NCBI GenBank assembly: GCA_009914755.4
Contig: CP068257.2
Span: forward strand, 24,576,001-24,640,000
Direction: 5' to 3'
Length of the DNA stretch: 64,000 bases
From: the human T2T-CHM13v2.0 reference genome, Homo sapiens
The notes under the pieces were generated by a model. It was not told the origin of the DNA, did not search any database, and saw only the letters and a program-made list of their open reading frames with translations. Of the stretch, positions 1-64,000 are shown one piece after another (positions within the stretch are counted from its first letter, which is position 1; each line of letters starts with the position of its first letter). A program made the position numbers and the translations under genes.

Positions 1-960
1 AGTTTGGAAAATTTGCAGCCTGACAATGCAATAGAAAAGAAAATCCCATATTCTGAGGAGAAAATCAAGCTGGCTGCAGAAATTTGCATATGTAACAAGG
101 AGTTAAATGTTAATCCCCAAGACAATGGGGAAAATGTCTCCAGGGCATGCCAGAGGTCTTCACAGCAGCCCCTCCCATCACAGGCCTGCAGGCCTAGGAG
201 GAAAAAGTGATCTCTTGGGCCAGGCCCAGGGTCCCCATGCTGTGTGCAGCCTGGGGACTTGGTGCCTTGTGTCCCAGCTGCTCCAGCCATGGCTGAAAGG
301 GGCCAACATAGAGCTCGGATTGTGGCTTCAGAGGGTGCAAGCTGTAAGCCTTGGCAGCTTCCATGTGGTGTTGAGCCTGCCAGTGCACAGAAGTCAAAAA
401 TTGGGGTTTGGGAACCTCTGCCTAGATTTCAGAAGATGTATGGAAATGCCTGGATGCCCTGGCAGAAGTCTGCTGTAGGGGAGGGGCCCTCATGGAGAAT
501 CTCTGCTAGGGCAGTACAGAAGGGAAATGTGGGATCGGAGCCCCAGCACAGAATCCCTACTGGGGCACCGCCTAGTGGAGCTGTGAGAAGAGGGCCACCA
601 TCCTCCAGACCCCAGAATGATAGATCCACTGACAGCTTGCTCCATGCACCTGGAAAAACCGCAGACAACACCAGCCCATGAAAGCAGCTAGGCAGGAGGC
701 TGTACCCTGCAAAGCCACAGGGGCGGAGCTGCCCAAGATCATGGGAACCCACCTCTTGCATCAGCATGACCTGGATGTGAGATTTGGAGTTAAAGGAGAT
801 CATTTTGGAGCTTTAAGATTTGACTGCCCCTCTAGATTTCAGACTTGCATGGGGCCTGTAGCCCCTTTGTTTTACTCAATTTCTCCCATTTGGAACAGCT
901 GTGTTTACACAATACCTGTACCCCCATTGTATCTAGGAAGTAGCTAACTTGCTTTTGATT

Positions 961-1126
961 TTACAGGCTCATAGGTAGAAGTGACTTGCCTTGTCTCAAA
1001 TGAGATGTTGGACTGTGGACTTTTGAGTTAATGCTGACATGAGTTAACACTTTGGGGGACTGTTTGGAGCACATGATTGGTTGTGAAATGTGAAGACATG
1101 AGATTTGGGAGGGGCAAGGTGTGGAG
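961..1126 (+). repeat. Possible MaLR internal-region 3' end fragment directly upstream of the THE1 LTR
   Basis: Sequence immediately 5' of a THE1 LTR. Resembles the repeat at 37340-37700, which I only recognise loosely. Family assignment not secure. Confidence 0.25.
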
Positions 1127-1493
1127 TGATATGGTTTGGCTCTGTGTCCCCACCCAAATCTCATCTTGTAGCTCCCATAACTCCCACTTGTTGTGGGAGG
1201 GACCCAGTGGGAGATGATTACATCATGGGGCTGGGTCTTTCTCTTGCTGTTCTCATGATAGTGAATGGGTCTCACAAGATCTGATGGTTTTAAAAACGGG
1301 AGTATGCCTGCACAAGCTCTCTCTTTGCCTGCTGCCATCCACATAAGATGTGACTTCCTCTTCCTTGCCTTCTGCCATGATTGTGTGGTCTCCCCAGCCA
1401 TGTGAAACTGTAAGTACAATAAACTTCTTTCTTTTGTAAATTGCCCGCTCTTGGGTATGTCTTTATCAGCAGCATGAAAATGAACTAACACAC
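1127..1493 (+). mobile_element. THE1-family (ERVL-MaLR) LTR
   Basis: Begins tgatatggtttggctctgtgtccccacccaaatctcatcttgtagctcccataactcccacttgttgtgggagggacccagtggg and ends ...gtatgtctttatcagcagcatgaaaatgaactaacac. This is a near-consensus match to the THE1 LTR termini along the full ~367 bp length. Confidence 0.8.
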
Positions 1494-2260
1494 TACCTTA
1501 GAGTGTTAGTGTGAAAAGAGGCAATGTTTGAAAATTTTTAGCTTGGTGCTGCCCACACTGTGAGCATTCAGTAATTGTGAGCTGTAATGCTCACTGTTGT
1601 GTTCCATTCCCACAGTAATTTTTGTGTATGTGTTTTGATTTTTTAGACTTAAAAAATACAGTTTTAGATTTATAGAACAATTGAACAGATAATACATAGA
1701 GTTCTATACACCCACCCCATCCCTACCTCTCAATTTCCCTCCACAATTTCCCCTATTATTAACAACTTGCATTGGTGTGGTACATTTGTTAAAATTAATG
1801 AACCAATATTGATACATGATTGTTAACTATAGTCCATAGTTTACATGAGGGCTCACTCTTTGTGTTGTGTACTTCTATGGTTTTGACAAGAGTATAATAA
1901 CACATATCCACTGAAAGGGATCAGAATATGCTACCCCAAAATATTCTACTTTGGCATAAGAATTATTTTGAGCTGAAGGCAATTTAGAAGCAGCAGACTC
2001 AGGAAGAGCTCTCTGACCTCTCTTTTCTGCCTAAAAGCAGGGGATAAATTTCCCTTTTCCCATACTGAGGAGAGGAGAATGATTCTCCATTCTTACAACC
2101 AGAGAGAACTTGAGTTTGTGTAGCAAATCTCAGTAAACAGCCCTTATCTACCATGTACTTCCTAGTCACCTTCTCCCAATTTACCACCCCTAGGAACCCA
2201 AGCTCCCCATTTCTTTTGTCTAGTCATGTCTCCCCGAGTTATCATCCTTTGCTAAAATGG

Positions 2261-2619
2261 TGTATTAGTCCCTTTTCATGCTGCTGATAAAGACATACGC
2301 TAGACTGGGTAATTTATAAAGAAAAAGAAATTTCATGGACTCACAGTTCCATGTGGCTGAGGAGGCCTCACAATCATGGCAGAAGGTGAAAGATATGTCT
2401 TATATAGTGGCAGGCAAAAAGAGAGAGTGAGAACCAAACGAAAGGGTTTCCCCTTATAAAACCATCAGATCTCATGAGACTTATTTAGTACCATGAGAAC
2501 AATATGGGTTAAACCCATGATTCAGTTATCTCCCACTGGGTCCCTCCCACAACATGTGGGAATTATGGGAGCTACAATTCAAGATGAGACTTGGGTGGGG
2601 ACAGAGCCAAACCATATCA
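2261..2619 (-). mobile_element. THE1/MST-family (ERVL-MaLR) LTR, inverted relative to the LTR at 1127-1493
   Basis: The plus strand reads tgtattagtccc...ggcaaaccatatca, the reverse complement of a THE1 LTR (gactaataca ... tgatatggtttggc). The internal motif gggtccctcccacaacatgtgggaattatgggagctacaattcaagatgagacttgggtgggga is the THE1 5' region in reverse complement. Confidence 0.8.
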
Positions 2620-3479
2620 CATGGTATATAAGCCCCAGGGTCTAACTACCTCTCTGAGTTTTCAGTTCTCTTCTATGAAGCCCCTGTGGACATAAAATTA
2701 AAAATAAACTTTGTCTGCCTCTTCTCTGATTAATCTATCTTTTTTCAGTTTAACTCTTAAATTCCAGCCACAGAAACTAAGAGGGTAGAGGAAGTTTTTC
2801 CTCCCCTACATATTCATTATAGTTTCATACAGAACAATTTAACCACCCTAAACATACCCTGTGTACCTATTCATCTTTCTCTCCCTCCCTTAAAATCTCT
2901 GGCAGCCACTGTCTTTACTGTCTCTATAGTTTTGCCTTTTCCAAAATGTCATATGGCTGGAATCATATAGCACGTATCTTTTTTAGTCTGCTGTCTTTCA
3001 CTTAGCGATATGACTTAAAGTTTCATTTAAAAAAACGCATGTGATTTGTAGTTAATGGAAAGGATTACATAAAGCACATTTTATGTGAAGACATGGGAGT
3101 TGCTTTTGATATTTTTACTTCCTTGATTCAATATGAGACTGATTAGAGGGCTTTCTCTTCCAGCACTGACCAGAGGGTAGAAAGAAAAACGCGAGGATTC
3201 TGGATTCTCTCTTTATAAGCACATTGTTTATGGTTATAGCTCATCCAGGTTGAGTTTAGTGCAGTGGCTCCTACAGCTGATCCGTGAACTAGCTGCAACC
3301 TGAAAATACAGATTCCTTCATCCCTGGGAGTTTGTGACTCTGGAGCACTGGAGAAAGACCCAGGACTGCATTTTTAATGGGCTTCTCATGTGATACTTAC
3401 TTATACAGAACCATTTCTTTGGTAGTAAAAAGGAATACCGGCTTTGGTCTCAGAGGATTTGGCGTCAAGTCCTCTCTCT

Positions 3480-3620
3480 TCATTGAAGCACCAAATATTT
3501 ATTTAACTCCTCCCATGTGCCAGACCTTGGACCAGGCTCTGGATTGATACAACAGTGAGCTTAATAGTCATGCTTTCTACCCTTCACAAGCTTACACTGG
3601 AGAAGAGGCAGGCATTAAGT
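3480..3620. repeat. Ancient mammalian interspersed repeat fragment, family not assigned
   Basis: tatttatttaactcctcccatgtgccagaccttggaccaggctctggattgatacaacagtgagc...cttacactggagaagagg parallels the widespread motif tatttattgagcacctactatgtgccaggcactgtgctagg...acagcagtgaacaaaacagac...atggagcttacattctagtggg. Confidence 0.3.
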
Positions 3621-4820
3621 ACACAATTACAGAAATAAATCTTATTCATCAACTATGCTAAGTGCTAAGAAAGAAAATACAAAATGCTATGAGAGAGTGT
3701 TAAAAAAGGGATCTGGCTTTGTTTGAAATGGGGTCAATGATTCACTTTTCCCTGAGATAATGACTTTGAACTGAGATATTATTTACGTGACATGAGGGAA
3801 AGATGTCTGCCACCCGGGCACACGAGGTCCATTTGGCTTGGAACACAAGGAGAGACAGAGATGAGGCTGCAAATTAACCACTTGATATCTGTCCTTCTGC
3901 AGATCAACAGCCAGGGTCACTGGGTGTCTAGCTATCCTCCTACTCAACTGCACTGAAATTTCTCCCAAATCTCCAAAACATGTTTAGTAATTCTGCCAGT
4001 TATATTTATCAAGAGCTTAAACAATCAGATTGTTAATAGCCTTTTCTTAAAAAGTGTTAGAATTTTAGTTGTTAGTGAATGATTCTTAAAAGGCTGTTCT
4101 GTCTTTGGGTTAGGGCCAATTGTTCATTTACTGAAAGATATACACGGAAAAGAAAAGGATCTGATTCTGCATTGCCACTACTTAAGCGCTGTGAAATGCT
4201 TGAGCTTTTGTCAGGTGTCTGTAGCCTCATTTCATCTTCACTGTAGACTTGTGGAAATGCATTATTATGACGCCAATTGTACAGATGCAGAAGTAAAGGC
4301 TGAGAGAAATGTAGAGGTTCACTGCATTGACATAGTGAGGAATTGATTGCAGTGGTTGGCTGTCAGGGAACAGTCAATGTCCCTAGCTAGGACAATTTTA
4401 ATACTACCATTGTGTCAGTTTTGGGCCCCAGTTATGCATTCTCTTTTGGAAGACATACAACCTGGACATACTTATGTGAACCCCGAAAATCTGAGGCAGG
4501 TCTCAGTTAGTTTAGAAAGTTTATTTGCCAAGGTTGAGGATGCACGCCCATGATGCAGCCTCAGGAGGTCCTGAAGACATGTGCCCGAGGTGATCAGAGC
4601 ACAGCTTGGTTTTATACATTTTAGGGAGACATGAGACATCAATCATCATATGTAAAATGAACATTGGTTTAGTCTGGAAAGGAGGGACAAATCGAAGCAG
4701 GGAGTGGGCTTCCAGGTCGTAGATAAGAGACAAATGGTTGCATTTCAAGTTTGTGATTAGCCTCTCCAAAGGAGGCCATCAGATATGCGTTTATCTCAGT
4801 GAGCACAGGGGTGACTTTGA

Positions 4821-5204
<384 letters not shown>

Positions 5205-6255
5205 TTTCCTTGCACACTTAACATCCCAGGATCTTACTTAATGCTGGGAATGAGGTTCTATGGAGGACTCCCGGTGTTTTTTCTCCTGCTCTCCAAAGCC
5301 AACCAAGATCTCTTCAGAAATCTTCAGCTCAGCCCAAAGGAGAAACTTCCAAGGTAAAAGAATTTTCCTAAAAGTATAAATGATATTAAGAATTCTGCCC
5401 ATATGGACTGGGATTATGCTTTATTTCCTGATGGGCCTTTTTCAAAATAAATCATGTTCCTACTCTCCATCTTAGCAGATGATGAAGGCAATTGCTGCTG
5501 AAATGGAACCATGTGGTAACCCCTGCATTAAAGCAAGTGTAGGTTTATTACATACATTGGACACAGTAGGTGACAATGTAGAATTATTTATTTTAAGGGT
5601 ACAAGACCATTTACCTTCCTTCCTCAATATCCTTCTTATACCTTATTATAGTGCTGCACTTTACACTGTAAGAATCATTCCTTGGAATTTGTAAGGCCCT
5701 GAATATAAAAAGCCACTGTTAAAATAGCATGCTACCTAAGAAAAGTAACCCATTAACATCCATTAAGGCTTAAGTGTTAATTATAATCATGAAGTTTGAA
5801 AGTTATGGCTAAATGATTTATTATTCAGAAGCCAAAGCCTTCTAGATTTGTTTGACTCCAAGGATAGAGTCAAAAGTTCAAACGATTCTAATAATGCAAA
5901 AATATCAAGAAATTATGGAATCTTCTCATTCCACCCTTCCTCTTTATCTTAAACTGCTACTATTTCAAAATATATGTGTTAGTCATGCCGATTACTGTGA
6001 GGTTATCAAGGGTAGTCTTCAATATAGAGCCTTTACTTTCTTTTCAGAGCTTTATGGGAGAACTGGTTGTCTTCTATGTTTTCCCTTGAGAATTTTGCTT
6101 ATCTGTTGTGTCTGTCCTAAATGCTACAGTAGTTGGTCTCAGACTGAGCTGTGTTTTTGTACACTGTCATGGACAGTAGCATTTATGAAGCATTTTTTGC
6201 ATACAATTCTTGTCTTTGATAGTGATTATATTTTGTATTTTAATAAATTATCCTG

Positions 6256-6535
6256 GGCTGGGTGTAGTGCCTCATGCCTGTAATCCCAGTACGTTGGGAG
6301 GCCAAGGAAGGTGGATCACTTGAGCCCAGGAGTTTGAGACCAGTTGCAGAAACCCCATCTCTACAAAAAATACAAAAATTAGCAGGGCGTGATGGCACAT
6401 GCCTGTAGTCCTAGCTACTCAGGTGGGAGGATCACCTGAGCCTGGGGAGATCGAGGCTACAGTGAGCCAAAAGCATGTTACTGCACTGCAGCCTGGGCAA
6501 CAGAGTGAGACCCTGACTCAAAAAAAAAAAAAAAA
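6256..6535 (+). mobile_element. Alu SINE
   Basis: ggctgggtgtagtgcctcatgcctgtaatcccagtacgttgggaggccaagg...gcctgggcaacagagtgagaccctgactc plus A15. Flanking direct repeat aattatcct / aattacctt. Confidence 0.9.
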
Positions 6536-7934
6536 TTACCTTGAATTTTTCTTTAAAAAATAAAACATATTTAGAACTCAGGTTTTCTCTCGTTGAATTC
6601 TAAGTCCTATTACTCAGCTGAGTTTTTTTATGGCCTTGTTGAATTGTCAACAGAGACAGTGGATTACTGATTCATCAAGTATATATTCTCTGTAGCAGGA
6701 AAATGGAATAAGGAATGTACTTGCATTTCCACATTACCTGACACCATCATTTTAACTTTATTCATTAACTTTATTTTACGGTGTGTGAGACTCAAAACAA
6801 AAATCTGCCATTAGTTCCAGTTTGGCTCCAAAATAAAATATTACTTTGTTCATTCATTTTCACATGTTGTATTAAAGTGCTGTCACTGGGCTGATGCTAT
6901 GATCCTCACCGGAGGGAAATGGATGGAGCACATTCTATGGAGGACATAGAGAGAAATCTGGAGCATAAGGAAAAGGGCCAGGCTACGTTGGGTTGGACAT
7001 CTCAGTTGATGATACAGGGTATCCAAGAAGCTTTAGTTTCCCACGTATGGTTAGGATCTAGGTACCTGGATATTGAAGATATAGGAAGTAGAACATAAGA
7101 AATAATTTTTCCAGTTCACAGCTTTGTTTTGAGAAAGGCTCTGAGCAAGTAAAAAGGAGCAAATGCTTATCTGAGTAGAACTTCAACGGTATGGCTTGTG
7201 ATAGCCAGTCTCATGCAGGTACGTCCTTGGGATTTAACATATACAGGCTGGGTTCAGTTTAGAGGATTCTCTAGCAATTTGAGAAGCCAGGAAAACCTCT
7301 CAAACCCCTTAGACCCAGACAGAAAGAATCAATGAGGGAATGATTCACTCAATGAATAATTACCAACTGGAGTGAAGGATTCTCTAGTCTAGTGATTCTC
7401 AATGAATAAGCATTATATCATCTCTGTCAGAAATGTATGTATGTTAAAATGCAGATTCCTGGGCCCTACCTCAGGCTAACTGGAGCAAAATTTCTATGAA
7501 GTGGGGTCTAAGAATATGCATATTCACAGATATGCTAGAAGGTTCTTATTCATATTTACAGCAGACACTTATCCTTGGGGATATGTCAAACCAGCCAAGT
7601 GGGAATGAAGGTAAAACTTTGAGCCTACAGCACAAATGGGCTGAGATATTTTGGGTAGAGCTTCTTCTTATGGATAAAACAATAGTCACATGAGTAGCAA
7701 AAGGCTTCATAAAATATTTTGACCTCCACAGGTGACATAACTTTCTTTTGTTGTCAACTCCTGATTTATTTTAGAGAAATTTTGTTTTTAAAAGTTCTCT
7801 CTGATAGATAAATGTGCTGAGGCACTGAGTGTACTTTTAGTTCTTGCATTGGGATGTAATCTAATAAAATAAAATTCCATGCAGCTATTTGGATGACATC
7901 TGTTTGAATAGCATAGTGGGGCAAATAGATTTGT

Positions 7935-8100
7935 GTCTATGTATATTATTTGTGTGTTGTATTATTAGCAAATATGATAGTGTTAGCAAATATGATAGTA
8001 TTATCAGCAAATATGATAGCAAATATGATATGATAGTTGTATGATTAGCAAATATGTATATTATTTACGTGTTGTATTATTAGCAAATATGATAGCTTTA
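7935..8100. repeat. AT-rich tandem duplication / minisatellite-like array
   Basis: gtatattatttgtgtgttgtattattagcaaatatgatag recurs as gtatattatttacgtgttgtattattagcaaatatgatagc, with multiple agcaaatatgata(g) units in between. Confidence 0.6.
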
Positions 8101-8369
8101 ATAATAATCTAATATTAATTTATACTACTTAATTTTGACAAAGAAGTAGAATTGAAGTAGAGATTTGATATTAAAGGCATTTATCCATCTGCTTTGGAGT
8201 GGCAATTGGTATATAGACAATGGGCTTTAGATTCACATAAATGTTGGTCTCACCTTTTCCATTTGCTCATTGTGTGACCTTGGCATATTATTTAGCTTCT
8301 CTGAATCTGTGTTTTTTTAACTACAAAAAGAGGACAATAGTACATTACTTCTATGATATAGAAAATCAC

Positions 8370-8647
8370 GGCCGGGTGTGGTGGCTCACGCCTGTAATCC
8401 CAGCACTTTGGGAGGCCGAGGCAGGCGGATCACAAAGTCAGGAGATGGAGACCAACCTGGCTAACATGGTGAAACCCCATCTCTACTAAAAATACAAAAA
8501 AAATTAGCCAGGTGTGGTGGCGGGTGTCTGTAGTCCCAGCTACTCGGGAGGCTGAGACAGGAGAATGGCATGAACTCAGGAGGCAGAGCTTGCAGTGAGC
8601 TGGGTACCACAGCGAGACTCCATCTCAAAAAAAAAAAAAAAAAAAAA
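8370..8647 (+). mobile_element. Alu SINE (AluY-like: gagcttgcagtgagc)
   Basis: ggccgggtgtggtggctcacgcctgtaatcccagcactttgggaggccgaggcaggcggatcac...aaaaaaaaaaaaaaaaaaaaa. Target-site duplication gaaaatcac on both sides. Confidence 0.9.
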
Positions 8648-8667
8648 GAAAATCACTTTAAGGCTGA

Positions 8668-8812
8668 TATATATGGTGGCTCACACCTGTAATACCAACA
8701 TTTTGGGAGCCTATGGCAGGAGGCTTGCTTGAGCCCAGGAGTCTGAGGTTGCAGTGAGCTGTGATCGTGCCACTGCAGTGCAGTCTGGGTGACACAGTGA
8801 GACTCCGTCTCA
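8668..8812 (+). mobile_element. Partial, more divergent Alu copy directly downstream of the previous Alu
   Basis: atggtggctcacacctgtaataccaacattttgggagcctatggcaggaggcttgcttgagcccaggagtctgaggttgcagtgagctgtgatcgtgccactgcagtgcagtctgggtgacacagtgagactccgtctc. Confidence 0.7.
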
Positions 8813-8985
8813 AAGAGAACAAAAGAAAGAGAGAAAGAGAGAGAGAAAGAAAGGAAGAAAGAAAAGAAAGAAAGCAAAAAGAAAAGAAAAGAAATAAAAA
8901 AGAAAAAAGAAAGAAAAAAGAAAAGAAAGAAAGGAAAGAAAGAAAAAAGAAAAGAAAGAAAGTAAAAGGAAAGAGAGAAATGAAG
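8813..8985. repeat. (GAAA)n/(AAAG)n imperfect tetranucleotide microsatellite, about 170 bp
   Basis: aaagagaacaaaagaaagagagaaagagagagagaaagaaaggaagaaagaaaagaaagaaagcaaaaagaaaagaaaagaaa... The K/E-rich ORF 8761-9003 and the F/L-rich ORF 8658-9047 are just translations of this repeat. Confidence 0.9.
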
Positions 8986-9992
8986 AAAATCAGTTTAATA
9001 TAGTACTTGGAACATATCAAATGCTTACAAAATTTAGTGCCCTTCATTGCACTGGAGAAGAGTTAGGTGGCATTTTGTAGCTCCGTATGCTCAGATACAG
9101 TTTGTTTTTGAGCTGGGAATATTTTAGACTTCATCTTTTCTTTCTTAGTCCTATAATTTTCCTTTATTCATAATGCAGTCATCCCTTTCCCACCCATGGA
9201 AACAGTGAAATGTGGGACCAGCCATGCTATATTATTAATTTTGCAAAGCTTGCTGACAGTGACCTCTCCAGCAGTAGCATTCACTCTTTTGCCTTAAAAA
9301 ATTTCCCACAAAAGCTCTCCACTAGGCATAAGCATTACTCTTAGTCCTCCCACTGCTTCAGTGTGGCACAGTCATCAGTAATATGTAGATTTCCACTTTG
9401 GCTAGGGTCTATTTCTCTGCTTTGCTCAGAAGGTACCACTGACCTTTCTGATTAGCTGAGTTGCAGATGACTGAGCTTGCACATAAAAGGGACAGTCAGA
9501 AAATAAATCTTCCCTGTGTCTGTCTAGACAGACTCCAAGAGTCAGGAAAAATTCTGCTGAAAGTCCATAAATCTTCCATCTTTCTTCCTGAAAGCATGTA
9601 CGAGAACAGTTCTCCTGTCACTACGTATGAGAGCATTCCTGAATGTGTGGGTAGGGTTTTTGATGTCAATTTTTTTTATATCAACTGGTAAAACTTTATT
9701 TTACAAGCAACAGGAATTGGATCAAATGATTATTATAATCCAGAGGAAATATTTTGGAACCACAGCAAATGCCATTATACATACTGCCAATACAGATTTA
9801 ATAGACAATACTGAACTGTACAAGAGTTATTTATTTTTCCTTAATCTCGAAGCTATTTTTAGTAATACAAAAAAGCCATATTAACATTTTTTTCCCGTTA
9901 GAAAACATGATGTACAAAACTTTGGATGAAAAGATAAGTCAAATTTCGTTTAATCACTTGGAGGAAAATCCACCAACTCTCTCAATACCACC

Positions 9993-10397
9993 TTTCACTC
10001 GCGTCCGTGTGAAGAGACCACCAAACAGGCGTTGTGTGAGCAATAAAGCTGTTTATTTCACCTGGGTGCAGGCGGGCGGGCTGAGTCCAAAAAGAGAGCG
10101 AAGGGAGATAGGGGTGGGGCCGTTTTATAGGATTTGGGTAGGTAAAGGAAAAAGGGGGGTTGTTCTCTGGTGGGCAGGAGTGGGGGTCACAAGGTGCTCA
10201 GTGGGGGAGCTTTTTGAGCCAGGATGAGCCAGGAGAAGGAATTTCACAAGACAATGTCATCAGTTAAGGCAGGAACAGGCCATTTTCACTTCTTTTGTGG
10301 TGGAATGTCATCAGTTAAGGCAGGAACCGGCCATCTGGATGTGTATGTGCAGGTCACAGGGGATATGATGGCTTAGCTTGGGCTCAGAGGCCTGACG
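9993..10397 (-). mobile_element. HERV-H LTR7-like LTR (the provirus's 3' LTR, since the element is on the minus strand)
   Basis: The reverse complement reads tgtcaggcctctgagcccaagctaagccatcatatcccctgtgacctgcacatacacatccagatgg...ctataaaacggcccc...ggactcagcccgcc...cacccaggtgaaataaacagctttattgctcacacaacgcctgtttggtggtctcttcacacggacgcgagtgaaa, matching the LTR7 consensus termini. It is about 96% identical to the LTR at 15194-15599. Confidence 0.85.
10053..10058 (-). promoter_or_regulatory. AATAAA polyadenylation signal of the HERV-H 3' LTR (reads aataaa on the minus strand)
   Basis: The plus strand reads gcaataaagctgtttatttcacctggg. The minus strand gaaataaacagc holds the LTR7 R-region polyA signal, with cleavage expected about 15-25 nt further left on the plus coordinate. 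Confidence 0.4.
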
Positions 10398-11873
10398 TTC
10401 CTGTCTTCTTATATTAATAAGAAGAATAAAACAAAATAGTGTCGAAGTGTTGGGGCGGCGAAACATTTTTGGCAGGGGGTGGTATGGAGAGAGAGAATGG
10501 GTGATGTTTCTCAGGATTAGGGGAGGCGTGGGAACCTGGAGTGGGAGAGATTAAGCTGAAGGAAGATTTTGTGGTAAGGGGTGATATTGTGGGGTTATTG
10601 GAAGAAACATTTGTCATGTAGAATTATTGGTGATGGCCTGGATACGGTTTTATATGAATTGAAAAACTAAATGGAATAAGAGAAGGAGAAAACCAGGTAT
10701 TAAAGTTCTAAGAATGGGGAGGACCTAGGACATGTAATTAGAGAGTGCTTAAGGAGATTTAGCATAGTTCTGCCAGCAAAGATTATTTATTTAAGAGTTA
10801 AGAGTGGCAGTTTGGGGATAGCACCAGGAGATATCAGCTGTGATAGCTTGGAGAAACAGTGTAAACTGGCAGTGTAAACAAGAGCAGGGCACGTATGAGT
10901 AGTTGAGAACAGTGAACAGGAGTATGACTAGACAGAAGATAGTAGGGATGACAAGTTTTTTTGGGGCACAGTCTTAAGTTGGTCTGGTGTCTGGAATAAG
11001 ACTGGGGCCTAATAAAAAGGAGCGTCCATACAGGAGCTTAAATGTGCTGTACCTTGTAGGATTCCGAGGACAGGCCTGAATTCTGAGAAGGGAAAGTGGT
11101 AAAAGTACTGTCCAGTTCTTTTTAAGTTGGTGGCTGAGCTTGGTGAGGTGTGTTTTTAAAAGACTATTAGTCTGTTCTACCTTTTCTGAAGACTGAGGAC
11201 CGTAAGGGGTATAAAGGTTTCACTGAATACCAAGAGCCTGAAAAGCCGGTCTGCTATTGGACTGTATAGAGGTGGGAAGGCCAAAGCGAGGAATTATGTG
11301 TGACAGAGGGGAAGAAATGACTGCGGTGACCTTTTCAGACCCTGTGGGAAAGGCCTCTACCTATCCAGTGAAAGTGTCTACCTAGACTAAGAGGTATTTT
11401 AGTTTCCTGACTCAGGGCATGTTGAGTAAAGCTACTTTCCCAGTCCTGGGTGGGGGCAAATCCTTGAGCTTGATGTGTAGGGAAGGGAGGGGGCCTGAAT
11501 AATCCCTGAGGGGTAGTAGAATAGCAGATGGAACACTGAGAAGTTATTTCCTTGAGGATAGATTTCTACGATGGAAAGGAAATGAGAGGTTCTAAGAGGC
11601 GGGCTAGTGGCTTATACTATAGCATAGCCTGCCTTTGCTGGTGTGGTGATTAGGCCTGGTGGAACTGCCATCAATAAACTAAGTGTGATCAGGGTGAGGA
11701 ATAGGAAAGAAGGAAATATGGGGAAATGGGGTGGAATGTCAGGTGCATCAGAGAGATACAGTCATAGGGGTCAGGTGTGGTATCAGGAATAATGTGGGAG
11801 GCCGGATTGAAGTCCGGACCAGGAACAATGGTAATTGTGGGAGACTCAACAAAGAGTGAGTACAGCTGAAGGA

Positions 11874-11957
11874 GCTGGGGAGCAGAAAGTATATGCGTCA
11901 GGTGTGAGGAAGAAAATAGCTGGGGAGCAGAAAGTATATGCGTCAGGTGTGAGGAAG
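11874..11957. repeat. ~45-bp tandem duplication inside the HERV-H pol remnant
   Basis: gctggggagcagaaagtatatgcgtcaggtgtgaggaag occurs twice, separated by aaaata. It gives the duplicated peptide FLTPDAYTFCSPA in minus-strand ORF 11846-12037. Confidence 0.7.
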
Positions 11958-12018
11958 TTATGAGAACTGTTGAGAGTGAGTTGAGCATAGTTTGTGATTT
12001 TAAGGGCCTCTAAAAGTA

Positions 12019-12228
12019 TTAGGGCAGTGGTGGCCACTGCACGCAGACTTGAGGGCTAGGCAAAACAGTAAGGTCAAGTTGTTTGGATAAAAAGGCTACA
12101 GGGTGTAGTCCTGGTTCTTGTGTAAGAATTCTAACTGCACAGGCCTGCACTTTGGCTGTGGGTAATGAAAAGGGTTGGGATTTGTCAGGGAGAGCTAGGG
12201 TGGGGGCAGTCTCTAAAGCTGTCTTCAA
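12019..12228 (-). pseudogene. HERV-H pol remnant: RT C-terminal / connection region
   Basis: The translation ...LALPDKSQPFSLPTAKVQACAVRILTQEPGLHPVAFLSKQLDLTV... parallels the gammaretroviral Pol segment ...[46 protein letters not shown]... Confidence 0.5.
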
Positions 12229-12454
12229 GGAACGGAAAGAGGAATGGGGAAAGGATTTAGGATCTATGGGGTCAGCTAGGTTTCTTTTTGTGAGTTTATA
12301 TAATGGTTTTGTTAGGATAGCAAAACCAGGTATCTAAAGTCGAAAGTGTCTAACCATGCCCAGGAAGGAAAGGAGTTGTCGTTTTATAGCTGTTGGGGTT
12401 TGAGATATCAGCTGAACAGGATCAGCAGGGAGAGCACGTGTGTTTTTATGAGAA

Positions 12455-12730
12455 TTACGCTGAGATAGGTAACAGCTGAGGAAGAAATTTGGGCTTGACT
12501 GAAGTAATGGGGGCTGTCTGTGAAGCTTGCAGCAGTACAGCCCAGGTAATTTGCTGAGCCTGATGGGTGTCAGGGTCAGTCCAAGTGAAAGCGAAGAGAG
12601 GCTGGGATGAAGGGTGCAAAGGAATAGTAAAGAAAGCATGTTTGAGATCTAGAACAGAATAATGGGTTGTGGAGGGAGGTATTGAGGATAGGAGAGTATA
12701 TGGGTTTGGCACCATAGGGTGGATAGGCAA
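12455..12730 (-). pseudogene. HERV-H pol remnant: reverse transcriptase N-terminal motifs, frame-shifted
   Basis: Translation YSVLDLKHAFFTIPLHPSSQPLFAFTWTDPDTHQAQQITWAVLLQ matches the gammaretroviral RT block VLDLKDAFF.LRLHP.SQPLFAFEW.DP....QLTWTRLPQGF. The overlapping ORF 12334-12639 in another frame indicates frameshifts. Confidence 0.7.
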
Positions 12731-13112
12731 AATAATTTGGTTGATAAGGTGCAGATCCTGAACTAACCTGTAAGGCTTGTCTGGTTCTAGGACAGGTAAA
12801 ATGGAGGAATTGTAAGGAGAGTTTATAGGCTTTAAAAGGCCATGCTGTAACAGGTGAGTGATAACAGGCTTTAATCCTTTTAAAGCGTGCTGTGGGATGG
12901 GATATTGGTACTGAGCGGGGTAAGGGTGATTAGGTTTTAATGAGATGGTAAGGGGTGGATTATAGGTCGCTAAGGAGGGAGTAGAGGTATCTTATACTTG
13001 TGGGTTAAGGTGGGGAGATATAAGGGGAGGATGTGAAGGAGGCTTTGAACTGGGGGAAAAGGTGGCAATGAGGTGTGTCTGTAGCCCAGGAATAGTCAGG
13101 GAAGCAGATAAT

Positions 13113-13346
13113 TTAGTTAAAATATCTCGGCCTAATAAGGGAACTGGGCAGGTGGGGATAACTAAAAGGATTGCTTAAAAGAGTATTGTCTAAGTTGGCA
13201 CCAGAGCTGGGGAGTTTTAAGAGGTTTAGAAACCTGGCTGTCAATACAACAGTTATGGAGGCAAGGGAAACAGGCCTTTGAAAAGAAGGTAATGTGGAGT
13301 GGGTAGCCTCCGTATTGATTAAGAAGGGGATGGACTTACCTTCCAC
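13113..13346 (-). pseudogene. HERV-H protease remnant (degenerate)
   Basis: Translation ...IPFLINTEATHSTL... resembles the aspartic protease active-site block LLDTGA.HSVL, with D>N and G>E substitutions. It lies between the gag and RT remnants. Confidence 0.45.
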
Positions 13347-14007
13347 TGTGAGAGTTACCTAGAGCGTCTGTGATGGTCTTGTAGGCTTCTGAGGCAATCC
13401 GGCAGTATCAGTCTTCAGCTGCTAAGCTGAGAAGATCTGGGAAGGAGTCAGAGAGCCTTGGGCCAGAGTTCCAGGGGCTCTGGAAGTGGCTGCCAGGTGA
13501 GTTGAACAGTCCGATTTTCAGTGGGGTCCTGCACAGATGGGACACAGCTTAGGAGGAATCTTGGGCTGTGGGCATTCCTTGGCCCAGTGGCCAGATTTCC
13601 AGAGCTTGTAGCAAGCTCCTGGGGGAGGCAGGCCTGGAGGAATGCCTGGCCACTGAGGTTTAGGCGTTTAGAAGTTCTTGTGTGCTGGAGATGTGGCTGG
13701 GGTTTGTCTCATAGTGGAGGCAAGGAATTGCAACTCAGAAATATGTTGCTACTTGGCTGCCTCTACTCTATTATTGTACACCTTGAAGGCGAGGTTAATT
13801 AAGTCCTGTTGTGGAGTTTGAGGGCCGGAATTTAATTTTTGGAGTTTTATTTAATGTCGGGAGGAGATTGGGTAATAAAATGTATATTGAGAATAAGACG
13901 GCCTTTTGACCTTTCAGGGTCTAGGGCTGTAAAGCATCTCAGGGTTGCTGCCAAACGAGCCATGAACTGGGCTGGGTTTTTATATTTGATGAAAAAGAGC
14001 CTAAACG

Positions 14008-14277
14008 CTATCTGATTTGGGATAAAGAAAAAGGAGCATTAACCTTGACTATGCCTTTAGCTCTAGCCACCTTTTTAAGAGGAAATTGCTGGGCAGGTGG
14101 GGGAAGGCTAGTCACAGAATGAAACTGGAAGCCAGACCAGGTGTGAGGAGGGGAGGTGATAAAAGGATTATAGGGTGGAGGAGCAGAGGCTGAGGAAGAA
14201 TTGGGACTTAGCCTGGCGAGGAGGGGAGAAGTCAGATGAGTCTGTAGAAAAGGACTATTAGAAAGACTCAGTGACAC
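14008..14277 (-). pseudogene. HERV-H gag remnant carrying a PPPY late-domain motif
   Basis: The translation contains ...SSASAPPPYNPFITSPP... The PPPY L-domain is characteristic of gammaretroviral Gag (MA/p12 region). It sits 3' of the primer-binding site on the element strand. Confidence 0.6.
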
Positions 14278-15168
14278 CTGGGGTTGGGACTGAGGGGACA
14301 GGCAGGAGGGAAAGAAGGAAGATTTGGGACTAGTTGCATTGGGAACAGAGACTAAGGAGGGATTGATGTGTAAAAGAATGGCTGGACGTCAGGCACCTCA
14401 GACCGTTTGCCTATTTTATGACAAGAATTATTTAGATCTTGTAGGATGGAAAAATTGAAAGTGCCATTTTCTGGCTATTTGGAACTACCGTCGAATTTGT
14501 ATTGGGGTCAAGCAGCATTGCAGAAGAAAATAAGACGCTTAGATTTTAGGTCAGGCGAGAGTTGAAGAGGTTTTAAGTTCTTAAGAACACAGACTAAGGG
14601 AGAAGAAGGAGGAATGGAGGGTGGAATGTTGCCTATAGTGAAGGAGGCAAGTTTAAAGAGAAGGGTAGAGACGTGGAGTAGGGGATGGGGAGCAGCCAAA
14701 GCAGGCATCCCCGCAATTGACTTGCCACCAAGGGAACGTGGGTGAATGACCAAGGCAGGTGTCCCTGCGGAGATCAGACACCAATGGAATGTGGGTGAAT
14801 AATCAGAGAGGCATCCTTGCAATGATTAAACACCAAGGGAAGGCTGCCTTCCCGAGTCCATGACCGGCACCGGAGTTTTGGGTCCGTGGATAAAATGTGT
14901 CTCCTTTGTCTCTACCAGAAAGTGAAAGGAATTGAAATTAAGAGAAGGGAGAGATTGAAGTGTGGTGCCAAGATTGAAAGGAGAAAGAGGTTGAGAGATA
15001 GTGAGGGAGGTTGGAGAAGAGAGTAAAAAGAGGCTGCTTACCGGATTTGAAATTGGTGAGATGTTCCTTGGGCTGGTGGGTCTGAGGACCCGAGGTCATA
15101 GGTGGATCTTTTTCACGGAGCAAAGAGCAGGAGGACAGGGGATTGATCTCCCAAGGGAGGTCCCCCAC

Positions 15169-15185
15169 TCCGAGTCACGGCACCA
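15169..15185 (-). other. Primer-binding site complementary to the tRNA-His 3' end (minus strand TGGTGCCGTGACTCGGA)
   Basis: The plus strand reads tccgagtcacggcacca, a few nucleotides inside the right LTR boundary. HERV-H is named for its histidine-tRNA primer-binding site. Confidence 0.7.
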
Positions 15186-15193
15186 ACACCAAA

Positions 15194-15599
15194 TTTCACT
15201 CGTGTCCATGTGAAGAGACCACCAAACAGGCTTTGTGTGAGCAATAAAGCTGTTTATTTCACCTGGGTGCAGGCGGGCTGAGTCCGAAAAGAGAGTCAGC
15301 GAAGGGAGATAGGAGTGGGGCCGTTTTATAGGAGTTGGGTAGGTAAAGGAAAAAGGGGGGTTGTTCTCTGGTGGGCAGGAGTGGGGGGGTCACAAGGTGC
15401 TCAGCAGGGGAGCTTTTGAGCCAGGATGAGCCAGGAGAAGGAATTTCACAAGACAATGTCATCAGTTAAGGCAGGAACAAGCCATTTTCATTTCTTTTGT
15501 GGTGGAATGTCATCAGTTAAGGCAGGAACCAGCTATCTGGATGTGTATGTGCAAGTCACAGGGGATATGATGGCTTAGCTTAGGCTCAGAGGCCTGACA
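15194..15599 (-). mobile_element. HERV-H LTR7-like LTR (the provirus's 5' LTR and promoter)
   Basis: Near-identical to 9993-10397. It ends ...ggctcagaggcctgaca on the plus strand, which is tgtcaggcctctgagcc in reverse complement. The flanking CCACC at 15600-15604 matches the CCACC at 9988-9992 as a target-site duplication. Confidence 0.85.
15324..15331 (-). promoter_or_regulatory. TATA-like box (tataaaac on the minus strand) in the HERV-H 5' LTR U3
   Basis: The plus strand reads ccgttttatagg. The LTR7 consensus has ctataaaacggcc upstream of the R region. Confidence 0.4.
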
Positions 15600-18500
15600 C
15601 CACCCAAAGTGTTTTATGCAGTGAATAAAATCAAAATAATGCATCTTAATAAATTCCAGCTGTTAAAAGAACAAACTTAGCAATATATAACAGTTTGCTA
15701 CGCAGGATTTTTGACTATTCACTTTGGGAGTTATTTTTTAAAATCCACTTTTTTTTACTGAGTCTTACTACATATCAGGCACTGGACTTGGCCATCTAGG
15801 TAACTAAGAAAAAGTTGGTTAAGATAGGAAAGACCCATAAATCAATCCTTTGATTACCAAATGCAATTTTTAACTTTCAAACATCCCCAAGATCAAGAAA
15901 CCCTAACTAAAAATACACACCCTTCTAAGTGTTATTTGATTTTATTAGTAGCAAGGGTGTTTGGTAAGGTCGTGAACCTCTATTTTTGATCCATTATTCC
16001 AATTAAAAGCATGCGTCAAAAGCTAATTTGTTATTTTTCTAATGTGTTTAAGATTTGGCATTCAGTTTTTACACATGTGGTTCAGTGATTTATCATGAAC
16101 CCTAAACTGCACACTGCTCAAAAACAGCAACACAGATGTGCGTTACATGAAATAATGGTTTTTGATACATATCTTCAAATTCAATTCAGTTTAGGGTCCA
16201 GTGAAGAAAAAGATATCCAGTTATCGGGTGGTAAAGAGCAGAGGAGGTAAACTAGTTAAGATTATTAATATGCAGTGAAGTGTTATTGTCTATCTTATCC
16301 TTTGAGTAACAAGATGCTAACACGCTTTCAAGAAAAAACTGCTTAAAACTATGCTAAAGGCCCATGCATTGACATCATCCATTCAACACCGTTACTTTGT
16401 TACATAAAACGGTTTTCTTAAGGTGTAACATATTAGGCAATAATTTGGAAATTAGCCAAGCACTAAGCAATTATAATAGCAGGTAATACACCATCAATTT
16501 TTGAAACACATTTGGCCACATTTCACAATCCATCTGCAGTATGGATTCTATAGACTCTCACTCAGTTTAAAATTTGTTTCTGGACCTGAATGACAGGAGA
16601 ATGGCTTTATGAAATTTTCTCATAAGACATTTAAGTAGTCTTAGGTTCACAACCCTTTTGTTGTAAATGATTTAATCTGACATGCCATATAACTACAATA
16701 CAAATAATTATGTTCAATTCTTAAATGAAAACTAAATGCCAATAAATGGTAACAGATTTGACATGGAATGTTCTAAGATCTTCCTCTACATAATCTGCCA
16801 TGGCAGATTATGAATTTCAGAGCTTGAAAACTTCAGATTAAGAACCACAAGAAAATTTACTCTTGATGGCATACAAGATCTTCCTAAAAATTAACCTAAG
16901 ACCTAGAAGTCTCAGTATTATTAGAACATAAAGAAACGCAACAAATCTGTATATTTTATTCACATATATTTTTGTTTTTAGTGTGCTCACAGAAAATTAG
17001 AACACCTTAAGTAGGAGTTTAATAGCAATTTTTGTAAGCAAAGTTACATTCCATCTCTAAGTCAAATTGGTCGACGCTTCTCCAGCATTTACAAAACATG
17101 ATAGACAAGATGCTACACAAAACCATTGCATCTGAAGATTTTTTTTTTCCTTTATTCTCAAAGATGACTGGAAAAGAAAGCATTATCTGCTGTAATCAAA
17201 AACATACCACAGTATAAACAGTAACCATTCCGCTTATCACAGCTTGGTTGAGTTTAAAATTTGTGTTTAAAAGGTCCAAGATGACTGCAGTTTTACAAAA
17301 ATGGGCAGGGTGGAAAGTCGCAAACTTCATGTGCTTCTGGATATCAAGATTTGTTTTTATACAATAGTCACAGTTAAAAACACCCTGCTGGTAATACATA
17401 ATTACACTTTATTAAGGTCATAAACCAGCAATAAACAATACAGCCTATATAACTTGTAGTTCTACTTAATCACTGACTGGTACACCTAACATGAGATAAG
17501 TGAAAAGTTCCTATGGTTTAAATGAACTCCTAAGACTATGATCATTTTTTTTTTTTAAATATGGGTATTGGTGTTTTTTCTTTTTTCCTCTTTCCTTCTT
17601 AGTCAAGACTTGTAGTGTTGTAAACCTGCCTCACAAAATACATGGTAATAACTTTTCTTAAAAAAAAAGACAGCCTTTACACCATTTCTAGTGGCACATT
17701 ATTTTGGCAATGTTATGTACCACTTCCATTTCCCCATTGTGACCCCTATCACTTCATTTGATATCCCTTTTTGACCCACCCATCTCTTTCATATATGGGC
17801 ATATCCATAGATTGACAAAGGAAGTTTACATTTTTGAATAAAGATGGAGAGTATGCAAAAACATTAATACTGATGCAAAAAAATAAAAAAATAGAAACAA
17901 GGCAGAGGAAGAAGGTGTTTAAGCTCTCCTCGACCTGTTGGAATGGTGGTTAACAGAATGATTTGAGATGGGATCTGTGGGGAGGGGAGAAAAAAAACAA
18001 AATTTTGTGCTTAAAAAAAGTAAAAGATTGATGTCAAATATTTGTACTAAGATTGCGGGTGGCAAGAGTTAGCATCCTGCAGTTAGAAGCAAAATTAGAG
18101 ATTTGGACTGGTCAAGGACAGCATTGATATGTGTGGGGTATGTAAATCACCCAAGCTCTGCAAAAGTACTGAGAATAACTTGTATTTTCCAGACTGAAAA
18201 CCTACCATGATGGGGAGGGATTGAAGTGGGCCCTGGAACAACTCCGGAATACATTACAAGCTTAAGGGGAGAGCAAGGAATTTAGACCATAGAGCTCATC
18301 ATTCATCATTTTATTCCACATAAAATGGGTGTTTCAGCATGTCCAAAAGCATAGATAAGGAAATTGAGCTTCCCAAGAAGTTAAGCCAGTTGTTTGCAGT
18401 TAGAGAAAGCATGTTTTTATGAAGCTGTCCTACCCAGGAGCGGGGAACAGGTCCCTGGGCTCTATGACCATGGAAATCTCTAGATGAGTAAAAGAAAGCT

Positions 18501-20380
18501 TGGCAAAAATTGGGCAGGATCCTCAAACAAAGATTGAGAAAGGCTTTTCTCATCTGTGAATCAGAGTTCTGGGACTTTCCTGAGGATGAGAACAGCTGCA
18601 TGGCTGAAATGCAGCAGCCCAGAGCAAAGAGGGTGCTCCCTGGGGGGTCACAGCTGGTGAAGACTGAAAATCCAGATCCTAAAATTCAACCAGACCTATC
18701 ATACCAGCAGGCCACCACGAAATGACTGCAGGTTTCACTGGAGAGACGAGGTACTTGGCCTGCGAATTGCTTTCTATGTCCTAGACAAGTAATTGCGAGT
18801 AAGCCTTGAGATAGCAATTTGATAGTCTTTGATAGCAATATGACATTGCTACATCCAAGTGTGGGAGTCAGTACACTTATATTGCGCATATCTTGGACAT
18901 TTTAGGTTTCATTTTCATTTCTTTTTACCGTCAAACTGGGGGAAAGATTGGCCCTTCATCCCAGATTGTATTTATGCTCATTTTTGTTTTCACCCCTGCC
19001 CATGCCCACCCACCACACTCCTGTCCATCCTCTCCCTCGCTACTCATATACCCCTGGGAAAAGCTCACTGCATTTAGATCCCAGGTTCTTCTCCCCCAAG
19101 GCACATCGCTTAACATTAATGCTGGGTGCTCACTTGATGGCAATAACATTTCTTTTGAAATTTTCAAGAATATGACTCTTCAAGAAGCAACAACTAGAAA
19201 GAATTAAAAGTTCACATGACTGTCAGAGAAAATATAGCAGAGGCAGTAGCAGTCCTCGCTGAGAAACCCAGGGAGCAACTGGTTGGGCTGAGAAGGTTCG
19301 TGAGGAATCTTTCATGGAGAAAATTATTTTGCCAACAGTTCCTTGATTATTATTTAATCATACAGTTGGCTCTCTTGTGTTCCTTTAAGATCTGTGAGAT
19401 AGGTACAAACAAGATTTTATATTCAATAGCTTATACCTGTAAGCAGTACAGGCTTTTAAAAGATTGGACTTTTAAGGCAAAGGTAATTGGTGTGAAGTAT
19501 TAGCCACTTAATGGAAAATGATAAAATGGTACATGTTTCAATCAGAATTATGAGCTGTGCTCGACGTGGCTGTTTGTAGCTGAAGTTCACTGATTTCTGT
19601 GCAATGATGAATTTCTTTGTGGCAGCTAAACTGCTCAGCCTAGAGTTACACAATCTTCAACGATGACGTTTCCACCCTTTGCTTGGGTCATTGAATGTCT
19701 CAGGAAGAGGCATGAAGAAGAATGAGGAGCTCGACCCACCTGGAGATGGGTAGACATGTTTGCTGAGCTATCAGTGAATTGACGCATCCAAGGATGCTTT
19801 TCTCCCTACAGGAATAATCTCCCGTCATGTCTCAAACTTCTCTCCATCTCACTAGTGAGGATGAATGCTGTCTTCCTCTAGGGTAGTGGAGGACAATCAG
19901 GTCACTGCCAGAAGACAGCTTTTCACACTCTCGCTTTCCTCGAGAGAATGTTAAACTAATTGGAGTGAGGCATGAAAGGATGAAATTTGGCCAAATTGGC
20001 AGGTGTGAACGTCCTTTCTTCACACCAAGTAGAGTCAACTGGGGAAAATGATGGTGCTGTCCTGATGTGAGACTGTTTCTCATAGCACGGTGCTGGCCAC
20101 TGCATGACACTCTCTACCAGCAGAGAAGTGGAGTGCTACTGTGAAAAGAACTGACGGATATGATTTGGTTCTGGGAAGTGAGTTTTGTAACACCATGCTG
20201 GAAACTAACTCATTAGCTGTGATCTTGCAAAAATTCTGGCATTCTGAGATAAAGCAATTTGATCACCAGTATGTCATATAAAGAGGTTTTGGAGTAGCTT
20301 TAAAAGACACAGTAGATCAATATGAAAATGAAATGTATCCATCTAATAAGAATATTCCTCTTGGAGGAGCCAGTAAAAGT

Positions 20381-20455
20381 GTGTGTTCTTGTGCCTGCCT
20401 TTGTGTGTGCAGACACGTGTGCATATGTGTGTATGTGCAGCATACATGTGTGTGG
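20381..20455. repeat. Imperfect (TG)n/(CA)n-rich tract
   Basis: gtgtgttcttgtgcctgcctttgtgtgtgcagacacgtgtgcatatgtgtgtatgtgcagcatacatgtgtgtgg. Confidence 0.6.
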
Positions 20456-21189
20456 TATAAAGAAAGAAAAAAATCTTGTTGCGTAGGAAGAGTTGTGTAG
20501 AGCCTACTAAAAATTATATAGCCAAGGCATGTCTCTTAATTTTGGAACTACTAGGTGTTAAAAAGCAAAGGAAATGAACATCAGAGCAAGTGAAATATGA
20601 GAGCCAGAAAATATCAATGTGAGTTTTGATATCAATAGACCAATGAATTGCCAATGATGCAGAAGAGCTTTATGAGCCTTGGCAGGCAATTAGGTAAGAG
20701 TAGTTTCTTCTGGAGTGGCAATTTGAAGTGGTTATTAACTATATACTGAAATTTGACGGGCTAAAGAACCCAGTTAAAAAGAAAACCATCCATATCGAAT
20801 TGTTCCCTCTACTTTGTTTAAAAAACAAAAAACTTCATGATGAGCTGAAGTAAGAGATTTTTATACCAAACAAAGATGACTAAACTGAAAGTATGAAACC
20901 TTCTATTTTTAGTGAATCCTGACATTCTCTACTGCTAGCATTCCCAGCTTCCAGATAATATGTTCTCCAGTTGGCTGGTTATTGTGCTGTAAATCACGTT
21001 TCACTATATCAGCAAACGATGGCATGAACTTGAAGAGCAAAACAAAATCAGCTTGGAAAAAACTGACATAAAACCTCTAAAGTCTAAAGGTAGTCCCTTC
21101 CCTTAGAAAATGACTGGATTGATTACAATTGCATTGTATTATCAAATATGTGGTTTTATTTTAATTTTGTTTACTTTTTATTTGTTTAC

Positions 21190-21306
21190 TTTTTGAGAGA
21201 TAGGATCTCACTATGTTGCCCAGGTTGGTCTCAAACTCCTGGCCTCAAGTGATTCACCTGCCCTTATCTCCCAAAGTGCTGAGGTTACAGGTGTGAGCCA
21301 TGGCAC
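21190..21306 (-). mobile_element. Free left Alu monomer (FLAM-like) or 3'-truncated Alu, antisense
   Basis: ttgagagataggatctcactatgttgcccaggttggtctcaaactcctggcctcaagtgattcacctgcccttatctcccaaagtgctgaggttacaggtgtgagccatggcac. Only about 117 bp, corresponding to the Alu left arm. Confidence 0.6.
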
Positions 21307-23209
21307 TATTTTTAAAGATTAAAATATATTTAAACAATTAAATTCCAAGTGAAGAAAAACATAGATAAAGTGGAAGGTGATTAAAAAAGCAAGTGTTTGC
21401 TGCACTCTGTTTGCTGTTCTTTTCTCTGTTAGTTGCTGAATCACACTTATGATAAATTACATTTACAATTCATTTGAAAATAAAGCTAAATATCAAGTTT
21501 CGGGATATTAGAAAGTAGAGGCTACAGAGAAGTACTCTTATCTAAATCAGTAGGAAAAGTAGAATTTTTCCCATTGCTATGTGATAACATAGCTTATCAC
21601 TAGCCAATTTCTCACTATCTGCATAAGATTTTGCCAATGGACAGAAATCTGCTTCCTTACTTTCTGTGTCAATCAAAAATAGTATCCTGAGATATTATTT
21701 TGTGTTTCACAGACTAGAAATTTTTAGCAACCTGAGGACATGTGACTTGAAAACATGAGCAGTGCCAAGAATTATATTCTCTTCCAGTTTTCATAGCTAA
21801 AGGGAGTTAGAGTTGAACAATTCCCAGAACAGCACAGAAAGCTAGAAAATATTAAATTTACAGGCTAAGGCTTTGCCATTGAAAGCTGACTATGGAGATT
21901 TTTAGGGTAGGCAGGAAGAACAACACAATCTAGAAGTTTGGGATCTTGCTATATTTCCCCTTCACTAAGACTTTTCTAAGTAAATAGTTAATTAATATCC
22001 CAGGATCTCAATTTCCATATCTGTAAAGTGAAAGATTTGAATGGATAAACTATAAGGTCTCTTTCAAATAAAAAATTTTATCCTTGTATGGCACTCTCCA
22101 TAATTACACACATGTATAATCTAACCCTATGGAACTACACATTAATTTCCCAAGTGTGATATTTATGATCTCTTCTGATGGTTGCATGCCATTTGTTAAC
22201 GTGACTTTGACCTTTCCTGGTCTGTGTGGCAGCTGAGCTACTACTGCTATATCCTGAACCAGGGCTTTGGCTAAGCAGGGATGTCCAAGTGCATTCCTTA
22301 TGACCCAGAGAGGCTCATAATTCCATACAGGAACATTCATGGGACCTTGAAGAATTTATGTTTGTGTTGGTAAATTTCTCTTCATGGCCTCCTTGAGAGC
22401 AATGAAAGAAGTGTATTTTCTGACAGCTCCAACTTCTTACTGCCTGTGTTTGCTCAGCATTATTTCAGTCATAGGTGTCCGGAACCCCAGAAAGTGCAAA
22501 GACATCCTCACAGCTCCATGAATATATGACCAATACTCTTCAGAGGGGACTGAAGATGGATTAGCACTTTGTAGGTAGAGGTTCAAATCCCAATTGCAAC
22601 AGCAGGCTGTGTAACCTTGGGAAATTTGACCTCTCTCCTTTGTAAGTGGGCACAATGGATAACATGAGACCATATTTGTAAATCACCTGATGCGGTATGG
22701 CAGGCTCAAGGAGTGTTGTCTTTGCACTGCCCTTCCATGCTGTGTTTATCCTGTTATGAATAAAATGAATTCAACCTGTTAGACTGTCAGCGCCTTCATA
22801 ACTGGCCTTCCCTTTCGGCTTGAGGCATGCCATCTGCCGTATTTTGCACCAACTTCAAGAACATAATGTACTTACAAAATACTTGTCAGTGTGGACTCTG
22901 AATGAATTTTTATAGCATTAAAAACAAAAACAGACAATCAGAGCAAGGAACAAGAACAAGCCATTTACAACAGAATAAACACAAATGGCTAATCAATATA
23001 TGAAAAATTGGTCCAACTTTATCCTCAGAGATCCACAATTTAAAAAAATAACAGCTTCGAGATAATTTACATACCATATGATTCGCCTATTTAAAGTGTA
23101 TATACTTCAATGGTTTTTAGTATGTTCACAGAGTTGTGCAACCATCATCATTAATTTTAAAACATATTTATTACCCCCATAAAAACTCATACTCATTAGT
23201 GGTCATTCC

Positions 23210-23513
<304 letters not shown>

Positions 23514-24039
23514 TGTGGTCATTCCCTTTTTATCCCTTAATCCTTTCCTTCCCCTTAGGTAACCACTATCTACTTTCTGTCTATAGATTTTCCTGTTCTG
23601 GACATTTCATGTACACAGAATCCTACAATATGTTGTCTTTTGTGATTAGCTAGTTTTGCTTAGCAAATTGTTTCCAAAGTTTATCCATATTCTAGCACAT
23701 TCACTTTATGCCTTTTTAAAAAATTTGGAATTTGTTTTTTTATTTTTTAAATTCATATAAGATATATCTAACATAAAATTTGCTACTTTAACCACTTTAA
23801 AATATGCAGTTCAGTGGCATTAATTATGCTCATAATGTCATGCAACCTTCGCGGCTATTTCCAAAACGTTTTCATCACCCCAAACAGAAACTACAACCAT
23901 TAAGCAATAACTTTCCATTCCTCCTTCTTCCCAGGGGTTGATAACCTCTAATGTCCTTTCTCTCTCTATGTATTTGCCTGTCTTAGATATTTCATATAAG
24001 TGGAATCATACAATATTTATCCTTTTGTATCTGTTTTAT

Positions 24040-24700
24040 TTCACTTAGCATAATGTTCAAGTTTCGACCATGTTGTAGCATGTATCAGAACTTCATTTCT
24101 TATGAATAAATATACCATATTTTGTTTATTCATCTGTTGATGAACACTTGGGTTGTTCCTACCTTTTGGCTACTGTAAATAATGCTGCAATGAACATGGG
24201 AGTGCAGATATACCTTCACCATATTGATTTCAATTTCCTCTGGATATATACCCAGAAGTGGGATTGATGGATCATATTGTAGTTCTATTTTTAGTTTTTT
24301 GAAGAACCTTCATATTATTTTTTATAGTGGCTGTACTAATTTATATTACCACCAACAGTGTATAAGGGTTCCCTTCACTTTGTATCCTTGCCAACACTCA
24401 TCTTTCATCTTTTTGATAGAAGCCATTCTAACAGATGCAAGGTGATATTTCATTGTGATTTTAACTAGCATTTCCTTAATGATCAGTGATGCTTAGCATT
24501 TTTTCATGTATCTATTGGTCATTTGTATGTCTTTTTTTTTTTTTTTTAGAAGTGTCTGTTCAAGTCCTTTGTCCATTTTTAAATCAGGTTGTTTTCCTTT
24601 CATTGAGGTGTTTGAGTTCCCTATATATTTTAGGTATTAACTCCTTATCAGAGATATGGCTTGCAAATATTTTCTCCCATTCTGCAAGATCTACGGCTTC
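24040..24700 (-). mobile_element. Old L1 (L1PB/L1MA-like) ORF2 3'-region fragment, antisense
   Basis: ttcatctgttgatgaacacttgggttgttcctaccttttggctactgtaaataatgctgcaatgaacatgggagtgcagata...ccaccaacagtgtataagggttccc...agcatttccttaatgatcagtgatgcttagcattttttcatgtatctattggtcatttgtatgtctttt is co-linear with the antisense of the L1 ORF2 C-terminal region. Confidence 0.7.
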
Positions 24701-25740
24701 AATGCAATCCCATTAAAATTCTTTCATTTTCTGCAGAAATAGAAAAAACAATCTTTAAATTTGTATGGAACCACAGAAGACTCCAAATAGCCAAAGCAAT
24801 CTTGAGCAAAAAGAGCAAAGCTGGAGGCATCACACTTCCTGATTTCAAAATATTTTAAAGTGATTTTAATCAATAGATAGTACTGGCATAAAAACAGACA
24901 CCAGTGAAATAGGATAGAAAACCCAGAAGTAAACCCACATACTCACAATTGATTTTCAACAACAGTGTCAAAACATAACATTGGGAAAGGGCAGTTTCTT
25001 CAATAAATATTATTGGGAAAACTGGTTAACCACAGGCAGAAGAATGAAATTGGATCTGTATTTCACACTGTTTACAAAAATTGACTCAGAATAATTAAAG
25101 AGTTAAATATAAAATCTGTCTTTTTGATTAAAGCCATCCTAGTGAGTGTTAAGTAGTATCTCATTGTGGTCTGATTTGCATTTCCCTGATGGCTAATGAT
25201 GTTGAATATCTTTTCATGTGTTTATTGGCCATTTGTATATTCTTAAACTGTTAGTGGAAGTGCAAATTAACTTTAAAAAGCCACTCACTTTGGAGGACAG
25301 TTTGGCAATTTCATTCATTTTGAGCCAACAAACCCATTTGTGGGAATTTACCTTAAGAAGATAATTACAGAACTATGAAATGATGTGTGCTCAAGTTATT
25401 GCAGCCTTCTTTTACAATAAAGAATCGGAAACATACTCTGTAGAAGTTTTAAAAAATAGTAATTTTCTGATATACACAAAATGATGTACTATGCAGCCAT
25501 TAAAATGATGGTATGGAAATAAGTACTTCACACGTAAAATACCTATAATATACAAGTCAAGGATTCCTTATCCAAAATGCATGGGATCAGAAGTGTTTTG
25601 GATTTGGAATTTTTTAAGATTTTGGAATATTTGCATATACATAATGAGACTTCTTAGGGATGGTACCCAAGTTCAAGCATGACATTTATTTATGTATCAT
25701 ATATACCTTATATCCATAGCCTGAAGTTAATCTTATACAA
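24700..25740 (+). mobile_element. L1 ORF2 3'-region and 3' end in sense orientation, with a short internal inverted segment at about 25125-25230
   Basis: ORF 24661-24858 translates to ...PIKILSFSAEIEKTIFKFVWNHRRLQIAKAILSKKSKAGGITLPDFKIF, a match to L1 ORF2p. 25125-25230 reads antisense (gtggtctgatttgcatttccctgatggctaatgatgttgaatatc). 25230 onward is sense again (ttagtggaagtgcaaattaactttaaaaag ... tactatgcagccattaaaatgatg). Confidence 0.65.
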
Positions 25741-25744
25741 CTTT

Positions 25745-26090
<346 letters not shown>

Positions 26091-27231
26091 TTAGCCATCA
26101 AAAAGCAAAGGTGTCACTATCTCAGCCACCCACGTGGACAACCTGTGGTTGTTTGGCATCACCATCATGCCTGACTGAATTTATATGCCACCAATGAACA
26201 ATTATTTTCTTACTCTTATTTATACATGAGTCTCTAATAGTAAAGACAATGACATACCATCAATACAGTGAAAAAATACTGTGTTCAGCATAGCTAAGCA
26301 GAACAGTAGCATCACCAGAATATCTGTATCAGCTGTTAAACAATAGCAGCAATGAACAACGACAGGCTTTCAGTCCCCACTTGTGACCTGTTACGTCAGG
26401 TCAGATGTGGAATTGCCCGCTTGTGACATCATGTAGTTGCTCAAAACGTTTTGAATTTTGGAGCATTTTGGATTTCAGATTTTCAGTTTAAGGATGCTCA
26501 GCCTGTTCTGTTGAATAAATAGTGTGTCACAGAGTAGCATGCCATTTTACCTTTTGTCTTTTACCACTTTCGTGAAAACGTTCGCCTTCTTCTCTTTGTA
26601 TTTGTGTACATAAGGAGATGTACAGCGGATGACTGGTAAAAGTGAACAGTGTTTACCTCTAGGTGCTGGAATTTGGGATAGCATTTTGTTTTTCCTTTGA
26701 GATTTTCTCTGCTGTTAGAACTAAAGTAATTCAGCCTATATCAAAACAACAATAATAAAGTTACTTTCAAAGGAAGAATAATTTTGCTCTGAACTGTGCC
26801 TACCACTATCTCCCCTTACTATTGAGGACCACACCATTTTGACCCTGAATTTCTACTTTCAAACCACAAGAGAATCCCAATAAACTATAGTAACATGGAG
26901 AACTGGTGTAAGAAAAACACAGGAGCTTGTTTTCATTGAATTTCCTTGCAATAATTACACGAGTTTAATTAAAACAAATAAATTAGAATTGATACACTGG
27001 AATCAATATGCAAAAAACAAAATGTGCTTGTTTTACGGGTCCTAATAGGATTCCAAGCAGGAACCATTTTCTAGCATTTATTTCTAGCACATCTATCTTT
27101 GAATGGAAATTTGTGGGAGATGATGAGAGAAATCTAAACATTTCCCATTTTGGTGCTTATCATCAGCCCAGAAGGTTTAGTTCATCCAGTCTTGTTCAGA
27201 ATTGTTCATGCTCTGTCATGCCTGTGCTCAT

Positions 27232-28222
27232 TGATGTGGTTGGCTCCGTGTCCCCACCTAAATCTCATCTCCAGTTGCAATTCCCATGTGTCAGGGGATG
27301 GGGCCTCGTGGGAGGTGATTGAATCGTGGGGGTGGACTTCCCCCTTGCTGTTCTTGTGAGAGTGCGTGAGTTCTCATGAGATCTGGTTGTTTGAAAGTAT
27401 GTGGCACTCCTCCCCTTGCTCTCTCTCTCTTGCTGTCAGAGGTGATTGAACCAGAACAACTCCATTTTGAGTAGGGGCTGGGTAAAGTAAGGCTGAGACC
27501 TACTGGGCTGCATTCTCAGACAGCTGGTTAAGCTTTCTAAGTCACAGGATGAGATGGGCGGTTGGCACAAGATACAAGTCATAAAGTCCTTGCTGATAAA
27601 ACAGATTGCAGTAAAGAAGCTGGCCAAAACCCACCATAACAAAGAAGGCCACATGAGTGACCTCTGGTCATTCTCACTACTCATTATATGCTAATTATAA
27701 TGCATTAGCAAGCCAAGAGACGTTCCCACCAGCACCATGAGAGTTTACAAATGCCATGGCAATGTCAGGAAGCTACCTTATATGGTCTAAAAAGGGGAGG
27801 AGTACTCAGTTCTAGGAATTGCCCATCCCTTTCCCAGAAAACTCATGAATAATTCACCCCTTGTTTAGCATATAATCAAGAAATAATCATAAAAATGGGC
27901 AACCAGCAGCCCTGGAGTAACCATTCTTTTATTACTTGACATTCTTAGTGAACTTGCTCTCACTTTACTCTATGGATTCACCTTGAATATTTTCTTGCCC
28001 AAATCCAAGAGCCCTCTCTTGGGGTCTGGATCTGGACCCCTTTCCAGTAACACTGCCACCACATGAAGAAGGTGCTTGCTTCCCCTTCGCCTTCCATCAT
28101 GATTTTAAGTTTCCTGAGGCCTCCCAGTCATGCTTCCCATTAAACCTGCAGAACTATGAGTCAAACCTCTTTTCTTCATAAATTTTTATAGCAGTGTGAA
28201 AACAAACTAATATACCCAGGCT
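27232..28222 (+). mobile_element. MST/THE1-type MaLR LTR split into two halves (27232-27434 and 28053-28222) by a nested insertion
   Basis: The 5' half reads tgatgtggttggctccgtgtccccacctaaatctcatctccagttgcaattcccatgtgtcaggggatggggcctcgtgggaggtgattgaatcgtggggg...ctctctctcttgc. The 3' half reads ctgccaccacatgaagaaggtgcttgcttccccttcgccttccatcatgattttaag...aaacctcttttcttcataaatttttatagcagtgtgaaaacaaactaatata. Together they reconstitute one LTR. Confidence 0.6.
27435..28052. mobile_element. Unclassified ~615-bp LTR-like element nested inside the MST LTR
   Basis: It interrupts a contiguous MaLR LTR at a point where the consensus is continuous. It starts tgtcagagg and ends ...ccagtaaca, the TG...CA pattern. 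The flanks ttgc/ctgc could be a 4-bp target-site duplication. The family is not recognised. Confidence 0.35.
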
Positions 28223-28546
28223 GTTCCACATCTGGCTAAAAAGACCCTCTGCACCTTGAATTGCTAGACAAATCCCATTGTTCTACCAAGACTGGCTTTG
28301 ATTCACATCTATGCTCCCAATACTGTGTAAAAACTGCCTGGAGATCTGTTTCTTGCTTATCTATCTTCACATCTCCAGAGCTCTGTGCCTGGAATACTGT
28401 GAGCACTGTGCCTGGAATATTGGCAGCACTCAATAAATGTTTGTTGAGTAAATGCATGCATGTGTGCATGCAGGCAGTGGTCAGATTGTAAAAGGCTTTA
28501 TAAGCCTTTTACATGCTAAAAGGGAATGCTAAAGAAAGGGAAATCA

Positions 28547-28859
<313 letters not shown>

Positions 28860-30674
28860 TCACAGGAGTAGGGTCCTATGTTGCCTTAGAGGTAGTGTGG
28901 CTGCTTTCTTGATGTCCTCTCCTTACTCGTACCTGCCCAGTCTTGTAGCTTTCAGTATGATCCACAAATTCAACACACACATACCCCCACCACGCCCAAC
29001 ATACACACATATACATACATAAATACACAAACAACAGAAAAGAAAATGTCACCACATATTTCACATGACCTTAGTTCTTTGTTTAAATGAAAAAAAATCT
29101 CATAATTTTTTCTCACTGAAAAATGAATATATAGTCAATGTACACTAGACTATAGAAAAAAGTACAAAGAAGAAACATCACTTGATATCCCATTATCTAC
29201 AGATGAATGGTTAGAGTTTTGCTGTCTTTTCTATATAGGCATATATATTTACATATATATGCATATATTTAAGTGGCTGATAAGACAAAAAATAAAACAA
29301 TTAAAGGAGATGTTCTTTTTTCTTGGGAATATCAGTTGAACAGACTGTACATTTTGTCTTTTGTAAATTTAAGGCTAGCTAGAAACTCTTACACTTGGGA
29401 AAAAGAAGTATTCACAGATCTTTGTGTTTTTGTGTGGCTTTTACTCCCCTTTTACTAATAGAATTTTTTTTTTTTAAATCAAGAGTAAACATGAATGAAG
29501 GGTTATAGATTTTGGAAAGACATAACAGAAAGCAGCTGCCTCATGCACCCTCTCTCTTCACTTCTAATCCTGTTCACCAAAGCTAAGGACATTCAACCAT
29601 TTGCACTTTTTTTCATATGTATCTCCTTATTTTTAAAGGACATGCCTATATTGCTATTCTGGATTTTTCATTTTTAGTAGTTATCTATTCTTACCATGGA
29701 AGATGAAGATTTCATTCTCTTACATGCCCCCTCCCCACTCTTCCAACCCATGTTCCTTCCTTATGCTCCAAATACTGTTCATCATCATTTTTGTTCAGAG
29801 TAGACTGTTGAAGACATTGTTTCAATAATCTTCTCATTTTATTTACAGTTAAGCTATGTGTCATTTAATTTTTCTTGTAGAACATTTTGTTTTTCCTGGA
29901 GTTTATAATTGTGTTATTTTTTAGTTTGTTTGTAAGTATGTTTATTTAGATACTGAGAAAAAAATTTACTCGAATTTTACCAGTGCCAATACCTGGTTTA
30001 GGGTAGAATATTTTTGAAAATGACCTACAATTCCTAGTAAATTGCTTGAGCAATTTTCTGGTAGAATTTAACAAGATGAAGAGCCCACTTTAGAGGTTGG
30101 ATTTATCTGCCCAGCTAACTGTCGTCAGCCTTATGATGAGCTTCATAAACTTTAGCCAGACTTTATTATACCTAGTCTAACAAAGTCACCTAGCCAGCTT
30201 TCTTTCTCTTTAAATGTCTCTACCAGAGAAATCTTGACTGGCTTTATCAGAAGCCTTTGCTCTTGCAGCAAGTTTGACATAAAATATTGACACTAACCAG
30301 TAACCAATTCGCTTGGAAAGTTCCTTCAGCTATGTTCATCATTAATTCTTCCACTTAGTTTCCCCAAGAAGTGGAAATGGCCTCCCAATACCTTAAAACA
30401 CATTGGGTAATCTCTACATTTCATTCTTTCCTTGAAGACATCCTTCTTGGAGCATGCTATTTTCTGGCTGCATTGTAGGTTGATGAGTCTCTAGACTTGC
30501 TGCACAGAGATCGTCATGGGGACTTCTTTTGCCATCTTCCTGGGAATTCCCTTTCCCCTCTCCTAGATTGGATGAAGAGTTGGTCTCATGGGGGTCTGTG
30601 ACCGTTGCAATCGCACTTACCAGGGCTCTGCATTTGGCTTAGCACTCTGCTGTTGCCATTTTGAAATTCTTAAT

Positions 30675-30981
30675 AGCTGGGCACGGTGGCTCACACCTGT
30701 AATCCCAGCACTTTGGGAGGCCAAGGCTGGCAGATCACTTGAGGCCAAGAGTTTGAAACCATCCTGGCCAACATGGTGAAACCCCATCTCTACTAACAAA
30801 ACAAAAATTAGCCAGGTGTGGTGGCAACGCACCTGTAATCCCAGCTACTCCAGAGACTGAGGCACTAGAATCTCTTGAATCCAGGAGGCGGAGGTTGCGG
30901 TGAGCTGAGATCGTGCCACTGCACTCTAGGCCTGGGCGACAGAGCAAGACTTTGTCTCAAAAAAAAAAAAAAAAAAAAAAA
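30675..30981 (+). mobile_element. Alu SINE with a pure A23 tail and a 13-bp target-site duplication
   Basis: agctgggcacggtggctcacacctgtaatcccagcactttgggaggccaaggctggcagatcacttgaggccaagagtttgaaacc... followed by A23. The flanks read gaaattcttaatag and gaaattcttaataag. Confidence 0.9.
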
Positions 30982-31602
30982 GAAATTCTTAATAAGTTCT
31001 GAACAAGGGGCCCTGTGTTTTCATTTTGCACTGGGTCCCGCAAATTATATAGTTGCTCCTTATTGGACTCCCAGGTTTCTGTCTTTTGGTTTTTTTTTGG
31101 CAACTCTCTCTTTTTGGGGGAGCACCTACTCTAGCAGCTTCCTAAGTAATGCTGTATAAGAGATAAGAGTTTTTGAAATTTTGCATGTCTGAAAAAAAAT
31201 CTTTATCTTACCCTCATATTCTTTTTTTTTTTTTTTTTTTACTTTAAGTTCTGGGATACATGTGCTGAACGTGCAGGTTTGTTACATGGGTATACATGTG
31301 CCACGGTGGTTTGCTGCACCCATCAACTCATCATCCAGGCTTTAAGCCCCATATGCATTAAGTATTTGTCCTAATGCTCTCCCTCCCCTGTCCCTACCCC
31401 CTGACAGGCCCCTGTGTGTGATGTTCCCCTCCCTGTGCCCATGTGTTCTCATTGTTCAACTCCCACCTATGAGTGAGAACATGTAGTGTTTGGCTTTCTG
31501 TTCCTGTGTTAGTTTGCTGAGGATGATATCTTACCCTTATGTTCTAATAATAGTATGGTTCAGTATAGAATTCCCAGGTGGAAATTATTTTCCTTGAGGG
31601 TT

Positions 31603-31708
31603 TGTTTTTGTTTTTGTTTTTTTTTGAGACAAAGTCTCATACTGTTGCCCAGGCTGGAGTGCAGTGGAGTGATCTCGGCTCACTGCAACCTCCGCATCCC
31701 AGGTTTCC
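31603..31708 (-). mobile_element. 5'-truncated Alu 3' fragment (~105 bp), antisense, with a 15-bp target-site duplication
   Basis: tttttgtttttgtttttttttgagacaaagtctcatactgttgcccaggctggagtgcagtggagtgatctcggctcactgcaacctccgcatcccaggtt. It is flanked on both sides by ttccttgagggtttg. Confidence 0.75.
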
Positions 31709-32028
31709 TTGAGGGTTTGAAGGCATTGCTTCATTGTCTTCTGATGTCCAGTGCTTCTGTTAAGAAAACAGATGCCCTTTGATTCCCGACCTGTGGATAC
31801 GATCTGTATTTTCTCTCAGTTGCAGCTTTGCCATCTACTTTCTGGCAATCAAGCTTGATTGCTGTTGTCTTGTCTCATCTCCTTGTTTTTGCAGGTGATT
31901 ATTTAAAAGTCACCATTTTAGCAGTATTTTGAGAGAGAGCAGATGTAAACACACATTTTCAATCCGAGCCACTTTTAAATGTCTGTGTTGCTTATAAAGT
32001 CAGCTCTTTCTCTTCGTATGTAGAATCA

Positions 32029-32256
<228 letters not shown>

Positions 32257-34836
32257 GAGAGAAAATTCAATGTTAAGGAAACCTTTGCTCCTGATGAGAA
32301 AGAACACGAAAAACTGCAGGGAAAAATTCACTATTAGAAGGAAGTAGACTGTATTGGTAACCTAGTTGTGCCTGCTGGATCAAAGTTTGGCTACATGAGA
32401 TTGAACAAAAGAACCATCTCCTTGTTACCCAAGGAGATGTATCATGCCAAATCTATTGTTTTTGTTTTGTTTTCTTCAAATTATTTTTTCCTTAATAACC
32501 TGGCAGTGATTCAAAATATGAAAAGAAGATTCAGATGTGTTCTCTTTAAGGGGGATTCGACCATGACTGCCTTACATAAGCAGGATCAAAGTCCATCATG
32601 GGACTGGATTCCAGAGAACAATGATGGTAAGAAGGCTTCAGGGCTCACAGTTTGAAGAGTGTTGTTACAGAAATTCTCTGAGGGGTAGCAGGTGCAGAAG
32701 AGTCATAAAATTTAAGGGACCAACCATGGATAGGCTGTTGCCAGGTCATGAGCACCTTGAAGCATCTCTTGATGGCCATTCATTAGCCTAAGTATTTGTT
32801 GTCTGGGAGAACTGAGCAAGATGAGCTGCACAGTTCAGTTGTCCATAGGGTCATGTTTCTTCAGCACAGAGACCTGGTCTCCCTGATCATTGTGGGTTAT
32901 GGAAAAACGTGACCACACTTAAGGCAGAAGTTTCAATTCCCTCTGCAATTTTTCCTGCAGCACTACCTGCCTAAACACTTCACATATATGTCAATTCCCT
33001 TCCAGATTCTCTATTGTTGAACACGAATGTGTGTGGTTTTAAACTATTATGAATAATGCCATCAATATCCCAAATCACATATTTTTGCATATTCTTCATT
33101 TTTTCCCCATGCACATTTTACATATTGTGTTTTGCCAGCATACCTCCAGAAAAGTTGCTTCTTCCTCAGACTTAGTGTAATTTTACTTAATTTTTTTTAA
33201 AACACAGCAAATATAACAAATGGAAGAAATGACAGGGTCATTTCAGCCTCTTTTTATTTGAATATCTGTATTTCTTAAGGTTCATTTTCATCTTTGATAG
33301 AATTGGAATGCATTTACAACATGATTATAATATCTGATTATTAATAAATCAGAAATAAGGATGTATTTTTTGTTATCACTGAGATTTCACCTTCATGTAG
33401 CTCTGTACCCACTTCTAAGTATATTTTACAAGCATTTCTCTAAGAATTCCAACCATGTGAAAGTACTCTGGCAATAAAATTTTAAAAGCCTCTGTTTGCA
33501 CTTTGTACTTTTTAAAGGTAAGAGAAATTTGAGGCACAGGTGGGCAGCTGAGCCCTTGAGAGAAAGCAACAATAGCACCAGGTTTATCACCGTTCAGGTA
33601 AATGTTAGAATGTGGAATGCTTTTATTATCCCTGACATAGAGATCCTTCCAGTGTATTTAGACTGAGGGGTAGTTTTATTGTGCCAACTGTCAAAAGGTA
33701 TTGACTTCAATGTATGTGGGAAAAGATTGGACTCCAGAGGCACCGTGATTTTCCTTGCTCTCCTGGATGGTGCTGCACAGCCCACGGGGGCTCTGGCGGC
33801 TGCATACATGTGCAGTAAGTGCACCTGAAAAGAATACATGTGCTCAGGTGTGTATTCTGCCATCCAAATTTGCTGTACAAGCTCCCTTGAAGTTGACTAT
33901 TGATTTGCTGCCAAATGCAAGGGCAAGAGACTTAATGAACAGTTGGCAACATTTATGCCAAATTATCTTTAATTTTTTTAAGGGACTATATCTTTTTCAA
34001 GTAGTCTGGCAGTGAACTTCAGCTTCACTCATTCTCTCACCCTCCTCAATATCCAGTTAGTTATTTGGCCTGGCAATTCAACTTCCAAAAATCCCTCTCA
34101 ATTCAGTATCTCCTTTCCATCCTGAGCTACCGCTGCTCATGTTCTAGCTCATGAATTTAATCCCAACACTAATGAGGCTCCCTGCTTACTGGATCTTCCT
34201 TTCTTAATAACTCATCACTCTAAATCCATTAGGTCATTGTTCTTAAGAATCTTAATGGAGAAAATATTCACAAGAGGTTAACGTAATGCAAAAGATGGTG
34301 AAACGCTCTGGAATAAGGATGGAAGCTTAATGGGAAACAAATACCCCATCCTATTTTTGCATGTCCTCTGATCTCCTGCTGGGGCCACCCACTGCCAAAA
34401 ACAACCAAAAGTTAGAGGGCAAGCAAAAGAGCATGGGTGATACCATCTATCTACAACAGTTAGCTTCTTAGGGTACAGACTAGGTGGAGAGATACCATGG
34501 TGGGGAAAACGACATGTGGACGCCATTCAGCACAGTTACTTTTTCTGACTCTCCCAAGAAGAACGCATTTTCCCCTCATTGATATTCCAAGAGAAATATC
34601 ATTTTATTGGTACCTCAACTGAGGCACCTGTGATACTATATTTGTAAATTATTTCCATGTTTAGACCTTAGCTCCTTCAGTTAAGAACTATATCTTAATT
34701 ATGTTCATATCTTTAGCAGTTAGCACTATCTTGCAGACAGTGGTGCCCAATATATGTTTGCTAAATAAAAGAACAAATGATGGCATAGTTGTCCTGGTGT
34801 CTTTAAAGAAAATAATGGCTATAAAGAAATCCTTTA

Positions 34837-35138
<302 letters not shown>

Positions 35139-37339
35139 TTAGGTAATACGGAATGCAGAAATAGTGTTTTCTTACTTAGATCATGAGCATAAAAGCACTT
35201 TGTGAGATATAATGCTATTCAAATATTACTAGCATCATTTCCATTATTCTGGATTGAACATAAGAAGGAACAAAAGAGAAACAACAAATAGCAGTCAATA
35301 GGGAGAATGTTAAATCCTTTGGTAATACCTATTACATGGAGAAAGTTAAAACAGACAAACAAAGGTCCTTATTCAGCTAGGAATGGTGGCCAGATCAGGG
35401 TCATTGAAGTCTAGTTTCTTTTCTAACCCTGACTTGCTTTGCAGTATTTGGTAAATCACTTAACCTTTCTGCGGTACAGTTTTTCCAATCCGTTAAGTGT
35501 CTATTATAGTACTTTCTCCTTACTCTCGTGCAAGGATGTTTGGGTGATTCATTTGATAATCCTGTAAAGTACTTTGAGTCCCATAGAGAAAGCCAGGGAC
35601 ACAAGATTTTAACTGGGATTATTAGTTAGAAAGTCTTTTTGCCTTGGTTGAATCTCCGTTTTTCATTTGTAGCTCACCTGCTTTTCTGTGGCTTTCCCAG
35701 TTCCATCCTTGTTCCTGTACACAACTGTGAGGGTGTAATGATAACCAATTATATATCCCAAATGATGGGGCTATCATTAGATTAACTAGTTGGGTAGATG
35801 TAGAAAAATTAGAAAAGTGAGAAGATTTTCAGCTTGTCTGCAGATGACTAAGGAAAACACTTAGAGTGGGTGCAGTGGAGAAAGATTATTAGCCAGTGAC
35901 TGAAATCAATTAGGAACCTAACCAAAATGTTGTTATGTTCGTTGGCACTTGACCATGACCTTTTTGCCTTCCTAAGGAAAAATAATAACTGGCTCCAGGT
36001 TTAAAGAAGCTTCATAGTTTACATTGCTTGATACATTAAATTTTGAATACGTTTTGATATTGGTCCAGTTTTACAATTTCCTTCGAATGACAGAACCTTT
36101 ACGGAGGACAATATTAGCACCTCTTTATGGAGCAACTGAAAAACTGCAATAATATCTCCACCATATACTTTTGGAGGATTGAGAAAATGTGTCATCGCTT
36201 GGAATTCCTAATCTTATTTTATTCATTCAGGTTGAGGAATAATGTAAGATATTGCTCCACTGTGGCTTTATGAAATTTTTTACTTAAAAAAATCCAAAGC
36301 ATGTAAGTATTTATCTCATGGCTTAAATGTTCATCACTGTAAGGAGAAGTTTAAGATTGGAATGTATCTCTAGCCTTGCTCTCTCTCCCCCTGAGATCTG
36401 GCTTTATACTTTACAGCAGTAGGTTTGCAAATCAAAATGCCAGCTTGACCTAGCTGCCAGAAAGTCCTGAATATGAATCCCACAACAGAATTTATTAATT
36501 TTCCTTTACAAGTTGGTAATTTCTTATTTTCTCTTAAGTAATGCTAATTTTGGGTACACCCTTGCCATGAGGGAGGTTCTAGGTCTCCAGTGTTATTGTC
36601 ATACACTGGCATGTATACTGTCATCTCTACTGGTATTATATAATGTTGTTGCTGGTACAGGCTTTCCCCAGAATTTATAGAGATGGAGACAACACGAACT
36701 AGGCATCATCAGTCACAGCAACTCAGTTTATAGTTATTGAAGGAATTGTTGAAGGAACTCCTGAGTCAGTCTGTAAGTGAAATCACAGACATGTAAAATA
36801 AACACTTACATTTTAGATTATATGATGATGCTAAATTTTCTTTAAGACATTGGAGAATTAATGTGGGGGCAAAGAACAGGGCATGACAGGAGAAAGGGCC
36901 AACTGGGTCCCTCTCCATTTACAATGAGTATTATCTATTTTATATTTAATTTTTATCTTTTCTATGAGGCATAGTTTTATTAATTTCAGTTATACACCAT
37001 AGGCAAAAAAATGTTCCCAGTTAGAGATCCTGCCAAGCATCTCTAATCAATGTTGAAGCCCTGGTGGAATTAAGTTGGTTGCTTTGCTTTTTAATTTTTT
37101 TAAAAAAATAAATAGGGTATATGGGCTTGTTGTAAAATAATTCAAACAGCAAAATTGCAAAGTAGATGTCATCTGATGTCATAGCTGTTCTTCCCCTAGC
37201 CATGCAGTTTCACTGCTTTTGAAACTCCAGCCCCCTTTTCCTAGGCTAGCTCTGTTGGGAGCCTTTCAGAAATCTTTTCTCTGTATACACACACGCATGT
37301 GTATGTTATGTACATATGTATCAATCATGTCTTTATTTA

Positions 37340-37700
37340 TATCGCTGCTTTATTTCAGTCAGGCTGCTATAACAAAATGCCACAGATTGTAGCTTAAACA
37401 ATAGAAATGGATTTCTCACAGTTCTGGAGGCTGGGGAGTCCAAGATCAAGGTGCTGGCAGATTTGGTGTCTGCTGAGGGCCTGCTTCCTTCATAGATATC
37501 TGTTTTCTTGCTGTGTCCACACATGGTGGCAGGAAGGGCAAAAAGGCTCTCTGAGGTCTATTTTATCAGGGTGTTAATCCCACGTGCTTTGCCCTCATCA
37601 CTTAAACACCTCCCAAAGCTCCACCTCTTAATATCATGATTTTGGGAGTTAGGTTTCAACGTATGAATTTGGGAGGACATAAACATTCAGACCATAGCAA
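37340..37700. repeat. Unclassified interspersed repeat
   Basis: ggctgctataacaaaatgccacagattgtagcttaaacaatagaaatggatttctcacagttctggaggctggggagtccaagatcaaggtgctggcagatttggtgtctgctgagggcctgcttcc...ggtttcaacgtatgaatttgggaggacataaacattcagaccatagca is a motif set I recognise as recurrent in primate genomes. I cannot name the family reliably. Confidence 0.35.
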
Positions 37701-38105
37701 TCACATTATACATATTGCATGTCAAACCTTATATATATAAGATATATCTTTTTAATTTGACAAAAAAGGATCACTTTCCAGGTACTATTCTGTAATCTAC
37801 CTTTTGTGCTTTATTATACATCGTCATCATATTTCTGCTTCAGTGTGATAAATCTATTGTATTTACCCTAATGGCTACAAAGTATTGTCCTGAGAGATAT
37901 CCTAATTTATTTTTTTAAATGATTCCCAATTGACTGGCCTTAAGTTGCTTCTATTTTCATAGAAGCAATAATTATCATAATGCTACAATAAACATTATTG
38001 TACATATAACATTTTTGCATTTGGGGAGAGTATGTATATTGCAGGAGAAATTCTTAGAAATGGAATTTCTGGGCATATGAATTTTCAGAAATATTGCCAA
38101 ATTAA

Positions 38106-38506
<401 letters not shown>

Positions 38507-38540
38507 TAAGCCAGAAGACAGATGACAGAGGGCTGGTCTA

Positions 38541-38883
<343 letters not shown>

Positions 38884-40269
38884 TCAATGTTGCTTTGACT
38901 TCAATTTACTACTAAAACAGCTAGCAAGAAAGGGAAAGGGTACTCGCTAGACCAGTGGGTCTCAACACCTGGAGCAGCAGCAGTAGCACCACCTGAAACT
39001 TACTAGAAATGCAAGTTCTCAAGTCCCATCTTAAATCTGAATCAGAAACTCTGGTGGCAGGGCCCAGGAATCTGGGTTTAACAAGATCTTGAGCTGATTT
39101 TGATGGTGGCCCAAGTTGGAGAATTACTGCAGTACAGCTTGATGAAAGTGAGAATGCAGTTTCCCAGTGCTTTCCTTATGCCTCTTGGAGGTGAACCTGG
39201 AGTCCTCTGCTTTAGGTTGAAGGTACCCAGGGCTTTGTACTCCCTGCATCTCACCCCACTGGGGTGGAGCAGGGGACCCACTGGGATTCAGTGTATTACT
39301 TACTTTCATATAAGGCAACTCTTGTTGTCCCATAGTTATAAAGCTCTGTGTTCTGTTTCTTATTGTATTACGTGTACGTGGACATGCCAAACATTAACAA
39401 ATATTTGGCTTCTTGTCTATCTGAAAAATGGCCCCTCATTTCTATTTAACATGAATTTCTTTAATTATAAGTGAAGTTGAGCATCTTCTTATTTTTATGG
39501 GCCACTTTGCACGTTTTCCTCTTATTTATTACTTTCTATATTTGTCATATTTTCTATTGGTTGGTTGTCTTTTTAAAAAAGAATTAAATTGTAACAGCTG
39601 TTTTAATTCTAAGGAAATTAGCCTTTCATCATTTGTGTTGCAAATTCATTTTTACCTACTTTGTCATCTATCATTTAAATTTAGTTACAATACATTTTTG
39701 CATCACAGAGAGTTAAGATTTTTATGTAGTCAAATTGATAAGTTTTTATGTGTCTGAATTTTGAATTTTATGTATGCTTAGATAGATCTTCCCAACCCTA
39801 GGATAATTAAAAAAACATATTTTTTCCTAAACTTTATGGCTTTATTTTTAGCATATACATCTTTGATGTGAATGGAATTTATTGTGACTTAACAACTGAA
39901 GTATACATATTAACTTCCATTTCCAATGGAATATCATTGATTGAGATTATAATTAACTTATAGCTCAATAAAAAAAGAGTTTTAACCCAGAGTTTTCCTA
40001 ACCAAGAACAGAGTATACCTTTACAGTTACTTATTTTTTCATTTTTTTTTCCTTCGGGAGTGATTTAAAGGTTCTTTATATAGTTATTACATATGTATTT
40101 TATAAACTTTTGGAATGTGATGTTTCTTATTATAAGTAACCTTTCTACTAATTATTTGCATATAATAAAGCTCAATTTTTTTTGTGTATTGATTTCATAA
40201 TCACCTTACTGAATTCTCATATTATTTTTATTAGTATAGTTTTTAGAGGATTCTTAGGAGTTTTCCAAG

Positions 40270-40682
40270 GCGATGTGGTTTGGATCTCTGTCCCCACCCA
40301 AATCTCATGTTTAATTGTAATTTCCAACTGTTCATTGCTTGTAATCCCCAGTGCTGGAGGTGGGCCTGGTGGGAGGTGATATTGGATCATGGGGGCTGAT
40401 TTCCTCCTTGATGCTGCTTGATCATGAGTGAGTGCTCATGAGATCTGGTTGTTTAAAAGTGTATAATGCCTCCCCTCTCTCTCTCTTCCTCCTGCTTCAG
40501 CCGTATGAGCATAACTGCTTCAGCTTTGCCTTTTGCCATGAGTAAAAGCTCTCTGAGGTCTCTCCAGCTATGCTTCCTTTAAAACCTGCAGAACTGTAAG
40601 CTAATTCAACCTCTTTTCTTCATAAATTACCCAGTCTCTGGCATTTCTTTATAGCAATGGGAGAAGAGACTAATACACAAGG
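40270..40682 (+). mobile_element. MST/THE1-type MaLR LTR
   Basis: gatgtggtttggatctctgtccccacccaaatctcatgtttaattgtaatttccaactgttcattgcttgtaatccccagtgctggaggtgggcctggtgggaggtgatattggatcatggggg ... ttcataaattacccagtctctggcatttctttatagcaatgggagaagagactaatacac. Confidence 0.7.
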
Positions 40683-40807
40683 TTGTAATAATTATCTATG
40701 AATAATATAAAGCAGCCTGTTTTTGAAATTAGACTTCTGTTATGGAGTGAATATTATGGTGGAATATGACCTTTCTAAAATTTTTCTGTTCTTAAAAACA
40801 TCATCTT

Positions 40808-41090
<283 letters not shown>

Positions 41091-41592
41091 CATATCATCT
41101 TTAATGAAGTAAATGTCATACAACAAAATTGACCAATTTTACATTTGTAATTCTGTTTTAATCATGTAGTACAGCTGTATAATTACCACAATCATCATAT
41201 AAAACATATCAATCCTGCCAGAAAATTCTCTCCTACTCCTTTCCTGTCAATTGCTTCTCCCTATCTCTTGTTCCTGGTACCACTAAATAACTTTTGGTCA
41301 TTGTAGTTTTACCCTATCTAGAATTTTATATAAATAGACTCATACGGTGTGCAGTCTTTTGTGTCTCACTTTTTTCACATAATATATCATGATATGGCTA
41401 TACAATAATTTGTTTATATTCACTAGTTGATGAACATTTGGGTTGTTTACAACTTTTTGGCTATTAATGAATAAAGAGGCTATTCATGTACATTCAAGTA
41501 CATGTCTTGTCTGGGTGTGTGTTATTATTTCTCTTGGGTAAATACTTAGGAGTGAGCCTGCTGAGTTGTATGGTAAGAGTATATTTAACTTG

Positions 41593-41889
41593 GGCCGGGT
41601 GTGGTGGCTCACGCCTGTAATTCCAGCACTTTGGGAGGCCGAGGCGGGTGGATCACGAGGTCAAGAGATCGATACCATCCTGGCCAACATGGTAAAACCC
41701 CATCTCTACTAAAAACACAAAAATTAGCTGGGCATGGTGGCGTGCGCCTGTAGTCCCAGCTACTCAGGAGGCTGAGGCAGGAGAATAGCTTGAACCTGGG
41801 AGGCGGAGGTTGCTGTGAGCTCCATTGTGCCACTGCACTCCAGCCTGGTGACAGAGCAAGACTCCATCTCAAAAAAAAAAAAAAAAAAA
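41593..41889 (+). mobile_element. AluY-like SINE with a 13-bp target-site duplication
   Basis: ggccgggtgtggtggctcacgcctgtaattccagcactttgggaggccgaggcgggtggatcacgaggtcaagagatcgataccatcctggccaacatggtaaaaccccatctc... followed by A19. Flanked by gtatatttaactt on both sides. Confidence 0.9.
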
Positions 41890-42004
41890 GTATATTTAAC
41901 TTAATAAGAAACTGACAAACACTTTGTATGACTCTACCATTTTGTATTGCCATCAGCATTATATGAGTATTCCAGTTGCTTCACATTTTCACCAGCATTT
42001 TGTA

Positions 42005-42400
42005 TTGCTATCTGCTGAATGTGTCCCCAAAAGTCACGTGTTGGAAACTGAATGCCCAGTGCAATAGTATTGGGAGGTATGGTCTTTGAGAGGTGACTGA
42101 GTCATGAGGACTCTTCTTTCAAGAATGGATTAGGTCTCTTATAAACAGGGCTTACAGAAGTGGGTTCATTCTCCTTCATTCTTCTACCATGTGAGGACAC
42201 AGTGTTCCTTCTCTCTGGAGGATACAACATTCAAGGTACCACCTTGAAAGCAAAGACCAGACTCTTACTAGACAAGGAACCTGCCAGCACCTTAGTCTTG
42301 AACTTCCCAGTTCCCAGAACTGTGAGAAAATAAATTTCTGTTATTCATACATCACCGTTTCAGGTATTTTTATTATAGCAACACAAAACCAAGATGGGTA
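42005..42400 (+). mobile_element. MST-like MaLR LTR, divergent
   Basis: gtgtccccaaaagtcacgtgttggaaactgaatgcccagtgcaatagtattgggaggtatggtctttgagaggtgactgagtcatgaggactcttctttcaagaatggattag...cttgaacttcccagttcccagaactgtgagaaaataaatttctgtt...tattatagcaacacaaaaccaagatgg parallels MSTA-type LTR blocks (gaggtgattaggtcatgagggc...ggacttcccagcctccagaaccgtgagccaaataaac...gttatagcaacagaaaacagactaagaca). Confidence 0.55.
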
Positions 42401-43656
42401 TTGTCTTTTAAAAAAAATTCTAGTGAGTGTTTTGTAGTATCTCAGTGTGTTTTTAATTTTCATTACCTTAATGACCGATGTTGCTGAGCATCTTTGCATG
42501 TACTTACTTATCATTTATAGATATTATTTGATGAAGTGTTTGCTTGAATTTTTTTGTCTAATTTTTATTGGTTTGTCTTACTGAGTTGTAAAAATTCTTT
42601 ATATATTCTTGAAGCAGATCCTTTATCAGCTATATGTTTTGCAAATGTTTTCTCCCAGTCTCTGTGACTTGCCTTTTTATTTTTTAAATGATACTTTTTG
42701 AAAAGCAAGCTTTTAAATATTTTGAAATCCAGTTCGTAAATTTGTTGCTTTTATAGTTTATGCTTTTTAAAGAAATTGAGTGTAACCCAAGGTAACAAAA
42801 ATTTCTCCTGTGTTTTATTCCAGAAATTTTAGTTTTAACCCTTACAGTTAGGTCTGTGTTCCTTTCTGAGTTAAATTTTGGATATAGTGTGAAGATGAGG
42901 ATTAAAGTTCTCTCTCTTCTTTTGGTATATAAATATCCAATTTCCCAGCACTATTTGTTGAAAATGGTATCCTTTCCAGAGTGAAATACACTGGCACCTT
43001 TGTTGGGAATCAATGAGCCATATAAGTGTAGGTCTATTTCTAGACTCACTATTCTGTTCCATTGATTCACACGTCAATACCAGATGTCTTGATTACTTGA
43101 GCATTATAATAAGTCTAGGTGTAAGTTTTATAGTAAGCCTGAGTGTAAGACTTCTGACTTTATTTTTCTTTTTCAAAAGACTTTCAACTTTACTTTTTCT
43201 TTTATTTTGGCTATGCTAGTTGGTTTTCATTTCTATGTAAGTTTTAGAATTTTCTTGTAATTTCTGTGGAAAACACTGCTGGGATTTTGGAATTCTGTTG
43301 AATCTATAGATCAGTTTGGGGAGAATTGATATTTTAATAATTTTGAATCTTTTGATTTATGACCACAATATATATTTTCATTATCCAGATGTCTTTAATT
43401 TCTTTCAGTAATGTTTAGTAATTTTCTGTCTACATGTTTTACAAATATTTTGTTAAATTTATTCCTCTGTTTTTCATATTTTTACTATATTTTTATGATA
43501 TTTGTTTAAAATTTCCAACTGTTCACTGCTTATATATGAAAATGCTACTGATATGTTGACTTTGAATCTTGTGACCTTGCAGTTAGTTCTAGTAGATGTT
43601 TTGAAGATTTCTTAGAATTTTCTACATAGACAATAATGTCTGTGAATAAAGATAGT

Positions 43657-43659
43657 TTT

Positions 43660-43688
<29 letters not shown>
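43657..43688. repeat. (TTTA)n microsatellite
   Basis: tttatttatttatttatttatttatttatttt. Confidence 0.8.
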
Positions 43689-43690
<2 letters not shown>

Positions 43691-43859
43691 AAATTTTTTG
43701 GAGGCCTTGTGGATTTGAAGAGTTTTTTTTCTTTCCAGTCTTATACCTTTTTAGTTTTTTTAAAATTTTTCCTGCCTTATATTGTATTGATAAGAACGTT
43801 CATACAATGTTGAATAGGAGTGATGAGAGAGACCATCCTTGCCTTGTTCCTGACCTTAG

Positions 43860-44208
<349 letters not shown>

Positions 44209-45879
44209 TCTATAGATGCCTTTTATTGGATTGAAGAGCTTTTATTTTATTCCTAGTTTGCTGCAAATTTTTTTTTTTTTTATTACAAATGGGTGTTGAA
44301 TTTTGTGAAAACTTTTTTCTGCATCCATTGAGATGATCATATGGTAAGTTCCATTTTAGACAATTGATATGATGACTCATTGTTTTTCTAAGGTTAAACT
44401 AACTTCACATTACTAGGATAAACCACACTGGATTATGATGTATTATTCTTTTAATATATTTCAACTGACTGAAGTATTGTTAACATTTTTATATCTATGT
44501 TTATAAGGGATATTAGTCTTTAGTTTTCTTTCTTATAATTTCATTACCTTTGGATAAGTTAAAAACATTTCAGTCGTATTTTAGTTTTTCCACTCATTAC
44601 ATTTAAGACTTTAAATAAACATACACTTTAAACTCTATTTCTATATATATCAACTTTAAATAATACATTCTGGAGTTTTAATTTTAGGTAGGATGGAGTA
44701 AGCACACTCCTCCATCTCTGAGTGCACACTCCTCCATCTCTTAGTACACACTGAATACAGCTAACTCATTAAATATAGCTTTAAAACCTGGGTATAATGC
44801 GTATAACAGTGATATAAGGACACTGGAAAGTAAACAGTAGCAAGAAGATTGGGAAGAAGACCAGAATTTAAAGTTTTATGAAATGCCAGTTAGTTTATCT
44901 TTTTTTTTTTTTTGTACCACTATCCCTTGGCATGGATTCAAGGTAGCCTGAAACTCAAAACCTGTACATAGACATGGCATGGATAAGGAACAAAGTACAG
45001 ACAGAGCTCCAGAAGAGGCCCTATAGTTTTGACTTAAGCAGTATGAAGCAGGGCTGGGGGTGGGAGGCATCACTTAATCTCCAGAGACAGTGAGGGCAAT
45101 CCATCATGTTTATTTTCTTTTTCTCTATGTTTCCTTGTACCATAGTCCCCAGGCAATGCTGTGGCAATGACAGCAGTGGCCTACTGGACCTGCAAGGGGC
45201 TAAAAGTCTGAGCTGGGGGGGTCCCTTCCTCTTCATTTGGAGAAGACTGATCTCAACAGAGTGATATGAACACTCATTGATTTTTTTTCCCTCTTTTTAT
45301 CCTCCCACCAAGTGGCCTCATATGTAGGACAATTGTTGGAAGAGCATGGTAGAGCAGGATAATTGAAGCCCCAGCTCTTTGTCCAGACTGAAAGGGTAGC
45401 CCCAGGAAACTGAAGAGTATCAGCAAGATGTGGTGAGAAAGGACCTCAGGGAAATGACTCCCTGAAAGTAGCTTATGAACTCTCAGGCTTGCTCCTTAGC
45501 TACCCACTTACAGATCTGATTCTAAACAACATATCAACGACTTTGAGGTCTGAGCTAAGGAATAGATCATCACTTAATTTCCATATTGGCCACCGGGTGA
45601 CATAAACAGGAGACAGATCAGAATAGCACTACAAATGCTTTGAGGGAAGAAAACAAACCCAAACCGATATTGAAACTACAACCCAGGAAAAGTCAGTTGG
45701 AATTTGTAGCCTGAATCTAACTGGGTCAGCTGCTGAAACAAAACAAAAATATCAGCATTCTCCATGGGATTTAAATAAGACCCAGAGTCTTATATTATTC
45801 AAATGTCTGTGATATGATCTAAAGTAACTTGGCATCTTAAGAATAAGAAGAATCTCAACTCTTATGGGAAAAGATAGTC

Positions 45880-46800
45880 AACAGAAGCCAACGCGGAGAT
45901 GACACACAGGTTAAAATTTTCTGACAAGGTCTTTAAAAGAAGAAAGGGTGAATACATTTGAAATGAGTTGAATGAAAGATAATTTTAGCAAATAAATAGA
46001 AGACTTAAAGAACATCCAAATAGAAATTTTAAACTGAAAAACATAACAATCAAAATAAAAACCTCTCCAGATGGTTTCAATAGCAGAATGGAGATGGCAG
46101 TGGAAAGGGTGAATTCTAAGAAAAATAGAAATTATACAACTGAGAGAAAAAAGATGAAAAAGAAAACAAACAGAGACTTAGGGATCTATGGAACTCTACC
46201 ACAATGTCTAATACTTCTGTCATCAGAGTCACAGAGGGAGGAGAAATATTGTTGTATAGAAAAAATATTTGAAGAAAAATGTTTATAAGTCCTCAAATTG
46301 GGCAGAATTTCTATGTAGCTCCTATAGATTCATGGAACACAGGGAAACCCAGACAAGATAATCCTAAAGAAACATGTTTAGGCATATCAAAAGCAAACTG
46401 TTAAAAATTAAAGACAAAGAAAAAAAAGCTTGCAGGCAGCTAGAGAAGCACAACTCATTACTTATAACTGAACTATGATTCTAATGACTACGCATCTCTC
46501 ATAGAAACCATGACTGTCAGAAGAAAGTGAAGCAATATTTTTAATGTGCTGAGAGAAAAAAGTGTCAACCTAGAACTCTATATACACTGAAAATATCCTT
46601 CAGAAATGAAGGTAAAATAGAGACCACAGATGAAAAAAAAACTAGAAAATAATTCATTGCCAGTAGACCTGCTCTGAAAGAATTGCTAAAGTAGGTTTTT
46701 CAGACAGAAGAAAAAATGATACCACAAGGAAACTTGGAACATTAGGAATAAATAATATCTTTTAACTCTGATATGAATGGTTAGGAAATTGGCACATACA
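45880..46800 (+). mobile_element. Old L1 (L1M-like) ORF1-region fragment, sense
   Basis: Reading frames give ...EDLKNIQIEILN...MEMAVERVNSKKNRNYTTERKKMKKKTNRDLGIYGTLPQ... and ...IFEE... These resemble the L1 ORF1p coiled-coil / RRM region (e.g. ...GIPEGEE...EKIFEEI...). Divergent, with many stops. Confidence 0.45.
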
Positions 46801-47358
46801 TCCTCCTTTCTGATATCTTTTTTTTTCTGCCAGTGTCCATTTTTTCTTAGCTATACTCTTATTTATACATTTCAATGTTTATAAATTTGCACAATTGTCA
46901 AGCCTTACTTCTATGTTTTAATCAATTCAGTGCAAACAATACTTTTATGCCATGAATTCTTCCTTTCTCAAGTTCTTTTGATGACAGCACTTGTTTGGTG
47001 AGAATTTGTTATCAAGAGGTTTTATATCCCTTAAGAAGGTCTGTCTATAATCTTTTGACTCACAATTTTGGATACTAAATGTTGGTATGAAGAAATCTGA
47101 GGTCACTCTGATTTTCCTCCCATGCAAATGAATTGCTTTTTCTGAGTGAATGCTCATTCAGCTTTTATTTTTATTCTTAAAGGTAAACAGCATCACCAGA
47201 ATATATCAAGTTGATTACTGGAATGAATTACTTTTTCCTGGAACATGATGAATCCTTTTCATCCTCAGACCCAGATGTTCCTTTATTTCAGAAACATTTT
47301 CTTCTATTTAATTTTTAAATATTATTTTCTGATTGATTTGCTTGACTCCCAGGGTTAG

Positions 47359-47753
<395 letters not shown>

Positions 47754-47999
47754 AGTTTTCAGATTTTTATCAGCCTTTCTTCTATGCTCCCGATTCTTTT
47801 ATAAATTGTATTACATTGTTTTTGTGTCTCTATATTGCGTTTATGTCTATGGTATTTGTATTATTAACTTTTGTTTCTTTTGTGAACTCTGGTAGCTTGG
47901 TTTCACTATCTTTATTTCCTCTTTAATTTCATATCCCTTCTCAGAAAGTCTCCTTTTCAGATCGTTTTTTTCCCTCTTTAGTTTCTTGAGCATGTAGAC

Positions 48000-49816
48000 T
48001 ATTATTTGTTTACTTTTTTTTTCATTTCCTGTGGTAATTCTTCTGATACATATTCTTTTTAAGTGTTTTTCTTCTATATTTATAACAATTGTACAGGTGG
48101 TAAATTATACATGCCATAGTACTATAGCCAGGTCTGCTCCTTGGAAAGTCTTTATGTAATATGGAAAGCAAATCTGGAGGTGGGAGAATTAGAAATCTGA
48201 CATCAGTAGCAGGAAGATTGGATCTAGATGATGGGGAGACACAGGGTGGTTACTTCATTGTGTAAGGCAGAGATTGGGGCTGGGATGTGACACTCTGAGT
48301 TGGTAGGAAAAAGAGCCTGAGTGTAAAGAGAAGAACGAGGCTGATCTGAGTAGCAAGACCCTCTACCCTACCTTACTGGAATAAGCTCATCCATGCACAG
48401 AAAGCTGTAGGAAACTGTGCACACTGCTATCAAGTATAGTTTTGAATGGCCAAATTATTTATTTGATGTTAGTTAAGCAAACAGTTTTTACCACCGTGAA
48501 AACTTTTTCTGCCTCTATCATTTCTGCTGGTCTCCATATAGTCCCATTAAAAAAAAAATCAAGCAATAAAAAATATACATACTAAAAGTGAAAGCTGATC
48601 TTAAACTTCCTCCCAGTCCTTCACCTCCTTCCTAAGAAGTAACTACTATTTAACAATTAGCTGTGCTGTGTCTACATCTTGACCTTTTCCTGCGTATGCT
48701 TATACATAAGAATTTTCTGTCTTTACTAATATATCTTTTCAATCTTTCTATGCCAGTAAATATTTTTCTACTACAAAAATCATTTGTATAGTATTATATA
48801 CTATTATTGTATACTATATATTGTGTAGTATTATATACCTATTATTTATTTAACTATCTGCTGTTCTTGGTCACACATTTACCCTAAAATGCAGCAGTGA
48901 ACAGTCCTCTATGTGGATATTATGAGAGTTTCTGTAGCATATAATCCTAGAAGTGGATTTTGTGGGTATAAGAATATGGACAGATAAAATTTTGATAAGT
49001 ACTGAGAAATAATACTTCAAAAAGCCTGTTCCAATTTACTGTCTCATTAATGAGTCTATTTTCCCACATCTTTATCAAAAGAATATTATTCTGATTTTTT
49101 TATTTTTGCCCATTAGATAAGTTAAGAATTGTGACTCATTACTTATAAAATTTGCATACTACCAACTGCAGTGGAATTTCAGCATATTTTAAAAATACTC
49201 TTTGACCCATTTCTTTTGTAAATTTCTGTCTATTTTTAGTAGCTTTTTTCAGTTCTTTTTGGTTTCTAGAGGTCCTTTATATTGGTTATTAATTGCTTCT
49301 CTGTTGAAGATGTTGGAAATATTTTCTCAGTCTCTCATTTTTGAATTTATTTATAATCTTTCTATTATTCAAACTATTTGAACCTTTATATAGCCAAATA
49401 TTTTAACTTTATGGCTTTTATATCTTTGCTTATAAGAATGTTCTCTAAGGTTAAGATGAAGTTTGCCTATATATTTTTTTCTGATATGTATGTAGTTATT
49501 AATGCTTTTAATGTTTTATTGAGCTTAGTTTTTAATCTGTCTGTAAATAATTAGCCTCTTATTTTGACACTGCTTATTGAATTGTTGGTTCTTTTTCCTC
49601 TAATTTGAAATATCACCTGCTTTATCTTTCCATATTGATTTATGTATCTACTCTGGGACCAGTGCCACACTGTTGTTGGTATTTAGAATGGTCAGGCAAG
49701 TTCTTCCTCATTATTCCTCTCTTCAAAATTGTGCTGGCTATTTCGTTTCAAGCCATCTGTTTAGAGTTTTGATTGGAAATGGTATCAAATTTATACATAA
49801 ATTCGAAGAGAACTGA
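48000..49816 (-). mobile_element. Old L1 (L1M-like) antisense fragment
   Basis: AT-rich sequence with the L1-antisense character (...cattaatgagtctattttcccacatctttatcaaaagaatattattc...caaaattgtgctggctatttcgtttcaagccatctgtttagagttttgattggaaatggtatcaaatttatacat...). Assignment is by overall resemblance, not base-by-base alignment. Confidence 0.45.
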
Positions 49817-50579
49817 TGAAACGGGAAAGTTCCCTTATTCTCCTCACAGGGCGTGTGACAGGGGCATGACTGGTTTCTTCAGTGCCCCACTGCCCAAAGC
49901 CCTAGAGGGAACATGCAGACAGTCAGGTCGGGGGGCGTCTAGGGTTGAGTGTTTACAGCTCTCAAAGCCCCAGTGGGCATGTGTTACAGTGCACTCTTTC
50001 AGTTTTGCCATCCACAGGTGGCTTGTATTAATCAGCTCAATTACAGCCTCTGCCTTATTGCAAGGACAGAGGGCTTTCTGTATCCCGGGGTTCTTGCCCT
50101 AGAGTACTGGAAAAATCGGATCACATGTGGGCTTGGAGGATGGGTGCAAGGTTTTATTGAGTGGAGGTAGCTCTCAGTGAGGTGGATGGGGAGGGCAAAA
50201 GGGGGATGGAGTGGGAAGGTTGTCTTCCCCTGGAATTGGGGTGCCCAATGGCTGGACTTCCCTCCGACTGAATTTCCCATATTGTCTGCGTCATTCTGCT
50301 GTTGATGGCCTGCTGGCATCTGCTGGTGTGTTCTTCTGCCAGTGTGTTCCTCTCAACATCCAGACACTTGTGTGTGCGCCCGCTAGGGTCTCAGAGATTT
50401 TATGGGCACAGGATGGAGGATGTGATGGGCCAGAGTGGTCTTGGAAAATGCAACATTTGGGTGCAGAAACAGGAGTGCCTGTCCTTACTTAGGTCCCTGG
50501 GCACAGGCCTGAGAGTGAAGCCCTCACCAGGGACCCTGCCCTTCTCTATCCAGCATTTCCCTATCTCCCTCCTGTATCA
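49817..50579. mobile_element. Putative solo LTR (~760 bp, family unassigned) nested within the antisense L1
   Basis: An abrupt shift to GC-richer sequence inside an L1 fragment. It begins tgaaacggg and ends ...cctgtatca, the TG...CA pattern. The flanking ctga/ctga could be a 4-bp target-site duplication. The L1-like sequence resumes at 50583. Confidence 0.35.
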
Positions 50580-50582
50580 CTG

Positions 50583-51110
50583 ATATCTTTTACTATTGAG
50601 TCTTCACATCCAGAAACATAATTTGGCCTTCTGTTAATTTAGAGCTTCTTTTATTTTCTTCTGTAAAAATTTACAGCATTCTTTATATTATATGTTTCTT
50701 ATTGAATTTAATTATGAACAGGTTATACTTTGTTATTATCATGGGATCTTTTAAATACATTCTAATTGGTTATGACAGGTTTAAAAAGCTACTCTTAATT
50801 TTTCTGTGTTGATCTTGTATCCCAACTAAATCCTGTGTTTGTTCTAAATGCTTACTAGTAGTGCCTCTTAGGTGTTCTAGGTGGCTACTCATAGCGTCTG
50901 ATAACAATAATAGTTTGTCTTTTTCTTTCCTATATTTACACCAATTTTTTTCTCCTAACATTTACAGGTTTTTTTTTTTTTCAGTTTCCTGTAATGATTA
51001 TTTATTGAATTTGGAAGATCTCCATTGTGGTGTTAATTTCTTAAAAGCTTAGTGTTTCTTGCTTGCTCTTATTTGTTGCTGAGGACTTAGATTAAACAGT
51101 TTATTGCTTT
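50583..51110 (-). mobile_element. Continuation of the old L1 antisense fragment after the nested LTR
   Basis: ...aatttggccttctgttaatttagagcttcttttattttcttctgtaaaaatttacagcattctttatattatatg...gtgttctaggtggctactcatagcgtctgataacaataatag... has L1-antisense-like character contiguous with 48000-49816. Confidence 0.4.
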
Positions 51111-52424
51111 TGAAGTGTATTTTGTCAGTCCAGTTGAGGGACTGAGTCTCAGTCCAGATGAGGGACTGCCAGTTTGTCTAGCAGTTGATACAAACTAATT
51201 ACCTCTGGTAACTTTGCAGGAGCTGAAAACAGAAGTGTGACTAGTAAGGTGTGAAGGTGGCTTGATTTCTAGATATGAGGCTCTTGGTGCTTGTTGGCTG
51301 ACAGACACTCTCCCTTTCTTTAGTTCAGCAGCCACTCTGGTAGTCTTAAACGTCAGAGTTTTTAAGAGGGGTATTCATAGCCCAAATCTAGGGATAAATG
51401 TAGGAGATGGAGGAAAGGGGAGTTGCCGTTTTATTGGTGCCACTGTTTAGTTAAAATACCTAAAACATTTTCTCATTCCCCTTTTCCCTGCCTCCACTGC
51501 CTTTGGATGTAGATTTATTCTGGAGTTCTGTTGGGAAAACACACTATTTTGGAATGTTTTACTTGTCTACTGAGAGGGTTCTTCGGCTATTTTGGACTAT
51601 GTTGTCAATCTATTTGCTATTGCTGTGTCTCTTCTAGAAACTCCTCATTGTCCTGGACTACTGGCAAAGCTTGTTTTCAATGCTGTTATGAATTTGCTAA
51701 TTTATTTCCTTTGTATCTATTGTATTTATGCACAGACTTTATGTTAGATCCTTTTGGTTGATTGTTATCCTTAATTAGGGATAATGCCATCTGGACCTGT
51801 TAATTTGCTCAAGAACTGAGTGGAGAGGGGTGGATGGAGGATGACACATTACTCACTATTTAACAAAATAAAGGTTTTTTTCCATAATAAAGCTTGTTAT
51901 ATAACAGGTAAAAAATACAGAAAAACAAGAGGAAGAAAATGATCATTCATAATTCAGTCATGACAATCACTGCTAATATTTAGATATGTTAGCAGTGATA
52001 TCATATTATATATATATATTAGATATATTAAAGGACTATCAGTCCTCTCCTGATGCATATTTAACATTCTTGTGATTATATTCTGTGCAGCATTTTGTAT
52101 TTATTTTTTCCAGTTAACATTTTAACACATTTCCTGTATCATTAGGAACACTCATGATTAAATCCTTACTTTAATAATATCATAAGATAGAGTAAAATGG
52201 ATCCTCCAAGGGTGATACTTACTTGTCTTTGGCCATTTGGGTTAATTTGGTATTTAGTTCTTTTAAGAAGGAAATTCGATTTTTATACATTTATTATTAA
52301 ATTTTTTGAAATAAAATCTACAGTGAAATGTGTAGAGCCTAAGTGTCTAATTTGATGTTTTGATAATGCTTACATTTAAGTAATCATGACCCCAATCGGA
52401 TACAGCATATTTACCTGACTCACT

Positions 52425-52718
52425 TTTTAATTTAATTTAATTTAATTTTTGAGACAGGGCCTCACTCTGTCGCCCAGGCTGAAGTGTACTGGCACAATCA
52501 TAGCTCACTGCAGTTTTAACCTCCTGGGCTTGAGGGATCCTCCTGCTTCAGCCTCCTGAGTAGCTGGGACTACAGGGGTACACCATGTCTGGCTAATTTT
52601 TTTTTCATTTTTTGTGGAGACAGGGTCTCACTATATTGCCCAGGCTGGCCTCAAGTGATCCTCCTGCCTCAGCCTCCCAAAGCCCTGGGATTACAGTCAT
52701 GAGCCACCATACCTGGCC
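52425..52718 (-). mobile_element. Alu SINE (AluJ-like, divergent), antisense
   Basis: (tttaa)n-modified tail followed by tttttgagacagggcctcactctgtcgcccaggctgaagtgtactggcacaatcatagctcactgcagttttaacctcctgggcttgagggatcctcctgcttcagcctcctgagtagctgggactacagg...agtcatgagccaccatacctggcc. Confidence 0.85.
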
Positions 52719-52849
52719 AACTCATTTTAATAATGTCTAATGATGAACACCTATAAGAAGGTTTTTCATATTTATGTACTTGGACTGTGATTCTAAAAGT
52801 GAAATAACTTGGCTTTATTTTACAAACCTTTTAGTGGACTTTACTAAAA

Positions 52850-52995
52850 TCGCTTCCAGAAGTTTGTATCAATTTACATTCCCACCAGTAAGTGGAGAGT
52901 GTCAATCTTTTTTTCTGTGATCCCCCTAACATTTTTTGACTATCCCCCAGCAGATAAGCTGCACAGTTTCTTGTTGAAAGCAAGTTATGACTCTT
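52850..52995 (-). mobile_element. Short old L1 ORF2 antisense fragment
   Basis: caatttacattcccaccagtaagtggagagtgtcaatctttttttctgtgatccccctaacattttttgactatcc parallels the L1 antisense block caatttacattcccaccaacagtgtataagggttcc...ctccacatcctcgccaacac. Confidence 0.35.
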
Positions 52996-53026
52996 TCTGT
53001 TAATATCTACTTCCACTCAATCATGG

Positions 53027-53052
53027 TTGTGTGTGTGTGTGTGTGTACGTGT
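53027..53052. repeat. (GT)n dinucleotide microsatellite
   Basis: gttgtgtgtgtgtgtgtgtgtacgtgt. Confidence 0.8.
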
Positions 53053-54136
53053 AAACCATCACTGTTCATGCATTCAGTGGTGTTGTAACATTTCTCCCAC
53101 AAGCAACCTTCATTGGCATTATTTATTTATGACAGTGTCTTCCTCATGAAATCATGTCTCAGTAGCTCTTCTCTGTCTTCTTTCAAAGACTGTGGTATTT
53201 CTAGTCACACAGGCTCTAAAATTCATGAGTCCCAATTAATGTCTCTTTTGCTCCAATTTATTCCAACTCTTGTTCATTCTGTTTTCCTGGCTCACAGCTC
53301 TTCCTACTCTGTCTTTCCATTTTCATTCTCATTGCCTTATTTTAGCCCTTTATGACCTCTTACTTAAAAAATTTCTATAGCTTATACCTACACTTTCTCC
53401 CTACGCAAATCTGTCTGACCCATGATTGCTAGATTAATCACTCCAGAGAATTTGTGCTTAAATATTGTTACTCAAAATACTTTAGTCTCCACTCAAAATC
53501 CTTCTCCTGGGGATGTCAGCAACATGGCAGAACAGGAGACTCCTGACTATTCCATCTCTCACAGACATACAAGTAAACACCTACACATGAATTAGTTCTC
53601 TCCAAGAGGAAGCTAGAATCCAGTTGAAAGTCTCCCACACACTGGAAGACTGAGAAAATACCCACATCCAAACAGGTAGGAAAAGCAGAGACACACTTGC
53701 ACTAATCCTACCATGAGCACAACGCCTTATAATTAGGAAGGAAACTCCAACTCCCAGCTTCTTCCAGAAGGTTGGGAGTCTTGTACCACATGTATAGTGC
53801 CCAACTTTTACAGTTCCTGTGGGAGGGCTTTGATCTTAAGTTACCATGCTTGAAGAACAGTAGGGACAGTGCATTGGAGGATTTCTCTCAAGCACAATGG
53901 ACAAAGGGGCTTTTGAACCATGTGAGGACTCCCAGCTACTCTAGCCCCCAGGGATCAGCCCAACTTCTAACTTCCCCCTAAAGAGGGTTCAGCCTAAGAC
54001 TTTTCAAGGAACTCCCTGTGGCTCTGGCTTCTAACAAGCTGGTATCTGGGAGTCTAATAAGGAGCCTATAAGGATTAAACTTCTTTGAGTCTAAATCAGA
54101 AAGAAGGCACTCCCTGTGCCTTCTCCCCTTGCTGTC

Positions 54137-54700
54137 TCCTGATATAAATTCCTGCAATCTCTCATTAGAAAGAGAAGGGTGTACCTCTCCATGTCTGAAA
54201 GGAAAAGGGGGTACTCTCTATTCCTCTACCCTGGCTTGCTTTCACGATAAGATCACACAAGGCTCCCCCTACAAGGAGGGTGTGAAACTTCTGCTTGCTT
54301 GAATAGGAGAGTGGGCATCACTTGCACTTTCTTCCTTGGCTTGTTCCAGTGATGATTTCAGCCCTACAATATCTCCATGGAAAGAAGTTTGATGCCTCCA
54401 CCAGCAAGAATGAAAGGGATGGCACTCCTCATGCTCTTTTTCTCAGTTTGCTCAGGAGATAAACTCCTGAAATATCTCATTGGAAGGAGATAGAGGGACC
54501 TCTCCATGACTGAAAAGGAAAGTGAGAAGTCCCTGACCCTTCTGCTCTGGCTTGTTTCAGCAATAACTCCAGACCAGAAGCCTGTCCCTACTAGAAGAGT
54601 GAGAGACTTTTGCTTGCATGAACAGGAAAGTGGGCGTTCTCTGAAATATCTTCTCTGGCTTGCTCCATCAGTAAATACAGATCTGCAGGTCCTGGAAGTA
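54137..54700 (+). repeat. Tandemly repeated ~320-bp block within the L1 5'UTR
   Basis: Unit 1 reads ...ctcctgatataaattcctgcaatctctcattagaaagagaagggtgtacctctccatgtctgaaaggaaaagggggtactctctattcctctaccctggcttgctttcac... Unit 2 reads ...ctcctgaaatatctcattggaaggagatagagggacctctccatgactgaaaaggaaagtgagaagtccctgacccttctgctctggcttgtttcagc... The following segments (...agagtgggcatcacttgcactttcttccttggcttgttccag / ...gaaagtgggcgttctctgaaatatcttctctggcttgctccatcag) also align. Confidence 0.5.
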
Positions 54701-55249
54701 GTTTCTGCAAGCACCAAGGACTCCATCTTTTACAGTTTCCAACAAGGTACTGGCTTCTAAATTACCTAGATCTTGGAGTTAATGGAGCTCTACATTCCTG
54801 AGTTTCCTAAGTTACAGAGAACATAAAGATGACTTTTAAACATGCAAATTTTCAGCAAATATTTCCACAGGTCCAAAGTGAGAAGTCTGATCAAGAATAC
54901 AAGTATCTCTCTCAGTCACTCACCTTGTGTACAGCAGAACAAGTGTGAGATAAACTCTGGCTGTCAACTTCTCTGCAAAGAAAGAAGGAACTGGAACATA
55001 TCTTACACCTCAACCTCTTCAGCTGCATTCTAAGGAACTGACTTCTATCCCACTTCTCTCAAGGCAATAGCATGACTTGACACTCTCTAATTTCTTTGGG
55101 GACACTAAGAACAAAGACATCAGGTTAGATGAGTACAAGGAGTTTGGAAGCACCAGGAATCTCTGGCTGGGCTGATGGGGGAGAAACATCTTTTACATGG
55201 GACCAGTCTAACAAAATTGAGAGAGATGGTTCTTTTATCTAATGCATGG

Positions 55250-56150
55250 AAACAAACATGAGAGCCAAGGAAAAATGAAGAAACGTGGAAATGTGTTCTA
55301 AATATAAGATACATCTCTGGAAGCCAACCCCAATGAAGTGGAGATATGTGATTTACATGACAGGGAATTCAAAAGGACAGTCATAAAGATACTTACTGAG
55401 ACAAGGAGAGCAATGCAAGAACAAACTGAGAACTTTAAAAAAAGATAGAAAATATAAAAATAGCAGCAAACAAAAATAATTGAGCTGAAGAATACAATAA
55501 TGGGGCTCAAAAATTTAATAGAGGGTTTCAATACCAATCTATATAAAGCAGAAGAAAGAATTAGCAAACTTGATGACAAGTCATTAGAAGTCATCCAATC
55601 TAAGAAGTCAAAAGAAAAAAGAATGAAAAAGGGTGAAGACAGTGTAGGGGATTTGTGGGACACCATTAAGTGGAATAATATATACATTATCAGTGTACCA
55701 GAAGGAGAAAAGAAACAGAAAGGGACAGAAAACATTCAAGGAAATAATGGCAGAAAATTTCCTAAGTCTGGAAAAGAAAATAGAAATCCATATCCATGAA
55801 GCTCAATGGTCTGTTATAGGATAAATTCAAAGGGACACACACCAAGACACATTACAATCAAATTGTCAAAAGTTAAAGACAAAGAGAATATTGAAAGCAG
55901 TAAGGGAGGAGTGACTTGTTACATACATGGGACCTCTAGAAGACTGTCAATGGATTTTCCACAGAAATCCTGAAGGGTAGAAGGGAAAGGGATGATATAT
56001 TCAAAACTGAAATAAAAAAAAGAACCCTGCCAACCAAGAATACTATACCCAGCAATCCTGTCCCTTAAAGGTGAAGAAGAGATAAAAACTTTCTGAGACA
56101 AACAAAAGGTGAGGGAATTTATCACCATTAGACCTACCTTACAAGAATGC
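55250..56150 (+). pseudogene. L1 ORF1 remnant (multiple stops and frameshifts)
   Basis: Translations match ORF1p segments (see ORF 55500-55799). In-frame stops appear, e.g. in ...ENFKKR*KI*K*QQTKIIELKNTIMGLKNLIEG... Confidence 0.7.
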
Positions 56151-56671
56151 TAACAATAGTCCCTCAAGCTTAAGGAAAAATTGTTAAGTAGCAACATCAA
56201 AGTATATTAAAACATAAAACTTACTGGTAAAAGTAAGTATGTAGTTAAACTCAGAACACTCTTAGATTGGAACAGTGGTGTGAAAATAAATTTTGTTTCT
56301 AGCATGAAAATTAAAAGACAAAACTATAAAAACAACTGTAGTTACACTAACTTGTTAAGGGACACAAACTAAAAATTACAAAACATGTCAAAAAAACAAA
56401 TGGAGAGGAATAAAAGTATAGAGTTTGTGCAAGTGATCAAAGTTAAATCATTATCAGCTTAACAAGGGATGTTCTTAGCATATGATGTTTTATATAATCC
56501 TCATAGTGGCCAAAAAAAAAAAAAAAACAACTCCTTAGTGGATACACCAAAGATAAAAAGAAAGGATTCAAAGCATACTGCGATAGGAAATCATCAAGCC
56601 ACAAAAGACAACCATAAGAGAGGAAGAGAGGAACAAGTAATCTACAAATTAACCAGAAAACAATTAACAAA

Positions 56672-57109
56672 ATGGCAATAGTAAGTCTTTATCTATCAAT
56701 AATTACTTTAAATGTAAATGAACTAAGTTATTCAATCAAAATACATCAAGTGGCTAAATGGATTAACCAAAAAAAAGACTCAGTGATATGCTGCCAACAA
56801 GAGACTCATTTCATCTCTAAGAACATACATAGACCAAAAATGAAGGGATGGAAAAAGTTATTCCATGGAAATAGAAATCAAAATAGAGCAGGGATAGCTA
56901 TACTTATATCACACAAAATAGACCTTAAGTCAAAAACTATAAAAAGAGGTGAAGAAGGTCATTATATGACGATAAAGTGGTCAATTCATCAAGAAGATAT
57001 GACAGTTGTAGATATGCATCCATCCAAAGTTGGAACACCTAAATTGGTAAAGCAGATATTAATAGATCCAAGGAATGAGATAGACTGTAATATAATAATA
57101 GTAGGATAA
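56672..57109 (+). pseudogene. L1 ORF2 endonuclease-domain fragment
   Basis: 145-aa ORF MAIVSLYLSIITLNVNELSYSIKIHQVAKWINQKKDSVICCQQETHFISKNIHRPKMKGWKKLFHGNRNQNRAGIAILISHKIDLKSKTIKRGEEGHYMTIKWSIHQEDMTVVDMHPSKVGTPKLVKQILIDPRNEIDCNIIIVGD aligns to L1 ORF2p residues 1-~150 (...LNINGLNSAIKRHRLASWIK.QDPSVCCIQETHL...GW.KIYQANGKQKKAGVAILVSDKTDFKPTKIKRDKEGHYIMVKGSIQQEELTILNIYAPNTGAPRFIKQVL.DLQRDLDSHTLIMGD). Confidence 0.8.
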
Positions 57110-57175
57110 CTAAATACTACACTTTTAACATTGGACAGATCATCTAGACAGAAAATATTGGACTTGAAGTATGCT

Positions 57176-57478
57176 TTATTTATTTATTTATTTTGAGACA
57201 GGGTCTCACTCTTTTGCCCAAGCTGGAATGTAGTGGCAAGACCATGGCTTACTGCAACCTCTACCTCCCCTGGCTCAAGTGATACCCCCACCTCAGCTTC
57301 TTGAGTGGCTGGAACTACAGGCATGCACCACCATTCCCAGCTAATTTTTGTATTTTTTTGTGGAGACAGGGTTTTGCCATGTTTTCCAGTCTGGCCTCAA
57401 ACTCTTGGGCTTCAGCAATTCACCTGGCTTGGCCTTCCAAAGTGCTGGGATTACAAATGTGAGGCACTGCACCTGCCC
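57176..57478 (-). mobile_element. Alu SINE (AluJ-like), antisense, nested inside L1 ORF2
   Basis: tttatttatttattttgagacagggtctcactcttttgcccaagctggaatgtagtggcaagaccatggcttactgcaacctctacctcccctggctcaagtgatacccccacctcagcttcttgagtggctggaactacagg...ccaaagtgctgggattacaaatgtgaggcactgcacctgccc. L1 ORF2 sequence resumes immediately after it. Confidence 0.9.
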
Positions 57479-57479
57479 T

Positions 57480-58900
57480 GAACTACGCTTCAGATCAAAT
57501 AAACCTAACAGACATTTATAGAACATTCCATTCAACAGCAAGAGAATATAAATTCTTCTCAAGTGCATCTGGAACATTCTCCAGGATATATCATATGATA
57601 GGCTGAAAACAAGTCTTAACACATTTAAAATGATTGAAATAATATTGAGTATTTTTTCTGAACACAATGGCATAAAACTAGAAATCCATAACAAGAGGAA
57701 CCTTGAAAAATTCCCAAATATATGAGAATTAAACAGCCTGTTTCTGAATAACTGATGGGTCAAAGGGGAAATTAAAAGAGAAATTAAAAAATATCTTAAG
57801 ACAAATGAAAATGGTAACACAACATATCAAAATTTATGGAATGCAGCAAAAGCAGTCCTGTGAGGGAATTTTATGACAATACATGCCTACATCAAAAAAG
57901 GAAAAAGATTTCAAATAAACATTGGTAGAAACGGGATATCCACATGCAGAAGAAGGAAATTGGATCATTTTCTTACACCATATACAAAATAAACTCAAAA
58001 TGAGTAAAAGATTTAAATGTTAAGGCCTGAAACTGTGAAGTTGCTTGGAGAAAATGGGAAAAGCTCCATGTTGTTGATCTGGGCAATGATTTCTTGGACA
58101 GAACTCCAAAAACCACAGGCAACAAAAGCAAAAATAGACAATTGGGATTGCATTAAATTAAAAAGCACAGCAAAGGAAACAATTAACAGAGTAAAGACAC
58201 ACCCATGAATTGGCAGAAAATATTTGCAAAAACTTAGACATCTGATGAGGGCCTGATATCCAAAATATATGAGGAACTCAAACCACTCAATAGTAAAAAA
58301 TCAAACTGATTAAAAACTGAGCAAAAGATCTGAATAGACATTCCTCAAAAGAGATATAAATGGCCAACAGATATATGAAAAAAAGTTCATAATATCTAAT
58401 TATCAGGGAAATGCAAATTAAAACCACAATGAGATATGACCTCACAGCTGTTAGAATGGCTATTATTAAAAAATAGGAATGATAAAGTTTTGATGAGGAG
58501 GTGGAGAAAAGGGAACTGTTTATTGGTATGTAAATTAGTATAGCTATTTTGGAAAAGAGTATGGGAGTTCCTCAAAAAACGAAAAATAGGATTGCCATAT
58601 GATCCAGCAATCTCACTTCTAAGTATACATCCCCAGAACTGAAACTGATATGTCAAAGAAATATTTGCACTCCCCTGTTCATTGCAGCATAATTCACTAT
58701 AGTCAAGGCATGCAAAACTCACAAAAGCCAAGGTATAGAACAAATGAATGGTTTAAAAATGTGGTAAATATACACAATAGAATACTATTTAGCCTTAAAT
58801 AAGAAGGAAATTTTGCCATTTGCAGCAACATGGATACAGCCAGAGGACAGTGAATGAAATTATCCAGGCACAGAAAGACAAATGCTGCCTGATTTCTTTC
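57480..58900 (+). pseudogene. Remainder of L1 ORF2 (endonuclease C-terminal part plus C-terminal domain; the central RT domain is absent)
   Basis: 57480-58000 translates to ...[92 protein letters not shown].. After ~58000 the reading jumps to the region matching L1 ORF2p residues about 1000 onward. This implies an internal deletion of about 1.8 kb. Confidence 0.7.
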
Positions 58901-61575
58901 ATATGTGGAAGCTAAAAAAGTCGACCTTACAGAACTAGAGAGTAGAAAGGTGGTTACCAGAACCTGGAGGGATGGGGAAAGGAAAGATGTCGATCAAAGT
59001 GTCCACGGTTTCAGTTAGACTGGAGAAATAAATTTTAGTGTTCTATTGCACTTTATGGTGACCACACTAAAAAAAAATGTACTGTATATTTCAAGTTTGT
59101 TAAAATAATAGATCTTTAACATTCTCACCACAAAAAATTAGTGAGTTGATGAATATGTTACTTAGCTTGGTTGAAACTTGAATGTATACATCAAAACAAA
59201 AGAGCATATTCTATAAATATAGATGATGATTATTTGTCAGTTTTTAAAAATTGAATCTTGGCATTTAGGGCCCTCCATAGTCTTCCATTTTTATTCCTCT
59301 TTATCTCTTTGATCATATCTATATTCTAGCCAGAGAGAACACTTGTTTTAATCATATTTGACACAATTCTCTATTGTTCTCTGCTTTAGTCAAGTTTTTG
59401 CCTTTTCTGGAGTACTTTTTGCTCCTCCATGATTTAATTTTTCAAATTTTACCTTTTCTCAAAATTCAGTATAGATGTCATTTCTTTCACAAAATTTTCC
59501 CTGTTAAGCCCAGAAAAATAATCTCTTTTCCCTCTGAATCATTAGGGTACTTTATTCATTTTTGTTTTGAGTGTTATTTTCTTACCAAGAAAATATTATT
59601 TCTTTCAGTATTATGTTGAATTATGATTCATTCACTGTCTAAACCTCCTTATTGAGTGGAAATTTCTATGAGGGCAAGTTACAGGTTTAAAATTATTTAT
59701 TTATTTTTTTCAATATCTTGCACACAGCAGAAAATTGGCAAATAAATGTTTATTGTCTGAGTCGTACTGGGGAGAGGAATGGAATTTGGAGCAAAGGACA
59801 TAACTTATTTGAATATATTGGAAAACATACCAATCTAGCATTTGTTCTTTAAAAAAATGAGTTCACAAGTGAGATATGGAGCAAGATTTTTAGAGGTTCA
59901 AGGACTGACACATTTCTGTGGGATATTCTGGTTTGACTTCCAAATCACCTCTGGGTCAAGACACTGGAGGTGTTTTAGAGCTTAAAATAGAAACTCGGAG
60001 CTCAGTGAAAAAATATATGATCGATTATTGCTGCAAATGTATAGAAAATGGAATTAGCACATGCCCGTAGTATTTCAACCATGCTTAAAGACAGTCTTTC
60101 TGTTGCCTTAACCCCTTTTGACCACAGATGGCCGTATTAAGAAAATATTTATTAAAAATCACAGAGGTCTATTCTTCATCTGCTAAACTGGTAGATTTTA
60201 AGGATATGGTCCCTTCTCCATGGTGCTTTAATATTTGCTAAATGTGTATGTGCACACATGTGTGTGTGCACTTCACATCTTATCCGGGCATATTGGAAAC
60301 CTTGTAATATAGTTTTTGTTTATTTTTAACCTTCCTCTCTACTGCCTTCCACTACCACCATTTAAATACACAAAACTGTCACTGTGTGAGATATGGCCAT
60401 TATGTTGCTAGCTCTTCTGTGATGTTTATAAAATATGTCAACTCCCTATAGTGAATTGGCATTGTTTTGCTCTCCCACTTCCTATCAACGAAAAAAAGCA
60501 AATGCCCCCAAGTAAATAATCTAACTCATTAACCCTCACTGCATTACAGAGATGGAAAAATTTATCAATAATAAGAGCTGAGCATCAGGGGAAGATGCTT
60601 TATCTTACCCCAAACCTGGAGACTCATCCCGGGGGGCACCAGGTCTCTGCAGTAGCTCCCATCTCCTTGCCCATACTCTTACTCTCCACCTGCACCATTC
60701 ATCTGAATAAATTAGCCTCACTGAGAGGAAGATGACAGCAAAGAGCGCACCTGCAATGTAGTGTGACTGCCGCAGCTTAGTAAGGGGTTTCCAGGGAAGC
60801 GGTTTCTAAAACACAGGGGAGGAGAATTGTCAGGGTTTGGCTCCTTGTGAAATTTGCCTGTCAGAACAGATGATGCGTTTGGGCATAACACACTCCAGTT
60901 TGTTCTTCTGGCAGTTTCTCTTCTCAATTTCAAGGCTTTCACAGTTTTGCTGCAACTTATCCTTTTAAGGGGCTCTTCTTCTCCCATTTCTCCATTGACT
61001 GTTGGTCCAGAGAGGTGAGAGATTATGTTGAAATTGTCTGCTTAGGACTGATTTGCTGTAGAATCAGGCCAATCACAACAACGGGCCCCTCCAGCATCTG
61101 CCCTCACTGCCCTTGTTTTCAGGGCACCATCCACCCATCCTCCGGTTTGTCTGGAATTGGAGGGGGTCTGGGGGACTGATGTTCCACAAGCCATGATCAG
61201 ACTAGTTCAGAGGGCAGTGGGCTTTTTCTGGAAATGACATGGGGAAGGATGTGAATTTTGGAGGTGCAGGGAGAGCAAGGAAACGTAATACAGATGTGAT
61301 CATGGTGTACTGTTTGTGGGAGCTGTCTTGTCTCTTAAAATCTTGGGGGATGTTTCAGTTTGGAATAATAGGTGAGTAGTTAAGGCTAGAATATGAAGTA
61401 TTCATCCAGAAGTGTTCATTGGCAAATGTTATACTAACTTGTGTCACACAGGTATGGTGTTTCTGCCCATTGAACCTCACCACAATGTTAAGGAAGTAAA
61501 TCTTATTATCCTCATTCTATTAATATTGCAGTTGAAGCACAGAGAAGTCACATGGGTGGTAAGAGTTGGCACTGG

Positions 61576-61875
<300 letters not shown>

Positions 61876-62631
61876 GAGTTGGCATTGTAATGAAATCTGG
61901 AGCTCTGAGCCTGGTCTATAGATTTTTCTAGTATCTAATCTCCCAAGAGGGTAAAATTCCATTTCTAAAGTATCTGGCCTTGCTTTCTTTAAATAATGGA
62001 TAATAAGGATGTGGGGGGTGGACCTCTGCGAAGGAAGAATTTAAATATCCAGAGGGAGAGAATGCCTCTTTAGATTTGTGGTCTCCGTGATAAGTAGAGC
62101 TGCTCTTTTAATTTTATTTCAAAGATAAATGATAGTAGTGAGTGGAATAAAGGCACCAATCTAAGAACTGTTTTCCAATTCTCTGCTTTCAGCTCTAAAA
62201 CAAAGAGAATTTATCATTTGCCTTCATATACTGTGCTGTGTAGGTACCCAGAGACAGCAAAATTCCAATTAAAAGAGTATTGATTGCTCATAAATTAATG
62301 CCATCCATTCAGAATCGATGGTCACTTAATGTCTTTCAATGATTTTTATTGTGAGTCAGCTCAGCCCTTGTACTTTGCTTATTAAATGTTCCAGTATAAT
62401 CGTACGCCTATTTAACATGGGTGATTCTTTTGCTATTAACATATGGTTTTCGATTTTCATCCAGTTAGCACTATTAGTCATTCCACATGAAAGTCAGTGC
62501 AATCTAACAAACTCGAACAACTTCCCTCACCTACTCTCAGAGATAATTTATGTATCCCTCATTCCTCTGAGCCCAAAGCAGGTAAACATTTCCAATTAAA
62601 CTGAAGAGAGTAATAGAAGCTCTCCAGAATA

Positions 62632-62750
62632 GTAAAAAAAAAAAAAAAAAAAAATCCACAAAAAAACCCCAAACAAACAAACAACCTTCCACCCTACCCC
62701 CCGCAAAAAAAAAAACAAAAAAACCCAAGAACAAAAAACAAACAAACCCT
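62632..62750. repeat. A-rich / (CAAA)n low-complexity tract
   Basis: gtaaaaaaaaaaaaaaaaaaaaatccacaaaaaaaccccaaacaaacaaacaacc...gcaaaaaaaaaaacaaaaaaacccaagaacaaaaaacaaacaaaccc. ORF 62537-62779 (F-rich) on the minus strand is its translation artefact. Confidence 0.7.
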
Positions 62751-64000
62751 CCTAGGAAACTAAAGCATAAAAATGTCATGGGAAGTTATAACTGGATCCG
62801 TAGGGGATATAATTTCATTGCCTGTAAGCAAAATCGTGATCTAATGGTTTTCGGAGACATGGGGTACTGGACATCTGTGAGGGGCCTGTGGAATCCCCCA
62901 GAGCATTGTGCTAATTAAGTAGGAAAGGGAAGCACGTTGGGAAGCCACCAGATGTCAGGCTGAAGTCTGGCAGTAAAGGGAGCTGGCTAAGCTCAAGGAA
63001 CATACATTTCAGGAGACAGATGTGATCACTGTATGAGGCTTGGGTGAAATTTATCTTCCAGTTCAATGGCTGGACCAGGACGTGAGGTAACCTGTGGCCA
63101 ATCAGGATATCCTTGTGACTAATGTTAATCCTTCAGACTCCTCAGATTTCATCCCACTTCTTTGCATTGGTGTCACAGCTAGAGTCCATGAAGGATAAGC
63201 AACCGAGCAGCTTCTGCCTACTTTTGCACTTCTATTCTGAAGAGAGCTGTTCATTTATTTAGCCAGTATCTACTTTTGGCATTAGGAGCTTTTGAGTGAG
63301 GTTGAGGGAGTGGAAAAGAGGGCAGAAATCCAGGAGAGGAGCGCATCAAATGGGAACATTCCTCAGGGACCAGGCTCCTCGCGTTCTGATCCTAGGTCTC
63401 TCACACATTGGTTGCAGGTCATTTAATTTCTCTCTGTTTGTTTGCTTATCTATAAAGAAATTGTACCAAATAACACATCCCTTCCAGAGCTAAAATTTGT
63501 TCTACTACAGGGTCTAGAATAGCATCCTCCAACTGTTTTGCTCATGTACTTGCTAAAAGAATTTTTTAAAAGGGTGTGTACCCCCACATTTTAAAGATGA
63601 CATGCCATAAATTTAATTAGTTACAAAAGATGTAGTTTCCAGCATATTGTCTATTGCATAAGGGTTTTAAATACATGTTTTTCAAAACTGTGAATTTAGC
63701 TCATTCCGCTTATGATACATGTCACCACATCACCTAATTAACAAAGCCAGTTCTTATTGTCAGATCATTCAGCCAAATAAGACTTGTTTTCTGTCAGAAA
63801 AAGTCTGACTTTATTTTGTAATTTAAATAAATACATCAACATGCACCCTGCTGACAATCATCTCATTTTGGAACTCCAATTCTAGGATGAATAACTAATT
63901 AGATACTTCGAAAACTAGTAAGCCAGCTAGCTAAAGCAGGGATCCTTGCCATGAGTTGGCCAGCCCTTTAATGTTTCTTAATGTGTCCTTAAAGTACTGG

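What the first reader, a model, noticed from the sequence alone, without database searches (positions are those of the whole stretch)
9988..15604. Structurally complete HERV-H provirus (LTR7-like LTRs, 5-bp TSD, PBS-His, gag/pro/pol remnants) on the minus strand
Two co-oriented LTRs of about 405 bp (9993-10397 and 15194-15599) bracket 4.8 kb of internal sequence. The same pentamer CCACC lies immediately outside both LTRs (9988-9992 and 15600-15604), the expected signature of a single retroviral integration. A tRNA-His-complementary primer-binding site (tccgagtcacggcacca on the plus strand) sits just inside the right LTR. Minus-strand ORF remnants appear in retroviral order: gag with a PPPY late domain, a protease DTGA-like block, the RT VLDLK..F..PLHP / QPLFAF.W.DP block, and the RT connection region. 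So this is a provirus rather than solo LTRs, and its 5' LTR (TATA, R, U5) points leftward. From established knowledge, LTR7/HERV-H proviruses are frequent promoters of long non-coding RNAs in human pluripotent cells. This copy has the architecture needed for such a transcript, running from about 15.4 kb leftward with polyadenylation in the left LTR near 10.03-10.06 kb.
Basis: partly seen in the sequence, partly recalled or inferred. Interest (0 to 1): 0.55.

Follow-up and report, generated by a model that had tools for sequence, protein, structure and literature searches.

The report
Known defective HERV-H provirus, chr21
This is an ordinary, already catalogued, non-coding HERV-H endogenous retrovirus on human chromosome 21 near APP, and its LTRs belong to a subfamily (LTR7d2) that is not the one driving stem-cell RNAs.

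Summary
Two co-oriented LTRs (9993-10397 and 15194-15599, minus-strand sense) differ by 3.75% and enclose 4,796 bp. They are flanked by a CCACC duplication. A 17/18 tRNA-His primer-binding site follows the right (5') LTR. Degraded gag, pro, RT, RT-connection and integrase remnants follow in retroviral order. No env is detectable, and every frame carries 55-68 stops.

The element is already known. The 5' LTR matches the entry hg38 chr21:26,227,879-26,233,487(-) in Carter et al. 2022 with no substitutions over 401 nt. The PBS string, zinc-knuckle string and LTR divergence match RetroTector chain 4881, a canonical HERVH, in Vargiu et al. 2016. The provirus lies about 57 kb beyond the high-coordinate end of APP.

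The LTRs are LTR7d2 ("LTR7 down"), 96-98.5% identical to the 7d consensuses against 91-93% for LTR7up. They lack the extra repeat block of LTR7up. The 7d consensus is a weak promoter in iPSCs. The published H1 ESC row for this locus reads: RNA 0, top-septile GRO-seq 0, chimeric transcript 0, KLF4 0, SOX2 0. NANOG, KAP1, H3K4me3, H3K27ac and H3K9me3 are called positive.

So the provirus call holds, and the pluripotency-lncRNA inference is not supported. This is an ordinary finding of low interest.

The parts
9988..9992 (.). Left copy of the 5-bp target-site duplication, CCACC
   Evidence: Read directly. It abuts the outer end of the left LTR. The chance that the two junction pentamers match is 0.0016.
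9993..10397 (-). 3' LTR (405 nt), LTR7d type. Its first sense base is mutated TG to CG. It has a 4-nt deletion and a 4-nt CGCC duplication relative to the 5' LTR.
   Evidence: It is 97.7-98.5% identical to the LTR7d2/d1 consensuses.
10052..10057 (-). AATAAA polyadenylation signal of the 3' LTR. The predicted cleavage site is about 10.03-10.04 kb.
   Evidence: Motif scan. The cleavage position is inferred.
10398..10410 (-). Purine-rich tract AAGAAGACAGGAA directly 5' of the 3' LTR, a putative polypurine-tract relic
   Evidence: Sequence. RetroTector did not call a PPT for this chain, so this is tentative.
10786..13090 (-). pol remnant as delimited by RetroTector, converted from hg19 coordinates. 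It contains the RT fingers/palm (12781-12503), the RT connection (12243-12073) and the integrase core (11402-10986). No YXDD motif is found, and nothing matches an RNase H catalytic domain.
11873..11957 (-). Tandem duplication inside the pol remnant: a 40-nt exact unit at 11873-11912 and 11918-11957, with a 45-nt period
13091..13517 (-). Protease remnant. The active-site relic is LINTEATHS (NTEA at 13316-13305). The GRD flap motif is at 13132-13124.
13521..14636 (-). gag remnant. It holds a PPPY late domain (14181-14170), a Gag_p30 relic (13981-13844) and a mutated zinc knuckle CYKLWKSGHWAKEC (13613-13572).
   Evidence: The same zinc-knuckle string is listed for RetroTector chain 4881.
15169..15185 (-). 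Primer-binding site TGGTGCCGTGACTCGGA(g), matching the tRNA-His 3' end at 17 of 18 positions
   Evidence: A tRNA-His-GTG reverse primer reads TGGTGCCGTGACTCGGATTCGAACC. A HERV-H PBS primer reads TGGTGCCGTGACTCGGAT. RetroTector lists the identical string.
15186..15193 (-). 8-nt spacer TTTGGTGT between the LTR and the PBS, made of the usual TT plus a 6-nt partial duplication of the PBS start
   Evidence: compared with copy L002, where the PBS follows the LTR after TT
15194..15599 (-). 5' LTR (406 nt), LTR7d2. The TATAAAA box is at 15330-15324. An R-region primer site is at 15297-15277. An AATAAA is at 15258-15253. The predicted TSS is about 15.30 kb.
   Evidence: It shows 0 substitutions over 401 nt against the published hg38 chr21:26233084-26233487 LTR.
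15600..15604 (.). Right copy of the target-site duplication, CCACC

Best explanation
The region is a fixed, replication-dead HERV-H provirus of the LTR7d2 subfamily, on the minus strand of human chromosome 21q21.3. Its coordinates are hg38 chr21:26,227,879-26,233,487 and hg19 27,600,196-27,605,806, about 57 kb beyond the high-coordinate end of APP.

Shown here: one retroviral integration produced the 5-bp CCACC duplication. The two LTRs have since diverged by about 3.5-3.75%. The internal part is the common deleted, env-less HERV-H form, and it is full of stop codons, so no retroviral protein can be made.

Inferred: the LTR divergence corresponds to roughly 8-19 million years, in a hominoid ancestor. 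The deleted layout is shared with other copies, so it was inherited from a defective progenitor that was probably mobilised in trans.

The 5' LTR keeps a TATA box and the 3' LTR keeps an AATAAA signal, so an unspliced transcript of about 5.3 kb (roughly 15.30 kb to 10.03 kb, minus strand) is architecturally possible. The LTR type is the weak 'down' subfamily, however. In H1 ESCs this locus is scored as not transcribed. It binds NANOG and KAP1 and carries mixed H3K4me3, H3K27ac and H3K9me3 calls. Its most likely present state is a largely silent, near-neutral relic with at most weak promoter or enhancer-like chromatin.
For: Anatomy.

Family and subfamily: the LTRs are 95.8-98.5% identical to the LTR7d1/d2 consensuses with 2-5 gaps. 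Against 7up1/2 they are 91-93% identical with more than 50 gapped positions. The multiple alignment shows that a roughly 38-nt stretch carrying one of 7up's two ACAAAAGAAGTG-containing repeat units has no counterpart here.

Locus identity: the 5' LTR carries every private substitution of the entry 'LTR7d2_chr21_26227879_26233487 ... 7down', with 0 substitutions over 401 nt. RetroTector chain 4881 lists the same PBS string, the same zinc-knuckle string, an LTR divergence of 3.47%, the subgenes 5LTR PBS MA CA NC Prot RT IN 3LTR, and no env.

Activity: the locus row reads RNA 0, top GRO septile 0, chimeric 0, KAP1 1, NANOG 1, KLF4 0, SOX2 0, H3K4me3 1, H3K9me3 1, H3K27ac 1. Signal in GRO-seq was visible only in the top septile, and this locus is tagged 3 of 7. 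The 7d consensus is a weak promoter in iPSCs.

Age: 7d1/2 amplified 9-20 Mya, which fits K2P 0.039.

Shared deletions: copies L001 and L002 are collinear with this one at 86-91% identity.

APP coordinates.
Against: The locus is called positive for H3K4me3, H3K27ac and NANOG, and its name carries an ENCODE 'Txn' tag. Some low-level or context-specific transcription therefore cannot be excluded. The RNA call is a threshold (FPKM above 2) in one primed ESC line, and multi-mapping reads at repeats lower sensitivity. The 7d expression profile in embryo stages is not described in the text I read.

The age estimate rests on an assumed neutral rate and ignores possible LTR-LTR gene conversion. Vargiu et al. 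warn that HERVH LTR divergences can be discrepantly low.

I could not align the whole 64-kb window to an assembly. Locus identity rests on the 5' LTR and on the matching RetroTector descriptors.
Confidence: 0.93

Rival explanations
1. One reading: the right LTR is an active pluripotency promoter that drives a HERV-H lncRNA leftward through the provirus, as at LTR7up loci.
For: TATA, R/U5 and AATAAA are intact in the right places. NANOG, H3K4me3 and H3K27ac are called positive, and the entry name carries a 'Txn' chromatin tag.
Against: The LTR is 7d2, not 7up. Only about 2% of non-7up loci are highly expressed in H1 cells. The 7d consensus gave 7.8-fold less reporter signal than 7up1. The locus row reads RNA 0, top GRO septile 0, chimeric transcript 0, KLF4 0, SOX2 0, with KAP1 and H3K9me3 positive.
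Confidence: 0.06
2. A poised regulatory element rather than a transcript source. The 5' LTR would act as a weak, NANOG-bound enhancer or bivalent promoter-like element in early embryonic cells, about 57 kb from the APP end of the interval. KAP1 and H3K9me3 would restrain it.
For: NANOG 1, H3K27ac 1 and H3K4me3 1 sit together with KAP1 1 and H3K9me3 1 at this locus. Carter et al. note that putative enhancer marks are spread over a broader range of LTR7 loci than promoter marks.
Against: These are binary peak overlaps from different experiments at a repeat, not evidence of function. NANOG binds 45% of 7d2 loci without transcription. No target gene or contact data were available. H3K4me1 is 0 for this locus.
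Confidence: 0.2
3. Not a single integration. The two LTRs would come from different HERV-H insertions, joined by recombination or rearrangement.
For: HERV-H copies do recombine. Vargiu et al. classify 48% of HERVH chains as non-canonical mosaics.
Against: Identical CCACC pentamers abut both ends (P about 0.0016). Both LTRs share a 10-nt deletion and two shared substitutions relative to the 7d consensuses. They differ by only 3.75%. The interior is collinear with other copies. RetroTector flags this chain as canonical.
Confidence: 0.01

Closest known systems
HERV-H (HERVH-int with LTR7), subfamily LTR7d2 of Carter et al. 2022; the same locus is RetroTector chain 4881 of Vargiu et al. 2016
   Same: Everything tested agrees: LTR sequence, PBS-His, gag/pro/pol order, absence of env, size (5.6 kb, like other full-length 7d2 entries of 5.3-6.4 kb), LTR divergence, strand and coordinates.
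   Different: Only private details differ. These are a 6-nt duplication before the PBS, a 45-nt-period tandem duplication in pol, small indels in the 3' LTR, and a 10-nt LTR deletion relative to the 7d consensus. That deletion is shared with the neighbouring 7d entries in the published alignment.
LTR7up-driven HERV-H loci, the ESC-transcribed subset that yields pluripotency lncRNAs
   Same: Same family and overall architecture. TATA and poly(A) signals are conserved. NANOG is bound.
   Different: One of 7up's two ACAAAAGAAGTG-containing repeat units has no counterpart here. According to the paper, block 2b with the SOX2/3 8-bp motif is absent from 7d1/2. There are no KLF4 or SOX2 peaks and no RNA call. 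Identity to the 7up consensuses is 91-93% with large gaps.
Murine leukaemia virus and related gammaretroviruses
   Same: The RT remnant aligns with MoMLV RT over 147 residues (E 1e-39), including VLDLK.AFF..LHP.SQPLFAF.W.DP. A PPPY late domain, a single zinc knuckle and the pol domain order are also shared.
   Different: The PBS is for tRNA-His. From my own knowledge, MLV uses tRNA-Pro and makes a 4-bp rather than a 5-bp TSD. All genes here are dead, and env is absent.

Membership tests
HERV-H (HERVH/LTR7) | LTRs belong to the LTR7 family | tested here: met
   Global alignment to the 11 published consensuses gives its best matches with LTR7d1/d2, at 95.8-98.5% identity and 2-5 gaps. The locus is listed as LTR7d2 in the published alignment and table, which were built from RepeatMasker hg38 LTR7 plus HERVH-int annotations.
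HERV-H (HERVH/LTR7) | Primer-binding site complementary to the 3' end of tRNA-His, just downstream of the 5' LTR | tested here: met
   TGGTGCCGTGACTCGGA lies at 15185-15169 in sense, a 17/18 match to the tRNA-His-GTG 3' primer and to the HERV-H PBS primer. The spacing is 8 nt instead of 2 nt because of a 6-nt duplication.
HERV-H (HERVH/LTR7) | Internal sequence homologous to HERVH-int, with gammaretrovirus-like gag-pro-pol | tested here: met
   Pfam finds Gag_p30, RVP, RVT_1 and RT_RNaseH_2 in order. MoMLV RT is the best solved structure. An integrase core is present. The element is collinear at 86-91% nucleotide identity with two other copies carrying LTR7-type LTRs. RetroTector assigns taxorder 10610, HERVH, canonical. 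I did not have the HERVH-int consensus itself.
HERV-H (HERVH/LTR7) | Provirus hallmarks: paired LTRs in the same orientation flanked by a short target-site duplication | tested here: met
   The LTRs differ by 3.75%. CCACC lies at both junctions. That 5 bp is the usual HERV-H duplication length is my recollection and was not tested.
LTR7up (ESC-active HERV-H promoters) | LTR sequence closest to the 7up1/7up2 consensus, including the block-2b duplication with the 8-bp SOX2/3 motif | tested here: not met
   Identity to 7up is 91-93% with 51-58 gapped positions. In the alignment a roughly 38-nt stretch of 7up has no counterpart here, and only one ACAAAAGAAGTG-type unit is present per LTR. In the 5' LTR that unit is mutated to AAAAGAAATG. 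The paper states that block 2b is absent from 7d1/2.
LTR7up (ESC-active HERV-H promoters) | Transcribed in human ESCs or iPSCs, with KLF4 and SOX2 occupancy | tested here: not met
   This rests on the published per-locus calls, not on my own analysis of the data: RNA 0, top GRO septile 0, chimeric transcript 0, KLF4 0, SOX2 0.
Replication-competent or protein-coding provirus | Open gag, pro, pol and env reading frames | tested here: not met
   Each sense frame has 55-68 stops. The longest sense ORF is 104 aa. No YXDD motif is found. No env family is hit, and RetroTector reports no env.

The most novel reading that the evidence does not exclude
Despite its 'down' subfamily, this NANOG-bound, H3K4me3/H3K27ac-positive LTR7d2 provirus lies about 57 kb from the end of APP where, from my own knowledge, the promoter sits, and on the same strand. 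It might act in some early-embryonic or disease context as a distal regulatory element or alternative upstream promoter affecting APP or a neighbouring unannotated lncRNA.
Probability: 0.03. Interest if true: 0.45.

Novelty: already known. Interest (0 to 1): 0.07.

Why it matters
It matters little. The element is one of roughly a thousand HERV-H proviruses in the human genome and is already listed, with coordinates, subfamily and chromatin calls, in at least two published catalogues. The useful outcome is a correction. LTR7-plus-HERVH architecture alone does not predict a pluripotency lncRNA, because that property is largely confined to the LTR7up subfamily, and this copy is LTR7d2 with no RNA call in H1 cells. 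The locus assignment also anchors the whole window to human 21q21.3, beyond the high-coordinate end of APP.

Tried and rejected
- Giving Pfam the raw DNA references failed because of in-frame stops. I re-ran it with stops masked as X.
- Pfam did not report an rve integrase hit at E up to 1, although the integrase core is recognisable against solved integrases.
- MAFFT aligned the compensating 4-nt deletion and 4-nt duplication in the 3' LTR without gaps, producing spurious substitutions. I used a gapped pairwise alignment for the divergence instead.
- The search for homologous proteins returned 559 relatives of the RT remnant at up to 95% identity, but none carried a useful name. It therefore could not assign the family.
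- The Rfam scan of the whole window gave nothing.
- Searches for literature on a 21q21.3 HERV-H, and for this locus among colon-cancer HERV-H transcripts, found nothing relevant.
- A chimeric or two-insertion origin was considered and rejected (see rivals).
- No other LTR7 or HERV-H sequence occurs in the window.
- I looked for an excess of derived substitutions in the 5' LTR. After discounting the misaligned indel block, the count is 11 against about 3-4, which is suggestive but not significant at this sample size.
Full report
**1. What is in the sequence**

The region 9988-15604 contains two direct repeats about 5.2 kb apart. Read on the minus strand, each starts (T/C)GTCAGGCC and ends GAGTGAAA. 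The boundaries are 15599-15194 (406 nt, the 5' LTR in sense) and 10397-9993 (405 nt, the 3' LTR).

A gapped pairwise alignment gives 385 identities, 15 substitutions and 4 small indels. Thirteen substitutions are transitions and 6 lie in CpG context. The p-distance is 3.75% and the K2P distance is 0.039. The ungapped MAFFT treatment of one indel pair inflates the mismatches and was discarded.

CCACC lies directly outside both LTRs, at 9988-9992 and 15600-15604. The pentamer is frequent in the window, with 145 sites on both strands, one of them only 18 nt away. So it is not unique. The chance that the two junction pentamers are identical is still only 0.0016. Joining the flanks gives a plausible empty site...CTCAATACCACC|CAAAGTG....

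**2. Retroviral landmarks, in minus-strand sense**

- The 5' LTR has TATAAAA at 15330-15324 and AATAAA at 15258-15253.
- The 3' LTR has the same motifs at 10129-10123 and 10057-10052.
- The sequence GACTCTCTTTTCGGACTCAGC, the complement of a published HERV-H R-region primer, lies at 15297-15277.
The predicted poly(A) site is about 10.03-10.04 kb.
- After the 5' LTR comes TT-TGGTGT-TGGTGCCGTGACTCGGAg.
- The last 18 nt match 17 of 18 positions of the complement of the human tRNA-His-GTG 3' end (primer TGGTGCCGTGACTCGGATTCGAACC).
- They also match the HERV-H PBS primer TGGTGCCGTGACTCGGAT.
- In another copy, L002, the PBS follows the LTR after TT. The 8-nt spacer here is therefore a 6-nt partial duplication.
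- A purine-rich AAGAAGACAGGAA precedes the 3' LTR.

**3. The interior (10398-15193, 4,796 nt)**

All three sense frames carry 55-68 stops. The longest sense ORF is 104 aa. With stops masked, Pfam finds four families in retroviral order:

| Family | Window coordinates | E-value |
|---|---|---|
| Gag_p30 | 13981-13844 | 0.007 |
| RVP | 13168-13097 | 0.014 |
| RVT_1 | 12781-12503 | 1e-5 |
| RT_RNaseH_2 | 12243-12073 | 1.6e-7 |

- PPPY lies at 14181.
- The protease relic reads LINTEATHS, a mutated DTGA.
- LLGRDILTKL is present.
- The RT block reads [28 protein letters not shown].

The RT piece aligns best with MoMLV RT among solved structures (E 1e-39), so this is a class I, gammaretrovirus-like element.

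- A mutated nucleocapsid knuckle, CYKLWKSGHWAKEC, lies at 13613-13572.
- An integrase-core relic lies at 11402-10986 (E 2e-10 to PFV integrase).
- A tandem duplication with a 45-nt period lies at 11873-11957.

No YXDD motif is found. Nothing matches an RNase H catalytic domain or an env family.

Two other HERV-H copies were recovered through RT homologues (L001 and L002). They are collinear with this element at 86-91% identity, from the 5' LTR to window position 11415 and from RT to the 3' LTR. The short, env-less layout is therefore a shared, inherited form and not private decay. This agrees with the statement that 800-900 of about 1,000 HERV-H elements lack almost all of env.

**4. Family and subfamily**

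Carter et al. 2022 (PMC8912925) provide consensus sequences for 11 LTR7 subfamilies. Global alignments give:

| Consensus | Identity to the window LTRs | Gaps |
|---|---|---|
| LTR7d1/d2 | 95.8-98.5% | 2-5 gaps |
| LTR7o/bc/u1 | 93-95% | - |
| LTR7up1/2 | 91-93% | more than 50 gapped positions |
| LTR7b/c/y | 90-93% | more than 125 gapped positions |

The multiple alignment shows that about 38 nt of 7up, carrying one of its two ACAAAAGAAGTG-containing repeat units, has no counterpart in these LTRs. The paper states that block 2b, which in 7up holds the SOX2/3 8-bp motif, is absent from 7d1/2.

**5. The locus is already catalogued**

I searched the paper's alignments for private variants of the 5' LTR. 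This found the entry 'LTR7d2_chr21_26227879_26233487_2979_KAP1_EncodeTxn_NANOG_GRO3of7_C_7down'. Degapped, that entry shows no substitutions against the window's 5' LTR over 401 nt. The only differences are two Cs in a C-run and the terminal AAA, which lies outside the annotated LTR. The sister 3' LTR differs from the entry at 15 substitution sites. With human-chimpanzee divergence of about 1.2% (my own knowledge), zero differences argue for human sequence.

Independently, Vargiu et al. 2016 (PMC4724089) Table S1 lists RetroTector chain 4881 with these descriptors:

- HERVH, canonical, at hg19 chr21:27605806-27600196.
- Subgenes 5LTR PBS MA CA NC Prot RT IN 3LTR.
- LTR divergence 3.47%.
- PBS tggtgccgtgactcggag (His GTG).
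- Zinc finger cyklwksghwakec.
- No env.

The PBS and zinc-finger strings are exactly the ones found here. Converted to window coordinates, gag is 14636-13521, pro is 13517-13091 and pol is 13090-10786.

APP is at GRCh38 chr21:25,880,550-26,171,128 and hg19 27,252,861-27,543,446. The provirus therefore lies about 57 kb beyond APP's high-coordinate end. From my own knowledge APP is on the minus strand, so that end is its promoter side and the provirus points toward it.

**6. Age**

K2P 0.039 with 1.0-2.3e-9 substitutions per site per year (assumed rates) gives about 8-19 My. Carter et al. place 7d1/2 amplification at 9-20 Mya. They describe it as largely hominoid-specific, with about 75% of copies shared with orangutan and about 30% with gibbon. 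Vargiu et al. caution that HERVH LTR divergence can be discrepantly low.

**7. Function**

The architecture for an LTR-to-LTR transcript is intact, but the pluripotency inference fails on the available evidence.

- Strong ESC transcription is confined to 7up: 33% of 7up loci are highly expressed, against 2% of all other loci.
- The 7d consensus drove 7.8-fold less luciferase than 7up1 in iPSCs.
- The row for this locus reads RNA 0, top GRO-seq septile 0, chimeric transcript 0, OCT4/MED1/KLF4/FOXA1/FOXP1/SMAD1/SOX2/TCF4 all 0, and ZNF534/ZNF90 0.
- In the same row KAP1 is 1, NANOG is 1, H3K4me1 is 0, H3K4me3 is 1, H3K9me3 is 1 and H3K27ac is 1.
- GRO-seq signal was visible only in the top septile, and this locus is tagged 3 of 7.

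The mixed active and repressive calls leave room for weak or poised activity, which I rate as a minor rival.

**8. Verdict**

The provirus interpretation is correct, with two qualifications: the element is the deleted env-less form, and the TSS is near 15.30 kb. The lncRNA inference is not supported. The element is already known and ordinary.

Noticed in passing
window 15350-15354 and 10150-10154 (both LTRs): Both LTRs lack 10 nt (GACTGTAATT) that are present in the LTR7d1/d2 consensuses, upstream of the TATA box. All eight complete 7d1/7d2 entries visible in that part of the published alignment share the same gap, so it probably marks a sub-lineage within 7d.
   Followed up: partly
window 15194-15599 versus 9993-10397: Polarised against the 7d consensuses, about 11 of the 15 LTR-LTR substitutions are derived in the 5' LTR, and 10 of those 11 are C>T or G>A, only a few at CpG sites. 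About 3-4 are derived in the 3' LTR. The asymmetry is suggestive but not significant at this sample size.
   Followed up: partly
window 11873-11957: An exact 40-nt unit (AGCTGGGGAGCAGAAAGTATATGCGTCAGGTGTGAGGAAG on the plus strand) is repeated with a 45-nt period inside the pol remnant. I did not check whether other HERV-H copies share it.
   Followed up: no
window 15186-15193: A 6-nt partial duplication of the PBS start (TGGTGT before TGGTGCC) pushes the PBS to 8 nt from the LTR, against 2 nt in copy L002.
   Followed up: yes
window 8370, 23479, 26006, 28547, 41593, 44173, 47719 (Alu 5' ends); 56672-57109; 8816-8988: The rest of the window looks like ordinary primate intergenic DNA. It has at least 7 Alu elements, an ORF that looks like a LINE-1 ORF2 endonuclease fragment (judged by eye, not tested), and an (AAAG)n microsatellite next to an Alu. 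There are no Rfam hits anywhere in the 64 kb.
   Followed up: partly
protein P0012: A protein deposited as 'hypothetical protein INO80_13400 [Staphylococcus aureus]' is 89% identical to this HERV-H RT remnant. Many unnamed hits come from metagenome assemblies. The most likely explanation is human DNA contamination in microbial and metagenomic records.
   Followed up: no
window 9907-10227 (+): A 106-aa plus-strand ORF runs from the unique flank across the TSD into the antisense 3' LTR. It is almost certainly a chance ORF.
   Followed up: no
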